Below are positions 1-64,000 of a DNA stretch of 64,000 nucleotides, piece by piece. Position 1 is the first letter of the stretch. Each line of letters opens with the position of its first letter. Source of the DNA: Octopus vulgaris (Eukaryota); assembly GCA_951406725.2 (NCBI GenBank), contig OX597823.1, positions 19,096,001 to 19,160,000 of the forward strand, read 5' to 3'. Made by a program: the position numbers and the translations under genes. A model generated the notes under the pieces. It had not been told where the DNA came from and searched no databases. It was given only the letters and a program-made list of their open reading frames with translations.

Positions 1-72
1 TGAACGCAGAACGTAGCGGCAGACGAAATACTGCTAAGCATTTCGCCCGGCGTGCTAACGATTCTGCCGCCT
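1..72 (-). mobile_element. SINE family C, 5' head fragment (cut by window edge)
   Basis: Reverse complement reads ggcggcagaatcgttagcacgccgggcgaaatgcttagcagtatttcgtctgccgctacgttctg, matching the head of the copy at 35110. Confidence 0.75.
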
Positions 73-812
73 TAAATAGTGAAAGTATCATAAACAACTA
101 AGTCGTGCTTTTGATGCACTCGACAGGGGAGAAGGGGAAGGAGCGAATTTCTTAACTACGTTGCTACATCTGGACTGTATTTGATGTTTTAATATTTATT
201 GTAGCATAAATCCATTCGCTTAGGAAGAATTGTAGGAATCGTCTTCCTTACTTGACTAGTACTTCATTTTATTTTCCGTTGAAGGATGGAAATCAATCTG
301 ACCTTAAACATAAAGGGCCATCATTAAAAATGCTACTTATATTTTGTCTGAAGTTCTAGAGATTCTACCAATGTAAACTGCAAAAATAGAGATAGCTGAC
401 GCTCTCTCTCTACATTAAATACAAAAAAAAAAAAAAAAAAAAAATAGAGAGAACTGGAATGCTCTCAGTGGCAGAGTTTCGAATTAGGTACCCCATACTT
501 TACGGAGATAATTTTTCTTACGATTCTGAAAAGAAAAAAAAATTTACATTTCGCTCACTTCCTTCACTACTGTAATATTTTCATTTCCCATGAGCATGAC
601 ATAGAATATCACGCCCGACACCCAAACGGCTTTCGACAGCCAGCATTCTTTTGTCAACATTAGTGAAAGAGGTTCTTTGGTTCAATTTCCTCTACGTGTT
701 TGCAACAGGAGAAACCTCTACATGGTTGCTCCCACCTACACGAAATTGCTGTAAATTTCCATTAAATCATTCATTACCATGTTTAAAATATTTAAATCTG
801 TTGCATATCACA

Positions 813-1207
813 TCTTTATATATAAAAGTCAAGTTGTGTGTCTGTCTCCTACGATTTAGATTCCTAACTACTCCCACATTTTGCGGTGCAGTTTAACCAA
901 AAGCGGGTATCTTATAGTCGTGATTCATATCGAGCCCGTCTGGGTATTAGCGCGTGTCTACGATGAGTCTACGATTTAAAAAAAATTTACCATAATTTTT
1001 TCTATTTTAATGCATTTTTTTCGCTATTATATAAGGGAAGTAACTCTCTAAAAATGTCTACGATGAGTCAACGATTTAAAAAAAAACTACCATCATTTTT
1101 TTTCCATTTTTAAAGTATTTTTTGCTATTTTTTGGCTATAACTCTCTAAAAATGCTTATATAGTTATTTCCCTTACAAACCCGAGCAACGCCGGGCGATA
1201 CTGCTAG
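813..1207 (+). mobile_element. Non-autonomous Helitron
   Basis: Starts TC, ends CTAG, sits between A and T with no TSD. Subterminal hairpin cccgagcaacgccggg. Same family at 7971-8190 and 54559-54954. Confidence 0.85.
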
Positions 1208-2699
1208 TTTGATATACTGGACGTCTGAAAAGGGCGGGAACATATTTTAGACCTTGGTTATGTATTAGATGCTTCATCACAATAAATGTGCTTGTTCGAG
1301 GACTAGTTGCGTTTAATTAAAACGTCTCATCGTTCTAAGCCGCTAAAGAAAAAATGCAATTGGCATGTTAACACTTTTGGTCATAGCTCGGCTCATTGAG
1401 GGCCAACTTGTTACGCACACCGATAAATAAACTGGATGTTTGTGTAAGTATTCATTACATATGCACTCTGAAATAATAATAAAAATGACCCCCAAAACTC
1501 CGAGATAAGGTTAAGATTAGGGTGAATATAAAACTTAGCTGGTAGAGTGAGGGTTAAGGTCATGATCGTTGTGTGTGTATATATGGCATTTGGCTCTGCA
1601 ACTGTTTTCTTTTCTTTTTAGTGCTGTGCGTTAATGTTCATGGCGTCCCCAAAATTAACAAATGCCGTTTGTATACAACTGTCAGCTTGTTTGTCTTTCT
1701 TTCTTAAATAATACATAAACACACTCGCTTTCTCTCGCTCTCTTACACACTTTTGAATCTCCGAGACCCATCATTTATGTTATGTAAATACTTTTGACAT
1801 TCAAATAAAAAAAAATCTGTAGAACTGAGAAAAGCCTGGATGAGATCGTTTGAATTGCGTGAAATAGTATCCAAATCTGTCTCAAATATAGTATATCTAG
1901 GGGTTAAAATATATTTAAAAAAAAAAAAAAGCTGGGGTTGTTACATCTAGAAGAGTCGTGATCATAAGTCTGTTTGATCAAGGTCCTATGATGAAACAGG
2001 CCATAACAGATTCTCAAACTGTATCTGTCGCCATGCATGAGGAGGAAGAGTGGGGTGGGTAACTTTACAAGACGTCCGTCTGTATAAAGATAGTATATAA
2101 TGATACAGTGTACTTGTATCAGTGACCGTGTTTGATGTATAACGACATTCCTTAACTGTTTATAATAAAAATAATATACTCCGAGGAGACAAAAGTGAAT
2201 TCAACATTTTTTGGTGCATATGTCTGTCTTGACACAATTTGGTGTTTTACACCACTGGGGTGTCAGTATTTGAGATGCAACCCAACAGAATCAACCGCCT
2301 CCATTGTTGCTGCTGTCGCTTTTCATTGTAGCACTGAAATGACCTCCAGATTCGGCTTGTGATCTTGGGTAGCTCAATTACCAGAACCCCCTTGGCCTAT
2401 TTATCGTGGGTCACAGGAGTACAAAGCAGAATGTCTGGAATCAGTCTGGCTGCAGGAGTTTCTACAAGTGTGTGGAACCGAACACAAGGCCACTTTAAGG
2501 GCTCGACTCCGGCTTTATTAAAAGGGTTACTCTCTGACCGGTTCTGCAATATCTTGCTGAACAAGCTGCACAAATGATTCCTTTATAGTGACCAAATGTA
2601 TGCGCCGAACATTTAACTCACTCCCATCAAATCGACATTACGTTTGCTGCTGTACGTTGTATCACACTTTGGGTGTCGAAGTGATCGCAGATCAACGTG

Positions 2700-3110
2700 A
2701 GATGAAGTGTCTTGCTCAAGAACACAACGCACCACTCAGTCCAGGAATTGAAACTACGATCTCGTGATCGTGGGTACAACACCCTAACTACTAGGCCATG
2801 CTTAGTGGTTAGGGTATTAGGCTCGTGATCATAAGGCTGTGAGTTCGATTCCTTGTAGTGCATTGTGTCCTTGAGCAAGACATTTTATTTTACTTTGTTC
2901 CCGTCCACTCAACTGGCAAGAATGAGTTCTACCTGTAATTTAAAGGGTCAACCTTTTCACATTTTGTGTCACGTTGGTCTCCCTCGGAAACTATGTTAAG
3001 GGCATGCGTGTCTGCGGCATGCTTAACCACTTCCACGTTAATTTCACAAGCAGGCTGTTTCGTTGATTGGATCAACTGGAACCGCTCGTCGTCGTAACCG
3101 ACGGAGTGCC
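2700..3110. mobile_element. tRNA-derived SINE family B (+, about 2797-3110) fused head-to-head with an inverted SINE head (-, about 2700-2799)
   Basis: A box gcttagtggttaggg and B box gagttcgattcc. 3' part matches 23597-23974 (ttaatttcacaagcaggctgtt...cgtcgtaaccgacggagtgc). Confidence 0.75.
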
Positions 3111-3534
3111 ATAAGACTCCACCTTGACTCACAAGGCAAGTGAGGTTATTTGTCTCCTGTAGCTGGGAATTTTTATCTCTGGATTGGAGGCTATTGTCAG
3201 CTTGAGTCAGGCAGGGTCGTTATGCCCTGAAACAACGACTGAAGACATTATCCACGGCTTAAGAATAGAACAGATGTTTGCTTCCAATAACAAATATGAT
3301 TATATTACAATGTAATTATTATAAAAACATTTCTCTATAACTAAATCTATTTACAAATGTGAAGAAAAGTATTCAATACATGTAGTTTAGTTCTTCATTC
3401 AGCGATGTTTTACTCGGGTGCTTTCCAAAGTAAGTGGTGGAAAATGTTATAAGGGTACTAGGAACAAAAGGGTGGTATGAGAGTGATAGGTGCATCTGTA
3501 CAATTTTAGTCTGTTTTTTTTTTTTATTTAAATA

Positions 3535-3725
3535 CTGGTTGCAAATTTTCGCACAAGGCCAACAATTTCGGGGATGGTGCAAGTAGATTTCATCGACACC
3601 AGTATTCAACTGGTATCAAACCCGAAAGGATGGTAGGCGAAACTTGAACTCAGAACGTAAAAACGGACGAAATGTCGCTCAACATTTTTTGCCCGGCGTG
3701 CTAACGATTCTGCCAGCTCGCCGCT
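3535..3725 (-). mobile_element. SINE family C, decayed copy
   Basis: cccggcgtgctaacgattctgccagctcgccgc is the reverse complement of the family C head. Confidence 0.7.
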
Positions 3726-5366
3726 TTTCCTATTTAGATATTAACTTCTAAAAACATTTCGACTGTAATATTATGATAAATTGCTTGGTAACCATAATCA
3801 AAACAAGACGATAATGGCAATTACATCAACAATAAATATAATAGACGCCGAAATGTGAACAAGTAAAAAAATAAAACAAAACCATATGTATACCACCTAT
3901 GCATGTAGATTATTAGCAATAAATTAAAATATAATTTATGGAAGACATTGTCAAAATTTATGGGTATTTCAATACATGCTATAAAGACGGCCTTTGTAGC
4001 TTTTTAGGTAATGTCTTGACCTGTGTGTGCTTTTGCAGTATATGGCAATTCTACATGTTTGAACGTTGTTGACTCTAGCTATGAGTGTTGTCTGTTAATC
4101 CTATAAGCTATCCACGTGTATAAACATACATGTGTAAACTTGCACGTGGACAGAGAAATCAATATATGTGTGTGTTTGTGAAAAAATATATATATATATA
4201 GTAAATATAGCGATAAATTTCAGATGGTCGCTGCTACGGTGGTATATATAAAATACAAAGGATACGAATGTGAGTTCGACCGAATTCATGTGCTAAAAGA
4301 CTGGATCAATAACTAAAGTCAAGCGGTGGTGTATTAAATATTCACTCAGAGTAAGAGGTAGTACTATAGTAAATTGTCACTCGCCGCAAACTAGTGTCTA
4401 GAACTAAATTACCCTGGCCCCGATATTACGTGTAATGTACATTAAAAATTCAGGAAGGGAAGCGTTGAATTGTAAGTAGGGGCATGGGGTTGAAAGTGTT
4501 AGTAAAAAGGGGCTTCTTACTGTATGCTGTCCTTCAAGCAATTAAAAGAAGTGGCGATAGGTCTGCATCATCAGCTTCGAACGAATTTATTTATATGGAT
4601 TTAATCATCTGCGACTTTCTGGGTATTTTTATATAAGATTTTAAAATGTCAAGTTTAGATAAAGCTCGTATTGCATTTATAAATAGTGAATATTTACAAT
4701 ATACAGCGTACATATTTAGAATATTTATATATTAAAACCTCTCTGTGACTAGGACAAACTATTCGTACCCCACCTCCATGGATCTCCAATCAAAACAATG
4801 CATAACATAAAAGGCAGTGGTACCCAATGGTGTTGGCATTTCACATATCGACAGTTATGGCATTCTGTCACACGCTGATTCAGATAAATAACCCGATTGA
4901 TAGCGAAAACAACGAAAGTATTTACAACTAGTATTATTTATATTATCTTTATATTTGCGATAGCCGAAAGGTTTTTGGGGTGTCGGGTATTTTGTTTTTT
5001 TTTGATCGGAACACATGAAATCTCCGTTTGGAATAATTCATTTCTGAGTAATCTCTATGAAACCATGGTACAGTAAAAACGACGAGCACCAAGATGATTC
5101 AGTTCTTCGGGGGTTTTTTTTTATGGCTATCTTGGTGTTTGTTATTTATGAACTCGTTATTTAACTTCCTCTTTTTCATGCATGCGTAGATCAGATGGAA
5201 TTTGTTGGTTTTCTACACAACCGCTTGCCCTTCCTGTCGCCAACCCTCACTTGTTACTAAGCAAGTTAATGTTTCCCTTAGAAGACTACAAGCATCGTTT
5301 GTATGACGGTGATGCTCGTTTGCTATCATCGCATGATGTGAAGACAAGGGCACACATTTATACACA

Positions 5367-5678
5367 CGACAGGCTTCTTCTAGTTGTTAGCCACCAAATC
5401 CATTTAGAGCAAGGCTTTGGTCGGCTTGGGGCTTTTTCCAAAGATGCCCCGTAGTGCTTCTTCCAATTGTTATCCACCAAATCCATTTAGAGCAAGGCTT
5501 TGGTCGGCCTGGGGCTTTTCCCAAAGATGCCCCGTAGTGCTTCTTCCAGTTGTTATCCACCAAATCCATTTAGAGCAAGGCTTTGGTCGGCCTGGGGCTT
5601 TTGCCAAAGATGCCCCGTAGTGAGATTGAGCCCGAGAACATATGATTGGGAAGCAAGTCTCTTAACCGTACAGTCACA
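5367..5678 (-). mobile_element. SINE family A fragment containing an 83-bp tandem triplication
   Basis: ccaccaaatccatttagagcaaggctttggtcggc recurs at 5391, 5474 and 5557. The sequence resembles the family A 5' body. Confidence 0.75.
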
Positions 5679-6142
5679 CCTTCGGCGATAACTCTTGAAC
5701 GATAACACCCTAATCAAGTTTTAAAGTGACCATAGATACCAAAGTAGGGTGGATCTTTGATAAGAAAAACGTAAAATCGGCGAATATCAAAAGTATCTTA
5801 GTAGTTATTGAAATTAGGCACATTTCAAAAACAACCTATATAATCTCAGTTTGGCTTATTCTAGTGTAGAAAGTGAATCAACATGCAGAACCAGTTATTG
5901 TGGACTGTGTATTTAATGAAAACACTTTGTAATCAATGTTACTCGACGATCCTTTTCCGGCTAATTAACTCGATAATGCCGCATGATCTTTCTATAATGT
6001 GTTATTGCTAATAATGTTCCTTTGAACTGGATATGACGTTCTGTAATCAAAAGATAAATATGTATCGAAGTATCAAGTGCACTGTACTATATATATATAA
6101 ACAGTAATAATTCGAGGAAGATTTTTTCTGTATTTTTTTATA

Positions 6143-6384
6143 ATCTAGTTTCAGCTCACGAGCTGTGGCCATGCTGGGGCACCGCCATTTGGTGTTGCTA
6201 CATGATTTTACTTCACGAATGCTTTTTAGCAATTGCCATTTGGTGCATGAGAGTTCGATGCAGCTGCCCTCATCTGCACCTCCTGTCGTGAAGTTGGTTC
6301 ATCTGGGACACCTGACAAGAAGAGATCCAGTTTTATTTTAAAGACATCTGCAACCACCCCATGCAGGTCTCTGAGGTTCTTCTT
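6143..6384 (-). mobile_element. 5'-truncated CR1-group LINE 3' end
   Basis: Minus strand translates KNLRDLHGVVADVFKIKLDLFLSGVPDEPTSRQEVQMRAAASNS (FKxxLD...PDEP C-terminal LINE ORF2 motif), followed by the tail ggcggtgccccagcatggccacagctcgtgagctgaaactag. Confidence 0.75.
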
Positions 6385-7742
6385 GTATGGTCAAACATTT
6401 TATTACAGAAGTTAAAAGCCATTAATTTTTGAAGGGTAAAAACTTGTATTTGCTCAAGTTGTTAATTTCCTGAATATTTCACTGGTGACAGACAATATTG
6501 TTTAGAATTTTCGTTCGAAAATTATGAGCGAATTACTTTCTAAGATAGTCCACTAAAGCTTGGGGCAATCTGCACACGTGTGCACGATTTTGTTTCCTTA
6601 TAATTTTCAGAAAAATAGATATCCGTTGATGAAATTTCAGATGGTATAGATTCCGATTATATCGGAATTTAATGTGGGGCGGAAAAAAGTGGGTGCACAT
6701 ACATATAAATAACATACTTAACACACATTACATAATCACAATTTAAAGTTTCATTTTGTAGATATATATGTAATGTATATGTATGAGCGTGCACCCACAA
6801 ACTTTTTCACTTTAAATTCCGATATAACCATTATCCACACCATCAGAAACGTATTTAAAAAAAAAATTTTTTAGAAAATTTCATTAAAAACGTTATTTTT
6901 CTGGAAATTATGGAGAAACAGTCGGAAGGGGTGGGGAGCACTTATATAGGTATGCTAAACTTGGATCAAATGATAGCTCAACATCGCTATCAATTATGGA
7001 AATAGAATATAGCGTTGACATGATATTACCAATAAGTGAAAAAGTGATCAATGTAAAACTTAAGACTTTGAAAATGAGGTTCAGTAACATATGAGGTGGT
7101 AAATCAGTCTTCTGTGCTTTTGACTGATAAAAAATACTGGCTCTACATTCAAGCATATTGAAGTAAAAGCCAAATCTCCCGTTAAAAAAAATGCCTCTAC
7201 TATGTGTATTAATGTGGAGGGTAAGACATCCAAGTAATTCTTATTTCTCTAATACCTTTGCAGTTCAAAACAGGTTTGTCTAAAATGGTATAAAGCCATC
7301 AAAATGGCGTTGTATTTGATTAAATGAATTAAATCAAATGACATTTTGATATTCTTTGTTGCTAAAATATTAATTTTATACTTGTTTTGAAGTTATCTTT
7401 TATATGGGATTATCGTTCCCCCCCCCACCTATGGTGGATTAAGCATTGTTTCATACAGGATTCTTGTGGGCTATCTTTAAATTAGCTCCATTTTAAATGC
7501 TGATAACCGATATAATTTTTTCTGGGTTTATCCACTTTAATTAGGGAGTTCGATTTTCGTATTGTTTTTCGAATAAACGACTCTCCACAACCCGTATGTA
7601 ATCAAAACCGGGCACAGTTTGTATATCTTCTAATATATAGACTCACACTGACACGTGTTTATGTATTGATAAAATATTGTATGTTCGTTGAATTTACGTA
7701 AAATGACGGAGTTTCCCATCGATCGTTTAACTAAAGCAGCTT

Positions 7743-7831
7743 TCAGTCAGTGAGTTCAATAAAAACACTATCGAACTGTTCAACTGTGTGTATTAACATT
7801 ATATTAACATTTACGCGCCCTTTTCTTTTGC
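7743..7831 (+). promoter_or_regulatory. Candidate TSS and non-coding first exon
   Basis: Initiator-like TCAGTC at 7743 in CpG-retaining unique DNA, with a consensus donor GTAAGT at 7832. Motif inference only. Confidence 0.3.
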
Positions 7832-7970
7832 GTAAGTGAGTATTGAATGGTGTCAGGTTGTTAGATTTTGGTATTCCCAAATGAAGGTTTTCACAAATTC
7901 TTTAAATACAAAGGACGATAAATAAACAGAATTAGTAGAGCCGCAAGGGAAAAATATACTTTGCTGTATT

Positions 7971-8190
7971 TAGCGAAAAAAATGCATTAAAATGGAAAAA
8001 AATGATGGTAAATTTTTTTTTAAATCGTAGACTCATCGTAGACGCGCGCTAATACCCAGAAGGGCTCGATATGAATCACGACTATAAGATACCCGGTTTT
8101 TGTTAAACTGCACCGCAAAATGTGGGAGTAGTTAGGAATCTAAATCGTAGGAGACAGACAGACACACAACTTCACTTTTATATATAAAGA
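7971..8190 (-). mobile_element. Helitron 5' half (same family as 813-1207)
   Basis: Reverse complement of tctttatatataaaagt...ctcctacgatttagattcctaactactcccac. The 3' CTAG end is missing. Confidence 0.8.
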
Positions 8191-11100
8191 TTTTGTTTCT
8201 ATCAGCCATATTGAGCTGACATGTTGAGGGTTATCATCGATTAGTTCCCTCTTATTAATGTTCTAACTCGAATTTTAACTTCCGTCTTGATTTCTCGTGA
8301 GACAACTTTTGTCTGATTTTGTTTTCCCTTTCTACAGCCCACATTCTGTCTTTGTATCTTTTCAGCACTTCCCTTCCTTTTCGAACCCACCTTGTAAATT
8401 CATATATCACTAGGTGCAACACTTACATTAAGTAGGGTAAACACGTCAGTAGATTTCTGAGTTATATTAAAATTTATAACAGGAAATTATCACCTTCGTG
8501 TCTTAGCCGAAAGGCCAACATTTAATGTCACTCACAGATGTTGGTAATTGTCTTGTTATTCTTCTATCTAAGCAGGCAATATAAACTGATTGACACTCAC
8601 TTATCAACGCCAGTCAAAAATATGGCAATTTTGTAAATATTGTTCGTGAAGGCCTTGCATCAGAACGAACGAAGGGAGACACGCTTCTTTGTTCTATGGC
8701 AGTGCCTGACCATTTAAAATTTGTGGGTGTGGAATGCTTATAACTTGAATCTGTCATTCACGACCTGGTTAAAAGGCGCGAGAAACTCTGACCTGACCTT
8801 TCTGTTCCCTTCATCGGTGAAAGGTCACAGAATAGACTTATTTGATCAAGATTATATTTCGGGAGATAATATAAAAACCAATTTAAAAATAAATATTCAA
8901 CAGGAATAGCCTTCAAATCTTGAATATTTTCAAACTTATTTCATTCAAGTTAGTAATTTCATATAGTAATACTTTATAAAAAATCGTTATATTTTAAGAG
9001 TTCTTTGTGTTCATTTGTAAATAATTCCAATTTATGAAATTCTCTCAGCTCTATCAACTAACTTTTTTATTCTTTCTTCCCCAGTATATGAGAAAGTAAA
9101 GTTTGAAATGTGCTGATGTATAAATTATTTCGATCCTATGGAAGGTGTTTGTAGGAACTTGTAAATTTATTTATCCGACCGGTAATTTATTTACAGTGTA
9201 TAATGATTAGATATGACTAATAAATTGCTAATTAATTCCTTAAATAAATATAATCTTAAATTTTATAGTGGGGTTTAATTAGTTACGGGTTTTTATTTCT
9301 TCCACGTATAGATAATAGAAATATACTTTTCAGTGTGTTTTGGGAACCTGGAATTATTTCTCAATGACACTTGTTTTATTGTAATATAAGCTATTAGAAA
9401 TTCCAAAGGTAGTTATTCATTTTCATTTCGTATACTTTCACTATCGGGTGACATAAAATTGACTCGAATAATTTAGAATGTTTTTTTTTGTTTCTTGAGA
9501 AAAACGAAACTTAAATTTAAAAAAAAAAAAAATCCAAACCCAATCACCGTTTTATAAATTCCAAAGAATGTTGAAATACCTTCATGTTCTGATGATAAAA
9601 ATTGACACTGTCTCGTTTACCAAATAAATTTAAAATGATGACGTGATGTTTATCATTAAAAAAAAAAATTTAAATAAAATACATAAAACTTGTGGGGAAT
9701 TTTTTTTTTTTTTCACGAATTATTATTAATCCGACAAAAATGACCTGATGCATCGAAAATACTTGTATTTCCCACAAACTAATCATATTCCTCATTCTCT
9801 GACATATCAGTTTTACTTCTTCCCTATTCACACAGTCCCTTTCTCTCTTATTTCTCCTACCCCCACCCACCGCGCTCCCGTATTTCTAAGTTGATCCTTA
9901 AACTTGAGAGTGGAATGGTATCGTGTGGTCTGAGAAGGGGAGTCATTTAGATTAAATCACTTAAGAGCCTTTCTCTGTCTGATCATAGAAGCAGCTGCTT
10001 CTCGGTAACCTTAGCGGAAAATCCAACTCTGACTCACTTTCAATTATTAATTCGAGATTTTTTTTTTTCCTTTTGTCTGACGGTGTGTATATGTGAGTGC
10101 ATCTCTCTCTCTGAGGGTATACCCCCACCCAAATTAATAGCAGTAATCATAATAATTTATAATTCTTATTAACTTTTTGGAGTGATCGATATAAGGCATG
10201 TTACTGGCCGTGATTATATCGTACCAAAATATGGCCTTGTTCATATGCTAGAAATTAATATAACGATTAGAAGCAGAAGAACAGCAGGTAAAAAAAAAGC
10301 AACATTTATTTATGAGTTCAAATCGCGCTCACGTTTTAATGATAAAGTATCAGTCGGGTACAAGAGTTGAGATAATTTATACTTTGTGTGAGTGTGTTAA
10401 TAGAACCACGTGCTGCAGGATCGGTGGAGCATCGTTAAAAAAAAATATCGATTTAGTCAACCTTTGTGTCATTTGGTCCAGGAAGTAAAGGAAGATCGCT
10501 GAATAACAAAACTTCAAACGATTTAACCTATTTTACCGATTCCGCAGATATTCACCAGTCTAACACCATAAATATTTATGGGGGAAAATACAGCTGAATC
10601 TATCCATCTGTATATTGGTACTTATCAGCCCAAATAGTGAAAGATGAAAGATGAAGTAGGCACCACAACCTAAAGATATAATAAAGACCACCAGCTACTA
10701 CTGAAAGTCCGGCAAGGTTTACTGATTCTGTTGTCCATTAATAATTGTTTATTTTCTTAACGGTGTATTAAAAGACTCTTCCATCTGCTGTAATCAATCA
10801 CACTTGTATTCTTTCTATAGTTTTTTTTCTCTTTCTTTCTTCCGTCTATCTTATTTCTCTCTTTTTCTCTCTCTGCTATATGACAATCCTATAACACTTG
10901 ATTATTACTCCATTATGGAATGTAGTCTGTGGTTTGTGTATTTTTCATCGATCCTGCTACCCCTTGCCGTCTTCCCTCCCCTCCCCTTTCAAATCCCACC
11001 ATCTCCCTACACAACTACCACCACCACCGTCGATCACCATCGACCATTTCCCAACACCCCCCACACTCTTAGTCACTCCTCCCGCCCTCCTTTCTCTCAT

Positions 11101-12313
11101 CATCCTGCCCCACCTCGCTAAATCACCCCTCAATCATTCTCCACCTTCACCCTCTTCCTATTCTATGTTTCCTCTTCTCCCTCTGATGGCATTTTCTATC
11201 GACCCCCTTATTCTTCTCACCTCTGTCACTCATTTAAAGAAATAAAGAGAAAAAAATGAACCAAAGCCAACAACACATTAAAACACTTCTATCTCTCCCA
11301 ATTCAATCATTCCAATAATATCAAGTCATAATAATATAATAATAATGATGATGAGAATAATAATAATAATAAAAGCAATCAATGAGTATTATATTTATTA
11401 CACTGCTATTGTTGTAGGTGAACACTGGATTCTGCCTACTTCCATATCTTTTTAGGGAGCTAGGAGGATTTTGAGTTGCTCTTTTATTTTCCACTTGTTA
11501 GAAACAACAACAATAATAATAATAATTAATTGTTATTATTATTATTATAAGAATAATGACAAGGATTGTTTTATTTGCTGCAAGGGAGAACGGATGAGAG
11601 AGAGAGAGATATTACAGGAAAAGGAAAAAAAGATGAACAAAGCAGGTTCTTTTTATATTGGATTAGATGCTGGGGGCAGGGTAGAGAAACAACGATATTT
11701 AATTTTTTTTTTTTTTTCAAACCTTTAACACTGCCCCCCCCCCCCCCTCCATTTCCTTATTGTGTCTAAATTCTCTGGATTTATTCCTCAGCTTCCATCA
11801 ACACAGCTTGTGCCTCCTTTTCTCTGTTTTCTAGTTTTTGAAATACTTTTTTACAAGTGGTTTGTTAAATTGTTACAGAGATGAGGAACGACCTAGAATT
11901 TATTCAAAATAGGTCCACAGTGAAAGGCTTGATCAAGTTTTGTCCCCTCACACTATACAGAATCACACACACACACACACACATACATGGCTTTTGAAAT
12001 TAATTCCTTCTGCAATTATTTGTTTTTAACTTTTTCGATTTTGTGGTATTCTAAGGTTACAATTCTAAAAAAAAAATTAAATTTTGTTTTTAATGATGAT
12101 TGCTTAATAATTTCCCACTTTAATTTTGGGATCATAAACCAAGAGAATTACTGCATATAATATGCGTACATGGACACAAACATAATATATACATGCATGC
12201 ACACACATGCACACAAGTTCTTAGTGTGGAATTGTTGAAATTTATATTGTATTTTGACAAGATCATGTTGCTGATATGACTGTTCTTTGTACCAAAATAC
12301 AAATTGTGGTACA

Positions 12314-12769
12314 GGTGCAGGAGTGGCTGTGTGGTAAGAAGCTTGCTTTCCAACCACATGGTTCCAGGTTTTGGACAAGTGTCTTTGGTTCCCAACCACA
12401 TGATTCCGGGTTTTGGACAAGTGTCTTCTACTATAGCCTAGGGCTGACCAAAGCCTTGTGAGTGGATTTGGTAGACAGAAACTGAAAGCCCATCGTGTGT
12501 GTGTGTGTGTGTGTGTGTTTAAATATATATATATGTGTGTATATGTATGTGTGGTTATTATTTGTTTGTGTTTGTCTCTCCGCCATCACTTGACAACCGA
12601 TGTTGGTGTGTTTACGTCCGTATCACTTAGAGGTTTGGCAAACGAGACTGATAGAATAAGTACAAGACTTACAAAAAGAATAAGTCCTGAGGTCGATTTG
12701 TTTGATTAAAGGTGGTGCTCCAGCATGGCTGTGGTCAAATGACTGAAACAAGTAAAAGAATAAAAGAAT
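12314..12769 (+). mobile_element. tRNA-derived SINE family A, full length, with internal duplication
   Basis: Head ggagtggctgtgtggtaag, internal (TG)/(TA) tract, tail ggtggtgctccagcatggc...gactgaaacaagtaaaagaataaaag. The ccaaccacatg...ggacaagtgtct segment is duplicated. Confidence 0.85.
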
Positions 12770-13180
12770 ATATGTATTTAAGTGAATAAATTAGTGTTTT
12801 TTCTAGTTGTGCAATATTTTCCCAAAATGTGTAGAATACAGAACTTGGAATTAAAAGAAAAAATACCCAAAGAAATTGTTTGCCCTGTGGCCATAAAGGA
12901 TTGGAAAACAAAATATAAACATGCCTAGTTTTTATTACACATGCAATGAGCAGTAAATATTTGTATAAACAAGCTTTCCATGCTGGCGTAAACTGGAGTC
13001 ATGCCAGCATGGAGAGCTGATGTAAAATAATGAATCTACTGAAGTATTTTTATATTAAAATCTCTTATTCATCTCGCCACTCACATGTATCGTCTATGCA
13101 AGCTCTTAATACAATTCTTACATTAACAATATGAATGTAATGTGGCAATTAGATTTTAGTTTTAAATTAAGAATTTTCTG

Positions 13181-13437
13181 GCTTCTGTGCCGGTGGCACA
13201 TAAAAAGCACCAACCAAACATGGCCGCTGCCAGACTCCCCTGGCACCTGTGCCGGTGGCATGTAAAAAGCACCCACTACACTCGCGGAGTGGTTGGCGTT
13301 AGGAAGGGCATCCAGCTGTAGAAACACTGCCAGATCAGACTGGAGCCTGGTGCAGCCTCCTGGCTTCCCAGACCCCGGTTGAACCGTCCAACCCGTGCTA
13401 GCGCGGAAAATGGACATTAAACGATGATGATGATGAT
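13181..13437 (+). mobile_element. RTE LINE 3' UTR fragment with (GAT)n tail
   Basis: Matches the 3' UTR of the RTE at 39766-40659 (ggttggcgttaggaagggcatccagc...) and ends gatgatgatgatgat. Confidence 0.8.
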
Positions 13438-13525
13438 TTCTGTCAGTTTGTTTCTTGTGTTGGTTATTGTTATTTAACTTCACTTTGGCCTGTTTTTTTC
13501 TTCCTTGAATGGTTTTAGTCTAAAT

Positions 13526-13785
13526 TAGTGGTTCTTGACCATTTTTTGCCTATTGACGACCCCTTTGATTACTATTCCATTCTGGTTGACCCCAAAGAAC
13601 CATTCAGTGTTTAAAAACTTGTTTTATAGATGTTTCTTTCAAAATTCCTATCTTGTTTATCACACATTCACTTGTGTAGGCTGGACTAATGTAAAACATT
13701 AGAGAAAGAAACCTTGCAACAAATACATAAAACAAGTCATACATGGACCGCCAAAGGTCATATGAACCTCAGTCGAGAACTGGTG
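13526..13785. mobile_element. Decayed hAT-like MITE
   Basis: Ends tagtggttcttgacc / gtcgagaactggtg, with internal ggacccc-like motifs. Related to 33483-33706 and 63549. Confidence 0.5.
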
Positions 13786-16298
13786 TAAATGAAGGGGCTG
13801 TTCATGACCTTAGCAGGCTTGAGTGAGATTGCAATCTGTGAGCTGCAGGTTATAAAAAAAAAGAAGAAAAGGCATGAATGGGGACAAGTCTAGAGAGCCA
13901 ACTTTCTGAGGAAAGCAAACATGGCATGTAGATGGTTACATTTTGGGTGAAGAGGCAAGTGAAGCAGATTGGCCTGAATTGAGGTGACCTGAAATCAGTG
14001 ACCTCTCTCCCAGGACCAGAGAGGCCACTGGAGAAGGAATAGGAAAAGCAATGAGAAGATATCATATCTGTGGACCAGATATTGTAGTGTGTTAGTGACT
14101 TCATGCCAATACATGAGGTTTTCAGATGATGGTCCTGACCCAAAAGAGTTTTTTTTTTTTTGTGCTAAAAACTTTTACTTCAAATCTTTTAGTTTTGAGA
14201 AAGTACATCTTTAAAATTTTGTTTATTCACTTTTCATTAAAATATAAACAACCTACAGCATCATACATGATGCAAGTGATTAGTTGCATTTATTCTCTTG
14301 TGTAGCACGTTGTGAATTTAACCATTTTAATTTTTGCTAATTTTTTTCCATAAAGGAAAGTACTCTGAAGATAAATTCACACATAAAAGGCATATGATGT
14401 GTGATTGTGTTTGAATATGTAAACTGGAGTCTTTTCCTGTCTTTGTTGCATATTAAAAATATAACCCTAATACTGCGAGAAGTGGGATCTGTTGTTTCAG
14501 GATTGATTCTTTGTCTGAGATAAAGTAATATATTACAATACAACTGTATTTTCATACAGGTAAAATTCTTATCAGATAGTGAGTTCAAATCCACAGTAAA
14601 TAATTTATTGCTTCTATGAGAAACACTTTGTCCCTTTCAATTTCCATTTATTCATCTGTATGCATGTGTGTGTAGAGTTAGAGGGAAAGAAGACTAAGAT
14701 CATCTGGGAACATTTGTAAGGAAATATCACAAGAGGAAGGTACTGAATCTGTGAACCCTTTCCAGGTGCTCTCTGTAGAAAGAAGTTATCCTTGTATCAG
14801 AGACATGATCCAAATGCTTATTACTACAGTGAATTCTGCAAAAGCTATCCAAACATCAAGTAGTACTGCAAGACAGGATGAAACTGAGAGCATAAATGGA
14901 ACTTTTAATGGACTTCCACGTAGTTCCTGTCTATCAAATTTCACTTTTAAGTCTTTGGTTGACTTGAGAGTGTAGTAGAAAATACTTGCCTAAGGTGCCA
15001 CCTGATGGGATTAATCTTGAAGTAATAAAGTGAATTTCTTAACCACAGTCATGCCTGCATCCTCAGCCTAATATCTCGGAGTGAGATCTACCCTTTTTTT
15101 GCTTCATAGACTTAGAGTAATCACTGGTTGCAAGGGATCCTGGACTTGATGTTGTTTAGAATACATTTACTCTCTCATCCTGTCTCTTCTTACTGCTCTC
15201 TCCCTCTCTCTATTTGTCTGTTTTTCTCTTTGCTTTTCTCCCTTGTTCCTCAGTCTCTGCTCTCTTTCCAGCTCCTTTATTTTTTCTCTCTATCTTAAAA
15301 TGAATTTCTCCTATAAAATTTCTTACATCAACAACCCTCCCAGAGTGCTGTTTACATATCAAATTGGTCACCATCTGTCAGCAAATCATGCTGTGTTTGA
15401 TACACAAACCTGATATCTGCAATTACAATCTAATTAATCCCTAAAATATCCCTTACCACAAAATCTAATATAAATGGGTTCATAGATTAGTTTTTTTTTT
15501 TTTGTCTCCTATTCCTCAGTCACTCCATTTATCAATCTTTGTAGTTATTGATTGATTCTTCATTGTACAAATTACTTTTTTGTTGCTTAACTCCAGGTCA
15601 TCCTTCACTGAGCAGGCCTATGAGGTTTTCCAGCCATGACCATCCCATCTTTAGTACTATATTATTGAATGTGGTGTTTCTTTTTAAGAAGCTGGAGCGT
15701 GATACAGAAGAGATGTGGCTGCTATTTTGAGCAGATGTGGTGGTTGTAGAAGCTCCTTTTCTTGGTTTGACAAAAGACCTGTTAATAGATAGCCTTTCTT
15801 TGTGTACATTGTATTTTTAAACCCTTTGGATATAAATACAAAGAGTAAATGGATTCTCCATCAATATCAACAATGTGTATTCCAGTTATTCAATTAACTA
15901 AACTGTTTACTCGTTGAATTACTGCACAAGTGGTTAAGTATTTCATAGATACTTGATCTCTTAATGTAACCTTCAGGCAAAAATCAGCCTGGTACCTCAG
16001 CATTGGCGATAAGGCTGGCTCTTTTAATTACGGGTACAGTCCGTCACTAACGTAGCTAGGGTGTGTGCCACCTGGGGCAGCCCTTCCGTTTGCTGCTCTT
16101 GGACTCTACAAAAATCACATATTGCCTACAGCAGACCCAAAAGTGGTGCCCCATTAAAAGTACTGTCCCCCACCCCCCCCATCCCCCAACCTAGCTATGC
16201 TTGTGCAGTCCATCCATCCACTGGGCTTCCAGAGGTTGGGTCAACTTGAGGTTATGCTAAAAGGTGCTTTGCCAAGTTGCATGGTATCTTGTTAACAT

Positions 16299-16501
16299 TC
16301 TCTTTTACTCTTTTACTTGTTTCAGTCATTTTGACTGCGGCCATGCTGGAGCACCGCCTTTAGTCGAGCAAATCGACCCCTGGGACTTATTCTTTGTAAG
16401 CCCAGTACTTATTCTATCGGTCTCTTTTGCCGAACCGCTAAGTGACGGGGACGTAAACACACCAGCATCGGTTGTCAAGCAATGCTAGGGGGACAGACAC
16501 A

Positions 16502-16563
<62 letters not shown>

Positions 16564-16720
16564 CGACAGGCTTCTTTCAGTTTCCATCTACCAAATCCAC
16601 TTACAAGGCATTGGTCGGCCCGAGGCTATAGCAAAAGACACTTGCCCAAGATGTCACGCAGTGGGACTGAACCCGGAACCATGTGGTTAGTAAACAAGCT
16701 ACTTACCACACAGCCACTCC
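16299..16720 (-). mobile_element. SINE family A, full length
   Basis: Near-complete reverse complement of the family A pattern with an internal (CA)n tract. Confidence 0.9.
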
Positions 16721-16891
16721 ATTCAGTTATAGAGATCATGTTTTGAGTTCAAATCCTATCAAGGTTTATTTTCCTTTTAAATCCCCCACCCCCATCATCA
16801 ATGAGATAAGTACGAGTCAAGTCCTGCAGTTGGTGTAATTAATTACCACAACCCTCCACTCCCCATTTGTGGGTTTCTGTCAAAGATTTAG

Positions 16892-17094
16892 CCCTTTAGC
16901 ATTCAGATATCTCTTTCGAATGTAATGCTTATTTATCAACATTGTTTTGAGTTTAAAACTGTATCATCTTGTAGCTTTGAGATTTCACTGGTGTTTGGTT
17001 AGTTTTGGGACGACATTGTAGGGTAGGTGTAAGAGGCCAAGTCTTGTCAGCTGGAATACTTGAGCCGGCTATGGCCGGTTTAAACACTAAACGG
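16892..17094. mobile_element. piggyBac-like MITE, decayed
   Basis: ccctttagcattcaga...cactaaacggttaa. Same family as 22849-23068. Confidence 0.65.
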
Positions 17095-18420
17095 TTAAAT
17101 TCTCGTCATCACTGATGACTGTCATAAGTGAATATGGATATTCCTGATACTTAGACTAAGTCTTTCATGCCAAAGATATTTTGTATCTTTCTAGACCTTC
17201 GTCTGAATTGACTACTATTGCTAACACTTATGGAATTAGCCTTTACTAGACAAAATATAAAACTTCATAAGTTGTTTTTACTATCAAATATTTATCATGA
17301 CCACCACAAGGACGAATTAGGAATAAAATAATTGGGTTTCTCTGTGTGGATGGTAGGGTAGATAGATGGGCATAATGATAGTGAGGTTATTATTGGACAA
17401 CTGACTTAAAGATTATATAAGTTCAGATCTTACTATTGCCATGGTATCATGTTCCTTGGTATGGACTTATCTAACTCTAAATAAAGATATGAAAACAAAA
17501 GAACTGGTTTCACTTTACAGCTGAGGCCTGGAAACAATTTGAGAAATTGAGCAGTGGGTGTAAAAATGTGGTATAGGTTTCAGTGTATAAGGATGTTAGA
17601 GTGCAGGTGTTTCTATGCTGTAAATGGTACGGATTTATGACTAAGCCTTCACTTGCAAATGGTTGTCAACTTAGTTGTAAATAAACTTGCTGTTATAAAG
17701 TCAGTTTGTAGTACTTAAAGACAAATCACTTCAGTGTACACTTAGTGGTAGTCATACTCCCCAAGACCAACCATTGACTATCATTGGTTTTTATGTTAAC
17801 CCTCTTGGGACACCTGGGTTGATTGATCAGCCCAAGTGACACAAGCTGAAAAGATCTTGAGGCTAATCCATTGACCCAATGAAACAAATGTTTTGAAATG
17901 TAATAGCCAATCAGATATCGTCTTTCAGTAGATATAATATAAAACTATATAATATAGTTTTACATACTGTACTTTATCCTTTGTTTTCTACATGCACCTG
18001 ATATTGTAACTGTTATTTACTATGTTTTCCTTATTTAAGATTGTAGGATGTAATTCGATGGAAATTTGGCTGCTATTTCTAGCAGATTGGGCTACTTTAT
18101 AGACTCCTCATTGGCTCCTGTTTCAGCAAAATCTCATTAGCAAACTCTATACATCTTGGCAAGCAGGAGCAGCTATTTAGTATCAACAACATTGACATTA
18201 ATTACCATGGGAAACACTCCCTGTTGCTGGCTACTTTTACTTTATTAGAGCTATGGCCTGAAGGTAGCTTGAAAGATGGAGCTTCAACATTGTCACTTGA
18301 TTTACTAAAAATAACAGCCAAATTTACTTCAAAATATCTCTCAGCTTCACAAAAAGGTAAAAAAAAAAAAAAAACTCATGTTGGATTGATGTTCCTGATG
18401 TATAAAAAAAATTACATCAG

Positions 18421-18617
18421 AGATGATGGGAATGGAATACCTTTAATCAGATGATGGGAATGGAATACCTTTAATCAGATGATGGGAATGGAATACCTTT
18501 AATCAGATGATGGGAATGGAATACCTTTAATCAGATGATGGGAATGGAATACCTTTAATCAGATGATGGGAATAGAATACCTTTAATCAGATGATGGGAA
18601 TGGAATACCTTTTATCA
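18421..18617 (+). repeat. 28-bp minisatellite, about 7 copies
   Basis: Unit agatgatgggaatggaatacctttaatc repeated almost perfectly. Confidence 0.95.
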
Positions 18618-19461
18618 TAGGCCTATTCATTGAAGAGGGCTGGCTGGTCTGAGATTTAAAGAATGATGAATGATTATTGATATCTATGGTCTGTGTGGGG
18701 ATGGTATATTGTTTGTAAGATTCAAGGCCTAAAAATACTTAGATGACTGCCCCCACCCCCAACCGACTCCATGCTTCTCTTTAGGGACTTTGAACACACC
18801 TAGTGATTTACATAGAAATTGAAATAAACAACCTGCTATCTTTTTCTTTCTCACCTGTTCTTTTATCCTTTTGGTATGTGATATAGGGTGTGCAAGGTTT
18901 AATTTCCACATACCAACTAGATTTTTTTTTGTTATTGTTATAGTATTTAAGGGCCTTGTCAGCTAACAGCTTTTCTTCTCTTTCCTCTTCCTCCCTCTTT
19001 GTTCCCCCCCCCCAATTTCATTAGCCCTAGGGGGGACAGTAGATAAATTTTGACACTCCCAGGATATAACCATAGTTTTCTTTCACATAGTTTTCTCTGT
19101 AATTAACTTCAGTGAAGTGTTTTTCACAGGTGTGTGTGTGTATGTGTGTCATAAGATAGCATCCAAAATATTTTTCTCAAACAATGGTCTTGATTTTCTT
19201 TGGAGGGGGGACACTGTCACTACTACTCTGCAATACATTTAATTAAAATCCTGAAGAGAGGTAGTAATTAAAGTAGACACCTAGATACTGTGAGGTCAAT
19301 TACAAGCTGATGTGTTGTGGTTTTTGTAAAGCAACATAGACAATCTTCATTAAAACTTATTGAAAACAAATACTGACTGTTCAAGTAATTGCAGATTCGT
19401 AAAATAGTTTAATTTCTTAGTAGAAAGAACAGGTGTAAAAGCGTCTACCTCTCTCTCTCTC

Positions 19462-19662
19462 TCTTATACTTGTTTCAGTCATTTGACTGCGGCCATGCTG
19501 GAGCACCGCCTTTAATCGAGCAAATCGACCCCGGGACTTTTTCTTTTGTAAGCCCAATACTTATTCTATCGGTCTCTTTTTGCCGAACCGCTAAGTAACG
19601 GGGTCATAAACACCAGCATTGGTTGTCAAGCAATGCTAGGGGGACAAATACAAACACACACA

Positions 19663-19702
<40 letters not shown>

Positions 19703-19867
19703 TACGACGAGCTTCTTTCAGTTTCCATCTACCAAATCCACTCACAAGGCTTTGGTCGGCCCGAGGCTATAGTAGAAGACACTTGCCCAAGGTGCCACGC
19801 AGTGAGCTGAACCCAGAACCACGTGGTTGGTAAACAAGCTACTTACCACACAGCCACTCCTGCGCCT
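19462..19867 (-). mobile_element. SINE family A, full length
   Basis: Reverse complement of family A with internal (CA)/(TA) tract, ending cagccactcctgcgcc. Confidence 0.9.
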
Positions 19868-20164
19868 ACTAATTTTCTCTATATTTCCTGCTACCTGTTG
19901 GCTTAATCTCAGGTCATGTGTAATAAAAACCTTTCATCAGAGTATTCCATCCATGACTTTCCCCCCTCTGCTTAGAGCAGCTATTCCTAATGTTTTTGCA
20001 CTCGCGACCCCTTACCCAAAAAGTTATTCCCATGGAAATCCATGGGGTTATTGTTTCTGTTATTGTAAATAACGAGCAGTAAATGAATTATGTTTCATTG
20101 AACCACAGCAAATTAGCACATTATTTACATTCGATGGATATTTGTCCTCATCTTGTTTGTTTGT

Positions 20165-20210
20165 AAAACAATATTTCAGCTGATATACCCTCCAGCCTTC
20201 TTCAGGTGTC
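20165..20210 (-). ncRNA. Degenerate minimal type I hammerhead ribozyme
   Basis: Minus strand: gacac CTGAAGA aggctg gagggtatat cagct GAAA tatt gtttt. Stem II is intact; stem III and the cleavage site are mutated. Confidence 0.55.
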
Positions 20211-20522
20211 ATGGGGAAATTTTGAACCTGGGTTCTCATTCCTATGGTATTTTTCGATATTATTATTATTATTATTGTTCAAGTCACTGCTTGGAATCGA
20301 ACTCGAAATCTTGTGGTTAGTAGCCCTCGCTCTTAACCACTACGCCAAAGCTTTGTGAGTGGATCTGGTAGACGGAAACTGAAAGAAGCATGTATGTGTG
20401 TGTATGTCTGTCTGTCCCCTACTACGAGTTCGATTCCAAGCAGTGACCTGAACAATAATAATAATAATCACAACATTGAAAAATACCTTAGGAATGAGAA
20501 CCCAGGTTCGAAATTTCCCCAA

Positions 20523-20562
20523 GACACCCGAAGAAGGCTGGAAACGTATCAGCCGAAATGTT
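20523..20562 (+). ncRNA. Degenerate minimal type I hammerhead ribozyme
   Basis: gacac CCGAAGA aggctg gaaacgtat cagcc GAAA tgtt. U4 is changed to C and there is a short deletion after GAAA relative to the other arm. Confidence 0.45.
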
Positions 20563-20868
20563 AACAACAAACAAGATGAGAACAAATATCCGTCAAATGT
20601 AAATAATGTACATAATTCCTCATCTCTTAAATATAGAACTGTAACAGCAAATTAGCTTGCTTCATATTTCTAAAACTACTAATACTGTTCACCTCTCTTG
20701 AAATTGTCCCATATTTATTAACTTCCTAGGTTTTCAAATCTGTGAAATATTGTTTTATGACAGGTTATTCTTCTGTAAGTCAAGAATACTGGCAGGTACA
20801 CACACACACACACACACACACACATGGTTGAAAGCCATAAAACAATCATCACCCACAATGATAATTTT

Positions 20869-21438
20869 CCTCTTTAGCATTCAGGTTGTCCTGTTAAAGG
20901 TAATATTTACTTATTCACATTGTTTTAATTAATCATGCATTATCTTCATAGCTTCAAGATTTTGATAATGTGGTAGTTTATTTTTAGGATGGTGAAGGTA
21001 CATGGCTCTGTGGTCAATGTTGGGCTCGCAACCATGAGGTAGTGAGTTTGATTCCCAGACCGGGCTGTGTGTTGTGTTCTTGAGCAAGACACTTTATTTC
21101 ATGTTGCTCCAGATCACTCAGCTGTAGGAACAAGTTGCGACGTCATTGGTGCCAAGCTGTATCGGCCCCTTTGCCTTTTCCTTGGACAACATCAGTGGCA
21201 TGGAGTGGGGAGGCTGGTATGCATGGGCGACTGCTGGTCATCCATAAACAACTTTGCCCAGACTTTTGCCTAGGAAGGGAACTTTCTAGGTGCAATCCCA
21301 TGGTCATTCATGACTGAAGTTGGCGGGGTGGTGTCTTTACCTGTTTACCCTACTTTTAAAATGACATTGTAGGGTAAGTGTGAGGGGTTTGAACAAAAAA
21401 GCAGGTAGAATATTTTGGCTGGTTTGAATGCTAAAAGG
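20869..21438 (+). mobile_element. piggyBac-like MITE interrupted by a family B-like SINE (about 20993-21345)
   Basis: MITE 5' half (ctttagcattcag...) and 3' half (aatgacattgtagggtaag...ctaaaaggttaa) flank a tRNA-like head with gagtttgattccc and ttgagcaagacacttt. Confidence 0.65.
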
Positions 21439-22848
21439 TTAAACATTTTTTTTTACTGCATTATCTTTAGAATAATTTTGCTAAGTTAGGTTGCTTCAGT
21501 TTTTTTGTATTGTATGTGAAAATAAAAGCAAAGAATACAAAAAAAAAAAAAGCTGATTGTTCTGATCTTAATGTTATGTAAGGCTGACCTATCTCTTCTG
21601 CTGATCTTATTGTTATATTTATAGCAATATTGATCAACCTGTTTTGTTCTTACTATTATATATGTTAGATTGACCTACCTATTCCGTTGTTACTTCTATA
21701 TATAGTAAGACTGATCTTGTTCTGATTTGATCTTTATGTTTATAATGTAGTAAGACCGACCTACCTATTCTAACATAAACTAAAGTTACTTAAAGCTCCA
21801 CCAATCACATACAAATGCAGATTTTGCTAGTTTGTCTGGTTTTCTTCCCCCATTTTATTAATTCTCATTCACAGTTTAGTCAGGAAGGAGAGACTAGTAC
21901 ATACAGATGTTAGAAATCTCAGACCTATTTATTTTACAATTTATTGTAGTAGATAGTTGTTGAAGGGGTTTGTCAGTGTGGGTAAATCCAGAACCTTACT
22001 TTATATGGCAAATACTATTGTATTATGTTTAGTAAATGTTATCCAATGATGGGAGTGTACGATAGGGACAGATTGAGAACCAAGTGGTTGCTAAACAAAC
22101 TTATTAACCACACTGCCTTGACTACACAGCATTAGTGAAGCTAATATTCACCTTCAGTTTTTGTATAGTGTGTTTACCTGTAGGGAATTGCAGATCTTGG
22201 AGATGAAAATTTGTGGAGTTCCGTTTAGTATGAGGAATTTTTTTTTTTTTTATGGCTAAGACACTGACTCAAGCACTCTCTCTCTCTCCACACACACGCA
22301 CGCACACGTGTAAAGGATGTTACTAAACAAATGGAACAAAATTTTTTTTTTGTGTGTGTTTTTCAGAATGCGTTTTATCCTTTTCCTTGTTTTGGAAAAC
22401 GTTGCCAAAATGAATGACTTGTAAATGTTCCCATCTTCCATTTGGTGTTTATTAATTTTAAGACAAGGGATTTCACTAGATGCTAGTTTACATTAGACTT
22501 GACACATTTTTAAAAACATTTTTTAATTGTTCAGAGAGCAGGGAAAAGGCATCACTTTTATTATTTTATTAAGGAAACCGTTAATTGACGGAGTTATCTT
22601 CAAACTGGGTGCAACACTTGCGGTAGTAGACTTAGATTAAGGCACTCAAGGGCTTAGAGATAGTGTTGTGGGGTTTAACCAGATGATGGATTATGTCTCC
22701 CTTTTGAATTCTGGTGCAGTCCATCCAATAGACTTCCAAACAATTTCTGCTTGCTGAGCTTGTCAACCCAAGACTATGGGCATAAGACACTTTCCCTAAG
22801 CACTGTGCAGTGAGATCAAACCACATGATTGCAAAGTGAATTTCTTAA

Positions 22849-23068
22849 CCCTTTAGTGTTTAAACTGGCCATATCCGGCCGAAGTTTTCTACCTATTTTA
22901 TGTTTAAACTGACCAGATCAGGGCTCTTACACCTAACCTACATTGACATTCTAAAAATGAACAATCACGTCATTGAAACCTCAAAACTATAAGATAATGC
23001 ATGATTAATTAAAAACAATTTGAGTAAAAAAATATTACATTTAACAGAGTAATCTGAACACTAAAGGG
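22849..23068. mobile_element. piggyBac-like MITE
   Basis: TTAA on both sides. TIR ccctttagtgtt / aacactaaaggg. Confidence 0.8.
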
Positions 23069-23199
23069 TTAAACACACATTCATAACCCTACTTCTCTTA
23101 ACCACACTTCTCTTGGCCTAATTTTAAATGATAGTTCAGTCCGAAAGGCCAGCACAAATTTAATGAAATGCACATGCTATGAATTATTGTGTAGCGGTT

Positions 23200-23420
23200 G
23201 TTATCACAGAACACAGAATTATCAGAACGCTATTCAAAAATGGCTTTTAAATGGACAACATCAGAGGTAAAATAAGGAGATGGAAAACTGGATGGCTCAG
23301 AACATTCCCAACTGACATGAAAGGGGTTGATATTACATGGCCAGATGCAGAGAAAATCAACAGAAACCAGTGATGTCAATTTGCTTCCCAGTTTGTTCAA
23401 GAGCACAGGAGGAGCCGAGA
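23200..23420 (+). mobile_element. Decayed RTE-like LINE 3' coding remnant
   Basis: Frameshifted peptide pieces KMAFKWT...KTGWLRTFPTDMKGVDITWPDAEKI resemble the RTE ORF C-terminus (W..P.G.R.RGRP..TW...). Confidence 0.5.
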
Positions 23421-23596
23421 GTGAGCAATGGTTGTTAGCATGTTTGCCTGTTGAACAAACACAGCACGTTTCCATTCCAGTCAACGGTGTCTTTGTTGAA
23501 TCATGATGACTATTTTTAGATATGTTTTTGGAGATTTACTCTAATCTCCCTTTAGCATTCAGCTTACTTTGTCAAATGTAATATTTATTTATTTGT

Positions 23597-23974
23597 GGAG
23601 GCGCAATGGCCCAGTGGTTAGGGCAGCGGACTTGCGGTCGTAGGATCGCGGTTTCGATTCCCAGACCGGGCGTTGTGAGTGTTTATTGGGCGAAAACACC
23701 TAAAGCTCCACGAGGCTCCGGCAGGGATGGTGGTGATCCCTGCTGCACTCTTTCACCACAACTTTCTCTCACTCTTACTTCCTGTTTCTGTTGTACCTGT
23801 ATTTCAAAGGCCGGCCTTGTCACTCTGTGTCACGCTGAATATCCCCGAGAACTACGTTAAGGGTACACGTGTCTGTGGAGTGCTCAGCCACTTACACGTT
23901 AATTTCACGAGCAGGCTGTTCCGTTGATTCGGATCAACCGGAACCCTCATCGTCGTAACCGACGCAGTGCTTCC
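23597..23974 (+). mobile_element. tRNA-derived SINE family B, young copy
   Basis: Head ggaggcgcaatggcccagtggttagggcagcggac...gtttcgattccc. Near-identical to 42744-43128 and 44105-44486. CpGs retained. Confidence 0.9.
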
Positions 23975-24030
23975 ATCATTTATATATTCACATGCATTTT
24001 CTTGTAGATTTGAGATTTCAATGATTTTTT

Positions 24031-24219
24031 TTTTTACTTGTTTCAGTCATTTGACTGCGGCCATGCTGGAGCACCGCCTTTAGTCGAGCAAATCGACCCC
24101 GGGACTTATTCTTTGTAAGCCTAGTACTTATTCTATCGGTCTTATTTGCTGAACCGCTAAGTGACGGGGACGTAAACACACCAGCATCGGTTGTCAAGCA
24201 ATGCTAGGGGGACAAACAG

Positions 24220-24262
<43 letters not shown>

Positions 24263-24517
24263 TCAGTAATAATAAAAGGGTGAAATTAATTAATTAGGGA
24301 TAATTATCAATTACACCAAGTAGATTTCGGTATGTAAAAGCCCCATTCGAGGAAAATTTAAGTAATACTAAGTAATTAAGGGTTTAGCAACGAATTGCCT
24401 CACCAACACACCTGCTGAGATCCCCCTTTTAGTAGAAGGAATAGCTATATCTCTTTGACTGCTATTTCTAAATTCGGTGTGTTGGTGAGGCAATTCGTTG
24501 CTAAACCCTTAATTACT

Positions 24518-24551
<34 letters not shown>

Positions 24552-24708
24552 GACGGGCTTTTTTCAGTTTCCGTCTACCAGATCCACTCACAAGGCATTG
24601 GTTGGCCCGAGGCTATAGCAGAAGACACTTGCCCAAGATGCCACGCAGTGGGACTGAACCCGGAACCATGTGGTTGGTAAGCAAGCTACTTACCACACAG
24701 CCACTCCT
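24031..24708 (-). mobile_element. SINE family A with an insertion in its internal (TA)n
   Basis: Both SINE halves are present, split by 24259-24520. Confidence 0.85.
24259..24520. mobile_element. Microsatellite-inserted element ending in a perfect 44-bp inverted repeat
   Basis: Arms 24369-24412 and 24476-24519. Flanked by (TA)n. Shares caccaagtag..ttcggtatgtaaaag with 27294-27445. Confidence 0.65.
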
Positions 24709-24995
24709 GATTATTTTTAGAATAATGTAGGGTAAGTGTGAAAGGCCAGATCCTGCCTGTTTAGATTTAAAGCCAGTAGAATGTTTTTGCTGGATATGGC
24801 TGGTTTAAATGCTTAAGGGTTAATATTCTGTTGAAATTCCACTGATTGTTCTCCAGTACCCTTCATGCTTCATATACACTTACTCACCTGACATGAAATA
24901 CTATAAAAAAAAAATTTAAAAAAAGCAATCAAATCTTGGCATTTATTGAATTGATATCCATTCACTCCATGTAATTTATTTCATTTGCTCAATAC

Positions 24996-25396
24996 CGCAG
25001 GAGTGGCTGTGTGGTAAGTAGCTTGCTTACCAATCGCATGGTTCCGGGTTCAGTCCCACTGCGTGGCATCTTGGGCAAGTGTCTTCTACTATAGCCTCGG
25101 AACGACCAAAGCCTTGTGAGTGGATTTGGTAGACGGAAGCTGAAAGAAGCCCATTGTATATATCTATGTATATATGTGTGTATATGTTTGTGTGTCTGTG
25201 TTTGTCCTCCCAACAACGCTTGACAATCGATGTTGGTGTGTTTACGTCCCCGTCACTTAGCAGTTCGGCAAAAGAGACCGATAGAATTAGTACTAGGCTG
25301 ACAAAGAATAAGTCCTGGGGTTGATTTGGTCAGCTAGAGGCGGTGCTCCAGCATGGCCGCAGTCAAATGACAAACGAGTAACAGAGTAAAAGAGTA
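24996..25396 (+). mobile_element. SINE family A, full length
   Basis: Head cgcaggagtggctgtgtggtaagtagc through tail gagtaaaagag. Confidence 0.9.
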
Positions 25397-25813
25397 CCCT
25401 AAAAACAGAATTAAAAGGAAGACTTATTCTTCTCTCCCTCCCTTTTGCAAACTTGAAGACCCGGAACAAAAGCCTTAACGAGTATTAGGGCAAAGCAGTT
25501 ATTAATATATGCAATGTTGCATGTGACCTGCAAATATTTAAAATTTAGAAATATCAATAGATCTATCCCAGGTTGGAATCCTTCCCAAGTGTATGTGATA
25601 GTTCTTTTAATATAGTGCCACCTGCCAATTTATTCTTCCAGTTAGTACATACGTTGGTGTTTGGTAATTTAGACTAAATAAACACTTCTAAATGTTTCTC
25701 TGGCCGGTTTCATATGTTATATATATATATATATATATTTCTTTGAAGCTAATGACTAACACTCCTGCTGGTATGTTTTTCTTGCAATGTGCAAGCCATC
25801 AGGCATCAAAAAG

Positions 25814-25855
<42 letters not shown>

Positions 25856-26244
25856 ACACAACACACACACACATATACACTTTCTCGTCTTAGTTTGCAA
25901 ATTTTTATCTATGAAATACAGTTTAGACAAGTGTTAACATGAAACTTGATGCCCATGATTAACTCGGTGCTTTCAGCTGAGAGAATATTACAGGAGATAC
26001 ACAAGAACCAAGAGATTCTTGTCAAGCTGAGAAGTGAAAAAACAAGACATGGTTGTATGGAAGAGCGTATTTACTGTTCTTATAAATAGTGTGAAATGTC
26101 ATGTCATTTACAATAGATAAAATTTGAAAACTTAGATGTAATAGGTTGTTAATGTAACATTGAATGTGTACATGTAGCAGGTTATTTGCACTCATGTATA
26201 CATACATGTACATATCCAACCAGAACTAGTTTCACACCCTAGCA

Positions 26245-26950
26245 CACGCATGCATGCATGCAGGCATACATACACACGCATGCATGCAGACGTACACACT
26301 CGCATGCATGCAGACGTACACACTCGCATGCATGCAGACGTACACACTCGCATGCATGCAGACGTACTCACTCGCGTGCACACATACACACTCACATGCA
26401 GGCATGCACACATTCTTGGGCAGACATGCACTGCGCTCTCATGTAGACACGCACTGCACTCTCGTGTAGACACGCACTGCACTCTCATGTAGACACGCAC
26501 TGCGCTCTCGTGTAGACATGCACTCCGCTCTCGTGTAGACACGCACTGCGCTCTCGTGTAGACATGCACTGCGCTCTCGTGTAGACATGCATTGCGCTCT
26601 CGTGTAGATATGCACTGCGCTCTTGTGTAGATATGCACTGCGCTCTCGTGTAGATATGCACTGCGCTCTCGTGTAGACACGCACTGCGCTCTCGTGTAGA
26701 CACGCACTGCGCTCTCGTGTAGACACGCACTGCGCTCTCGTGTAGACACGCACTGCGCTCTCGTGTAGACACGCACTGCGCTCTCGTGTAGACACACACT
26801 GCGCTCTCGTGCAGACACATTCTACGCAGACATGCACACACACTCACCTGCACACTAACATGCAGGCATGCACACATTTTTGCGCAGACATGCACTGTGC
26901 TCTCATGCACACACATTCTACGCAGACATGCACAGATGCGCACACACACA
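26245..26950 (+). repeat. Compound minisatellite: 24-bp unit x about 4 and 23-bp unit x about 17
   Basis: cacactcgcatgcatgcagacgta repeats, then cacgcactgcgctctcgtgtaga repeats at about 26424-26815. Confidence 0.9.
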
Positions 26951-27086
26951 AACTTTATTTTAAAAGAATATATGCATAAGCTTTCGTATATGCATCTCTA
27001 TGAACATGCATACATATTTGCACAGTTATATTCACACCTCTGTATACATACATATAACCTATACATATATACCATACTGTACTAGT

Positions 27087-27258
27087 ACCACGTAAAAAGC
27101 ACCCAGCACACTCTGTAGAGTTGTTGGCATTAGGAAGGGCATCCAGCCATAGAGACCAAACATCAGACTGGAACCTGGTGCAGCTCACTGGCTTTGCCAG
27201 CTCTGGTCAGACCAACCATCCCACACCAGCATGGAAAACGGATGTTAAATGAGGATGG
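27087..27258 (+). mobile_element. RTE LINE 3' UTR fragment
   Basis: ccacgtaaaaagcaccc...ttaggaagggcatccagc...cagcatggaaaacggatgttaaatga. Confidence 0.7.
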
Positions 27259-27293
27259 GCGTACAACATGTGTATACACATTCCATATCTTTG

Positions 27294-27445
27294 TAGTTAG
27301 CACTAAAATTAATAATTAATAATTCCACCAAGTAGTGATTCGGTATGTAAAAGACCATTATCGGTAAATTTAAAACAATATTTATTATAATAAGGGTTAG
27401 GCAAAAGAATTTCTTTTGCCTAACCCTTAAAATAATATATATATT
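27294..27445. mobile_element. Short relative of the 24259 element, ending in a 19+1+19 palindrome
   Basis: taagggttaggcaaaagaa-t-ttcttttgcctaaccctta at 27391-27429, followed by (TA)n. Confidence 0.6.
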
Positions 27446-27467
27446 GTTTTATATATATATATATATG

Positions 27468-27960
27468 TTGAAACCATTTGATTGAAATAAGGATGTGTCT
27501 AACAATGTACATACAAAGAATAGTGCTAGCTGTCAGATTGTATCTTAGAGAAGCTTCTCACAGAGACTTGTGTATTAAAGATCAGAACTAACTCACAATG
27601 TTGTCAGTGGATTGTAAGACACTGTTTTAGCCTAATTTTGTCTCCTTTGTGATGAACCTTGTCACCTTGAAATTTTCAGCTAACAAAACCAATATGTTTC
27701 TCCGCGACATATTAAAGCTAAAGCCATTAGTATACATGTTAGATTATGTCATCTTTATTGTAATCTAATTTTGTTTGTTGTGTGTATATTGAATTCCAAT
27801 TTGTCTAGCTTTCATAGAAATCAGTAAATGTTTAGTTTGCTGAATAAATATTATTTGGCTTAACTCAGACTGTCTAACAGGGTTTGTCACTGAGGAGACC
27901 AAATTAAGTTGAAACAGGGTGTCTGATGGTCCACTGATGACATTCTGAGCAAGCTAAGTG
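27468..27960 (+). mobile_element. Decayed Penelope-like element 3' end (GIY-YIG C-terminal remnant plus pLTR hammerhead)
   Basis: Begins right after (TA)n. Frameshifted pieces NHLIE...LLTET.CIKDQ...KTLF* resemble the PLE endonuclease terminus. Hammerhead at 27885-27928. Confidence 0.5.
27885..27928 (+). ncRNA. Type I hammerhead ribozyme, core intact
   Basis: Stem I tgtca/tgatg; CTGAGGA; stem II gac-caaattaa-gtt; GAA; stem III aca-ggg-tgt; GTC triplet with predicted cleavage after 27923. Confidence 0.7.
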
Positions 27961-29114
27961 TTTTTTAACATGCAAGTCTTTGTGAAGAGTTGCTGACCCA
28001 CAATATTACAACTAGAGCCATTGTGCATTTGTACATATGATGTACACATAACCATGAGCATGTATTCAAACAAATCCATATGTGTACAATAAACAATAGT
28101 ATGTTCATTCAGCTATGCATACATCCATGTATTTATTCATTCATGTATGTGAAAGCAGATGTGGTGAGGTGAGGTGAGGAAGTGTGTGTCTATATGTTAA
28201 CGAGCTTTCTTTATGTATATATTACATACATAGTCCATCTTGTGTTTACAACCTATTATATCAGTTTTTATCTTTGTGTAATCACGTGACAGTATTTTTT
28301 TTTTTTTTTTAGAACATTTTGTTAATGTTACATTAAGCATCTCCTCTTTCTGTTCTCTTTCTTAAGTGCTTCATTAAACTCTGAGTACCTCCTGTAGTAT
28401 TCTCTGCTAAAACCAAAGTTATATCCTACGTGACATACCGTTCTCTTTACCGCATTTGTAGAGCTGAATACAAACACGTTGAACACTCCTTATGCTTACA
28501 CGGACATAAACCTGTTGAGCCATAAACTTATACACACACATATGTATATACACACATACACACACGTGTGTGTATAACTGCACATACATACACGTGTGTG
28601 TGTGTGTATAACTGCACATACATACACACTGCATATAATATACATGTCTTAATTATTGCTTGTGTAAATATATTTTATGACTGCTAAAATCTCAGATTAG
28701 GAAATATTCCAGCTCTAAATCTTGTTTCAAGAATGAATCATTTGATGTCTTTCAAGTTATTTTTGAAATATGCTTTTTTTGTTTTTCTTTTTCATGTTTT
28801 TAATAAGTAAGCCATTAAATACATTACTAAATATATGTTAATGTTTCTCACAGCTCCTCCTGTATTTGAGATATGGTTTAACTGCTTTATGAATCATATA
28901 TCTCGAGTTGTTTATGACGATAGCTCTAGGAGTTTGAAGCCTTAACTAGAAAAAGTTATTCCAAATGGGAAAGTTAGTGGGTAGATGCAAGGAACATCAT
29001 AAAGTTAACTAAAATAGATATGCAGTGATGGAGCTATTATAAAATCGTTTTATTGTCCACATGCTTGCATGGGTCCCTTCTGTTGCCAAACAAGGTTTTA
29101 TTTTCCAACATCTA

Positions 29115-29497
29115 CAGGAGTGGCCGTGTGGTAAGTAGCTTGCTTACCAACCACATGGCTCCGGGTTCAGTCCCACTGTGTGGCACGTTGGGCAAGTGTC
29201 TTCTATATAGCCTTGGGCCAACCAAAGCCTTGTGAGTGGATTTGGTAGACGGAAACTGAAAGAAGCCTATTGTGTATCTATGTGTGTATATGCTTGTTTG
29301 TCACCCCCTCCAACATTGCTTGACAGCCAATGTAGGTGTGTTTACATTCCCATATCTTAGTGGTTCGGCAAAAGAGACTGATAGAATAAGTACTAGGCTT
29401 ACAAAGAATAAGTCCTGGGGTTGATTTGCTCGACTAAAGGCAGTGCTCCAGCATGGCCACAATTAAATGACTGAAACAAGTAAAAGAATAAAAGAAT
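29115..29497 (+). mobile_element. SINE family A, full length
   Basis: Head caggagtggccgtgtggtaagtagc through tail gtaaaagaataaaagaa. Confidence 0.9.
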
Positions 29498-30579
29498 ATT
29501 TCCAATGAAGAATTGGAAACACACTTCTTCTATGGCAGTGATTCTTTGCAACCATCACATGCCGTCCCTTACCCTCTATTTGTGTGTGTGTGTGTATTTG
29601 TGTGTATGTCTATATATATATGCAGCATGCTTCCCTTTTGGTTTGGTTGGCTTGAGATAATAGAATACATTTGCCTTAAGTGCTGTGCAGTGGGACTAAA
29701 TCTGAGACCATGTGGTTGGCAAGAAAATTTCCCGATCTCATAACATCCATAACCATGCTTGTCTCTCTCTCACTCACTCACACACACACACAGGGACATA
29801 TTTTCAGTTGCTCTTTTTGGGGTTTTTTTTTCCTCAGCAATTAAGACAACTGGCAATATTTTTACTCTTATTCTGACCTCATCAGCAAAGCATGGCTTTT
29901 ATTGTATTGGCTGAATTAGAGATGAAAGAAAGTATAATTACTAGTTTTATATATTTGCTGATATAGAAGAAAAAAAAGATAGTTTATAAAATAAAGTTGT
30001 TGTTTACCTCTGTATGAAAAACAAAAGGTTTAATGGCCTAAGATACACTGGAGGGCCTATTGTCTATGTTCTTTCTCATAATAAATTGGGAATTAACATT
30101 ACTTTAAGCTCCTTCCTCTTAAAAAAAATTTTTTTTTCTAGACTATACTGATACTGTATTTTTTTTAGTATGGGAGTGGAAAAATAATTGGGGTTGTGGG
30201 TGAGTGGGTTTCTACTTGTTTTAAGATCCCTTAGATAAAGGTCATAACAAACAATAAAATTACTTTGACAAGGTCAAAGTAATATGTTCATCATAGTCTG
30301 TATGTGTGGGAGAATTGCATTTACTTTAAAGCGCAATTCACACACACACACACACACACTCTTGTTCTGTGTGTGTGTATGTGTGTATAATATATAACTC
30401 TGCCTAAAACATTCCCATCACTGTGTGTGTGTGTGTGATATATTTTACCTTTTAGTTGTATCAGTCATTAGACTGTTGCCATGCTGGAGCACCACCTTGA
30501 ATTTTGAGTACAATGTATCAACCACAGCACGCTTTTTAAAGTGTGGTACTTACTCTGTCTTGTTTTTCATAAGTTTTGG

Positions 30580-31050
30580 ATTAAAATCTTCCACCAAACT
30601 TTAGTCACAGTTTATGTTCCTAACACTAGCTTAAAACACATAAAGCACGATGGGCCATGATCATGGCCTGTTGACCATGATTGTGGCCTGTCGACCATGA
30701 TCTTGGCCCAGATAGATGCGATTAATTTATGGGCGTTTGTTGGGGTCTAATGTCACTCAAATGCTCTGATAGTTCAACTAATGAATTTTCGGATGTAAAA
30801 CTTGCCACTCTTATATACCAAGAAGATATTTTAACTATTTTTTGCGTGGTAGTCTCATTTTCATAGACTGTTCTCAGCAGTCCATGCTATATTAATGCAA
30901 ATCCCAGTGCTTTATGGGTTAATGTCACAATTTATGCTCCTAATACTAGCTTAATGATTAAGTTATTTTACTAAATTCTCTGTTATATTTAAAATTAATT
31001 GAAGGAAACAGAGAGCATCTCAAAATAAATATGGTAATTGAAAGAGTTAA
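30580..31050. mobile_element. Nested TTAA-type MITE remnants
   Basis: Inner element about 30630-30922 with ends cataaagcac / gtgctttatg and a 20-bp x3 repeat. The segment tcaca.tttatg.tcctaa.actagcttaa is duplicated on both sides. Confidence 0.45.
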
Positions 31051-31275
31051 GAATGAAACTCATAGAGTGACTTTTTTGAACTGGCGATAGTTAAAATAGA
31101 GGTCTTAAAATGTTCTGTTGAGGTTTACAAATAGAAGTTTTAGGTTATATTTTCGAAGTCCCAAATATTTGTAGCAGAGTGAACTCCTTGCTCAAAAGCT
31201 CCCAAGAGTTTTATAATAGCATTCAACAAAGGCAACAAAGTAAGTGTAACATGTAATCCCAGCTTATTGTCTTAA

Positions 31276-31489
31276 TCCTTTGGCATTTAAACTGACCACA
31301 TCTGGCTGAATGTTCTACCAGTTTTATGTTCAGACTGGTCAGCTCTGGCCTCTCACACTTGCCCTATGATGTCATTCTAAAAATAGTCAAGCCATTGAAA
31401 TCTCGAAACTACAATTTAATGCATGATTAATTAAAAACAATGTTAATAAGATATGCATTACATTTGATAGTAATTTGAATGCTAAAGGG
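31276..31489. mobile_element. piggyBac-like MITE
   Basis: TTAA flanks. Ends tcctttggcatt / aatgctaaaggg. Body matches 22849-23068. Confidence 0.75.
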
Positions 31490-32965
31490 TTAAGAACAGA
31501 ATGGTTCATTGAATAGTGTAGTCTTAGCTCTGCTGCTTGAAAATAAGATGGAATGGTCATGGCTGAAATACCTTAATCATGGTGCTAAACAACAATATAC
31601 TGTAATATCTTTATCTTATCTAGTTTCAGCTCACGAGCTGTGGCCATGCTGGGGCACTGCCATTCAATATTTTTTGCTAACAATTATCCTGGGTTTTGAA
31701 TATATTATTCAGATTTTAGGGGTAGCAAAATAAACCTTAAATGAAGTGGGGCAGATGAAGGGACATCTGGGTAAAAATGAGAGAGAGAGAGAGGGGGGAT
31801 GCTTCAGTAAAACTTTGGAGAAGAGAAACCCTATCCCGTTGAAGTATAGATGTACAGAATATACTAACTGAGCAACAGAAAAGAACTTGGTTGGGAGACC
31901 ATATGTAGAAGCCCCAGGTGATGTCAGACAGGGGAGCACCCATGGTCGTGTTAATAAGTAAATAACAAGAAAATGAATTGTAACCTGGTGTTTCTCCTCT
32001 TCCTCCTCCTTCCTTCTCAGGAGTAGTAGTAGTAGTAGTGGTGGTAGTAGTAGTAAATAAACCAACAGAACAGAATGAAAACTATAACTAGCAAAAGTCC
32101 CTTTCCCCAACATTCTGTTTATTTAGGGTAATTTGGTTCAAAGTAATGAAAAAAGGCCAGTTGATCCCACCCCTTTTCTGGCTAGCAATGTCTCATCCCT
32201 CCTCCCCCTCAACTACCTTATCCCTCTCCATTCTATCTTACACTATTTCTTTCTCTACATTCTCTCTGTTCAGTCTTTACTGTTTTGTCTTCTCCTCTGA
32301 CTTCTCTCTTCTGTTTTATTGCCTCTTCTGTACTTCTCTCTCTCTCTCTTCTTACTGTATCTTTCCATCTCTTTTCTGCCTTCTCTTACTCTTTCCCCAC
32401 CTTCCTCCCCCTCCTTTGTTTTTCTCTCTGTCTTTCACCTTCAATAGTAGTTTTTCATTGTATTGACCCAGGAGAAATGAAATGCAAAAATCAACACTTA
32501 GCGGGAGTTGAACTCAGAACATGACTCCATATGATTAAAATGTATTTCCCTCCATTACTCAACTACAGGGGTAAGGAAACCCCTGCCCGTGGGCACAGTT
32601 TCTCCCGCAAACCCGTTTTATTTCGTCCACAGGGTGATATACTCGTATGTACAAAATATAGATTTTTCAATTATATAATTTATACAATATTCTCATGCCT
32701 ATTTGTGACATAGGTCATGTTTCCACTACAACTTAAAATAGTTGGTTGATAGAAACTCGTCTGGTAATTGTCATTTGAATGGACATTTTGTTTTCATTAT
32801 ATAACCCATATTACTAGGTGTGTACCACCTCCTTGAGGCCCAACTATACTCCAGCTGAAAAATGTAACCTCACAGGTAATATAAATGTCCTAAATTCAGT
32901 GGCAGCATTGATGTTACCCATTAATTTAATGTGTTAAACTTATCTTTATTTAATGTGTATTGAAT

Positions 32966-33310
32966 TCATCATTGTCGTTTAGTGTCCGCTTTCCATGCTA
33001 GCATGGGTTGGACGGTTCAACTGGGGTCTGGGAAGCCAGAAGGCTGCACCAGGCCCAGTCTGATCTGGTAATGTTTCTACGGCTGGATGCCCTTCCTAAT
33101 GCCAACCACTTCGTAAGTGTAGTGGGTGCTTTTTATGTGCCAGACAAGGCTGGCAAATGGCCACGATCGGATGGTGCTTTTTACATGCCACCGGCACGGA
33201 GGCCAGGCGAGGCTGGCAACAGCCACGATGGGATGGTGCTTTTTATGTGTCACCAGCACTGGTATCACAGCTACAATTTCCATTGATGTTGATCGATTTT
33301 GATTCTGATT
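32966..33310 (-). mobile_element. RTE LINE 3' UTR fragment
   Basis: Close match to 39766-40150. Confidence 0.85.
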
Positions 33311-33482
33311 ATATATACAAATATATATACAAGATCTACACAGATATCAAAGTTAGATCCTGTGATCCGCCCACAGACCTTTTTCTTTGTAAATTTTTCC
33401 CCACCCCTGCTCTACTACCTCTGCTGACTGATTGGTTGACTTAAATGATTACTCAATCCATCAATTAGTTAATTGGGTAAAC

Positions 33483-33706
33483 CAATATTCTCAATTATTT
33501 TTTTGGCCTATGGACCCCTGTGATTCCAGTTTAACTAAACTGGACCTCCATAGCCATTGGGTTTTTAAAATATCCTATTGTATTTTTATGATATAAATAG
33601 GAATTATATTTAAAAAAGATATTTTTATGTATTGTAGAAGTATAACCAATTTGTTGCACATGAGCTTTAACAACAAAATCTTATATAAACCCGTTAAGAA
33701 TCACTG
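33483..33706. mobile_element. Decayed hAT-like MITE
   Basis: Ends caatattctcaa / ttaagaatcactg, with internal tatggacccc. Similar to 13526-13785. Confidence 0.5.
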
Positions 33707-34594
33707 TGTTGAATGGTTTACTAATTGACTTTTAAATAATAAAAGTGAAATCAAACCAGCATGTGTGTTTATTATTGGCATAATGACCCTTCCAAGATAC
33801 AACAAACTCTTATAAACACTTGTATTAGGTTGTTTTGTTCTCAGGTTTAGTTAATGGTTCTGTCTGTTCTTCAGCTTGATTTTGGTAACAGTGACTGCCA
33901 AAACAAGTAACCAGACTTTAAAACACAAGTACTGGGGTTGTTTTGTTTGACTAAATCCTTCAAGGTGATGCTCCAGCATGGCTGCAATCATGTGAGTGAA
34001 ACTACTAAAAACTAAGAGAAGGTTATCCTATGTAACTTTCCTTTTAATTGAAATGCCAGTGTTAGATTCAAGGAAGATTTGACTGCTATTTCTAGCAGAC
34101 TGAACAAATGAACTCAAATTCTCTCTTAATGGTTTTGAATAGAATTACGTTATTGTGAGAAGTGGCAAATTATATATTCTCAAACCTGATAATGTTAACT
34201 GTGTTGCCTGTCTCAAACGTTGAGCTAAAATCTTTCCATTAGATCTAGTGGGATATTTTTTTTATTGTTATAATTACAGAATAAAATGGAATCGGCTGTC
34301 TAACAGTTCTTTCTTCACTCTATTCCCAACATCCTTTAAACCAGCCTCACTCAGACAGGACCCTACTGAAAATGGCATCCCTAACTTAACATTTAAAAAT
34401 GTTAAGCTGGCATGAGAAATGTCAAAACAGTTGTAATGTTTCATTTGGCTTAATTACTACTGCGGTAGGAACAATTTTTAGAACCGAAGTGACACCGTTA
34501 TCGTCTTTCTAGTCCCTAAAATAGAAACCAAAAAAGTAAAACTATATCCTAGCCTGTATTGTCTAATTTCAAAGCATACATTACTCTCTCTCTC

Positions 34595-34807
34595 TCGTTT
34601 GTCATTTGACTGCGACCATGCTGGGGTACTGTCCTGAAGGGATTTAGTGAAAGAAATCGACCCTAGGACTTAAGCCTAGTATTTATTCTATTGGTCTCTT
34701 TTGCTGACCTGCTAAGTTACGGAGACATACACATTACCATCGGTTATCAAGCAATGATGGTGGGGGTGAAGACACACAGATACATACACACATGCTCGCG
34801 CACACAC

Positions 34808-34852
<45 letters not shown>

Positions 34853-35000
34853 CGACAGGCTTCTTTCAGTTTCCATCTACCAAATCTACTCATAAGGCTT
34901 GTGTTGGATTGGGACTATAGTAGAAGACACTTGTCCTAGGTGCTGTGCAGTGGGATTGAACTCAAAACCATATATTTGGGAAGCAAACTTAACTATACAA
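34595..35000 (-). mobile_element. SINE family A, diverged
   Basis: gtcatttgactgcgaccatgctgg...(CA)n...cttctttcagtttccatctaccaaatc. Confidence 0.8.
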
Positions 35001-35109
35001 ACTATGAAACATAATATTCTTTCTGCTATTAGCACAAGACCTGAAATTTACAGGGGGTGATGTTGGATGATTACATCAACCCCAGTGGTGAACTGGTATT
35101 TATGTTATC

Positions 35110-35345
35110 GGCGGCGAGCTAGCAGAAGCGTTAGCACACCGGGGGCGAAATGCTTTGCGGTACTTCGTCTGCCGTTACGTTGTGAGTTCAAATTCCGACG
35201 AGGTCGACTTCGCCTTTCATCCTTTCGGGGTCGATAAATTAAGTACCAGTTACGCACTGGGGTCGATGTAATCGAGAAAAATAATTATGTCTATACTTGT
35301 TTGTCCCCTCTATGTTTAGCCCCTTGTTGGGTAATAAAGAAATAG
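35110..35345 (+). mobile_element. SINE family C, young copy nested in an older antisense family C copy (about 35015-35490)
   Basis: TSD ggtatttatgttatcg on both sides. Head ggcggcgagctagcagaagcgttagc and B box gagttcaaattcc. Confidence 0.85.
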
Positions 35346-36890
35346 GTATTTATGTTATCGTGTTATCGACCCTGAAAAGATGAAAGGCACAGTGGACCTC
35401 AGCAGAATTTGAACTAAAAGCTTAAAGATGGACAAAATGCTACTCAGCAGTTTATCTGGCATGCTAACCACTTCCCCAACTTTCCGCTTCTTTTATATCC
35501 GCATAATTCATTTTGCTTCACTTTCTAAATATAAATTTGTTGCTCAGTCTTGAGTTATCCAACAAATATTATTTTCTTAAAACTTTTCTCTTTTTTTTTT
35601 TTTTTTACAAACAGAATAACTCTGAGGCTCACAGACTAAGATATATAGCTTTAGAGTGTTTCATAAATTATCTGGGAGTGCCACAGTTTAAGATTTGGGT
35701 GTTGTCCAATCACTTGAAAAGGGGTTGACTAAGATGAAGAATATGGTTTTGTTTTTGCACACGAGCTGTTAGTGCTGTGGTTTCTAGTTTAAGCTACTGT
35801 TTATCTGGCAGTTCCTCTGTGTGCCAAAAGAATTTATTTGCACAAAGTTATAAATAAGCTTAGAACATTGATCAAAAGGAAAATATACTTCTGAAATTGC
35901 TTAACAAAAAATTAATTGCATGTACCTCAATTAAGAATTTAGTGGTGCCACACTGGAGAGGAAAAAGAAAATTGCTGTGTTTTTCTTGAGAAATAAACTT
36001 TCTCTAGCCTATTGAAGAATGGAGCTAATTGTGCCTTCTGCTTTTATACAGTTCTTCTCTTTATGAATTAATTTTCATCTCTTTGATTTGCAGTAAAACT
36101 AATCAAGAACAAACTACAAACATTTTAAAGGAATTCTTCCCCACCTCTACCTGTTCTAACCTGACCATCTGTCTTTGTAAATAATACATTTTCTCAAGAA
36201 ACTACTGTTACTGAAATTGTATTATTGTCTTTCAACAAAAAAGTTTTTGAAATAAATAAATAAATAAAGAGCAAAGTATGCAAAAAGAGAAAGAAAAAAA
36301 TGCTTCCTCACTGAGTTATATGTAATTCAGCTGCCAACCCTATTCTGTTTGCTATCTATGGGGAATAACACTCATCCATTTAACCCGATTTCTTTTTCTT
36401 TCCATATCTTTTCTTTTTTTAGTAGTTTTCTATGTTTAAACATTGCATTTCTAACTTTATCAAAAAGAAAACTTCTTTTTAGGTTGTTTTACTCTAGATT
36501 TTCATAGAATAGAATATAGTTAGGTCTCAGGAAAAGAATGTATGTTCTTGTTACTACAGTACCCCTTTTAATCAATATTTCTTTCAAATTATTGTAAAAC
36601 GAAATATCCTGTACTTCTTTAACAAGTGACTAGATCAACATAGATTGTCTTCATGTAAGCCTGTTGATTGGAACTCCTTTTGGTAAAACTAGCTCCTATA
36701 GTGATAGATTCTTTCATTCTTTGTTGATTCTAGTATTAAAAAAAAAAGGGGGAGATACAAGAAATGAATTGTTTTTAAGTAGCACATTTACTGCAAATCA
36801 TTTTGGTAAAGCTTGCTCTTACAGCGATTGATTCTTTCATTGTTTGTTAATTCCAGTAGGAAATCAAAAAATACAAGAAGTAAACTAAAA

Positions 36891-36965
36891 TGGCTCCACC
36901 AGGAATTGAACTCAAGCTGTAGAATTTAGTTTCCTGAAATTTTACCACCACCACTACTGTGCAGC
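36891..36965 (-). pseudogene. Decayed tRNA-like sequence
   Basis: Minus strand shows A-box-like tagtggtggtgg, B box gagttcaattcc and ends ggagcca followed by tttt. The acceptor stem does not pair. Confidence 0.4.
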
Positions 36966-38747
36966 TCTTGCACAAAATCAATTAGGTTTTACATTATCTG
37001 TCCATTTGACCTCATAGAAGAGTTATCAATATATTTTGATTGAAAACTTTAAAAAGCTGATAATGAGAGGGAAAGAAAGTATGAGTGCCTGTGAGAATTA
37101 TAAATCCTCGTTTGTAATTTAGCATTTTAAATAGAAATATTTATTGACATAATTCTTCAAATTGAAAAATTTTAAATTGACTTATGAATGGCTGAATGCA
37201 CAAAACATTTAGCTTTAGCTATTCAACCACACAATGTTCAATATTTTGTCAAGTGTGTGTGTGTGTTCTATGATAGGTTACAACTGATTCTACTTAGAAA
37301 TCTGGTAGAAGGTTACCAGATATTGGCTAGATTCAAAAGTGATCTGATAGATTTTGAAAACAAAAAAAAAAAAAAAAAGTTTCGTCTTCCCATGCATTTT
37401 TTTTCTTTCTATGAATGAAGACTGCTGTGTTTTCATATGAAATTCTAACTTAAAGTTTATAATTTTATATATCTGCTGTAGTTGATGCCATATTTATCTT
37501 ACAATGGACAATGCATTCATGTTCTTACTAAGCCAAACTAAATGATAAACAAATATCACCCTGGTTGAGCCAACAGAAAGACCTCTATGTGGCCCAATGA
37601 CCCACTAGAGGGCTAAAATGAGATCTTTGAACAATGTAGCCTTTTAAAATAAATACATTTTATGTCTATCTATATATATAGACTATATGACCCTTGATCC
37701 AAAGACTATCTGATCCAGACTGACATCATAAAGTACTATCATCATAAAGAGGAAGGCTCTACATGGTTGTTTACCTTCCTAGAAATAGGAGCTAAGTCTC
37801 CCTCAAATTGCACCTTTCTGTGAAAGGAAAAAAAACAAACACCAGAACATTTGGATAATGTAGTCCTAGGTACAATATGATTATAAATGACCCCCCCCCT
37901 AGTATGACTACTAGCAAAACATCTTTAAGGTAACTGCTGAAGTAGGAATAAGTCTGGGATTAAATATGAACACACACAAATAATGTATGAAACATTTGTA
38001 CTAAAAGAAAATTGTATCACCCTCCTTCATGTGAGAATTATAAATCCTCATTTTTAATTGCATAAATATACCATATCAGTTCTTGATCTATTTCATTTAT
38101 AAATTACATAAATATACCATATCAGTTTGCGATCTATTTCTCCACATACTGACATAAGTCAGTCGGGTTAGGAATCTGATGTATTGAATTGGTATTTTAT
38201 CTGTATGTAATTTTTTTTCATGCAATGTATGTCTCTTGATTCTTCAAACAGTTTAAAGAAGTTTTTGTCACTTCCAGAAGTAATTAAATAATTTTAATTA
38301 CACTAATTAATTTATAGCAATTAAATTAATTAGATATTTTCTGAAATCTATTTATTTAAAAGCTAAAGCAATGTAGAATGCATTTCAGATTCTGCATCTT
38401 TGACCTTCAGAAAATTTATATTTGATTCTGAAAGAACAAGATTATAAAGGTTCAAAGCTACATATATTCTGCACACATGCACATATACATGTTTATATAT
38501 ATATCCATTCATTTGTGCCTCCATATACACATGTGTATTGATGTGGATGCTTGAAGATATTGAATTTCGTTATCAGTTTGAGTTTTCACTGTAATCATTA
38601 TGTGTGTGTATGTGCAGTGCATCATGTATAAATGTAGTATTAAAAGCCATGGAACTTTATGAGTAGCAGATGGAAAGCCACTAACAGCATTGGTGGAATT
38701 GCTAATTACCAAATGCCGGCCTTCACAGAGGCAATGACAAATTACAC

Positions 38748-38997
38748 ACTTGAGTAGAAGCCCTATGAAGCCAAGTGAAATCATAGTTGTGGAAGATATT
38801 GGTGCCATGCAAACTGACACCTGTGCTGGTGACATGTAAAAGCCCTCATTACACTCTTGGAATGGTTAGCGTTCGGAAGGGCATCCATCTGCAGAAACCA
38901 TGCTAAATCAGACGAGAGTTTGGTGCAGCCCATCAGCTTACCAGCCCTGGTCAGACTGCCCAACCCACGCCAGCATGGACAATGGATGTTAAATGAT
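38748..38997 (+). mobile_element. RTE LINE 3' UTR fragment, decayed
   Basis: ggtgacatgtaaaagc...ggaagggcatcca...gccagcatggacaatggatgttaaatgat. Confidence 0.65.
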
Positions 38998-39024
38998 AAT
39001 GTATTTCTGCTTCTTTGAGCATCA

Positions 39025-39560
39025 GCGTTTTGAGTGGATTCGGTAGATAGAAACTGAAAGAATCCTATTGTGTGTGTGTGTACACTTCTATTTGTTTCAG
39101 TCATTTGACTGCGGCCATGCTAGAGCACAGCCTTTAGTTGATCAATTTGACCCCAGGACTTATTAGAACCCCGTTGTGTGTGTATATATACTTTTATTTG
39201 TTTCAGTCATTTGACTGCAGCCATGCTGGAGCACCGCCTTTAGTCAAACAAATCATCCCCAGTACTTATTCTATCTGTCTCTTTTGCCAAACTGCTAAGT
39301 TACAGAGAAGTAAACACACCAGCATCAGTTGTCAAGCAATATTGGGGGGACAGACAGAAACACACACACATATATATATATCCTACGGGCTTCTTTCAGT
39401 TTCTGCCTACCAAATCCACTCAAGACTTTGGTTAGCCTGAGGTTATAGTAGAAGACATTTGCCCAAGGTACCACACAATAAGACTGAACCTGGAACTGTG
39501 GTTGGTAAGCAAGCTACTTATCACACAATTGACGGGCTTCTTTCAGTTTCCATCTACCCA
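39025..39560 (-). mobile_element. Cluster of SINE family A pieces, including a near-full copy at 39190-39530
   Basis: Repeated gtttcagtcatttgactgc tails, plus cttctttcagtttc bodies in both orientations. Confidence 0.75.
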
Positions 39561-39765
39561 AACTTTTATATTTAATATATTTAATGTATCTAATTTGTTT
39601 ATCCATATAATTGCCTCTATAGCCACTCAACTTGATCCTTCTTATAGCCATTTTTTACCTTGTGGAATTGATCTCCTTTAAATACATCAGTCTGTTTGAA
39701 TCTTTTGAGTACTACTTAGTGTCATCTATATTGAGAATCTCTGGATCTTATCTGTGACTATATAT

Positions 39766-40659
39766 CATCATCATCATCATCGTTTAGCGTCCGTTTTCCA
39801 TGCTAGCATGGGTTGGACGGTTCTACTGGGGTCTGTGAAGCCAGAAGGCTTCATCAGGCCCAGTCAAATCTGGCAGTGTTTCTACGGCTGGATGCCCTTC
39901 CTAACGCCAACCACTCCGTGAGTGTAGTGGGTGCTTTTTACGTGCCACCCGCACTGGTGCCAGACAGAGCTGGCAAACGGCCACGAACGGATGGTGCTTT
40001 TTATGTGCCACCGGCACGAGGGCCAGGCGAGGCTGGCAACGGACACGAAACGGGTCGGTGCTGGCAACGGTCGCGAAACGGAAAGTTCTCTTACATGCCA
40101 CCGGCACTGGTAACACATCTGCAATTTCCATTGATCGATTTCGATTCTGATCGTCACTTGCCTCAACGGGTCTTCACAAGCAGAGTTTTGACATGCCACC
40201 GGCACTGGTAGCACATCCGCAATTTCCATTGATCGATTTCGATTCTGATCCTCACTTGCCTCATCACGTCTTCACAAGTAGAGTTTTGTGTCCCAAGAAG
40301 GGAAGGTATGCATACGTAGGCTGGCTCCATCCCATGTAGAAGGCCACGGGTTATGGACTCACTTGTCCTGCCGGGTCTTCTCGCGCACAGCACACTTCCA
40401 GAGGTCTCGGTCTCTAGTCATTTCCTCAGTGAGACCTAAAGTTCGAAGGTCGTGCTTCACCACCTTGTTCCAGGTTTTCCTGGGTCTGCCTCTTCCACAG
40501 GTTCCCTCAACCGCTAGGGTGTGGCACTTTTTCACACAACTATCTTCATCCATTCTCGCCACATGACCATACCAGCGCAAACGTCTCTCTTGCACACCAC
40601 AACTGATGCTTCTTAGGTCCAGCTTTTCTCTCAAGGTACTTACACTCTGCCGAGTGTGA
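39766..40659 (-). mobile_element. 5'-truncated RTE-clade LINE (ORF2 C-terminus, 3' UTR and (GAT)n tail)
   Basis: ORF 40359-40634 contains RRLRWYGHVARM and GRGRPRKTW, diagnostic RTE C-terminal motifs. (CAT)n tail at 39766. Ends at a (TA)n tract. Confidence 0.92.
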
Positions 40660-40717
<58 letters not shown>

Positions 40718-40919
40718 GCTATCCCACTGATGAAAACTGGCCTTCAGCGAATATTTTTTTGCTGGAAATAGTTGAGATGGTAAACGTTTTTAATTTTCAT
40801 TCCTTTCGAGAATTTATCCTTTTTTTGTAGTTTTTGAGATTTTTACTGCTCTTTCTAGCACAACGCTTTCCTATTTGGAAGCCTCTTATTGTGTGTGTGT
40901 GTATATGTATATATGTGTG

Positions 40920-40950
<31 letters not shown>

Positions 40951-41026
40951 AATGTATATATATGTATATATATAATGTATATATATATGTATATATATAT
41001 GTATATATATAATGTATATATATATG

Positions 41027-41057
<31 letters not shown>

Positions 41058-41058
41058 G

Positions 41059-41113
<55 letters not shown>

Positions 41114-41115
41114 AT
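40660..41115. repeat. (TA)n and (TA/TG)n microsatellites flanking a short unique insert
   Basis: (TA)n at 40660-40712 and a degenerate TA/TG tract at 40890-41115. Confidence 0.9.
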
Positions 41116-41894
41116 CTTTGACCTACTCTACCACCATTGTTGGTTTGTTTACGTTCCTGTAACTTAGTTCAGCAAAAAGCAACAACTGGAATATGTATCA
41201 GACTCAAAAGAAAAAAATAATAAAAAAATGTGGAGTTCATTTGTTTGACTAAACCCGTGAAGGTAATATAGTAGCATGGTCGTTATCTAATGACTGAAAC
41301 AAATAAAAGGCGTCTGTCTGTGTGTTTATGGTGGGATACATTTCTAAAATGCTAGTCTACTTTGCTGTCAACATTTTTTCTAATAAGAAAGATCAATAAG
41401 GTTGATCCATCCATTGAGAGTTATTAATATCTATTATGCAGCTAGGTGAAACAGTTCATTGAACTGCAGATCAATACATTTGTCTTTGTTTTTGTATACA
41501 TTCACTGCTCTGCATATAGGTGATATGCTTAATTCTAGATTCCTTATTCAGCCAGCTGTTGGAAATACCTTAATTTCTGGTGGTGTTACCTAAGCAGAGA
41601 GAGCACCTTATAACTGACTATCTGATAGATCTGTAGTTCATAGCTACTGCACTGTCCATCACCAAGGTATTTAATTCATGAATGTCCTTGTTCTATATAG
41701 AAATAAATAGGTATGCAATGTGAGGTGATGTTACACATGTATGTGTATCACACAATGTTTGCAACATGCATAATCCATGTTGACATGCAAGTGCATACAA
41801 TGCATACAAATGCAGCACTTGCAATGTAGTTACATGCAACATGTACCCAATCACATGCAATGTAATGTGCATACACTTACCATTCATGCAAATA

Positions 41895-42452
41895 TTGGTT
41901 GTCCAAAAAGTTCGCGCCAATTTTTAAAGGAAAGAAAAAGGTCAATAAATACTTGCCATTACATTTTTAATCAACCAAATATGAACCATTTTGTTGCACA
42001 ATGCATCTCCATCTTTCCTTTAACTTGAAAATACCCTCTTCCCAGAATTGAGGTGGTTTCATGGCAAAGGATTCATCAAGGTATCTTTTTAGGTCATCCA
42101 AGGAATTGAAATTTTTACCATTAAGACTTTTCTGCAGAGACCTGAATAAGTCCGAAGGAGCAATATCTAGTGAATATGGAGGGTGGGGTAACACATCCCA
42201 GCCGAGTTGCAGCAATTTTTGTCTAGTTTCCAAAGCATCAAGTGCCGAAAATGAACTTTATCTTCCATTTTAAAGGGTTACTGAATTAACACAGGTTATT
42301 GGAACATAAACCTTCTTCCACGAAAAGATAGCTTAAACTCTGTACTCTAAATGGAGGTGTAGCCAAACCCTATTTTATGGACTGAATCATGTTCTAAAAT
42401 AAGTCGAAATGTAAGCTACTATAAATCGGCACGAACTTTCCAGACAACCCAA
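41895..42452 (-). mobile_element. Internally deleted mariner transposon
   Basis: TA flanks at 41893 and 42453. TIRs ttggttgtccaaaaagttcgcgccaattt / aaatcggcacgaactttccagacaacccaa. ORF 41967-42233 encodes LGWDVLPHPPYSLDIAPSD.LFRSLQ...GIFKLKERW (mariner YSPDLAPxD region). Confidence 0.93.
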
Positions 42453-42743
42453 TATTAAAACACACTTGTTTGTACATTTAACACAACATTGTTTTAATGT
42501 CTACTTTTCCATGTTTGTATGGATCAGTCAAGAGTATGTTGAAGCGGAGTTTGCTACAGACTGGTGCCATCACTTGTTTGCATGTATAGTAACTATCTCG
42601 AGTCTGTGGAACCACGAACAGCCCAACCATGTTTAAGCAGAGACCTGGAAACAAACGACACCTTGTGATTGAGACTTCTGCTTACAAAGATCGCACATCA
42701 TCTCATGGTTGATCATACTTTTGCAGTGGACTGTAAGCGAACG

Positions 42744-43128
42744 TGGTGGAAGCACTCCGTCGGTTACGACGACGAGGGTTCCGGTTGATCCGAATCAACG
42801 GAACAGCCTGCTCGTGAAATTAACGTGTAAGTGGCTGAGCACTCCACAGACACGTGCACCCTTAACGTAGTTCTCGGGGATATTCAGCGTGACAGAGAGA
42901 GTGACAAGGCCGGCCCTTTGAAATACAGGTACAACAGAAACAGGAAGTAAGAGTGAGAGAAAGTTGTGGTGAAAGAGTACAGCAGGGATCACCACCATCC
43001 CTGCCGGAGCCTCGTGGAGCTTTAGGTGTTTTCGCTCAATAAACACTCACAACGCCCGGTCTGGGAATCGAAACCCCGATCCTACGACCGCGAGTCCGCT
43101 GCCCTAACCACTGGGCCATTGCGCCTCC
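42744..43128 (-). mobile_element. SINE family B, young copy
   Basis: 12-bp TSD tgtaagcgaacg at 42732-42743 and 43129-43140. Confidence 0.92.
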
Positions 43129-44104
43129 TGTAAGCGAACGACACCATCAATGAAGCCATTGTTTACAACCAACGCATACACATGGCTGGCAAGCTTCTTG
43201 CAATTTCTGCGTACCAAATCCATTTAAAAAGCTTTATTTGGCTTGGGGCATTATTAGAACACACACACTTGCCTAAGGTGCCATGCAATGGGACTGAACC
43301 CAAACTCACTTCCGTTGGAAACTGAGTGTATCAACCACACAGCCTGTGCCAAGACACATCATTAAACGAGAGCACTTAAAAGTAATGTGTATTCAGAACG
43401 GTTTGTTTCTATAGATCATGTCGAAAATGTTCACCTTAAGTTGGTATTTCTTTACTGTTTCGTAATTAGATTCCAACACAGCCTTATCCAGTTTTGGCTG
43501 AACTAAAAGGTCACTTTTATAATCCTCACTGTATACTTTGTATCGTTTGTCTTTCTTTGTATATTGTTTCTCTTTCTGTGTGTGTGTGTGTTTGTTTGTC
43601 TGTATTTGGCTTTGTGTGTGTGCATGCGTCTGTGTTTCTTTGTGCAGGCTTGTTAACACCATTTGTTGTTTCCCCACTATCTTGGGAGGGCGGGTTGGCT
43701 CATTGTGACCATGACTGGAACATTAAGTAAAATGTCTTCTTCACCAAAACTCGTGTTTTCTTTACTCTGGTTAATTCTAACGATAACTGCTCATTTAGAA
43801 ACTGACAGTATAATTAACCAAGTTCGGCTGTGAAAAATCACTGAGAAATAAACAAACACCAACCGAACAACTTTGGTTAATTGTTCAAACTGTTACGTCC
43901 AGCATGAATTGATTTATTCTTTTACTGATGTCAGCCATCTGGTTGCAGTCACGCTGAGGTATTACCATATAACATCAATAACAAGCATACGCATACATAC
44001 ATTTATAAACACTGCATATACATGAATATGCAGGGCTTCTGAGAAGAATTTTATCAGTGTACAAAGTTTTTTTCAAACTCCTCCTTTTCTGTATTCAATA
44101 AATG

Positions 44105-44486
44105 GGAAGCACTCCGTCGGTTACGACGGCGAGGGTTCCGGTTGATCCGATCAACGGAACAGCCTGCTCGTGAATTTAACGTGTAAGTGGCTGAGCACTC
44201 CACAGACACGTGTACCCTTAACGTAGTTCTCGGGATATTCAGCGTGACACAGAGAGTGACAAGGCCGGCCCTTTGAAATACAAGTACAACAGAAACAGGA
44301 AGTAAGAGTGAGAGAAAGTTGTGGTGAAAGAGTACAGCAGGGATCACCACCATCCCCTGCCGGAGCCTCGTGGAGCTTTAGGTGTTTTCACTCAATAAAC
44401 ACTCACAACGCCCGGTCTGGGAATCGAAACCGCGATCCTACGACCGCGAGTCCGCTGCCCTAACCACTGGGCCATTGCGCCTCCAC
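44105..44486 (-). mobile_element. SINE family B, young copy
   Basis: 12-bp TSD attcaataaatg at 44093-44104 and 44487-44498. Confidence 0.92.
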
Positions 44487-44641
44487 ATTCAATAAATGCA
44501 ATAAGCATAACAAGTCTGATATACCTACTTGAGTTTAAAAAAAAAAAAAATCATACAAAGATCAGTTATACTGGTCAGCCATTTTGCAGATGTGAAAATG
44601 TCTTTGAAAATCAGTGAGAAAAAGAATATATCTGAAGATGC

Positions 44642-45042
44642 GGATCTTTTCCGTTTGAACGGCAGTTTTTAACATAATTTCTAGGTAACTAAAAAAATTT
44701 AAAACTGCGTATACTGGTAGAATGTGTTTATAAAACATCTTTTTCTCTTGGCTTTATTGAGAAAATTCTATAGTTTGTAAGATATTTGTTATTCTTTTTC
44801 TGCAATTCCAACCAATCAAATACGTCTATTGAGGTAAAAAAACATTCTGTGCCGTATGAATGTCTCTCGTTTAAGAAACAGATTGGGTTTCTTTTCATTA
44901 GTGAAGAAAAAAAAGATGCCCTTCCCCCCACCCCTAACCCTAAAACATTGAAATACAATAGATCGATACTAGAGTCATAATTATGGGTGACAATTTCATA
45001 TGACACCGCTAGAAAAAACTGCCGTTCAAACCGAAAAGATCC
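44642..45042 (+). mobile_element. MITE with GGATC termini and 8-bp TSD (Merlin-like)
   Basis: TIR ggatcttttccgtttgaacggcagtttt / aaaactgccgttcaaaccgaaaagatcc. TSD gaagatgc / gaagctgc. Confidence 0.85.
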
Positions 45043-45267
45043 GAAGCTGCTTTTGAAAACTGCTGCTTTTCTACCCATATTTATTAACATTTATTCCTAT
45101 ACCATTGGTGTACTTTCTTAGTACTGACCTTGAAAAGCTAGGGTTTTCAGGTAAAGAAAGGGATGATACCTGTACATATTTTACCAGGTGGTATATTAAG
45201 TTAGACATGGCAATAAGAATAATTAATGTAACCACCACCACGTGTTAATGACAACAAATCAAAGTAT

Positions 45268-45398
45268 CGGCAAAAGAGACCGATAGAATAAGTACTAGGC
45301 TTACAAAGAATAAGTCCTGGGGTCGATTCACTCGACTAAAGGCGGTGCTCTAGCATGGCCGCAGTCAAATGACTGAAACACGTAAAAGAGTAAAAAAG
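45268..45398 (+). mobile_element. SINE family A 3' fragment
   Basis: tcggcaaaagagaccgatagaataagtactagg...gactgaaacacgtaaaagag. Confidence 0.85.
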
Positions 45399-45847
45399 AT
45401 TATTAAGGGAAAGTGAAAAATTTATTTTATCTAAGTTGAAATGGTATTTTATATTTTTACTCAAAATATAACCAAGTTTTACATTTTTTTAGGATTTTTT
45501 CCAAATTTATTCTTTGTTTAAATTACAAGTTATTGATCCTCATGCTTGCTTTACACATACCTTAAACAGCGATGTGTGGAAAATAAGTCAACGTACATAC
45601 ATTAAAATAAACCTACATATTCTATATATCTTTCCTGGGACTTTGACCAGTGTTTCTAGCTGAAATGTGTTAAAGAAGCTAAACATGCACTTCTTGCCTT
45701 CATCAGCAGATGATGATAGTAATCAGTAGGCATTAGTGGTGTCTATCGGCGTTGATGTATTAAAAACAAGACAAAACTATCAGACTTAACTAAAATCAGC
45801 TGAAAATTCAAGAAAGCTCAAATACCACCCTCCTTCTAAAGTCTCTG

Positions 45848-46273
45848 GGATCTTTTCGGTTTGAACGGCAGTTTTTTTCTAGCGGTGTCATATGAAATTG
45901 TCACTCATAATTATGACCCTAGTATCGATCTATTGCATTTCAGTCTGTTTTAGGGTTTTGTTGGTTAGGGGTGGCGGGAAGGGTATCTTTTTTTCTTCAG
46001 AAATGTAAATAAACCCAATCTGTTTCTTAAACGAGGGACATATTCATACGGCACAGGATGTTTTCACCTCAATATACGTCATTGATTGGTTGAAATTGCA
46101 GAAATTGAAGAAAAAAAAAACCCCAACAAATATCTTACAAACTATATAATTTTCTCAATAAAGCCAAGAGAAAAAGATGTTTTATAAACACATTCTACCA
46201 GTATACGAAGTTTAAAAGTGTTTAGTTAAGTGGAAATTATATTAAAAAACTGCCGTTCAAACCGAAAAGATCC
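45848..46273 (-). mobile_element. MITE with GGATC termini, inverted relative to 44642
   Basis: Same TIRs. Perfect 8-bp TSD agtctctg. Confidence 0.9.
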
Positions 46274-46399
46274 AGTCTCTGTACTGGAAAGTATTCTTTC
46301 GGGATCAAATATAGCATGATCCGCTGACAAAGACTATAAATACACATTTTTCATTTACAAATTTGGATCAATGACCAAGGAAACTAAAATGAATAGATC

Positions 46400-46774
46400 A
46401 GTGGCTGTGTGGTAAGTAGCTTGCTTACCAACCACATGGTTCCGGGTTCAGTCCCACTGCGTGGCATCTTGGGCAAGTGTCTTCTGCTATAGCCCCGGGC
46501 CGACCAATGCCTTGTGAGTGGATTTGGTAGACGGAAACTGAAAGAAGCTTGTCGTATATATGTATGTTTGTGTGTCTGTTTGTCCCCCCCCCCACCATTG
46601 CTTGACAACCGATGCTGGTGTGTTTACATGCCCGTTACTTAGCAGTTCGGCAAAAAGCGACCGATAGAATAAGTACTGGGCTTACAAAGAATAAGTCCCG
46701 GGGGGGTCGATTTGCACGACTAAAGGCAGTGCTCCAGCATGGCCGCAGTCAAATGACTGAAACAAGTGAAAAGT
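46400..46774 (+). mobile_element. SINE family A
   Basis: agtggctgtgtggtaagtagc through gactgaaacaagt. Confidence 0.9.
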
Positions 46775-47284
46775 ATGTATGCTAATTTTCTTGTATGCTC
46801 TTAATGTCATACCGTTTAATCAATGTTGATATTACCGCTCTGGCATTTGAAAATTTTCCCATTGAGCCGTTTAACCTCTTGCTTGAAGAAATAACTTCAT
46901 TATACGTACATATACGCGCACGCACATTTTCTTTTTCTGTTTCCCCCTTTCTATCTCTCTCTCTGCGCGATTTTCCGCTCAATAATAACGTATTGAATGG
47001 CCTCGGCCGGTCATAAATGAAAGGAAAGCCATCGGACAATTGCGAAACAAATTAATTGTTTAAGCTAGCATTTATTATTTATATTTATGTATCTAAACAA
47101 TGTTTTGATCTTAACCAGTTTCTCATTAAATACTCATGATAAATGATACACAATACTTTTTATTCGAGTTTTCCTTAAGTACCTTTCAGAAAGGACCCCC
47201 CGATAGCAGTAGCGATGGGGTGAAGGGAGCGGTCTGAGTCGGATGATGCTTTTTTTTTTTTTTATGGAGGCGGCACTTTATGGT

Positions 47285-47463
47285 CTTACTCTTGTTTCAG
47301 TCATTTGACTATGGCCTTGCTGGAGCACCGCCTTTGGTCGGGCACATCGACCCCAGGGCTTATTTTTTGGAAGCCTAGTACTTATTCTATCGGTCTCTTT
47401 TGCCGAACCGCTAAGTAACGGGCATGTAAACACAAGTGATGTTGGGGGGGGGAGACAAGACAA

Positions 47464-47546
<83 letters not shown>

Positions 47547-47710
47547 CATATATACGACGGGCTTCTTTCAGTTTCCGTCTACCAAATCCACTCACAAGGC
47601 TCTGGTCGGCCCGAGGCTATAGTAGAAGACACCTGCCCAAGGTGTCACACACAATGGGAATGAACCTGGAACCATGTGGTTGGTAAGCAACCTACTTACC
47701 ACACAGCCAC
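47285..47710 (-). mobile_element. SINE family A
   Basis: Reverse-complement full copy with a long (CA)n(TA)n core. Confidence 0.9.
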
Positions 47711-47952
47711 CGTTATTACTTTTCGATTAAAGTAACTTATAACATATTCGGGACGTGCCATGAATAATTTGCATAGGGGACCGGGTGAGGGAAGAGATTC
47801 AAAAAGTCTGCTAGCCGTTGGGGCCGTCCTGGCCTTTGACTACAGTTTTTTTCGGCTATTGTAGGTTTTAACTTTGATCAGCCTTTTTGTTACAGTTTCA
47901 CGTCGGTTCCGTGCAATACTTAGTAACCTACAACTATAATTCACTGGTTACA

Positions 47953-48218
47953 TCAGTTCAGTTGATCGAACAACTACAGTAGTCCGCTTAGAAACCGACA
48001 GAGATCCATGTTTTGGCTTTTAACTTCGTTTTGAATGCGTGTAACCGCCTGTTGTAATCGTTTGTGTGTATCCAGTGTATGTCTGTGCTTCTATTAATCT
48101 CCAGTTTATGTGTGTGTGTGTGTGTGTGTGTGTATATAATCGCTAAGTGTGTTTGATTAGATTGGCGGCAAAGATTTTTTTTTTTTTGTATGTGAATACC
48201 ATTGACTTCTGAAGTGCT
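47953..48218 (+). promoter_or_regulatory. Candidate TSS and first exon
   Basis: Tandem initiator-like TCAGTT at 47953 and 47958 in CpG-retaining unique DNA. Possible donor GTGAGT at 48219. Inference only. Confidence 0.3.
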
Positions 48219-48844
48219 GTGAGTTGTAAAACTGTTTTTAACCTTTTAACCGTGTGAAAATATGAAAGATTAAACTAAAGTAACATATTATGTCTGCACT
48301 GTAATATTGTGTCAGATGAATAACGAAGCTCTTAACAGGTTTACTGTTTTGATAAGGTTTTAAAATGTTTTTGCTAAATTTTTATTTTCGTTATTATCGT
48401 TTTATTCCTCTTTTCTTTTGTGATTATAATTAAAATCTTTCGTGACTGGCAGTTCTAATTGGAAATAAAGCACTGTTTCCATTAATTTTCAAAATAATCA
48501 AAGATTCTTGAGTCAAATGAATTTAGTTGCTGTTTAGCCACAGGTCAGCCCCTCATGTAGCGGATATGTGGTCAAAGGTGTTTCTAGTAATTTTTCCGGT
48601 AATTTTTTATATGAATACCCGCACCATTTTCACTAAGAAAAAAAAATTCGGATTTTTTGTGTGGAATCAAGTACCCTGACCTCCTAATATGCTACAAATC
48701 CCTTATTTTGGTTCGGAAAAAGGGGGTGGGAGCGAGGGGGATATATTAATAACGAACCATGTAATTCACTCTGGAAAATCTATTTCTGTAATAAGATTTT
48801 TCCTAAACACACAAGATATAGTCTATACATTTAGGATGTTTTTA

Positions 48845-49162
48845 GGATCTTTTCGGTTTGAACGGCAGTTTTTAACATAATTTCTAGGTAACTAAAAAAT
48901 TTTAAACTTCGTATACTGATAGAATGTGTTTATAAAACATCTTTTTCTTTTGGCTTTATTGAGAAAATTCTATAGTTTGTAAGATATTTGTTGTTTTTCA
49001 ATTTCTGCAATTTCAACCAATCACTGACGTCTATTGAGATAAGTAACATTATGTGCCGTATGAATGTCCCTCGTTTAAGAAACAGATTGGGTTTATTTAC
49101 ATTTGTGAAGAAAAAAAGATACCCTTCCCCCTAACCCTAAAACAGATCGAAATGCAATAGAT
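48845..49162 (+). mobile_element. 3'-truncated GGATC MITE
   Basis: Same left TIR and body as 44642, cut by the foldback element. Confidence 0.8.
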
Positions 49163-49810
49163 GGATCTTTTCCTTTTGAACGGCAGTTTTCAACACAATT
49201 TCTAGTTAACTAAACACTTTTAAACTTCGTATACTGGTAGAATGTGTCAAAATAAAACATTTTTTTCTCTTGGCTTTCTTGAGAAATTTGTAAGTTTAAC
49301 GTTGTATAATTTTTCGAATTTTAACCAATCAATGGCCTCTATTGAGCTGCGTCTAAAACTGAGACTAAATCCTAACCCTAACCCTAAATTTTAGCCTTTG
49401 TTTTTTTTTCTTAATTGTTATCCTTAAATTAATTAAACAATTAAGGAAAAAAAAAAAACGAAAGGCTAAAACGAAAGCCAAAAACTCAAAGCAAAAACAA
49501 AACGAATAATTTTAGACACGCGTAACCATTAAATTAATTTAACAATTAAGAAAAAAAAAACGAAAGGCTAAAATTTAGGGTTAGGGTTAGTGACAGGATG
49601 TTGTCTCAGTTTTAGACGCAGCAAATGATTTTAGCTCAATAGAGGCCATCGATTGGTTAAAATTCGAAAAATTAAACTACATTAAACTTACAAATTACAA
49701 TTTTCTCAAGAAAGCCAAGAGAAAAAAGTTTTATTTTGACACATTCTACCATTATACAAAGTTTAAAAGTGTTTAGTTAACTAGAAATTGCATTCAAAAG
49801 GGAAAGATCC
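49163..49810. mobile_element. Foldback (long palindromic) variant of the GGATC MITE family
   Basis: Arms of roughly 260 bp are reverse complements (ggatcttttccttttgaa... / ...ttcaaaagggaaagatcc), with internal (taaccc)n / (gggtta)n. Confidence 0.85.
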
Positions 49811-50265
49811 CACAAACGGGTTTTTCTTGACAGGTTCTGCCCTACCAAATTTACTCAAAAGGCTATATTATATGTGCCAGACTTGAGCTATATATATATA
49901 TATTAGATACTTACCCAGGTGGACTTAAACTCAAAGCCATGCACTTGCAAAGCAAACTACTTGACTACAACACAGTATTATTACAAACACGACTGACCTT
50001 ATCCTTTGTCATTCTGGCATCGTGTTACTTCATGTCAATATTAGGAATATTTATTTATGGCGAATATAAAAGTTGGAAGAAATAAAAAAAAAAAAAATAA
50101 CGAATTTAAATAAAGAGTAAATATCCAAGTGTGACTAACCTGAATTTTCTATTCAATGGATTTTTTAGTGTGACATGTCTAGCTGGGAAGTAATATTCCC
50201 ATGTATTGTTACTTTTACCATAAACAGCTAACAGAAATATCCTCTAAGTCACATACATATACAAC

Positions 50266-50297
<32 letters not shown>

Positions 50298-50721
50298 TAA
50301 AAGAAATGTTTTAATTGTCCGAACAACAATATTCTATGCTAAATTAGGTCTCTTTGCTCCACTGAGTTGTGATTTACATTTCTAAGTTGGAACCATTTGC
50401 GAGCTTTATTTTTTTTCTTCAAAAAGTCAAACACTTGTGTGTGTGTGTGTTGTGGGGAAAGTGGAGTAGGGTTCCTTTCTGCTAGTCATACAAACAATAT
50501 GGTTTATTCCTTCCCAGCCTAGACAAACAAACACTTTTCTTCTTTGACCTAAATTATTATTACTATTATTTAATTTCTATTTACCTTGTGCATTGAAATC
50601 CTGTAGATGTTGACTTTGTCCCCTCCACTCTCCCATAAAATAAGACAGGTAAACAGTTCAATTAACAGTACTCCCTCCTTTACAAATTTGTATTTTGTGA
50701 TCTCATTATTTATTATTATTA

Positions 50722-50925
50722 AAGGCGACAAGCTGGCTGAATCAGTAACAATGCTGGACAAAATGCCTTGTGGCATTTCGGCCATCTTTACATTCTGTGT
50801 TCAAATTCCATTGAGGTTGATTATGTTTTCATCCTTTCTGGGTTGATGACATAAGTGCCAGTCAAGTCTTAGGGTTGATGTAATCCTGAAATTTCAGGTT
50901 TTGTACCTATATTAGAAAGGATTAT
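50722..50925 (+). mobile_element. SINE family C, decayed
   Basis: ggcgacaagctggctgaatcagtaac...gttcaaattcc...ttttcatcctttc. Confidence 0.65.
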
Positions 50926-50939
50926 TATTAGTTTTTGCG

Positions 50940-51175
50940 CCTTATGCAATACATTGTAGATGTAAGAAACCTGGATTCTATGGGGTTCTGTGCAATATGC
51001 TTGAATAAAAAGCTTTTGATAGGGTTCCCTATAATTGTTGCTTGGGGGACTATCCTCCGTGCAGTCAGTTTCAGTTCTGTGTCCACAAGTTTAATGTCTA
51101 GTGGCATCCACACTTCAATGTCTTGGTGCTCCCTGTTATTTAAAATCATGTCCAGTCTAGCAAGCATGTCCACTT
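50940..51175 (-). pseudogene. Probable MULE transposase remnant
   Basis: ORF 50928-51173 contains W.P.DIKLVDTELKLTARRIVPQATIIG, resembling the MULE DDE motif (D.E.A...A....FP.A.I.GC). Confidence 0.45.
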
Positions 51176-51434
51176 TCCTATTTCAGCAGCAGTAGCTCAA
51201 GAGTTTGTAGATACGAAAAGAATGAGAGTGGACATCCTTGCTAGACTGGACATGATTTTAAATAACAGGGGATAATTTAATCTGACCACCAAGACATCGA
51301 AGCTGTCACATTTGCATATTCCACTGGGATAGAGATAGGATTTGTCTACTTTTGACTTCATGGTCAATCAACATTACTCCAGACTAGGACATAGAAGTAT
51401 CCATGTTAAAATGTGATCAATGTCACTTTTAATG

Positions 51435-51572
51435 GGGTGGTTGGTGTTAGGAAGGGCATCTAGCTGCAAAACCATGCCAAAACACACAGTAGCCTAGGGT
51501 AGTCTTCTACCTGGCTGGTTCCTTCAAACAATCCAATCCATGCCAGCATGGAAGCCAGACATTAAATGATAT
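51435..51572 (+). mobile_element. RTE 3' UTR fragment
   Basis: tggttggtgttaggaagggcatc...catgccagcatggaa...gacattaaatgat. Confidence 0.65.
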
Positions 51573-52652
51573 GATATACACTTGAGAAATCGGGAAACTG
51601 GCCCCTAGACTTCTTATGGAGTAATGTGGATTGACCATGAAGTCACAAGTAGACAAATCCTATCTATATCCCAGTGGGATATGCAAATGTGACAGCTAGA
51701 ATGGGGGGAGAGGGCAGCACCAGCACTCAGTTAGTACTTATTTTAGTGAAGTAGACTAGAGCTATATGAAAATGGTGAAGTAACTTGCTCAAGGACACAT
51801 GCAACCTGGTTTAGGAATGGAACTCACAACCTTTTTATCATGAGCTCAATACCCACTATCTATCACACAGTGATTTCACAAATCTTTAATTAAAACATTA
51901 CACAAGCAAACTACTTTTGTTCTGAGTTCAAATCCTTGATCTTCATTCTTTTTTACCATTTTTTTCCTTCCCATTTTTTTTTTTTTTTTGTTATTAATCC
52001 ATGAGAGTTTCTGTTTAGCAAAGCTGGCATTTAAACTGTCACTTCCTTAGTTGGGAAACAGTTTTTGTTCTTTGCTATGACATGTTCAAAGCTGTTTCAC
52101 TAATTATTTTGTATTTGTGTATATGTATTTATTTTATATATATTTTATATTCATTCAGTTTTAAAATAACGATTCTTTAATGTATAAACTATAGTTTTTC
52201 GCTGTAGCATTTTTTAATCTTTTTTCTTTTTTTTTTTTAAACATTTCCCCCTCCCGCTCTTTCCGTAAACCATTTGTGTGATGGCCCTTTGTAAATGTGA
52301 ACATTTATTCCCATTTGTATTGTTGTAGCCAATATAGAAATTCTCAAACTGCTAAATATCAGTGCACCCCACCCTCACCCCTTTCTTGAAACTTTTTCTT
52401 TTAATGAGAAGGCGGTCTGTGTCCCTATAATTAATTTTCCCTCACCATTGGGGTTGGATAAATTTAGAAGTTTAAAAATAGCAATTTGTCATTACACCCT
52501 CACAGCCTCACTCAGCACCTCTACCCCAACCTCTATTTGTGAGAAACATAGAGCTTGTGGATTTACTGCTAAAATGTGTGGCATGGGAGCTTCTATGCAA
52601 TTGCTCAACTTGCAGAAAACAGCAGTCAAATTTTCTTCAAATTCTATATTAA

Positions 52653-52873
52653 CCCTTTAGCAATTAAACCGGCCATATCCGGCCAAAAGTATTCTGCCTA
52701 TTTTATGCTGAAACTGGCCAGATCTGGTCTCTCATACCAGCCCTACAATATCGTTTTAAAAATTAACAGCTACCTCATCAAAATCTCATAGCACCAAGAT
52801 AATGCCTGATTAGTTCATGGCAATGTGGATAAAAAAGGATTAATTTGGGCAGAATAATGTGAACACTAAAGGG
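52653..52873. mobile_element. piggyBac-like MITE
   Basis: TTAA flanks. TIR ccctttag / ctaaaggg. Confidence 0.8.
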
Positions 52874-53439
52874 TTAAGGAAAGGATGCACTGGATAATGT
52901 AGTCCCAAATACTTGTAAATATGATGGAATGGTCATGGCTGGAATGTCTTGATGTTGTTTTTTTTTTATCAGGGTTGGCTTTTAAGGTTAAGCAATAACT
53001 TCTAAAGCACCTGACTGAAAAGCAAGAGTGGAATGGGTTAAAATAGTACACACACACACGGCTTTACTTGTTGGCTACCAAATCCATTCACAAGGCTTTG
53101 GTCAACTTAGGGCTGTAACAGACAGTTGCCCAAATTGTGGATGCAGTGGGATTGGACTCCAAACTGAGTGACTGTGAAGTGAACTTCCTAACTACACAAC
53201 CATACCCGTGCCTTCTGTTTCACTTTAATCTGTAGAACTTAGAAACTATCACTCCAAGTTCCTATTTGCAACACTCTTTTTCTTAATTAATTCTGTCTCA
53301 CTTGGAGGCCCAGCATTACACCCCAGTGTATCACTGATCAGTTATATATTCTGTCCAACATTTCTTTGCCTAACTGGATACAGAGAATTACACTCTATAA
53401 CAAAAAACTGGTTATCTTTAACCCCTTGCAGATGGTAAG

Positions 53440-53876
53440 AGGTACTGACTACATTGAAACATTGTGTGAGCAGTGTGATGTCTTGCTCTGTGCAGCACTT
53501 TGTTCTCAAATCTCCCAGCCAGGCATTCCAGCAGTAAACCTTTGGTACATTCCAGCAAGATTTCCTTCAGCGCTTTGGAATGTACATCAAGCTACTATGA
53601 ACGATTGTCCCAGAACCAACAACCTATGTGAAGGTTGGAACAAAAAATTTTTATCTTGTTGGCCACCAGCACCCATCTGTCTGGAAACTTATTTGAATGA
53701 TTCAGAAGGAAAAGGCTGTTGCGAATGCAGTGAGAGCAAGGGGACTCAGTTGGTGAACCACCAAGGAAGAAAACAAAGTATGTGTTAGACTAAAGAATTT
53801 ATGTAAAGACCACACAGAAGGAAGGAAAAACCTTGATCAAGTGTTATGTGGACTTGGTTACAACATAAGATTCTAG
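53440..53876 (+). pseudogene. MULE (Mutator-like) transposase C-terminal pseudogene fragment
   Basis: PARFPSALWNVHQATMNDCPRTNNLCEGWNKKF, then after frameshifts LVGHQHPSVWKLI and RLKNLCKDHTEGRKNLDQVLCGLGYNIRF*. The RTNNxxEGW catalytic-E motif is typical of MULEs. Confidence 0.85.
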
Positions 53877-53934
53877 TTATTAAATTCTGTTTTTGAAGGT
53901 TAATAAAAAACAGTGTTCTCATGTTTAAAACATG

Positions 53935-54150
53935 AGACAATTTCATCTCAATCGAAGGAGAGGGTTTTCTCCGTCCGGGTTGCGGATCCGTGGAATAAGC
54001 TGCCGGACGAGATAGTGAAGATGCTGACGACCGCTTGGTTCAAAGTCTCTCTTGACCAAAAATGGTCTGAACTCTTTGTATGACCACCCTCCCTGTACAT
54101 AACTCCCTGTCCCCCTACATGGCCTTGCTTTTTGAGCTAATAAAAATTGA
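53935..54150 (+). mobile_element. CR1-like LINE 3' end
   Basis: Translates FSVRVADPWNKLPDEIVKMLTTAWFKVSLDQKW (CR1 ORF2 terminal FS.RV...WN.LP...FK..LD), followed by a short 3' UTR with aataaa. Confidence 0.85.
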
Positions 54151-54558
54151 ATTGAAACACATTTGATTTTCATAAATTTTAAATGTATAAATCTGTATCA
54201 AGATATGGAGGTTACAACAGGTATATGATATATTATGAAAACAGATTTTATTCAAAACCAGTTTTTAAATTAGACATACTTTATTCTACTTCTTTTACTA
54301 ATAGTGTATCTCTCAATAAGCTTATTGTGCCATTTTTTACCTGCGTCACTATTACCATTCACCTGTGGTGGGATATAGAAGCGCAGTTTCTCTTTGTCTG
54401 AAGGAAAAAGTTGGTATGCTAAATCTTGGGCCCTCCTGTTACCGTTTCTGGTAATGCCTGGTAGCCACAAACTGAAGAAGCTTCAGTAGTAGTAGATTGA
54501 TCACATAATCATTGTGCAAACATGATTTCTGTTCATGTCTAGTTTATCTTGAATCTAA

Positions 54559-54954
54559 TCTTTATATATAAAAGTGAGGTTGTGGGCTGTCTGTCTCCTA
54601 CGATTTAGATTCCTAACTACTCCCACATTTTGCAGTGCAGTTTAACCAAAACCGGGTATCTTATAGTTGTGATTCATATCGAGCCCTTCTGGGTATTAGC
54701 GCGTCTACGATGAGTCTACGATTTAAAAAAAAATTTACCATCAATTTTCCCCATTTATAATGCATTTTTGTCATATATATATGGGAAGTAACTCTGAAAA
54801 ATTTATTATTAAATCTCAGAACGTAAAAAGCTACAGTAATACCCCCCCCTTTATGGTTAGCCATATTGAGATGGCTATTATACTTTACATCTCTAAAAAT
54901 GCTTATATAGTTATTTCCCTTACAAACCCGAGCAACGCCGGGCGATACTGCTAG
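54559..54954 (+). mobile_element. Non-autonomous Helitron
   Basis: TC start, cccgagcaacgccggg hairpin, CTAG end followed by T. Its internal segment differs from that of 813-1207. Confidence 0.85.
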
Positions 54955-55830
54955 TTTCAGATATAATTTGGTGAGAAATTAGAATTAAACCTTGTTTAGC
55001 ATGCGCACACACACACAAAACAATTTTTTTTATACCTGTCTGTTTGTTCACCTGTCATGTTTTAGTTGAAAAAAACCAAAAAAAAACCCCATTTCTCGAA
55101 TTTCTCACACTCTAAAAAACACTCTTTATTATATCTGCTCATTTTATCTGTGTTTAAAAAGTAAACTTGTATATTTTTGTCATACAATTGTTTGGTTAAA
55201 CCAAAGATAAATTTGATTCAGCTTATTTCAGTTGTTAGAAAAAAATATTTTATTCAACACTGGGGTACTGTTGTTCATATAGATTTTATAGAGGGTGGGG
55301 AGTATCACTCAAGTAATGAGGTGTGGTATTTGCTATTGAAGTATTGGGTAGTGTAGTGGTGGTGGTGGTGGCTCTTCAAGTATGGGATACAAATGAGGTA
55401 AGATATAAAGTATTGTTACTTGTCCTGAGGTAATGAAGTGTGTGTTGTGTGTGTAATAAGCATTATGTTAATGTGTATATGATGGTGTGTGTGTGTGTTT
55501 AATAGTCTGTTGGTTTACCACTATAAAGGCTTCAGCTTCACACAGCGTGTGAAATGAGTGTACCTGAATTCTGACAGTTTTAATCCTTCTCTAGATTGCC
55601 AGCAACAACCATAAAATACCAGGTTCGAATTTAATTGCTACCCATAAGTTAATTGAAATGGTTGAAATTTGGAATCATAACTAATGGTGGTTAATTAAAT
55701 GATATTCCTTCCTTGATACTTTTGTTGTTTGTCTAAATTTGAAATTTTCAATAACAAAAAAAAAAACAAAAAAACAATTAGCAATCAGATTCATGTTTGA
55801 ATCTGCCAGAATGTATAAAGAATGACTAGA

Positions 55831-56243
55831 GGATCTTTTCGGTTTGAATGGCAGTTTTTAACATAATTTCTAGGTAACTAAAAAATTTTAAACTTCGTAT
55901 ACTGGTAGAATGTGTTTATAAAACATCTTTTTCTCTTGGCTTTATTGAGAAAATTCTATAGTTTGTAAGATATTTGTTGTTCTTTTTCTGCAATTTCAAC
56001 CAATCAAATACGTCTATTGAGGTAAAAAAAACATTCTGTGCCGTATGAATATGTCCCTCGTTTAAGAAACAGATTGGGTTTATTTACATTTGTGAAGAAA
56101 AAGAGATACCCTTCCCTCTACCCCTAACTCTAACTAACCCTAAAACAGATTGAAATGCAATAGATTGATACTAGGGTCATAATTATGGGTGACAATTTCA
56201 TATGACACCGTTAGAAAAACTGCCGTTCAAACCGAAAAGATCT
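55831..56243 (+). mobile_element. GGATC MITE, full length
   Basis: TIRs present. Imperfect TSD tgactaga / tggataga. Confidence 0.85.
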
Positions 56244-56896
56244 TGGATAGATACCTTGGGTTCTTGCTGGGAATTATTAGAAATTTTCATTTAAATTCTT
56301 TCAAAACATTAATTGATGGAACTTGTATATATTCCCATTCTCTTACATGTAGCATCTTCTGGTTGTTTTCTTTCTCTCTTTTTTTTTGCTGTTAACAGTT
56401 CATTATAGATAGTGCTGAAAGGAAAAGGTTAGTTTATGTTCTTTTGACAAAAAATAAATAAAATAAAAATAGATATATAAAAAGTACAAAAGAAAAAATT
56501 AAAGTTAATCTCAAGGAAATCTCTTGAGATCTAATCCAGGTTGAATTATTTTTTGATGTCTGTCATTTTTATTTAGGTTATGGATCTGTCTGGGTGTAGT
56601 TTCTGTAAGATAACAACACTGACTGATAAAATGGTTTAGGTGTTACATATTTTTTCTCTTCTGTTCTTAATTCTATTTATGTCTTCAGTGCTTCACAATT
56701 ACCACTTATGGCTTGCTAGAAAATTCCCTCTGTGTCTTATTCAACATAAAACGAAGGATAGTTGCTTTAGTTAATTTATTCTCAATTACTAGATTGGTTT
56801 CTTTTTTTGAAAAACTTATTTGACTCTAGTATTTGGTCAATTTATTGTAACATTTACATGGTTATCCTTTATCTTGTCTCAAGCACTAGGTCAGTT

Positions 56897-57071
56897 GGAT
56901 CTTTTCCTTTTGAACGGCAGTTTTCAACACAATTTCTAGTTAGTTAAACACTTGTAAACTTCGTATACTGGTAGAATGTGTCAAAATAAAACATTTTTTT
57001 CTCTTGGCTTTCTTGAGAAAATTGTAATTTGTAAGTTTAACGTAGTTTAATTTTTCGAATTTTAACCAATC
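56897..57071 (+). mobile_element. Single arm of the foldback GGATC MITE
   Basis: Matches 49163-49330. Confidence 0.8.
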
Positions 57072-57369
57072 CTATGGGCAGCCACTACTACTGAATTTAC
57101 TCATCAAATAGGTAAAGTGACTTGCCTCTACCAGTTTCTGTCCTTTGATGATGCTTGACTTATTTTATGCCACTGAGCTCACATCAGGGGCTTGGTTGAT
57201 AGAGAACTTCTGTGTCCCTGATTTTAATATTCATAATGAACTTCATGACTGCATTGCCTAAAACTTCTGCTAAGTGCTACATGCTCTCTGCACTAGAGGA
57301 GACCAGGGCAAAGGCATGATTGTCCTTTCTCTCACACACTTTCAGCTTTGAAGCATCAAGTGTTGTGCT

Positions 57370-57417
<48 letters not shown>

Positions 57418-57460
57418 GCAGGCATGATGGGGGAGAATGTTAGTAGTAATTTAGCTGGCG

Positions 57461-57523
57461 GACTTTGGCTGATGAGAAATCAGGCACCTATTTGCCGCTA
57501 AATTTCGAAACCGGTACCAGGTT
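57461..57523 (+). ncRNA. Minimal type I hammerhead ribozyme with palindromic stem III
   Basis: Stem I gactttgg/ccaggtt; CTGATGA at 57469-57475; stem II gaaat...atttc with inner ggca/tgcc; GAA; palindrome ACCGGT; GTA triplet with predicted cleavage after 57516. Confidence 0.8.
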
Positions 57524-57761
57524 GACTAGCATTTACTTGTTCTGATCCATTTGAGGCAAGACATTATTATTGTTCACTGATATTTTTTCCTATCTTGTCA
57601 GTAATAGATTTGTGACTATTCGGTGGTACAGAAGTATTTTTTCACTTCTATCATTAGTGATATAGGTACATATCTAATATTGTATGTATATATTTTATTA
57701 ATTTGCCTGTACGGCTGATGATTCGCTTACCACTTGTGATGGTATTTTAATAATACCATCC

Positions 57762-57804
<43 letters not shown>

Positions 57805-58177
57805 CATGCACACACATGCATATACCTACCTTCAGTTAAGTTGTGAAATATTTACCTTAAACATGCTATTATTTAGAGACACAGGTGAACTTCAAGTGAC
57901 CAATCATAAGCCCAACACTTCAGTGTTCAATGCCTTTGTAAAATCAATAAAGACCACATTTCACTTGGATTTCACGGACAGAGCACCACATCCTCGGAAC
58001 TTTTATACCTTCTGAATTCACAGTTTCAAGTAGAACCCCTGGGATTTTCTTGCTCAGTCTATTTAACAGCAAACTACAACAGCTTTCTTTCCCCGTTTAT
58101 GTGGCCTTGCAACTTCCTGAGAAAACTTGACATTTCTTTCTATACAGCACTATAGATATCACAGAGAATACCCTTAA

Positions 58178-58545
58178 CCCTTTTGTGTTCAGATTACTGT
58201 CAGTTGTAATGATTATTTATTCACATTGTTTTGAATTAATCCTGGATTATCTCATAGCTTTGAGATTTTGATGATGTGACTGCTTATCTTTAGATTGATA
58301 TTCTAGGGTAGGAGAGAGAGAGGTCAGATCTGGTTGATTTGAACATGAAGCAGGTAGAAAATTTGGGCTTGATACACCCTTTAGCATTTAGCTTATTCTG
58401 TCAAATGTATTGCTTATTTATTCATATTGCTTTGACTTAATCATGCATTATCCCTAGAATGACATTGTAGGATAAGTGTAAGAGACCAATCTGGTCAATT
58501 TGAACATAAAACATGAGTATTTGGGGCAGTTTAACTGTTAAAGTA
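58178..58545. mobile_element. Two tandem piggyBac-like MITE copies
   Basis: ttaacccttttgtgttcagattactg... then a second start ccctttagcattt at 58377. Confidence 0.65.
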
Positions 58546-59143
58546 TTAAACCTATCTGCTTAGTGGAAACGACCTTTGTGTGAAGAGCTAACACCCTCCC
58601 TCTTCATTAGTGTCAGACCAGAGATATGTAAACCTGTACATGGTCAAATCATTGGTTATTAAACCAGCAACCTGACCAAATTTGTTTGATAAGAATGCTG
58701 ATTATTAAAGACCCAGTAGGGCAAAAACAAAAAAGCTTGCCTTTTTGGCTGATGAATATAGTCAATTGCTAGCAGGTGTCACACTGTAGATGTCTTACAG
58801 CCAGTTACTGTAGTAACTATAGGATCAGTATTGCTTGACCTGTCCTTGTTTGCTGTGTTTACTTCAATGCACTGAAAAAGTGCTGTTAGAAACTGCAACA
58901 GCCTTTGTCACTTACACCCTCTGCAAACAGTCCTATGTAATAATATCATGTCACCAGCATATCGGATAAATAGCTGCTTGGGTTACAAAAGCTCATGCTG
59001 AGCAGCGATGGAAAATTTACAAGGATACAAAAAAGAAATGCAACCTTGTCTCTGGTCCAGTGGAGTACATAATATAAATTTGTTTGGGGTGTATAGTTGT
59101 AAAATTGTGTGTGTGTGTGTGTGCATACACGTTTGTTCCTTCT

Positions 59144-59407
59144 TTAGCTATGCCTGGCTCATAGGGCCAGTTTCCTGGTTTCCTTGGCATATAAGTTCCC
59201 CACCTGGACGGGACACCGGTCTGCCGCAGGTGAGCTGCAAGATGCAGGAGGAAAGAGTGAGAGAAAGTTTGCCATGAGCTTCTGCTGGAGCCGTGTGGAG
59301 CTTGGGTGTTTCGCTCATAAACACACACATGGCCCGGTCTGAGATTCAAACCCGCAATCCCTCGACCGCAAGTCCGCTGCTCTAACCACTAGGACATGTG
59401 CCTCCAC
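59144..59407 (-). mobile_element. SINE family B subfamily
   Basis: Minus-strand head gtggaggcacatgtcctagtggttagagcagcggacttgcggtcg. 3' part shared with the 60134 copy. Confidence 0.75.
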
Positions 59408-60133
59408 GTATATACACACATACACACTCATAAATGTGTATTTATGAGAGAAAGAGATCTTTTCTCTTTGTTTTTGTAGCATTTCCCAATCTTGGATACT
59501 TTAATGCACTAACAACAGTTACATATGTTAGGCTTAGCGATGCTTTGATGTCTACCAAATTTTAACACATTCGAAACCTGATAGCCCACATAGAATCCTC
59601 AACAGTTCTTGAGAATCTCCATGTGTGGCTGTGCCATTCTGTATATGGCATGCCTGTGTGCACTGACTTCTAAAGCATGTTGTCAGCATGTTTGTACTAA
59701 AACATGTTCTTCAAACACTGAAACTTTATATATATTCATTCATGTCAATAGTACATCTTCACACAGTTTCTTATTCCTTGTATATTCAGTGACTTAACTG
59801 TTCACTTACTATATCTGGCACAACCTAATTTCAATTAACCTAATTATGTTCATATTTTTAACAAGAATACACTATTTGTTCTAAGAGTATTGTAAATAGC
59901 TTTACTTTATTTGGTGAGCAATGGTGTTGTTAGTGAAAGGTTTCCAACCAGTAAATCACTGGTGGCAGTGAAAAGAGATTGTCTGAATGTCTATGTAACC
60001 AAGGTAGAACAAAATACCACAAGGTATTTTGAAGCAGGGTGAGCCACATTGCCAACCTCAACCTACCATTATGATCATTATATAAATGAATCATGGTCTT
60101 AAGTTTTTCTTTCATGTTTCTATTGGTTAAACG

Positions 60134-60385
60134 TGGAGGCGCGTGGCTTAGTGGTGAGGGTGTCAGCATCATGATCGTAAGATTGTGGTTTCGATTCCTG
60201 GACCGGGCGACGCATTGTGTTCTTGAGCAAAACACTTCATTTCACGTTGCTCCAGTCCACTCAGCTGGCAAAAATGAGTAACGCTGCGATGGACTGGCGT
60301 CCCGTCCAGCTGGCGAGCACATACGCCATTGAAACCAGGAAACAGAGCCCATGAGTTTGACTAGGCTTTAAAAAGGGCACATTTA
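60134..60385 (+). mobile_element. SINE family B subfamily
   Basis: ggaggcgcgtggcttagtggt...gtttcgattcc...ttgagcaaaacacttcatttcacgttgctccagtccactcagctgg. Confidence 0.8.
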
Positions 60386-61910
60386 TTTTATTATTGGTTA
60401 AATAGGTCTGCAGTATAATCATTTTGTTTGACATTTTTGGTTTTTTGTATTCACTCTTGATGTCAATTTTTTTATAAGTTTCCTTATTCATTTTTATAAG
60501 CTTCCTTTACTCATTTTGATTTTAACCAATATATCCATTTCTATTGGTTGTTCTATGGAAGTGGCCAAATTTGTAAATCTCTTTCGAAAATGACTGCTTT
60601 CTCCCCACAAAGTGACATAAGATTTTTGGACTGTTAACCTCATCTTTAGAGATAAAACTTATTTTAATGCTCATCACCCGGTGTCATATTTCTAGATATA
60701 AACCAGAATGGATTTGAATTAGGAATCTTTGTAAACTAAAGCTAATGATATACTTACCCATCCTTAAAACCACACTTGATTTAAATTTTTTATTTGTTTG
60801 TCATCGGGCTATGGCCATGCTGGTGCACCATCTTAAAGAGTTTAGTCAAACAAATACATCACTCACACATATACACACAGTGAACTTCTCAGCCATTTAG
60901 CCCTCCTCAGAATAACAAAGCTGATGATCATGAAAATATAGAGAAAATATTTAAAAAATTACAAAAATGTTCCTCCTCTAAAAATGGGGTTTATGGTCTG
61001 AGACAAACCAAAATTGTAACTGATTTCAGACTAAAATGAAACCATTATCCAACTTTTATAAAGTTGTGTTTACTTGAGTGCAAAAAAAAAAAAAAAAAGA
61101 TAAAGTATATAACTATATAACTGATAATGTAGGTACCAAAAATGTTTGGTAGTCACGGTGTACTCAGCTATTAAGCACCCCCCACCGCGCCTTCTAATTT
61201 TTGGCTTGACGTTTTTGTATTAAATTTCTCTACATTATTATGCTTGACTAAATTTATATAGCTGTAATATGTATGAAGTTATCAAGAAATGGTGATGCTG
61301 CCTGCCATACAGGAAACAAAAAATGTTCTGAAATATTTGTGAAGTTAAAATTAATTATAGTTTGGTGACCAAAGTGTGAAAGTGGTGTAAGACTGTTAAC
61401 CTCTGTTCCTGGCACATGGTATTAAAAATAAGTACCGTCTTAAGTTGTCTTGTGCCATTGTAAAATTCAGACAAGTTTGCTATTTCAGCAGAAGCAGTAG
61501 CAACGCCAGTAGTATTAGTATTAGTAACTATAGTGGCAGGCAGTGTAAACAGCAGTCAGATGTTTTGTGTTTACACTATCCAACTAATCTCCAGGAGGTA
61601 CCAATCTCGCATTAATAATTATAATATAGGCACATATATACGTGTGTGTGTGTGTGTGTGTACTATAGGATACACAGACACACACACACATATACTTAGA
61701 CATGGTAACATTACATAAAAATGTATTATGCATATTTTGTGTATTTATTTTGATATATACCATTCAAACGATTATTGCTGTGTAATGTTTTTGTGTTGCT
61801 CATGTGGGAAATAAATTACATCATTTTGATGAAGAAAAAGAGAAAGAACAGCCAAGGCTAGATTGCCTTTGGTCGTAGATGCGGCTTGATCAAACTTGAT
61901 CTAGGATTAA

Positions 61911-62130
61911 CCCTTTAGTGTTTAAACCGGCCATATCCGGCTAAAATATTCTACCTATTTTATGTTCAAACTAGTCAGATATAGTCATTCATAGCTATCT
62001 TATTGTGTCATTTTAAAAATGAAGAATCACATCATTGAAATCTCAAAGCCATGAAATGATACAAGATTAATTTTACATGGTGTGAATACATAAGCTTTAC
62101 ATTTTACAGAATAACCTGATTGCTAAAGGG
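61911..62130. mobile_element. piggyBac-like MITE
   Basis: TTAA flanks. TIR ccctttag / ctaaaggg. Confidence 0.8.
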
Positions 62131-63112
62131 TTAAACAATAAAGAAGGGGGCTGTGTGTATGTGTGTGTAAACCTTTTGTCTTGTGTGTGCTTTACACTTA
62201 TGCACACACATTTACACACACTCGCACATACATGAGCCACTGTTTTGATGCTCAGCTACAGATATGCTCTCTCCTGTACACACACACATCAGTTCAGTTT
62301 GTTTTTATAATCAGTGTTGCATTGAAACAACCATAATGAATATTATTATTGTTAATGAACCGAGCCCAAGCTTAAATGATTTCTCATATTGCTTTAAGCT
62401 TCCAAGAAAGGCATGAATATCCCATATTCCTTATTAGAGATCTGAAATTAACGAGCCTTATAACCGAGAGTAAGGGTTGGGAGAAACAAAATGGTAACAC
62501 CCCTCCACTCACCGATAGCAGATGCAGATATTGTAGAGAAATTTGGTTATGTGTAGGAGTAAGAATATGTAATACTGGTTCCAGCTGTTAATGAGAGAGA
62601 GGAGGAGATGGAAGTGGTAGTGTCTAACTGGCATCTGAAGTGTGTCTCAATGAGAAAACTTACGCACCAACTGCATCACCTACTGTAGTATGTAACCACC
62701 TCATACACACACTGTACTGCTAAGTAGAATTTTTCACAATTAGTAACATTTGGTTTCAGTTTAGAAGCAAAGCAGTCCTGTCTCCGCCACCAGACCTACC
62801 AGGAGGGAGATTCATTGAGAAATTTATGCAAAGCCATTCTGAATTCTGGTTCTGGGAAAGTCAGAAACGGAAGCAGTATTTGGAAGTGCCGTACGTAATG
62901 TTTAAGTGTTGTTGATGACCCAAGTCTGTGTCAGTGAGTGGAGGAAACGTATCTACTCAAAACCATATACAGGCATACCTCATCTTCGTCTTTTTCAACT
63001 TGATCATTTTGTCGAGAAAGTAATGGAAAAAATGAATAAATAAATAAAAATAAATCTCAATTTCTGTTGATTTATCAGACTTTACATCAGTCTTGGTGAA
63101 CATATTTAAAAG

Positions 63113-63356
63113 CAGGGCTGTGGAGTCAAAACAAAAAAAAACTCCGACTCTGACTCCTGTACTGTTGGCACCTCCAACTCTGACTCCTCTTTATGTAATT
63201 GATTGTGGTCTACATAACTCATAAAGCATATGCATACGCTTGTTCTTTGAGTCGGCCTATCTGTTGTAACTAGTTTATGTTAAAGAATAAAGATATTGTG
63301 AGTCGGAATCAGTTGGTATAGTTTTACCGACTCCGAGTCCAGCTTCCCCAGCTCTG
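63113..63356. mobile_element. hAT-like MITE
   Basis: Ends cagggctgtgga / ttccccagctctg. 8-bp TSD tttaaaag / ttaaaaag. Subterminal gactcc/ggagtc repeats. Confidence 0.7.
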
Positions 63357-63564
63357 TTAAAAAGTATGAAAAATTTTTTAAAATAAAACATTTAAAAGCC
63401 AATACTGAACTGGAAAAATCAAATAAAATATGTGTGAAAATATGTGCAAACCATTTATTAAAGCAAATATAAGTCAACAAAGATTTTAGAATGTTTTCTT
63501 ATTGTTTTTTGAGTAAAGTTGCTTTGCTTGGAATGTATACCTGTGGAGCAGTGGTTCTTAACCA

Positions 63565-63950
63565 GGGTCCACGAATGGGATCCACACAAACCTTGGGTCC
63601 ATGAATGGGGTCCGCACGAACCTTGGGTCTACGAATGGGGTCCACACGGATATTGAGTCCGCGAATGGGGTCCACACGAACCTTGGGTTCGCGAATGGGG
63701 TCCACACGGATATTGAGTCCGCGAATGGGGTCCACACGAATATTGAGTCCGCGAATGGGGTCCACACGAATATTGAGTCCGCGAATGGGGTCCACACGAA
63801 TATTGAGTCCGCGAATGGGGTCCACATGAATATTGAGTCCACGAATGGTGTCCACATGAACCTTGGGTCTGCGAATGGGGTCAGCACAAACCTTGGGTCT
63901 ACGAATGGGGCCCACCCGAACCTTGGGTCCGCGAATGGGACCCACATGAA
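63565..63950 (+). repeat. 30-bp minisatellite, about 13 copies, inside a hAT-like terminus
   Basis: Unit gcgaatggggtccacacgaatattgagtcc with a ccttggg variant. Preceded by cagtggttcttaacc at 63549. Confidence 0.9.
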
Positions 63951-64000
63951 TTATATAGCATTTAGTTGTTAAAAGTTATATCTATTGAATTGGTTATACT

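Follow-up and report, generated by a model that had tools for sequence, protein, structure and literature searches.

A Poseidon-type Penelope-like element of Octopus vulgaris with a tRNA-derived segment at the apparent start site of its pLTR

The window analyzed here, a stretch of 64,000 nucleotides of Octopus vulgaris DNA, contains an insertion that is a truncated, partly inverted pLTR copy of a decayed autonomous Poseidon-type Penelope-like element (PLE); on its identity as a PLE pLTR alone we have next to no doubt. The unusual part of this pLTR is a tRNA-derived segment with an A box and a B box in the place where a PLE promoter sits, and the start points of copies are concentrated at this segment well beyond what truncation at random would produce. 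We consider it probable (roughly 0.6) that the repeat carried an internal Pol III promoter and that the element's own reverse transcriptase (RT) spread the solo repeats, a chain in which we infer the polymerase, the transcripts, and the cleavage from sequence. The original prediction had described the insertion as a candidate tRNA-derived SINE that carries a hammerhead ribozyme and is mobilized by PLE machinery. Instead of a new SINE class, we find the pLTR of a Poseidon-type PLE, and its novelty lies in the tRNA-derived segment at the apparent start site.

RESULTS

Layout of the insertion

The insertion is bracketed by an exact 13-bp direct repeat and consists of two pLTR arms in opposite orientation that are 85% alike (Table 1). 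The A box is confined to the inverted arm, and the direct arm begins at the B box and carries the tail. The target-site duplication (TSD) and the lack of poly(A) in the window had both been seen correctly in the original prediction, which went on to read the insertion as a single unit of head, (AAT)n run, hammerhead, and tail. All of these parts are present, but the unit so described is a composite of the two arms. The prediction made no mention of the foreign repeat between the arms. This spacer would be accounted for by a template switch onto the RNA or DNA of another repeat. Its repeat family is abundant, being found in the window at 19500-19870, the stretch that includes the match at 19692-19755, as well as in the spacer itself, and also in many other places; the neighboring copy is 84% alike and is not nearer to the spacer than other copies are.

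Table 1. Features of the insertion, in positions of the window
Feature	Position	Strand	Basis or remark
Left target-site duplication, 13 bp	20105..20117		Exact direct repeat
Inverted pLTR arm lacking the tail; begins with the A box, at +8 of the tRNA-like segment, and extends up to the base preceding the tail	20118..20347	-	84% to family majority
Minimal type I hammerhead of the inverted arm; core intact, one stem I mismatch	20165..20210	-	
(AAT)n run; length highly variable among copies, other repeats often land there	20256..20276	-	
B box of the tRNA-derived segment, inverted arm	20293..20304	-	Sequence; T-loop columns
A box of the tRNA-derived segment	20337..20347	-	Sequence; matches invariant D-arm columns of genome tRNAs
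Spacer, 77-nt fragment of a different abundant repeat family; 3-nt overlap at the inverted-arm junction	20348..20424	+	
Direct pLTR arm with tail, 5'-truncated, from +50 of the tRNA-like segment; B box at 20426-20437	20425..20643	+	85% to majority
Start of the PLE ORF, spanning ATG, hammerhead, and tail; 50 codons in this copy as opposed to 52 in the majority sequence	20494..20643	+	Open frame in window; runs on into the RT-endonuclease ORF in other loci; N terminus similar in homolog P0007
Minimal hammerhead of the direct arm; core mutated, cleavage site deleted	20523..20562	+	
PLE tail, 34 nt, coding; stretch separating two putative RT start sites	20610..20643	+	PMC11167929
Right target-site duplication, 13 bp	20644..20656		Exact direct repeat

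Copies, ends, and duplications in the genome

In the same genome, a 19-mer of the head had 2690 exact matches and the last 20 nt had 3868, while reversed controls gave 0. Among 30 loci selected on the head, body sequence lay within 350 nt in 24 (one of them with merely 17 nt of body), lay farther away in 2, and was missing from 4, so that the linkage of head and body expected by the original prediction held in 26 of 30. The 3' ends of the family form two clusters 34 nt apart. At tail-selected loci, the tail start (-3 to +1) accounted for 38 of 59 ends, the tail end for 16, and other positions for 5; at head-selected loci, the numbers for the tail start and the tail end were 14 and 3 of 17. That the inverted copy lacks exactly the last 34 nt is true of the window, but across copies the end point shifts by a few bases around the tail start.

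Of 23 loci that have an inverted arm lacking the tail, 11 showed a TSD of 10 to 16 nt, compared with 0.11 in shuffled pairings. Inverted arms were also seen in other copies among 90 tail-selected loci, in which copies were single or in inverted pairs and the head-to-tail hammerhead arrays typical of retrozymes did not occur. The family lacks both poly(A) and the kind of simple-repeat 3' end that a LINE partner would supply; it has a tail of 30 to 40 nt at one end and an inverted 5' arm, as PLEs do. The proposed involvement of PLE machinery is upheld.

The (AAT)n run of the pLTR is often expanded and hosts other repeats (L003, L008, L080, L083, L125, L137, and L141), and for this reason the head can resemble a free-standing short SINE. 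At six variable sites, the same variants were present in similar proportions in 117 short and 35 long alignments, and no variant or lineage restricted to short copies was found at those sites in these alignments. Since short and long copies have variants in common, no separate SINE lineage is seen; variants shared at six sites would neither show nor exclude SINE-like amplification from short master copies.

The autonomous parent element

In some copies, the sequence upstream of the head belongs to a reading frame that has PLE motifs. A search with the upstream region gave 30 long loci, most of which, among the matches listed, pass directly from the end of the ORF into the head. In 35 distinct alignments, the match extends from within the ORF, 60 nt or more upstream, across the head, and at 15 of 30 loci chosen on the 5' part of the ORF and read by eye, the tail continues in frame into the ORF. 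These findings contradict the view of the unit as a noncoding parasite of a PLE. An autonomous PLE with RT and GIY-YIG domains that shares the 3' end does exist, as had been anticipated, but the whole unit, including the head, is its pLTR and not a unit with a borrowed 3' end.

Near full-length copies were present in 5 of 20 fetched regions (L182, L183, L193, L194, and L195). L190 has the arrangement ORF end, pLTR, ORF start, and a pLTR that arises from a partial tandem and overlaps the ORF start was found in L182, L190, L193, and L195. The majority sequence, computed by a script, has a single ORF of 835 amino acids with an RT (YVDD at 536) plus a GIY-YIG endonuclease at the C terminus (motifs of this type at 727-742); its homologs carry PF00078 and PLE-type domains. 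In the parent element, the stop codon is followed after 29 nt by the tRNA-like segment and then by (AAT)n, the ATG (+137), the hammerhead core (+171), the tail end (+292), and the remaining ORF, and in the majority sequence the hammerhead and the tail fall within the first 52 codons. Long copies are a median of 92% identical to the majority sequence (62 alignments) and the sampled natural copies are broken, with a longest frame of 300 amino acids in 30 loci; on both counts the family looks decayed.

The closest homologs, P0002 to P0008, share 53 to 70% identity with the ORF, and the ORF is 57% identical to P0007 over its length, including the codons that overlap the hammerhead. An 836-amino-acid protein of Anolis carolinensis, P0054, which we take to be that of PAc, is 37% identical over 796 amino acids, with a bit score of 486 as opposed to 158 for a Neptune-like fragment in L037. 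The octopus endonuclease has two Cys residues between its motifs, and the linker CX2-5CxxC is absent from residues 690 to 760. Penelope/Poseidon elements have CCHH cysteines between GIY and YIG and no CX2-5CxxC linker preceding the endonuclease (PMC8557442). By its endonuclease motifs and bit scores, the element is of Penelope/Poseidon type.

A young, abundant Neptune-like PLE of 781 amino acids with many intact frames (L037, L042, and many other loci), found in the GIY-YIG search, was considered as the partner and rejected, as it has no significant 3' sequence in common with the family and has its own hammerhead, with a U3-A8 core variant. By eye, CCAAT- and CRE-like boxes recur in its pLTR, which also has a TATA box. 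No relatives were found among viral contigs. Animal-type PLE sequences occur in contigs of bacterial genome assemblies (L370 to L377), which are probably host contamination.

The tRNA-derived segment

Aligned to tRNA-Arg(TCG) of the same genome, the segment scored 64, compared with a maximum of 51 in 1000 shuffles; this comparison covered few isotypes (Arg, Ala, Thr, Cys, Lys, and variants), among which Arg(TCG) was best. A model built from 14 genome tRNAs matched L067 with an E value of 4.6e-6 and the left arm of the window with an E value of 0.03. The A and B boxes fit the invariant columns of tRNAs, and the stems are decayed, with a broken acceptor stem. ARAGORN made no call in the window, nor on the majority head at a threshold of 80 to 90%. 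Judged by score and model, the segment between the ORF stop and start is tRNA-derived, as the original prediction had proposed for its head. A tRNA-derived head with A and B boxes is what a SINE has; a SINE is also a noncoding unit distinct from its partner, and here the head lies 29 nt past the stop of the supposed partner and the 3' half is coding. A cluster of several tRNA-Cys genes and variants was seen within 3 kb in L206.

Where copies start

Tailed arms that cross the AAT run numbered 33, drawn from 90 tail-selected loci, the other 57 being shorter or ending at the masked AAT run. Of these arms, 25 start at -20 to +18 of the segment, 2 at +32 and +43, and 6 farther upstream. Breakpoints at +114 to +117 reflect the masked run, where the alignment stops, and were excluded from this pile-up count. 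With a stricter alignment and both arms (n = 74), 48 starts fell at -10 to +19, 1 at -11 to -40, 12 farther upstream, and 13 at +20 to +49. Genome-wide, exact CpG-free 20-mers gave 5148 matches inside the segment, 850 at -30 to -11, and 794 at -150 to -131. The exact-match rates of these 20-mers in sampled copies (23/94, 19/47, and 23/45, respectively) indicate that the step is not an effect of mutability and is about tenfold once corrected, the rate-corrected numbers of arms being, roughly, 21,000 inside the segment, 2,100 just upstream, and 1,550 another 120 nt upstream. Taken together, the pile-up of starts and the 20-mer step point to an RNA 5' end a few bases ahead of the segment. A short palindrome with a stem of just 4 bp lies at -7 to +5; it smears breakpoints by several nucleotides and could favor inversions there.

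The majority sequence, 2943 nt long, contains no TTTT in the sense strand and 31 in the antisense strand, a contrast that alone means little because the sense strand is A-rich. For the ORF, 2.9 TTTT would be expected from synonymous shuffles (P = 0.027) or 4.3 from base shuffles (P = 0.010); the test uses the majority sequence, and natural copies have 0.47 TTTT per kb. In 39 other PLE frames of at least 300 amino acids, 185 were observed and 176 expected, with 3 frames having none, and all 17 other PLE ORFs of at least 550 amino acids contain between 2 and 18. We regard the outcome of this test as modest.

The hammerhead

The hammerhead core quoted in the original prediction is that of a minimal hammerhead, but its letters come from both arms. 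In the left arm, CUGAAGA and the palindromic helix III are kept and stem I has one mismatch; in the right arm, the core is disrupted to CCGAAGA and the cleavage site is gone. For the family as a whole the expectation of an intact core was borne out: the majority sequence would form a minimal type I hammerhead, with core, stem II, palindromic helix III, and stem I, and among 145 distinct hammerhead segments from 120 head- or tail-selected loci, 42 keep the core and cleavage site and 39 of them both stems as well. Rfam gave neither a hammerhead nor a tRNA match in the window or in 15 copies. Helix III is a loopless palindrome, the minimal form thought to act as a dimer (PMC4209133).

The original prediction had assigned self-cleavage a role in mobilization. 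No copy ends at the cleavage site were noted among the tabulated breakpoints and ends, and hammerhead mutants of the Anolis element PAc still insert in vitro (PMC11167929); with copy starts and ends far from the cleavage site, such a role is unsupported. A 3-nt deletion that removes the cleavage site and keeps the frame is present in 18 short and 4 long copies (L002, L010, L124, and others). Its presence in both classes of copy hints that copies without a working ribozyme may still spread, although a short direct repeat could instead make the deletion recur.

DISCUSSION

In the reading that we favor, Pol III would start about 2 to 7 nt ahead of the tRNA-like segment and about 10 to 15 nt ahead of the A box, and a start 10 to 15 nt before the A box is the usual geometry of tRNA-type Pol III promoters. 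From a 3' or solo pLTR, the RNA would run through the 290-nt repeat and into flanking DNA until it met a T run, Pol III terminating at runs of T4. The RT would prime at a nick made by the GIY-YIG endonuclease and begin copying at two internal positions of the RNA, 34 nt from each other; the tailed arm would come from one of them and the inverted arm without tail from the other, and the TSD would be 10 to 16 bp. This would resemble PAc, whose tail is defined by the two internal positions at which RT begins (PMC11167929). With an internal RT start, the RNA would need neither a defined 3' end nor poly(A). The hammerhead would ride along as the start of the ORF, cleave solely as a dimer or with the help of protein, and probably be dispensable for insertion. 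By this route, the element's own RT would have copied a short Pol III RNA into a rough 20,000 SINE-like solo pLTR arms, and in supposing that a short RNA was copied in a SINE-like fashion, the original prediction was probably right.

The same PLE pLTR could also have been transcribed by Pol II from a start at this position, with the tRNA-like segment as a captured remnant and the short copies as dead-end products of transcripts from the 3' pLTR. We hold this to be possible but do not favor it. About 30 nt ahead of the start cluster, the stop codon of the ORF is overlapped by a TATA-like stretch, the variants are common to short and long copies, and a capped coding RNA is easier to translate; an internal, LINE-like promoter is known for Penelope of Drosophila (PMC2377424). 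However, both boxes have been retained despite the decay of the stems, and the absence of TTTT from the sense strand sets this element apart from all 17 of the other long PLE ORFs. The start cluster also lies 10 to 15 nt before an intact A box, which is tRNA-type geometry. That the RNA 5' end was made by processing or by RT arrest, through an RNase P-like cut of read-through RNA or a fold-back of cDNA at the palindrome, seems unlikely to us. The segment is tRNA-derived and many junctions are inversions at the palindrome, as such an origin would have it, but the acceptor stem is broken, the palindromic stem is merely 4 bp, and starts cluster even where no inverted arm was detected (L244, L246, and L261, for example). 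Moreover, the cluster of 48 includes 19 starts upstream of +1, in sequence that RNase P would remove, some of which may be palindrome overlap.

An independent tRNA-headed SINE family that acquired a PLE 3' end and was mobilized by hammerhead self-cleavage would fit with short copies being about tenfold commoner than ORF-bearing ones, and the schistosome repeat Sm-alpha is a precedent for the union of tRNA and hammerhead (PMC6765202). It is, however, largely refuted and in our view very improbable: the head is contiguous with the end of the ORF of an autonomous element, the hammerhead and tail are coding, the 117 short and 35 long alignments contain no short-only variants, and copy ends at the cleavage site were not noted.

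The Pol III promoter that we favor for the solo repeats could have had a wider role, in which Pol III, acting from the tRNA-derived promoter of the upstream pLTR, produced the entire 2.9-kb RT-endonuclease RNA. We put this forward as a tentative idea that we are more inclined to doubt than to adopt. The ORF would then have been purged of T4 terminators, the uncapped RNA would be translated from the ATG after the (AAT)n run, and the same promoter in the downstream pLTR would be a built-in SINE. One copy, L181, has its start at the segment and extends into the ORF, which is the shape expected of a Pol III coding transcript, although a single copy proves little. A weak lead to a second case is L291, an intact, perfect 2791-nt tandem on a metagenome contig that is a Poseidon-type PLE unrelated to the octopus element (38% protein identity). 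Between stop and hammerhead (L291:2756-3030), it has an A/B-box-like pair and then an AAT-like run, and it has two T4 runs per period and no T5. Such a pair was found in this 1 of 45 ORF-end regions from metagenome contigs and in 0 of 6 further regions, and we estimate the chance of one pair among that many regions at 10 to 20%; the segment of L291 is not significantly tRNA-like (P = 0.116) and had no match to the tRNA model. If Pol III did also make the coding RNA of the octopus element, this would be a rare natural Pol III-made mRNA.

Similar to PAc of A. carolinensis, the octopus element has one ORF with RT followed by a C-terminal GIY-YIG endonuclease, a pLTR that overlaps the ORF start, a minimal hammerhead at that start, a tail of 30 to 40 nt, and an inverted 5' arm (PMC11167929). 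The hammerhead, the tail, and the inversion, which had struck the original prediction most, are therefore ordinary features of PLEs, as is the missing poly(A). Unlike PAc, the octopus pLTR has a tRNA-derived A/B-box segment between stop and start at which copies pile up, its sense strand is without TTTT, and its ATG lies 34 nt before the hammerhead core and not inside it. Animal retrozymes have been proposed to be nonautonomous PLE derivatives (PMC7761336; bioRxiv 10.64898/2026.07.22.740005), and the octopus copies are like these non-LTR retrozymes and MRC1 of Chlamydomonas in being short units, derived from a hammerhead or a pLTR, that are thought to employ the enzymes of PLEs (PMC7761336; bioRxiv 10.64898/2026.07.22.740005; PMC8557442). 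Retrozymes, however, are described as tandem arrays that give circular RNA, whereas the octopus copies are dispersed and identical in kind to the pLTR of their parent. No tRNA-type promoter is mentioned for retrozymes in the sections consulted, and the main text of bioRxiv 10.64898/2026.07.22.740005 refers to neither tRNA nor Pol III.

With tRNA-derived SINEs, the octopus unit has in common a head with A and B boxes and decayed stems and copies that are short, abundant, and flanked by TSDs; it differs from them in having neither a poly(A) or repeat tail nor a LINE partner and in having a head that belongs to an autonomous element. Octopus has tRNA-derived SINEs (SINE2) of its own, namely, OK, OR1, and OR2. 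A precedent for a retroelement RNA other than an ordinary capped Pol II mRNA is R2, which is co-transcribed from rDNA and translated uncapped, and a precedent for a piece of a Pol III gene in a terminal repeat is the TRIM element Cassandra, with 5S in its LTR. The octopus element is a PLE and thereby unlike both R2, with its rDNA co-transcription, and Cassandra, which is noncoding and of LTR type. R2 elements also carry HDV-like ribozymes (PMC6765202). Promoters have been characterized in very few PLEs (PMC2377424, PMC8557442), and a repeat annotation of O. vulgaris lists Penelope and SINE families, its main text being silent on hammerheads and pLTRs (PMC13282606). In the literature searched, no paper described a PLE whose pLTR has a promoter derived from a tRNA; the family may already be recorded outside this search, in Repbase, Dfam, or the supplementary data of PMC13282606. 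Automatic annotation would label its arms, of which there are roughly 20,000, as "tRNA SINE."

A parallel to the combination of tRNA and hammerhead comes from schistosomes, although the original prediction was not aware of such a SINE class as a well-described one: tRNA-derived, Pol III hammerhead SINE-like elements have been described there (PMC2770079, PMC6765202). Like the octopus unit, Sm-alpha and Sj-alpha are tRNA related, contain a hammerhead, and have a very high copy number, and they are reported to be transcribed by Pol III (PMC2770079, PMC6765202). They are described as noncoding, often tandem, and cut to monomers by their ribozyme, and the descriptions considered name no parent ORF for them (PMC2770079, PMC6765202), whereas the octopus unit is the pLTR of a coding element and is dispersed, with a PLE tail, inversion, and TSD. 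A pLTR that unites a tRNA-type promoter with RT start sites would be a ready-made SINE-like unit, by way of which an autonomous element could give rise to a SINE-like family with no chimera step, and this suggests a possible origin of Sm-alpha-type repeats in which tRNA and hammerhead are combined.
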